DNA of 11,264 bases from Candidatus Heimdallarchaeota archaeon (lineage in GTDB: Archaea > Asgardarchaeota > Heimdallarchaeia > Heimdallarchaeales > Heimdallarchaeaceae), in contig DAOVER010000075.1 of NCBI GenBank assembly GCA_030668875.1, forward strand, positions 1 to 11,264, in the 5' to 3' direction. The position numbers and the translations under genes were made by a program. Below, piece after piece: positions 1 through 11,264 of the stretch (the stretch's first letter is position 1; each line of letters starts with the position of its first letter). The notes under the pieces are model-generated. The model saw nothing but the letters and a program-made list of their open reading frames with translations, was not told where the DNA came from and did not search any database.

Positions 1-566
1 TCAGAAATCTCTTCAAGACTCCAGATGTTTGATGTTATCCATTTATGTCTCATATTTTCATCAGTAGAATGTATAGAAAATTGAAGCTGGAAATTTCCAT
101 TTGGATAAAACTCATCTTTTACCGAAATAAGTTCATTTAGAAAATCCTCACCCCCGTTGGGTGCGATTGTACTTATGCAAGGCATTAATCCAGGAGCGTC
201 ATATGCTTTTGGTAACTCCTTCAAGACTTCTAGAACATCATTGTTCAAAGAAGGTTCTCCCATTCTTGCAAACTGGATCTTAAATTTCTCAATTGGAATT
301 TTACCATCCGGAAAACGATCTTTAATCATATAATCGATTTCTTCTAGCATCCCCTCTTTAGAGATGTTGCCATGGTAGTACTCTCCAGCGTCACACATTA
401 AACAACCTATTGGACAACCATACATGGTAGATATGACAAGTACCCATTTCTTCTCACGGGGGATTGGTGGTTGAAGACTCTCGACGAATTCTACAATATT
501 GCCATTTTGTTTAGCAATATAGAGAATGGCTAAATCTTCCTTACCATACTTACCTAGAAGTTCCAT
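1..566 (-). CDS. RlmN/Cfr-like (class A-like) radical SAM protein, 3' end outside window
   Basis: Manual translation from the ATG at 566 is open to the window edge (188 codons): MELLGKYGKEDLAILYIAK...KWVLVISTMYGCPIGCLMCDAG...QFARMGEPSLN...LQFSIHSTDE. CxxxCxxC lies at 393-416 and MGEP at 252-263; the SIH/STD segment resembles RlmN SLHA. GAGGG SD upstream; overlaps the upstream gene by 17 bp. Absent from the ORF track because no stop lies in the window. Confidence 0.88.
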   Translation of the reverse strand, partial: MELLGKYGKEDLAILYIAKQNGNIVEFVESLQPPIPREKKWVLVISTMYGCPIGCLMCDAGEYYHGNISKEGMLEEIDYMIKDRFPDGKIPIEKFKIQFARMGEPSLNNDVLEVLKELPKAYDAPGLMPCISTIAPNGGEDFLNELISVKDEFYPNGNFQLQFSIHSTDENMRHKWITSNIWSLEEIS

Positions 567-1470
567 GATAACCCTCTTTTTCAATAATCCTTTTTACTGT
601 TTCCATTGCAACCTTCATCCCATCTCCCATAGCAATCGAAACTTGTCTGAAATTATCTTTATTAACGTCACCAACAAATTTCAGTTTCGAATCTGTTTTT
701 GGATTATTGTATTCAGAGACTAAGTCTTCAGAGAGAAAATCATAATTCGGTTTTCTACCAATAGCGACAAAAACCAGATCTTTTACCATAGTGATAAGTT
801 TCCCATCCTCTTCGACATACAGGAATATTTTATCGTCTTTAAGCTCAAACTTCTTTATTACACTATTATTGAGAACAATAATGTTATCTGCATTATTCAC
901 TCTTTTTTGTAAGATTGGAAGACTCGATGTTTTATCAGTTCTACGTATAATTGCTATTTTGTTCGCTACATTTTGAAGATTTAGAGCATAATCATATGCT
1001 ACATCCCCGCTTCCTATTATACCGATATTTTTTTTATCTGTAAACTGTTTAACATTATACATTTCATAAAACAATTTTCTATTTAGAAAAGCTTCCTTTT
1101 CCCCCTCAACATCTAGCTTCTTAGGAACAGATCCTGTACCTATAAAGAGATACTCACTTATTATTTCTGTTTCAGCTGTTTTCGTTGTATACTTGTTACC
1201 CGTTTGCTCAACGATTAGCACTTCTTCTAGAATGATTGGAACACCGGCTTTTGTCAATTGTAATTGAAATGATTTAGCGAAATCTTTTCCAACTACGCCA
1301 TGAGGATAACCAATGAGGTTTTCAACAAGATTAGCATTTTTGATAGTTCCTCCTATTTCTTTAGAAACAAGGACTATTTCTATTCCTGATCTAGCTAGTT
1401 GAATCGCAGCTGTTGCACATGCAGGTCCTCCACCAATCAAAGCAACTTTAGTTATTAGTTTATTTTTCAT
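550..1470 (-). CDS. FAD/NAD(P)H-dependent oxidoreductase, thioredoxin-reductase (TrxB) fold, lacking the redox CxxC
   Basis: N-terminal GGGPAC dinucleotide motif, IGTG segment, second Rossmann motif IIGSGDVA followed by IRR, and C-terminal VGD...FRQVSIAMGDG (TrxB has GD...YRQAxxAxGxG). The only Cys is C18. GGGGAG SD upstream. Confidence 0.88.
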   Translation of the reverse strand: MKNKLITKVALIGGGPACATAAIQLARSGIEIVLVSKEIGGTIKNANLVENLIGYPHGVVGKDFAKSFQLQLTKAGVPIILEEVLIVEQTGNKYTTKTAETEIISEYLFIGTGSVPKKLDVEGEKEAFLNRKLFYEMYNVKQFTDKKNIGIIGSGDVAYDYALNLQNVANKIAIIRRTDKTSSLPILQKRVNNADNIIVLNNSVIKKFELKDDKIFLYVEEDGKLITMVKDLVFVAIGRKPNYDFLSEDLVSEYNNPKTDSKLKFVGDVNKDNFRQVSIAMGDGMKVAMETVKRIIEKEGYHGTSR

Positions 1471-2110
1471 TGATTATCTCCCCTGTTGATATACACGTAC
1501 CAAAACCATGCGATATCGCTCTTAGAGTCCCTATGTGTAGTTCTTCAGTATATGTAGCAGTAGCATCTATCACAAAGAAAACCTCAAACCCTCTCATGAA
1601 AGCATCGCGTGCAGTTGTCTCGCAACAAAGATGCGTCATTACTCCAGTTATGATTACTTGTTCAATATCATTATCTTTGAGAATGGTTTCTAGTTCTGTT
1701 TCATAGAATGCACTGTATTGGCTTTTTTCAATAATTTCTATAGCTCGCTTGTTTAACAAATGGGAGATTTTCGAAAGATTGTTATCAGGTTTAATATTGT
1801 CCTTCCACCATCTATTCATTGTATTCGATTCGTTATTAGTATCTAAATGTCTGGAGAATATTACCTTGTTTCCCATCCCTTGAATTATCTTGGAAATCTC
1901 TTGGATTGAGGGTATAATGTTTATTGAAGAAGGAACGAAAGCATGAGACTCTTCATTCACGAAGTAATTTTGCATATCCAGAACTAAGAGTGCTGCTTTT
2001 TTTAGATTTAATTCAAAAGGACGATATGCTTTAATTTTCTTGCACTCATCTAACCAGTAGCTCACCTTCTCCTCTCTGTTTTGTTCAGTTAGATAAACTT
2101 CCTTCATCAT
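1460..2110 (-). CDS. Isochorismatase-family cysteine hydrolase
   Basis: Catalytic triad motifs LLVLDMQNYF (Asp), EKSQYSAF (Lys) and ITGVMTHLCCETTARDAF (Cys). Overlaps the next gene by 11 bp. Confidence 0.93.
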   Translation of the reverse strand: MMKEVYLTEQNREEKVSYWLDECKKIKAYRPFELNLKKAALLVLDMQNYFVNEESHAFVPSSINIIPSIQEISKIIQGMGNKVIFSRHLDTNNESNTMNRWWKDNIKPDNNLSKISHLLNKRAIEIIEKSQYSAFYETELETILKDNDIEQVIITGVMTHLCCETTARDAFMRGFEVFFVIDATATYTEELHIGTLRAISHGFGTCISTGEIINEK

Positions 2111-2157
2111 TAAGGAAACAATGTTTTACCCTTTAAGAATGTTGTTTTGCTGAAAAT

Positions 2158-2172
2158 GTCACAACTTGTGAC
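2158..2172. promoter_or_regulatory. Perfect 7-1-7 palindrome GTCACAA-C-TTGTGAC, candidate operator
   Basis: Perfect dyad about 20 bp upstream of a weak TATA-like CTTAAAG (minus strand, 2131-2137) of the hydrolase operon. Confidence 0.45.
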
Positions 2173-2187
2173 CTCTTTCTGTGTTCA

Positions 2188-2205
2188 ATCCTTTTTAAAA
2201 GGGAT
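2188..2205. promoter_or_regulatory. Near-perfect 18-bp palindrome ATCCTTTTTAAAAGGGAT containing a TATA-like TTTAAAA
   Basis: 16/18 self-complementary; lies about 30 bp upstream of the small ORF at 2232. Confidence 0.35.
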
Positions 2206-2231
2206 AATGATGTTAAGATAGGTGCAAAAAA

Positions 2232-2333
2232 ATGAAAACAAAACTCATAACAAAATTAAAACTCCAAAAGAAACTCAAAATAGAGAGAAATAACGGACTA
2301 AAAACATACATCCTCCTAAAAGGTTCTCTCTAA
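2232..2333 (+). CDS. Candidate small basic protein, 33 aa (MKTKLITKLKLQKKLKIERNNGLKTYILLKGSL)
   Basis: Preceded by AGATAGGTGCAAAAAA-ATG, almost identical to AGATAGGTGTAAAAAG-ATG in front of the 242-aa flavodoxin-fold gene. TATA-like element upstream and a hairpin downstream. Below the ORF-track size cutoff. Confidence 0.35.
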   Translation: MKTKLITKLKLQKKLKIERNNGLKTYILLKGSL

Positions 2334-2345
2334 AATTCCATTTTT

Positions 2346-2364
2346 CTTATCTCCATAAGATAAG
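2346..2364. terminator. Hairpin CTTATCT-CCATA-AGATAAG between the methyltransferase stop and the convergent small ORF
   Basis: Perfect 7-bp arms, 11 nt beyond the methyltransferase stop. The region 2226-2290 is also strongly T-rich on the minus strand. Confidence 0.35.
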
Positions 2365-2375
2365 CATGACCTCTT

Positions 2376-3209
2376 TTATTTATATCCAAGAACGCTCTCA
2401 CCATCAGGTGTTTTCTTTGTACGAAAACCTGCAGAATTTAGTCTATTTTGGACACCTTTAACAAAATCTTTACCTCGATATTTTGAACCAGGATTACCTA
2501 CATAATGAAGTAATCTTCCTTTAGGTTTAAGAATACGATAAAGTTCATTATAAAATTCTTCAGAATACAACTCACCTGCGAAAGAGAAACGGGGAGGATC
2601 ATGAAGAATAACACTAAAGGAATCATTGTCGAATTTTTTGACTGATTCCGCTGCATTCTCGTTGATTAATTTAATTGTTCCCTGTTCTATACCGTCAAAA
2701 AGTTCTCTTGAATAAGGATTGAATCCAGCAATCTCCAATACATTGGGATCTTTCTCTATAGTTGTAACATTCGCATTTTTTCTCTTAGCTTGAATCGCTG
2801 TGTATCCCAGTCCTGTACATATATCAAGCACTATATCTGACGATTTAACTTTCACATATTCTAGTTTCCTATCAGCATCTTCTAAAGGTGTCATATGCTT
2901 TGTTCTGTGCATCCGAATCCCATCAATCTCTATTGTTGGAACTGTTCCCTTGATTGGTTCTAGTTTGTAATAGCATTCATCGAAAAAGGCAATCTTTCTG
3001 GGTTTTTTTTCAAGTAGGAAAGCTGCTTGAGCTTTCTCAAGTTTTTTTATCGTTTTTAGGGTGTAGGTAAAATCACCGATTCTGATATTGTCTCCCTTAA
3101 GATAGACAATTTGATTAGTTAATCCAAGATCTAGCCTTACTTTAATCGAGGTTTTTCTCTTTTGATGAGCATTAATAATCCTCTCAGCTTCAAATGAATC
3201 AATAATCAT
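2376..3209 (-). CDS. Class I SAM-dependent methyltransferase, predicted archaeal methyltransferase family (COG2521-like)
   Basis: Motif I VLDICTGLGYTA, acidic post-I IEKD, HDPPRF and ELYSEEFY motifs, plus the family-typical IEIDGIRMH segment. Confidence 0.88.
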   Translation of the reverse strand: MIIDSFEAERIINAHQKRKTSIKVRLDLGLTNQIVYLKGDNIRIGDFTYTLKTIKKLEKAQAAFLLEKKPRKIAFFDECYYKLEPIKGTVPTIEIDGIRMHRTKHMTPLEDADRKLEYVKVKSSDIVLDICTGLGYTAIQAKRKNANVTTIEKDPNVLEIAGFNPYSRELFDGIEQGTIKLINENAAESVKKFDNDSFSVILHDPPRFSFAGELYSEEFYNELYRILKPKGRLLHYVGNPGSKYRGKDFVKGVQNRLNSAGFRTKKTPDGESVLGYK

Positions 3210-3335
3210 AGTAACACTACTCTTAGCAGTTATGCGTTTAAGTTCTGGTTGGAATTAAATTTCTTACTTATTAAAATGGTGTTTCTTAAGATGAAAACAA
3301 ATTATACTTGAATCTAATACTATGTTCTTTCAATG

Positions 3336-3782
3336 TTAACAACCACAATCTTCAATCTCAACTTCTACCTCTAAATTATTACAATAAACTGTCCAAATTC
3401 CATATATTGAGAAAACAACTATTTGCTGAACTGAATATTCTTCTATTGCTTGTGTTACTTCACCAGTTGGTTCTATTGCATACAGATTAATGTACATATA
3501 ATGATCTAGGAGTGAATCTGGGAATACTACAGTTGGGGGTAATATCACATATCCTCCTGTTGGAAATGTCGCTTCCAAAGTGAAGATAACACTTTCTCCA
3601 GTGGTCAAATTACCACTAATTCTGACATCATCCAAGTCCCATTTAATAACATGTTCTCCATAAATTTCATTTATGTAATGATTTCTTGTTACAAAATATG
3701 TGATAGGAATACTTGAGGCTACTACTACAAAAATCAGTGATAGAGCTCCAATTAATGCCTTTCTAGATATTTGATAACTCAT
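3336..3782 (-). CDS. Membrane-anchored beta-rich protein with PTGGY motif (PrcB C-terminal-like), paralog 1
   Basis: Hydrophobic N-terminal helix (residues ~9-32), FPTGGY and EPTGEVTQAI segments. Ungapped manual alignment with 6624-7058 gives 67/144 identities, confirming a real gene. The PrcB-C assignment is motif recall only. Confidence 0.75.
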   Translation of the reverse strand: MSYQISRKALIGALSLIFVVVASSIPITYFVTRNHYINEIYGEHVIKWDLDDVRISGNLTTGESVIFTLEATFPTGGYVILPPTVVFPDSLLDHYMYINLYAIEPTGEVTQAIEEYSVQQIVVFSIYGIWTVYCNNLEVEVEIEDCGC

Positions 3783-3810
3783 GATTTGATTTTGTCATAT
3801 AGTCATATAA
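3781..3810. repeat. Left copy of 30-bp inverted repeat (ATGATTTGATTTTGTCATATAGTCATATAA)
   Basis: 26/30 identical to the reverse complement of 5121-5150. Contains GTCATAT twice with an 8-bp period. Confidence 0.9.
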
Positions 3811-3910
3811 CATTATCTTCTTTAGAGTTTCATTGCTGGATAGCTCACTCTAAGGGGGTAAACCACGTACCCTCCTACCCCGCCCACACTACGCTTAGGC
3901 AGTGCTTGCG
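3811..3910 (-). ncRNA. Putative omegaRNA scaffold overlapping the tnpB 3' end
   Basis: TnpB omegaRNAs are known to overlap the gene 3' end. This GC-richer tail has several stems: TTAGAGT/ACTCTAA (3822-3828 with 3847-3853), GGGGTA/TACCCC and CACT/AGTG. Boundaries are approximate. Confidence 0.45.
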
Positions 3911-5081
3911 GATCGCCTTTAAGTAAAATGTTGTAAGCAGCGTTAACATCTGCGTTAATTAGAACACCTGTTGCAGAACAAAATAGCCCTCTGTGAACCC
4001 TTCTCCCTTGATAGTTTGCCTGTTTTTGGGATAATTCATTATCCAAGAAACTGCATTTAGAGGAATAAGATTCTTCTATCTTTTCCACTTTTATCCCCTT
4101 CTCTTCAGCTTTGTAAGTGAGTAAATTGATCAGTTTATCAAAAGGGACAATAACAAAGAGTTGGGTAGTCTTCTTCCTCAATCTCAGTTGTTGTTTCCAG
4201 AGAGGATTGTAACCAATGAAGATGGTATGTAAGCCTCTTTTTTCCCATAATTCGACCAGGAACTTGCTAACCTTGTGCAACCAATCTTTCATCTTCCATC
4301 TCCAATGTTGGCGGAGATGAAGGAAAGATTTCCCGTACTGTAATCTGTTCTTTTTACCCAATTGTTTTCGCTGTTGTTCTGCATACTGTTTTTGTAACCT
4401 TTTTACTTCTTTCATGTAATACTGTGTGATGGATTTTACTCCTTTCCCCTCGTCCTTGATGACAATCGGACGCGATCCGATGTTATCCACGAAAGTCACG
4501 AGGTTGGTTAGCCCTAAATCGATAGAACCTTTTCTCTTCCTCTTTTTTTTAATTTGTTTAGGAAGTTGTTTGTGATAGACAAGCTCTATAGTATATCCTA
4601 CACCTCGAGGAATGATCCGTACTTCCCTTAAGTCATCTTGAGCTGTTAACCTAGTTTTGATCGTAAACTTAACTTTTTTTGGTAACACTACCAGCCCATT
4701 AATGATTCTTGGTTGTTGGTTACTGAAGATAGCTATGGTCTCTCCTGTAGGTTTCTTGTAATAGGGAGAGTGGGGGCAACTAAGGAACTTCTGTGGGTAT
4801 TTCTTCCACTCTTTTAATGCTTGAAAATAAGCCTTCCAGTTCCTTGCCAAGAATTTAAGCGTGTGTTGAGCGGTGTGAGCAGGTAAAAGTTTGTAGCACT
4901 GCTCACCCTTTAAGAGTCTGTCTAAATCATTGTAAAAGAGTACTTTGTTGTTTTTCTTTAACTCTTCTTTTATCAGAAAGTTTCCTCGATTGTAGAGGTT
5001 CTTAGTGAGATGACAAAGTTTACTTAACTCTTTGTTTTTGCGCATTTCTATTATTTCTGTCCGCAAGACTTTAATCATCAT
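3822..5081 (-). CDS. tnpB: TnpB-family RNA-guided endonuclease with rearranged RuvC-II
   Basis: N-terminal LCHLTKNLYN, RuvC-I SIDLG (D188), RuvC-II position FIGYNPLWKQ (G290 in place of Glu), alternative Glu in EESYSSKCS (E336/E337), RuvC-III NADVNAAYNI (D378). No CxxC..CxxC zinc finger. Confidence 0.95.
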   Translation of the reverse strand: MMIKVLRTEIIEMRKNKELSKLCHLTKNLYNRGNFLIKEELKKNNKVLFYNDLDRLLKGEQCYKLLPAHTAQHTLKFLARNWKAYFQALKEWKKYPQKFLSCPHSPYYKKPTGETIAIFSNQQPRIINGLVVLPKKVKFTIKTRLTAQDDLREVRIIPRGVGYTIELVYHKQLPKQIKKKRKRKGSIDLGLTNLVTFVDNIGSRPIVIKDEGKGVKSITQYYMKEVKRLQKQYAEQQRKQLGKKNRLQYGKSFLHLRQHWRWKMKDWLHKVSKFLVELWEKRGLHTIFIGYNPLWKQQLRLRKKTTQLFVIVPFDKLINLLTYKAEEKGIKVEKIEESYSSKCSFLDNELSQKQANYQGRRVHRGLFCSATGVLINADVNAAYNILLKGDPQALPKRSVGGVGGYVVYPLRVSYPAMKL

Positions 5082-5100
5082 ACTTTTCTCTTGCTTTCCC

Positions 5101-5108
5101 TATATAAA
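5101..5108 (-). promoter_or_regulatory. TATA box TTTATATA of tnpB (probably leaderless transcript)
   Basis: 19 nt upstream of the ATG, no obvious SD, spacing typical of an archaeal promoter. Confidence 0.6.
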
Positions 5109-5120
5109 CTCAGAAAATAT

Positions 5121-5150
5121 TAACATGACAATATGACAAAGTCAAATCAT
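5121..5150. repeat. Right copy of 30-bp inverted repeat (TAACATGACAATATGACAAAGTCAAATCAT)
   Basis: Reverse complement ATGATTTGACTTTGTCATATTGTCATGTTA matches 3781-3810 at 26/30. Confidence 0.9.
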
Positions 5151-5212
5151 ATGAACATGTTGGGTATGGGATTAATATTTCTTTCTTATTTTTTTGAGCT
5201 CCCAAGGATATT

Positions 5213-5227
5213 GTAAATACTATTTAC
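5213..5227. other. Perfect 7-1-7 palindrome GTAAATA-C-TATTTAC directly after the flavodoxin-fold gene stop
   Basis: The dyad is seen directly and abuts the TGA at 5228-5230. Function unknown. Confidence 0.35.
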
Positions 5228-5956
5228 TCATCTTTCATAGGGTTTATCTCTTAGCTTATCTTCAGCACCAAATTGTTTTGCTGCTTCAGGCCAAGTACTA
5301 TTGGCACCCTTCACATATGATTCTAAAGGCATTGGAATAAACTCTAATTTCTGAAGGTCATCTTTTGGAACAATTTCACCTTTGCTCAAATGCTTCACTG
5401 ATGATCTAATTACGGAATCAAGAATTTTTGTAGGTTTATTATAAATTTCTTGTCTATAATCATCCTCTGGTAATTGTTCCATCATCTTCAAGAACTCTGG
5501 TATGGGGTATGTGGCATATGTTCCAGCAGCACCAATTGGTAAACCTCCTGCCCAAATTAAATCATTTTTCTTTGCAAATTGTTCATAGATTTTCAAAACT
5601 AAACTGTTATGATAATATTCAAGAAAACCAGCATTTGATATTGCAAAAAGATGTCTTGTTTTGTTGCTTAGCTTACCTTGTTGAAACACTTCAGATATGA
5701 TATCCATTAGTTTAATTGTCATATAAGGAGCTTGATCTATATAGAGTGGCGATGAGATTAGGACAATGTCGCTATCATCGATAGACTTGATCATCTCTTC
5801 TGTTTTTTCTTGATTCTTTAGTGTTTTATATACACCAAAGGTCTTCACAATTATCTCTTTCTCCTCAAATAAGCTTACAAGATAGGAGCCAATAGAATGA
5901 GAGGCACTTTTATCTCCCCTTGGACTACACATTAGGAAAGTTAACTGTTTATTCAT
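5228..5956 (-). CDS. Flavodoxin-fold NAD(P)H-dependent (FMN) oxidoreductase
   Basis: Phosphate-binding loop CSPRGDKSAS, SSPLYID and ISNAGF segments typical of the NADPH-dependent FMN reductase-like fold. AGGTG SD; 4-bp ATGA overlap with the upstream gene. Confidence 0.82.
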   Translation of the reverse strand: MNKQLTFLMCSPRGDKSASHSIGSYLVSLFEEKEIIVKTFGVYKTLKNQEKTEEMIKSIDDSDIVLISSPLYIDQAPYMTIKLMDIISEVFQQGKLSNKTRHLFAISNAGFLEYYHNSLVLKIYEQFAKKNDLIWAGGLPIGAAGTYATYPIPEFLKMMEQLPEDDYRQEIYNKPTKILDSVIRSSVKHLSKGEIVPKDDLQKLEFIPMPLESYVKGANSTWPEAAKQFGAEDKLRDKPYER

Positions 5957-6528
5957 CTTTTTACACCTATCTCTGCTAAACCACTTTTGATTTTCATCTT
6001 AATGGCATCCTCGTCATCACCTCTGTAAATAACCAGAGTAGAATATTTCTCACAAAAGAGATTGAGCACATTACGTTTAACTAATGTTTCAAAGATCTCT
6101 TCTTGCTCTGTATTTGGTTCATCTAGAGTTCCGATAACTACAAGATGAGGATATTTGTCATATCTCATCTCATGATGAATCTCGTTTTCATAAACACGGA
6201 AGAATGGGGAAATTAAACCAAGTGATCTATCAACTGCTTTTTTCAGTTCAGCAGAATAACCACCGTATGTTATAGGAGTGAGATAGACTAGAATATCTGA
6301 TTGTATCATTTTTTTGGCTACTTCTCTACCATAATCATCAATTATACAAATACCCGGTGTCTGAACCCAACATTTGAAGCAACCCAAACAAGGTTTAATC
6401 TCTTTATCGTGAAGGATAAGAGTAGCTCCTTTGTAATTCATCTGTTGAAATTCTTCAGAAACTATTTGGTTTACTTCTGGAATGAAACTATCGTCCTTAT
6501 ACATTCCATTTAAAATAACATAACTCAT
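5953..6528 (-). CDS. Flavodoxin-family / iron-sulfur flavoprotein-like protein
   Basis: IKPCLGCFKCWVQTPGIC (Cx2Cx2Cx7C, ISF-type [4Fe-4S] motif) and SDILVYLTPITYGGYSAELKKAVDR. Confidence 0.88.
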   Translation of the reverse strand: MSYVILNGMYKDDSFIPEVNQIVSEEFQQMNYKGATLILHDKEIKPCLGCFKCWVQTPGICIIDDYGREVAKKMIQSDILVYLTPITYGGYSAELKKAVDRSLGLISPFFRVYENEIHHEMRYDKYPHLVVIGTLDEPNTEQEEIFETLVKRNVLNLFCEKYSTLVIYRGDDEDAIKMKIKSGLAEIGVKR

Positions 6529-6544
6529 TACATAATCTATAACG

Positions 6545-6575
6545 AATTTCTATATATAATTATGCAATAGAAATT
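6545..6575. promoter_or_regulatory. TATA box (TTATATATA, minus strand, 6551-6559) embedded in a 9-13-9 inverted repeat AATTTCTAT...ATAGAAATT
   Basis: TATA lies about 22 nt upstream of the ATG at 6528. Perfect 9-bp arms at 6545-6553 and 6567-6575. Confidence 0.5.
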
Positions 6576-6623
6576 TGGTTTAAACTTATCTAATGAATCA
6601 CTTAAAAATATCCTCTAATATAG

Positions 6624-7058
6624 TCAATTAATTTCAACTTCTAATGTTAGATTGTTTATACGGACAGTCCAATTTCCAGATGATGGAAATATTACAAACT
6701 GTTGAATCGAACAATACACTACTGCGTGTGTAACTAAACAAGTAGGTTGTATGACAGATACTTTTATCCATAGAACTTCTGGCAAATATTCATCTGAGAA
6801 TACTATTACTGGCGGTAAAATACTATATCCTCCTGTAGGAAAACTAAGTTCTATTGTGAAAATGACATGCTCACCAACTGTTAGATCCCCATCTACTTCA
6901 GCACTATCAAGTTCCCATCCTATTGAATCAATGTAGGCAATTTCGTCTAAATAATGGTTCTTAGTTATAAAAAATGTCAATACTATACTTGTCGATATAA
7001 GTAATACAATTGTTGCTAAGGATGCATACATCACTTTCTTATTTATTCGGAAACTCAT
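6624..7058 (-). CDS. Membrane-anchored beta-rich protein with PTGGY motif (PrcB C-terminal-like), paralog 2
   Basis: N-terminal hydrophobic helix, FPTGGYSI, QPTCLVTHAV. Colinear with 3336-3782 at 67/144 identity. Confidence 0.75.
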   Translation of the reverse strand: MSFRINKKVMYASLATIVLLISTSIVLTFFITKNHYLDEIAYIDSIGWELDSAEVDGDLTVGEHVIFTIELSFPTGGYSILPPVIVFSDEYLPEVLWIKVSVIQPTCLVTHAVVYCSIQQFVIFPSSGNWTVRINNLTLEVEIN

Positions 7059-7154
7059 AGGAATTTATAGATATAAGCACTAATATATTTTCCTACAAAT
7101 CTGATTATTCGGCATTTTGAAACACTATACTTGGAAATTCAATACTAACAAAAT

Positions 7155-7429
7155 ATGTGTGGATTTATTAAATGCGATGAATATGTCATAGAAAAAATAA
7201 AAGTACCTATCCAGATGATTCATGGCGTCAATGATCCCCGATGTCCAGTTGAAGAAAGTAGACAATTTAGAGATAAATTGATTGAAATGGGTTGGAAAGA
7301 AGGGAAGGAAGGGAGAAAACATACGAATATGTCGAATTTGCTGACGAAGGGCATGGAGCATTTTCAGACATAGGTATGAGAATTCGAACTTTCAAACTCT
7401 TCATTGATTTCTTTAAGAGAAGAATATGA
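7155..7429 (+). pseudogene. C-terminal remnant of an S9 (prolyl oligopeptidase/acylaminoacyl peptidase) family alpha/beta hydrolase with a frameshift
   Basis: Frame 1 reads IEKIKVPIQMIHGVNDPRCPVEESRQFRDKL (catalytic Asp). After a 1-nt shift near GGGAGAAAAC (7311-7320) the reading continues TYEYVEFADEGHGAFSDIGMRIRTFKLFIDFFKRRI-stop (catalytic His at 7352-7354, TGA 7427-7429). No GxSxG nucleophile region or propeller domain upstream. Confidence 0.85.
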
Positions 7430-7525
7430 TAGAAATAAGATGTATATGAATATTAATTCATTATAGATTAGAGACATGGTAATTTTCCAGGAAATTTTTA
7501 CCATTTTCTCTCGTTTTCAAAGAGA

Positions 7526-7542
7526 TTATATAATTGGGTGAG
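7526..7542 (+). promoter_or_regulatory. TATA-like TTATATAA (7526-7533) and SD-like GGGTGAG (7536-7542) upstream of the subtilase
   Basis: The SD fits the TTG at 7551, whereas TATA spacing fits a near-leaderless ATG at 7560. Start codon is ambiguous. Confidence 0.45.
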
Positions 7543-7550
7543 ATATTTTT

Positions 7551-9749
7551 TTGATTCTAATGAGGATGAGAGAATCTTATTTGAAAATATTTTGCGTTGG
7601 TATTATTTTATTATTTTTTGTTGGAACGTCAGTACCAACAGTAAGTGAAAAAGAACATTCAAAGAGCAGAACGAGTGGATGGAAAGAATATTTGCCAAAA
7701 GACAACAAGCACATAATCATCGATGCTACAGATTTTTGTGACAAAAACGATCAGTTATGCAAAACGATAATCTTCTTTAAATCTGATGTTACAGTAGAGA
7801 TCACTAACATTGAGATAATTGATTTTTATGAGAATCTTAATGGACTTTATGCTAGTATTCCCTATAGTTTAGCAGAATATCTAAAACATTCTTGGTTTAC
7901 TGATTACGTTGTTCTTTTTGAACAATCATCAGCTAGTGGAAGTGGATCTTATTACTGCCAAGATACATTGGATTGGGGTGTAGATGATATTGATGCAGAA
8001 AAAGTGTGGGGAACAAGTGAGGGTTCTAAAGATGTAGCACCAGACCATGTTTCTGGAGAAGGAATTAAGGTCTGTCTCATTGACAGTGGCATAGACACTG
8101 ACCATGACGACCTTCTTCCCAACTACAAGGGAGGAATAGATTATTTTGATGGAGGAACTCCAGAAGATACTTATGGGCACGGAACAGCATGTGCAGGTGT
8201 GATCTCTGCTATTGATAATCAGTGGGGAACAATAGGTGTAGCACCGAAAATTGATTTATATGTTGTGAGAGCTGGTAATGATGAAATGCTTTCTCCCTCA
8301 GCTATAAATGCTGGAATCTATTGGGCGATAGATCAAGGAATGGATATCATCTCAATGAGTCATGGAAGTCATGTGTTTGATGAAGATATGAGAAGAGGCG
8401 TTGAAGAAGCATATAGAAGAGGGATCATTGTAGTTGCCGGAGCAGGAAATGAAAATTCTGGACATCTAGCTAAACCAGCTGCATACATAAGTGTTCTTGG
8501 TGTGGGTTCTGTGGAACAATATAATGGAGAATATGTAAAATGGGTTGGACCCAATGGGAGAGGAAGTAACTATGATGATACAATCAACATTTTTGACTAT
8601 TTAGATTTTGTTGCTCCAGGAGGGACGGAGGATATTTATACTACAACGTTAAACAACGGTCATAGTAACGCCTTTGGTGGGACTTCTGCCGCTACTGCTC
8701 ACGTAGCAGGAGTATGCGCTTTGATGTTAGAAAATGCAGAAAAAAACAATCAACAGCTGAGCCCAGGGGACATAAGACACATTTTACAAGAGTCTGCACA
8801 AAAAGATTGTTTTGCCATTGATGCTAATCAAATTTCTGGACATCAAGGAGATGAAATAGGCTATGTTGAAAAATATCATGGTTCAGGGTTAGTTAACGTC
8901 CGTGCAGCTATAGATTATTCCTTCCAATACATACTCACAGATACAGATGGAGACGGGCTAACAGATGGGGAAGAAAAAGCGTATAAACTAAACTTTCTCG
9001 ACTCTGATTCTGATGGAGATGGTATGCCAGATGGGTGGGAGTTTGCACAATTTGCCAGGGGATGTTATCTTGATCCTTGCATAAATGACGCTACTAGCGA
9101 CGCGGATGAGGATGGGTTAACGAATATCCAAGAGTATCAAGGATTGACTAATCCAGTGAATAGTGATACAGATAACGATGGGCTAACAGATGGAGAAGAG
9201 GTAAACATTTATGGAACGAACCCTTTCCGACCTGATACAGACTATGACGGCTTATCTGATAGCTGGGAAGTGGCAAATGGATATGACCCCCTAGATCCTG
9301 CTGATGGATCAATTGACACAGATGGAGATGGAATAGGCAATGGCGATGAAACTAGTATCTATAATACTGATTACTTAGACCCAGACACTGACAATGATGG
9401 TCTAACAGATGGAGAAGAAGTGTATGGGTTTACAGTTCCTACATTCATAGAAAGAAAATTCTATACTGACCCCACCAATCCAGACACAGACGGGGACGGG
9501 TTAACGGATGGAGAAGAAAAGGCAGGATTTGATATTGCGGGTGTAGGAGAGCGGTATACAGACCCTACCGATCCAGATACGGATGGAGATGGGTTAGACG
9601 ACCGGATGGAGGTGGCTGTGTGTCATACTGACCCTCGTGACACGGATACAGATGATGACGGATATACAGACTATGAGGAGTTCTGTGCGGGAACTGACCC
9701 CACTGACCCCACAGATTATCCTGGGGGAGGAGGATGGTTAAATCCCTAA
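7551..9749 (+). CDS. Secreted S8 subtilisin-like serine protease with C-terminal thrombospondin type 3-like repeats
   Basis: Signal-peptide-like N-terminus, I9-like propeptide (FYENLNGLYASIP), catalytic Asp IDSGID (8082), His HGTACAG (8178), oxyanion AGNE, Ser GTSAA (8685), then ten DxDxDGxxxxxE repeats. Confidence 0.95.
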   Translation: MILMRMRESYLKIFCVGIILLFFVGTSVPTVSEKEHSKSRTSGWKEYLPKDNKHIIIDATDFCDKNDQLCKTIIFFKSDVTVEITNIEIIDFYENLNGLYASIPYSLAEYLKHSWFTDYVVLFEQSSASGSGSYYCQDTLDWGVDDIDAEKVWGTSEGSKDVAPDHVSGEGIKVCLIDSGIDTDHDDLLPNYKGGIDYFDGGTPEDTYGHGTACAGVISAIDNQWGTIGVAPKIDLYVVRAGNDEMLSPSAINAGIYWAIDQGMDIISMSHGSHVFDEDMRRGVEEAYRRGIIVVAGAGNENSGHLAKPAAYISVLGVGSVEQYNGEYVKWVGPNGRGSNYDDTINIFDYLDFVAPGGTEDIYTTTLNNGHSNAFGGTSAATAHVAGVCALMLENAEKNNQQLSPGDIRHILQESAQKDCFAIDANQISGHQGDEIGYVEKYHGSGLVNVRAAIDYSFQYILTDTDGDGLTDGEEKAYKLNFLDSDSDGDGMPDGWEFAQFARGCYLDPCINDATSDADEDGLTNIQEYQGLTNPVNSDTDNDGLTDGEEVNIYGTNPFRPDTDYDGLSDSWEVANGYDPLDPADGSIDTDGDGIGNGDETSIYNTDYLDPDTDNDGLTDGEEVYGFTVPTFIERKFYTDPTNPDTDGDGLTDGEEKAGFDIAGVGERYTDPTDPDTDGDGLDDRMEVAVCHTDPRDTDTDDDGYTDYEEFCAGTDPTDPTDYPGGGGWLNP
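8940..9720 (+). repeat. Ten TSP3-like Ca-binding repeats (DTDxDGLxDxxE...TDP), partly visible at DNA level
   Basis: Recurrent GA(T/C)GG(G/T)(C/T)TAAC(A/G)GATGG(A/G)GAAGA near 8953, 9178, 9397 and 9496. Ten repeat units counted manually in the protein. Confidence 0.9.
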
Positions 9750-9752
9750 TCC

Positions 9753-9774
9753 TTTTTCTTTTTCTTTTTCTTTT
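9753..9774 (+). terminator. Oligo-T tract terminator after the subtilase
   Basis: TTTTTCTTTTTCTTTTTCTTTT begins 3 nt after the stop; oligo-T tracts are the usual archaeal intrinsic terminators. Confidence 0.65.
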
Positions 9775-9844
9775 GCTCTACATCCTAGGTATCTTGAAAA
9801 TAAAAGAGAATAATTAAATAAGGTAAATATATTAAATAACTAGA

Positions 9845-11264
9845 ATGAAAAAAAACATGCGTAAGCTAGCTTCATTTTTCAGGAAAAAAAATCATTTTTG
9901 TATATTCATTCTTTTACTTGTTTTGTTCGTCCTTTTTCCTCCTTCCACCACTGCAACTAAACATTCAGCGTTCAAATACTCTCCCGTTATTACTCACACA
10001 CCTTCTCACGCTTATGCTCCACATCCCGCAATTCTTATTCTTTCTGACCAGAATTTTACCGATTATGGTTTCCCGGGAACAGGGACAGAAGAAGACCCCT
10101 ATAGAATTGAAAACTACTTCATCAATGTAACGGAGGTTAATCACGCTATTGCGATCTATCACACCTCGAAAAGGTTTATTGTCCAAAACTGTTATCTTAT
10201 GACCAATGGGGAAGGAATGTATTCACGAGGCGCTGGAATCTATATTGAGAACACAACATACAGCCGGCCAATCATCAGAGATAATGTTTGTGTAGACTGT
10301 GACAGTTGGGGGATAAGACTCTTTATTGCTCATTATGCCACCATCATTAACAACACTTGCATCAACAACAGTAAAGATGGAATAAATGTTTGGGGGTCCG
10401 CTGAACCAATAGTCACAAACAATACTTGTGTAAAAAACCAAGGAGGAGGAATAGTCATTATTGGTGCTACCGACGCTATAATTGAGAATAATATCTGTGA
10501 AGAAAATGAAGTGAGTGGGATCTATTTGGGGTCAGTGTCCTTTCAAATCTACTCAAGAAACAGATGTGAGAACAACAAGATGTATGGGATGATTTTTACC
10601 GGATGCGATGGGACAATTACGGAGAATTATTGTGCAAATAATAGTTTAGCGGGGATAAGGATAGGTGCTCATCTTACGCTTGTTAATAATACTTGCTATG
10701 GGAATAGGTATGGGATATATACAAAGGAGTCCTTTTATTCTTATACGCTTAACAACACTTGTATTAACAATGATTATGGGCTCTTCATTGATCAAGGGTC
10801 TTGGTATAATACCGTGGCAAATAATACTATTATTAACAGCACCTATGATGGGATCTATGCTAGGTGGACTAGGGAACTTCTTGTTCTTCACAATCGGATA
10901 GAAAACAGCAAAGGTTTTGGAGTCTATCTTGAAGGATGGGCAAATGACTCGGTCATCGCTTACAATTCGTTCATCAACAACAATCCTGGTGGAGTTTCGC
11001 AGGGGTGTGATGATGGGTTTAGGAACACCTGGTATGATAAGGAAACTAAGAGGGGAAATTACTGGAAAGATTACGAAGGAAAAGGATCATATGCTATAGC
11101 AGGTCGGGCAGAAGCAAAAGATAAGTATCCCCTTACAGAAAATATGGAGCGTGTTCACAATGTAAGTCCATATTGGGCATTAACAAGCCTAGTCGTACTT
11201 CCTGTATCTATCTTGCTAACGATTTTATGTAAAAGGAAAAAGAACTATAAATGTAAATTTGTAC
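9845..11264 (+). CDS. NosD/CASH-type right-handed parallel beta-helix cell-surface protein, 3' end at window edge
   Basis: Manual translation is open for 473 codons to the edge: basic plus hydrophobic signal (RKKNHFCIFILLLVLFVLF), FPGTGTEEDPYRIE motif, repeated GI..I.NN.C.NN coils, NosD-like GNYWKDY...DKYPL, and C-terminal TM plus basic tail (LVVLPVSILLTILCKRKK). The start may be ATG 9857. Missing from the ORF track. Confidence 0.9.
   Translation, partial: MKKNMRKLASFFRKKNHFCIFILLLVLFVLFPPSTTATKHSAFKYSPVITHTPSHAYAPHPAILILSDQNFTDYGFPGTGTEEDPYRIENYFINVTEVNHAIAIYHTSKRFIVQNCYLMTNGEGMYSRGAGIYIENTTYSRPIIRDNVCVDCDSWGIRLFIAHYATIINNTCINNSKDGINVWGSAEPIVTNNTCVKNQGGGIVIIGATDAIIENNICEENEVSGIYLGSVSFQIYSRNRCENNKMYGMIFTGCDGTITENYCANNSLAGIRIGAHLTLVNNTCYGNRYGIYTKESFYSYTLNNTCINNDYGLFIDQGSWYNTVANNTIINSTYDGIYARWTRELLVLHNRIENSKGFGVYLEGWANDSVIAYNSFINNNPGGVSQGCDDGFRNTWYDKETKRGNYWKDYEGKGSYAIAGRAEAKDKYPLTENMERVHNVSPYWALTSLVVLPVSILLTILCKRKKNYKCKFV

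Follow-up and report, generated by a model that had tools for sequence, protein, structure and literature searches.

A large Heimdall archaeal family of tnpB-only insertion sequences with AT-centred inverted ends and a possible IS607-type mode of movement

The window, the whole stretch of 11,264 nucleotides of Candidatus Heimdallarchaeota DNA that was analysed, contains one copy of a large Heimdall (Asgard) archaeal family of elements that carry only tnpB, and this family represents a known type of element in variant form, not a transposon of a new kind. The preferred reading, held with about even confidence, is that of a non-autonomous tnpB-only (IS1341-type) insertion sequence of the IS607 lineage, which recombines at an AT crossover and is moved in trans. 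An earlier note on this DNA had described a solo tnpB between inverted repeats as a non-autonomous element, and this description holds, the element having one gene and encoding no transposase. The note had also proposed a TnpB captured by an unusual transposon type. That idea is unsupported, because IS607 ends are already known with such repeats (PMC6188088), because the TTAT and TCAT motifs at the ends of this family mirror the TGGG and TCGG of an IS607 element (bioRxiv 10.1101/2023.11.20.567912), and because the nearest relatives of this TnpB with a linked transposase are IS607-type.

The inverted repeat itself is real and lies where the earlier note had placed it. The 30 nt at 3781-3810 match the reverse complement of 5121-5150 at 26 positions of 30, and a repeat finder delimits arms of 26 nt (3781-3806 and 5125-5150) that are complementary at 24 (92%); the best 26-mer match in 300 shuffles of both 100-nt flanks reached just 20 of 26. 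The arms tightly enclose tnpB and its TATA-like box, the stop codon lying 11 nt from the inner edge of one repeat and TTTATATA (5101-5108, minus strand) 12 nt from the other arm. Each arm contains a pair of GTCAT(A/G)T units spaced 8 bp apart, and its outermost dinucleotide is AT. The features are collected in Table 1.

Table 1. Features of the tnpB element and its junctions, in coordinates of the window
Feature	Position	Strand	Remarks
Element body between junction AT dinucleotides	3783..5148	-	1368 bp counting one AT; 3781-5150 with both
Right-end (RE) arm	3781..3810	.	AT, 8-nt spacer, two TTGTCAT-type units, 8-bp period
Left-end (LE) arm	5121..5150	.	same geometry as RE; upstream of tnpB TATA box
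Right-junction AT	3781..3782	.	from empty-site comparison and ORF list
TAM-like tetranucleotide, left junction	5149..5152	-	ATAT here (tnpB strand); family consensus TTAT
TATA-like box of tnpB, TTTATATA	5101..5108	-	inside element; read from the sequence; putative function
tnpB, 419 aa, intact	3822..5081	-	Pfam matches and alignment to ISDra2 TnpB (8EXA)
Predicted omegaRNA scaffold	3781..3925	-	overlaps tnpB 3' end; 5' limit approximate; ends ...AAAUCAU
Predicted guide and target	3761..3780	-	flank just 3' of right end; from known TnpB layout and mapped boundary

Across the family, an end consists of AT, an 8-nt spacer and two TTGTCAT units with an 8-bp period, and the opposite end is its mirror image. 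This pairing of LE and RE is common to all full copies, and the distance from the units to the junction AT is identical at both ends throughout the family. The copy in the window is the most symmetric of all. Most relatives show a poor match between their ends over the 8 nt that separate AT from the first unit, and the family-wide inverted repeat is therefore AT, the two units and ATTA rather than the full 30 nt. The tips differ in their conservation. The right tip, GAT, is invariant, and ATGAT is kept in 40-41 of the 43 distinct right ends in the junction table, whereas the left tip is variable (G/A-A-A/T), with G and A about equally frequent as its first element base and variation over the following 6 nt as well. 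The TATA-like box is retained as TTTATATAGGG or TTTTTATAAG in paralogues. Since the LE arm lies upstream of this box, it would be left outside the transcript of the tnpB promoter; the RE arm also supplies the ~30 nt with which the predicted guide-RNA scaffold ends.

The claimed boundaries of the element are confirmed by its paralogues, whose homology breaks off exactly at the outer edge of the arms, and by empty sites in two sister species (G016:C7 and G021:C199). Loose ends of other copies in public contigs likewise start at 3781 and stop at 5150. The empty sites read CTC-AT-ATGA and join ...CTCAT straight to ATGA..., so that insertion added the element and one AT, nothing more; as the earlier note had noticed, AT stands at both junctions of the filled site, and it occurs once in the empty one. 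This comparison shows a scarless insertion into the start codon of a small gene, later than the split from the two sister species. The right-junction AT, which doubles as the A and T of the downstream gene's ATG, is either a candidate crossover dinucleotide or one half of a putative 2-bp duplication. At the other junction, AT forms the last two bases of the TAM-like tetranucleotide. The left flank is almost always TTAT, which resembles the recognition motif (TAM) of a nuclease of this kind, and the right terminus of the element is TCAT. Among distinct left ends, T occupies position −2 in 35 of 41 and position −1 in 32 of 41. The inner target position is asymmetric, with T in these 32 of 41 on the left versus 13 of 43 at the mirror position on the right; the outer positions are symmetric, with T at −2 and a preference for A at +2 beyond the right end.

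The family is large and old. This genome (G000) yields about 36 DNA matches and 42 protein matches and has about 25-30 paralogues with the same ends, which also mark well over 200 matches in 20 of the 23 other genomes of the genus. Deletion derivatives that retain both ends measure 69 bp (C36:29955-30023), 278 bp (C95:48326-48603) and about 330 bp (in L150). The repeat accompanies tnpB elements and these derivatives, and not the promoters of unrelated genes, where its presence would, according to the earlier note, have refuted the proposal. In a motif scan of G000 and a second genome, G001, every close match falls in a tnpB element or remnant, and looser matches occur at chance frequency. The double unit was matched by 90 stretches in a metagenome-wide scan. 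Just one of them (L239) truly belongs to the family, and there too tnpB stands alone; the single viral-contig match is accompanied by neither tnpB nor tnpA. Copies in this genome diverge by 5-12%, which suggests that the family may be largely immobile now. Most tnpB frames are intact despite divergence of at least 10%, and tnpB may be held intact by selection.

On its OrfB_IS605 and TNB domains and its RuvC triad, the gene product qualifies as a TnpB, or OMEGA RNA-guided, nuclease. Both Pfam matches exceed their cut-offs (OrfB_IS605, 3.1e-10; Cas12f1-like_TNB, 2.6e-14), and the conserved D188 (RuvC-I) and D378 (RuvC-III) align to D191 and D361 of ISDra2 TnpB. The zinc finger is degenerate. N292 occupies the canonical position of the RuvC-II glutamate, and E337, which precedes the first Cys by six residues, does not vary among 18 relatives. 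This relocated glutamate (ExxxxxxC) is found in the whole clade; the same feature has been used to define the IS607 lineage, and the rearranged variant has been described (PMC10711439). A PDB search with the protein returned TnpB and Cas12f matches only, and nothing that would tie it specifically to Fanzors by sequence. In databases these proteins go by the name IS200/IS605 TnpB. Judged by identity and by six sampled neighbourhoods, the nearest transposase-linked relatives (44-46% identity) are IS607-type. P0130 (44%) directly follows, on contig L157, a 195-aa gene (1386-1973) whose product matches Pfam Resolvase, the corresponding gene on L158 and L159 being cut by the contig end and unannotated, and P0126 (46%) is located after an HTH_17 remnant.

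A guide RNA is predicted for the region at the 3' end of tnpB. Its scaffold hairpins are conserved with compensatory changes in an alignment of 18 non-redundant copies analysed with RNAalifold, alongside which a single-sequence fold was made, and conservation of the 3' region stops at ...CATCAT, which is the right terminus. The structured guide-RNA region is predicted to close at the right end of the element. Rfam gave no match within 3600-5300. In this copy, the two units of the RE arm can pair into a small hairpin. By the established layout of TnpB elements (PMC8612924), the predicted guide is the first 20 nt, after its AT, of the neighbouring 148-aa gene.

These features combine into a possible cycle for an IS607-type element. 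The mirror-image ends, each with AT, the 8-nt spacer and two TTGTCAT units, would be bound by a transposase that acts in trans, for which an IS607-type serine recombinase is the likeliest candidate. If the ends met in an excised circle, they would form a near-perfect palindrome centred on AT, the arrangement of sites at which serine recombinases cross over. The element would insert by recombination with the AT of a TTAT(N)A target, and the reverse reaction would reseal the donor exactly. TnpB and its omegaRNA, with a scaffold that ends at the right terminus and a guide taken from the adjoining flank, would then cut the resealed empty site, which offers TTAT together with the guide match, and this cut would lead to the element being copied back from a filled site (homing). 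Filled sites would be protected from cutting by a terminus that reads TCAT instead of TTAT.

TnpB-only elements are the commonest form of these RNA-guided nucleases, and their movement has rarely been worked out. The present family offers an unusually clean case, with exact boundaries, empty sites, the TTAT/TCAT pair, a palindromic AT-centred junction and a predicted guide for each copy. As an IS607-type family, it would extend the range described for such ends by a core of AT, a repeat period of 8 bp and ends that are truly inverted. The family also provides a compact nuclease of archaeal origin whose predicted recognition motif, TTAT, is directly testable. The host belongs to the archaeal group closest to eukaryotes, and the relocated glutamate is that of the lineage that gave rise to Fanzors.

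Among the systems already described, IS607 elements (IS607, IS1535, ISC1926 and the Clostridium botulinum IS607 IStron) are near counterparts. They share with this family a dinucleotide at both junctions and no further target duplication, short direct repeats near both ends together with inverted similarity between the ends, a flank motif and right terminus that differ at one position, a 3' guide RNA of tnpB whose end coincides with the right terminus (predicted here) and, in TnpB, the relocated RuvC-II glutamate. The ends of IS607-family elements are known to carry short direct repeats and imperfect inverted repeats, and their terminal bases matter little for transposase binding (PMC6188088), so that the poorly conserved left tip counts for the IS607 reading. 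So does the asymmetry of TTAT and TCAT, since a corresponding pair, TGGG/TCGG with a GG core, was demonstrated by experiment in a characterised IS607 element (bioRxiv 10.1101/2023.11.20.567912). There are also differences. The element contains no tnpA, and the cognate gene was not found in the searches described below; the core is AT rather than the GG of characterised members; the repeat period is 8 bp rather than about 10 (in IS1535 the phasing is roughly 10 bp, that is, helical; PMC6188088); and the ends are far more symmetric, their junction being a near-perfect palindrome, while IS607 is usually described without terminal inverted repeats (TIRs). In gene content the family resembles the IS1341 group of IS200/IS605, with a single tnpB, an overlapping 3' non-coding RNA (predicted here), many copies and no transposase. 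That group is defined by gene content, not mechanism, and the IS200/IS605 hallmarks of hairpin ends and a Y1 partner are not seen here.

The search for the cognate enzyme covered genomes of the genus that are metagenome-assembled and incomplete (about 63-94% complete). It recovered copies and empty sites, which the earlier note had suggested looking for, and no transposase-bearing copy. IS607-type TnpA genes, with a MerR-like HTH followed by a resolvase domain, number three in G000, one of them at C48:36214-36801, and homologues occur in 17 of its 23 congeners. In the resident IS607 elements the end repeats are of the AAGTTTGAC type with a 10-bp period and the TnpB is a different one, which leaves cross-mobilisation unsupported. 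Recognition of the TTGTCAT units by resident TnpA was given no weight, since its own ends have just the GTCA core in common with them. No serine transposase lies beside a family member or a TTGTCAT-type end among 30 fetched TnpA loci of the genus, the 20 contigs of G001 and the metagenome-wide pattern scan. Two other serine recombinases of G000 (C18:25768-26484 and C29:40648-41397) were set aside as single-copy genes with a resolvase N-terminus that are not within a repeat. Asgard Cas1 was discarded as a candidate transposase, being present in only 5 of 24 genomes and absent from G000, as was an apparently autonomous 2.6-kb end pair in G001:C15, which encloses ArsR-type HTH and NosD/beta-helix genes and represents host genes beside a left-end remnant.

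The earlier note had offered two enzymes for movement in trans, a DDE transposase leaving a 2-bp AT duplication or a serine recombinase crossing over at AT. The two outcomes are indistinguishable by sequence, and the remaining evidence leans towards the serine enzyme. In the DDE reading, which is unlikely while still carrying appreciable weight, a transposase encoded elsewhere binds the TIRs and moves the element by cut-and-paste or copy-out, as a miniature transposon with tnpB as cargo. True inverted repeats with identical geometry at both ends fit such an enzyme, as do the symmetric outer target positions, and an AT found twice when filled and once when empty fits a 2-bp duplication equally well. 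No DDE family is known to make an AT duplication. DDE termini are also usually near-invariant, whereas the left tip of this family varies from its first base through the next six, and the inner target position is asymmetric. No DDE transposase with these ends came up in G000, in G001, at the 30 TnpA loci or in the pattern scans of metagenomes and viruses, and IS630-type (DDE_3, PF13358) and IS110-type (PF01548) transposases were not found in this genome. Its four IS4/IS5-type DDE genes lie on fragmented contigs, where their ends are undefinable, with no TTGTCAT motif nearby.

Precedents for a DDE partner exist. Altae-Tran et al. 2023 described DDE-associated TnpB branches DDE-1 to DDE-6, including the IS630-linked one, with inverted terminal repeats, and solo TnpB copies inside ends identical to those of transposase-bearing copies (PMC10691335). 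The symmetrical inverted ends around tnpB are alike in these branches and in the present family, which differs from them in its variable left tip, its asymmetric target and a duplication of no more than 2 bp, and in that the search gave no DDE partner. Closer at hand, a 43%-identical relative (P0123, on L153) is a solo tnpB tightly enclosed by 23-bp TIRs, the right repeat abutting the tnpB 3' end, with a 9-bp target duplication (CTCGCTCCC). This arrangement indicates that TnpBs of this clade can ride DDE-type transposons; its repeat, however, is unrelated in sequence to that of the present family, and it is its clear 9-bp duplication that points to a DDE-type mechanism. The Fanzor-carrying TIR transposons of eukaryotes likewise combine inverted ends with a TnpB-superfamily nuclease bearing the relocated RuvC-II glutamate, but they have clear target duplications and known eukaryotic transposases, whereas no duplication beyond 2 bp is seen here.

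It is rather improbable that the family owes its spread to an undescribed mobilising activity, be it an enzyme outside the known transposase families, encoded at an unlinked place in the host or on a plasmid, or nothing more than cleavage by TnpB with repair by the host. The matches across the genus, with no cognate transposase in the genomes or collections searched, and the intact tnpB frames speak for it. Against it, the missing transposase is a finding from incomplete assemblies, and the copies are old enough for the enzyme to have simply been lost; ordinary site-specific recombination is recognised by precise ends, a fixed target motif and a palindromic junction of the kind that this family has, and new sites are out of reach for guide-directed homing. 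A broader reading, a genus-wide tnpB-only family with palindromic AT-centred ends moved by an undescribed kind of enzyme or by a serine transposase whose own ends are unlike these, is distinctly improbable. If either of these were true, RNA-guided nuclease elements could persist and spread uncoupled from a linked transposase.

Classical IS200/IS605 transposition, in which a Y1 (HUH) TnpA acting in trans would move single-stranded DNA and insert it 3' of TTAT, is very improbable. IS608-type elements insert 3' of a fixed tetranucleotide, have a related tetranucleotide at the right terminus and make no duplication. This is the pattern of TTAT, TCAT and exact empty sites seen here, and the database names agree with it; insertion 3' of a fixed tetranucleotide is also an IS607 trait, however, and does not discriminate between the two. 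The Y1 domain (PF01797) gave no match in G000 or its 23 congeners, genomes with a completeness of 72-92%, while control genomes scored. Neither end folds as a single-stranded hairpin on either strand (-1.6 to -3.7 kcal/mol, no better than shuffles). HUH recognition needs one strand, whereas the similarity between these ends is inverted, and the preference for A at +2 would be unexpected. There is equally little chance that the repeats are regulator binding sites or a by-product of omegaRNA structure, at both ends by chance and not transposition sites: the right arm does lie within the transcribed scaffold, with units able to form a hairpin, and the left arm just upstream of the TATA box, but homology between copies stops exactly at the outer arm edges, the arms are equidistant from the junction AT, the deletion derivatives retain precisely both arms, and close motif matches in both scanned genomes are confined to tnpB elements or remnants.

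Four public runs of one marine-sediment study contain the locus in their assembled contigs, all of which bridge filled junctions, with neither an empty-site joint nor a circle junction seen in these contigs; the runs listed as containing the locus included no RNA run. A joint of opposite strands at 3823/5120, with 31-nt sides in four of four runs, was rejected, since it most probably arose in the assembly graph through the inverted repeat or through paralogues. Elsewhere in this genome, the serine recombinase gene on C18 happens by chance to lie about 900 bp outside a tnpB right end. A third tnpB family (C13:57538-58725), at about 40-43% identity, has unrelated ends.

The tnpB gene is enclosed by a genuine inverted repeat. 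Direct comparison of 3781-3810 with the reverse complement of 5121-5150 gives agreement at 26 of 30 positions, and a repeat finder matches 3781-3806 to 5125-5150 at 24 of 26, while the top 26-mer match by chance in 300 shuffles of two 100-nt flanks is 20/26. In each arm the GTCAT(A/G)T unit occurs twice, at an 8-bp spacing, and the outer end is AT. The earlier note had described a solo, non-autonomous tnpB within 30-bp terminal inverted repeats, and its account of the repeats, the boundaries and the single ORF between the arms stands.

Empty sites, which the earlier note had proposed to seek, are present in two sister species (G016:C7 and G021:C199), where flanks ~77-87% identical to those of the window surround a single AT. 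They read ...GATAACTCAT/AGGAAC... and ...GATAGCTCAT/ATGACA..., and the filled site reads ...CTCAT, GATTT...AAATCAT, ATGAAC.... Insertion therefore added 1368 bp including one AT, with no other duplication or loss. The sequence fits two accounts of this extra AT equally well: duplication of the target, or a crossover dinucleotide that element and target share. At this site the element interrupts a 148-aa gene without Pfam match (3336-3782, minus strand) inside its start codon. The ATG is rebuilt from the terminal AT of the element and a flanking G, and the gene now lies directly behind tnpB, 1.37 kb away from its own upstream region. The syntenic region of another congener (G010:C173) seems to be without this gene.

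The element belongs to a widespread family. Its own genome (G000; 3.23 Mb in 99 contigs, 33.8% G+C, the window being contig C59) holds ~36 DNA and 42 protein matches, many at contig ends, and 20 of the 23 other genomes of the genus hold well over 200, with few outside the genus. Family frames are almost all 415-425 aa and free of stops, and flank alignment places the beginning and end of homology at identical points in all full copies. A table of 41 distinct left and 43 distinct right ends gives one outside-to-inside order for both: AT, 8 nt, TTTGTCAT, N, TTGTCAT, ATTA. ATGAT opens 40-41 of the 43 right ends, and the 8 nt following AT are variable among the 41 left ends. The repeat common to the whole family is AT plus the two units, and the window copy is the most symmetric. 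Outside the left end, on the tnpB strand, position −2 is T in 35/41 and position −1 is T in 32/41; with the AT that comes next this gives TTAT, against ATAT in the window copy. The right terminus is TCAT; any of the four bases can come directly after it (G 17, A 13, T 10, C 3), and the one after that is A in 30/43. The target thus approximates TT-AT-N-A, symmetric at its outer positions and asymmetric at its inner ones.

In G000 the close matches to the double unit (0 or 1 mismatch with extended end context) all fall at tnpB copies, at truncated ones or at miniatures with internal deletions, and so do all hits that a stricter pattern of 19 nt gives in G001, a relative in 20 contigs. A 15-nt pattern at two mismatches is no commoner in G000 than chance (209 hits versus 161 in a shuffled genome). 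The earlier note had reckoned that occurrence upstream of unrelated genes would mark the repeat as a transcription-factor site; since the close matches in G000 and the strict ones in G001 all belong to tnpB copies or remnants, none of them is such an occurrence.

Features of the element, its family and compared elements
Feature	Position	Source	Strand	Description
tnpB ORF	3822-5081	window	minus	419 aa; Pfam OrfB_IS605 and Cas12f1-like_TNB; sole ORF between arms
TTTATATA box	12 nt inward of left arm	window		between arms; read from sequence
Miniature with both ends	C36:29955-30023	G000		69 bp, ends only
Miniature with both ends	C95:48326-48603	G000		278 bp: both ends around the promoter and first ~50 codons
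Miniature with both ends	C61:14647-14762	G000		~116 bp
Miniature with both ends	2807-3135	contig L150		~330 bp: left end and omegaRNA region
IS607-type element	C48:36104-38849; also C15:30700-31490, C87:1-2378	G000		TnpA and TnpB-like gene
tnpB element	2909-4555	L153, JGI metagenome		23-bp TIRs; perfect 9-bp direct duplication CTCGCTCCC

The last ~140 nt of the element are conserved far above what synonymous sites would allow, up to ...CATCAT, and hairpins in this 3' region carry compensatory changes (e.g. GGGTA...TACCC versus GGATA...TATCC). The region is accordingly predicted to be an omegaRNA scaffold, with the right repeat arm as its putative 3' tail, which would account for an invariant right tip beside a variable left one. 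The predicted guide is the flank adjoining the right end, which in the window would be the first 20 nt of the 148-aa gene (3761-3782 region, minus strand). No Rfam family matches the predicted omegaRNA region.

A serine-recombinase mechanism of the IS607 type fits the family best because of its end layout, joined-end palindrome, TTAT/TCAT pair, linked relatives and ExxxxxxC glutamate, and stands at about an even chance. Near their ends, IS607-family elements carry imperfect inverted repeats as well as short direct ones, insertion makes no duplication, and the terminal dinucleotide is present in the target too; terminal bases hardly affect transposase binding (Chen et al., PMC6188088). The crossover site of the circle is expected to arise from its joined ends, a half-site lying on each side of a central dinucleotide (Boocock and Rice, PMC4058570), and the joined ends of the window copy form a near-perfect palindrome around AT. 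In a C. botulinum IS607 element, TGGG is both transposase target and TnpB TAM, and the −3 mismatch of the terminus, TCGG, prevents self-cleavage (bioRxiv 10.1101/2023.11.20.567912), a logic shared by TTAT/TCAT. Among the closest 50%-cluster representatives, six neighbourhoods were sampled. The relative P0130 (44% identity) directly follows, on contig L157, a 195-aa gene that matches Pfam Resolvase and whose translation starts with a helix-turn-helix-like stretch; on the two other contigs carrying P0130 the upstream gene reaches the contig end and carries no annotation. P0126 (46% identity) adjoins an upstream 67-aa HTH_17 remnant.

The window TnpB and all 18 aligned relatives, the IS607-linked one among them, have asparagine (N292 in the window protein) in place of the canonical RuvC-II glutamate, an invariant glutamate (E337) six residues ahead of the first cysteine, and a degenerate zinc finger that keeps two of its four cysteines. 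E337 matches the relocated glutamate of the IS607 lineage, for which ExxxxxxC is the criterion of Yoon et al. (PMC10711439). The element is best filed as IS1341-type and of IS607 lineage, its core being AT and its ends unusually symmetric; given IS607-like ends, the TTAT/TCAT pair and IS607-linked relatives, the suggestion of a TnpB captured by an unusual transposon type is not borne out. A 541-aa relative, 42% identical (L154:3001-4626), has a faint MazE-like N-terminal extension and may belong to the MazE-fused TnpB branch mentioned in archaea (PMC10691335).

No cognate transposase was found in the genomes, TnpA loci, and metagenome and viral scans covered. The three IS607-type tnpA genes of G000 belong to another element, a genuine IS607-type one, whose TnpB-like gene encodes 638 aa and whose 196-aa TnpA combines a MerR-like HTH with a resolvase domain. 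The end repeats of that element are AAGTTTGAC-type with a 10-bp period, its terminus is ...ACGTGCGT, and its 87-bp right end recurs in ~25 scattered copies, many of them where a contig begins. Its right terminus GCGT, together with ACCGT as left flank in three copies, suggests a candidate GT core. IS607-type tnpA homologues occur in 17/23 other genomes of the genus; none of 30 fetched tnpA loci contains a family member or TTGTCAT double unit. In G000, no IS630-type or IS110-type transposases were found, and four IS4/IS5-type genes stand without the TTGTCAT motif nearby. Cas1, linked to some Asgard TnpBs (PMC10691335), is absent from G000 and present in 5/24 genomes of the genus. The metagenome-wide double-unit scan returned one true family member, also a solo tnpB, and no transposase-bearing copy; the viral scan returned no member. 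Copies in G000 are at most 95% identical, mostly 88-92%, and the family may be largely static, with its transposase lost and tnpB kept intact.

Movement by a DDE enzyme making a 2-bp duplication is a less likely rival. Altae-Tran et al. describe inverted terminal repeats in six TnpB branches linked to DDE enzymes, and solo TnpBs enclosed by ends of that kind (PMC10691335), and the 43%-identical relative in L153 is enclosed by inverted repeats, but the left tip of the family varies, its target lacks symmetry at the inner position, the duplication is at most 2 bp, and the searches yielded no partner transposase. The L153 element, which splits a MASE3 sensor histidine kinase gene, is itself likely DDE-mobilised; its TnpB as called is ~100 aa longer at the N-terminus, perhaps through a miscall. 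That some undescribed mobiliser moves the family is quite improbable. Y1 (IS200/IS605) transposition is unlikely, as PF01797 has no match in 24 genomes of the genus while control genomes score, neither end folds as single-stranded DNA, and the likeness between the ends is inverted.

A third tnpB family in G000 (C13:57448-58820), ~40-43% identical to the window TnpB, differs in its ends, which are unrelated; at least two more copies of it, partial ones, are on C27 and C80. In each of four public runs, contigs link 3823 on one strand with 5120 on the other, the sides being 31 nt long; the probable cause is an assembly-graph artefact that arises from the inverted repeat or from paralogues, an inversion being the less probable one.
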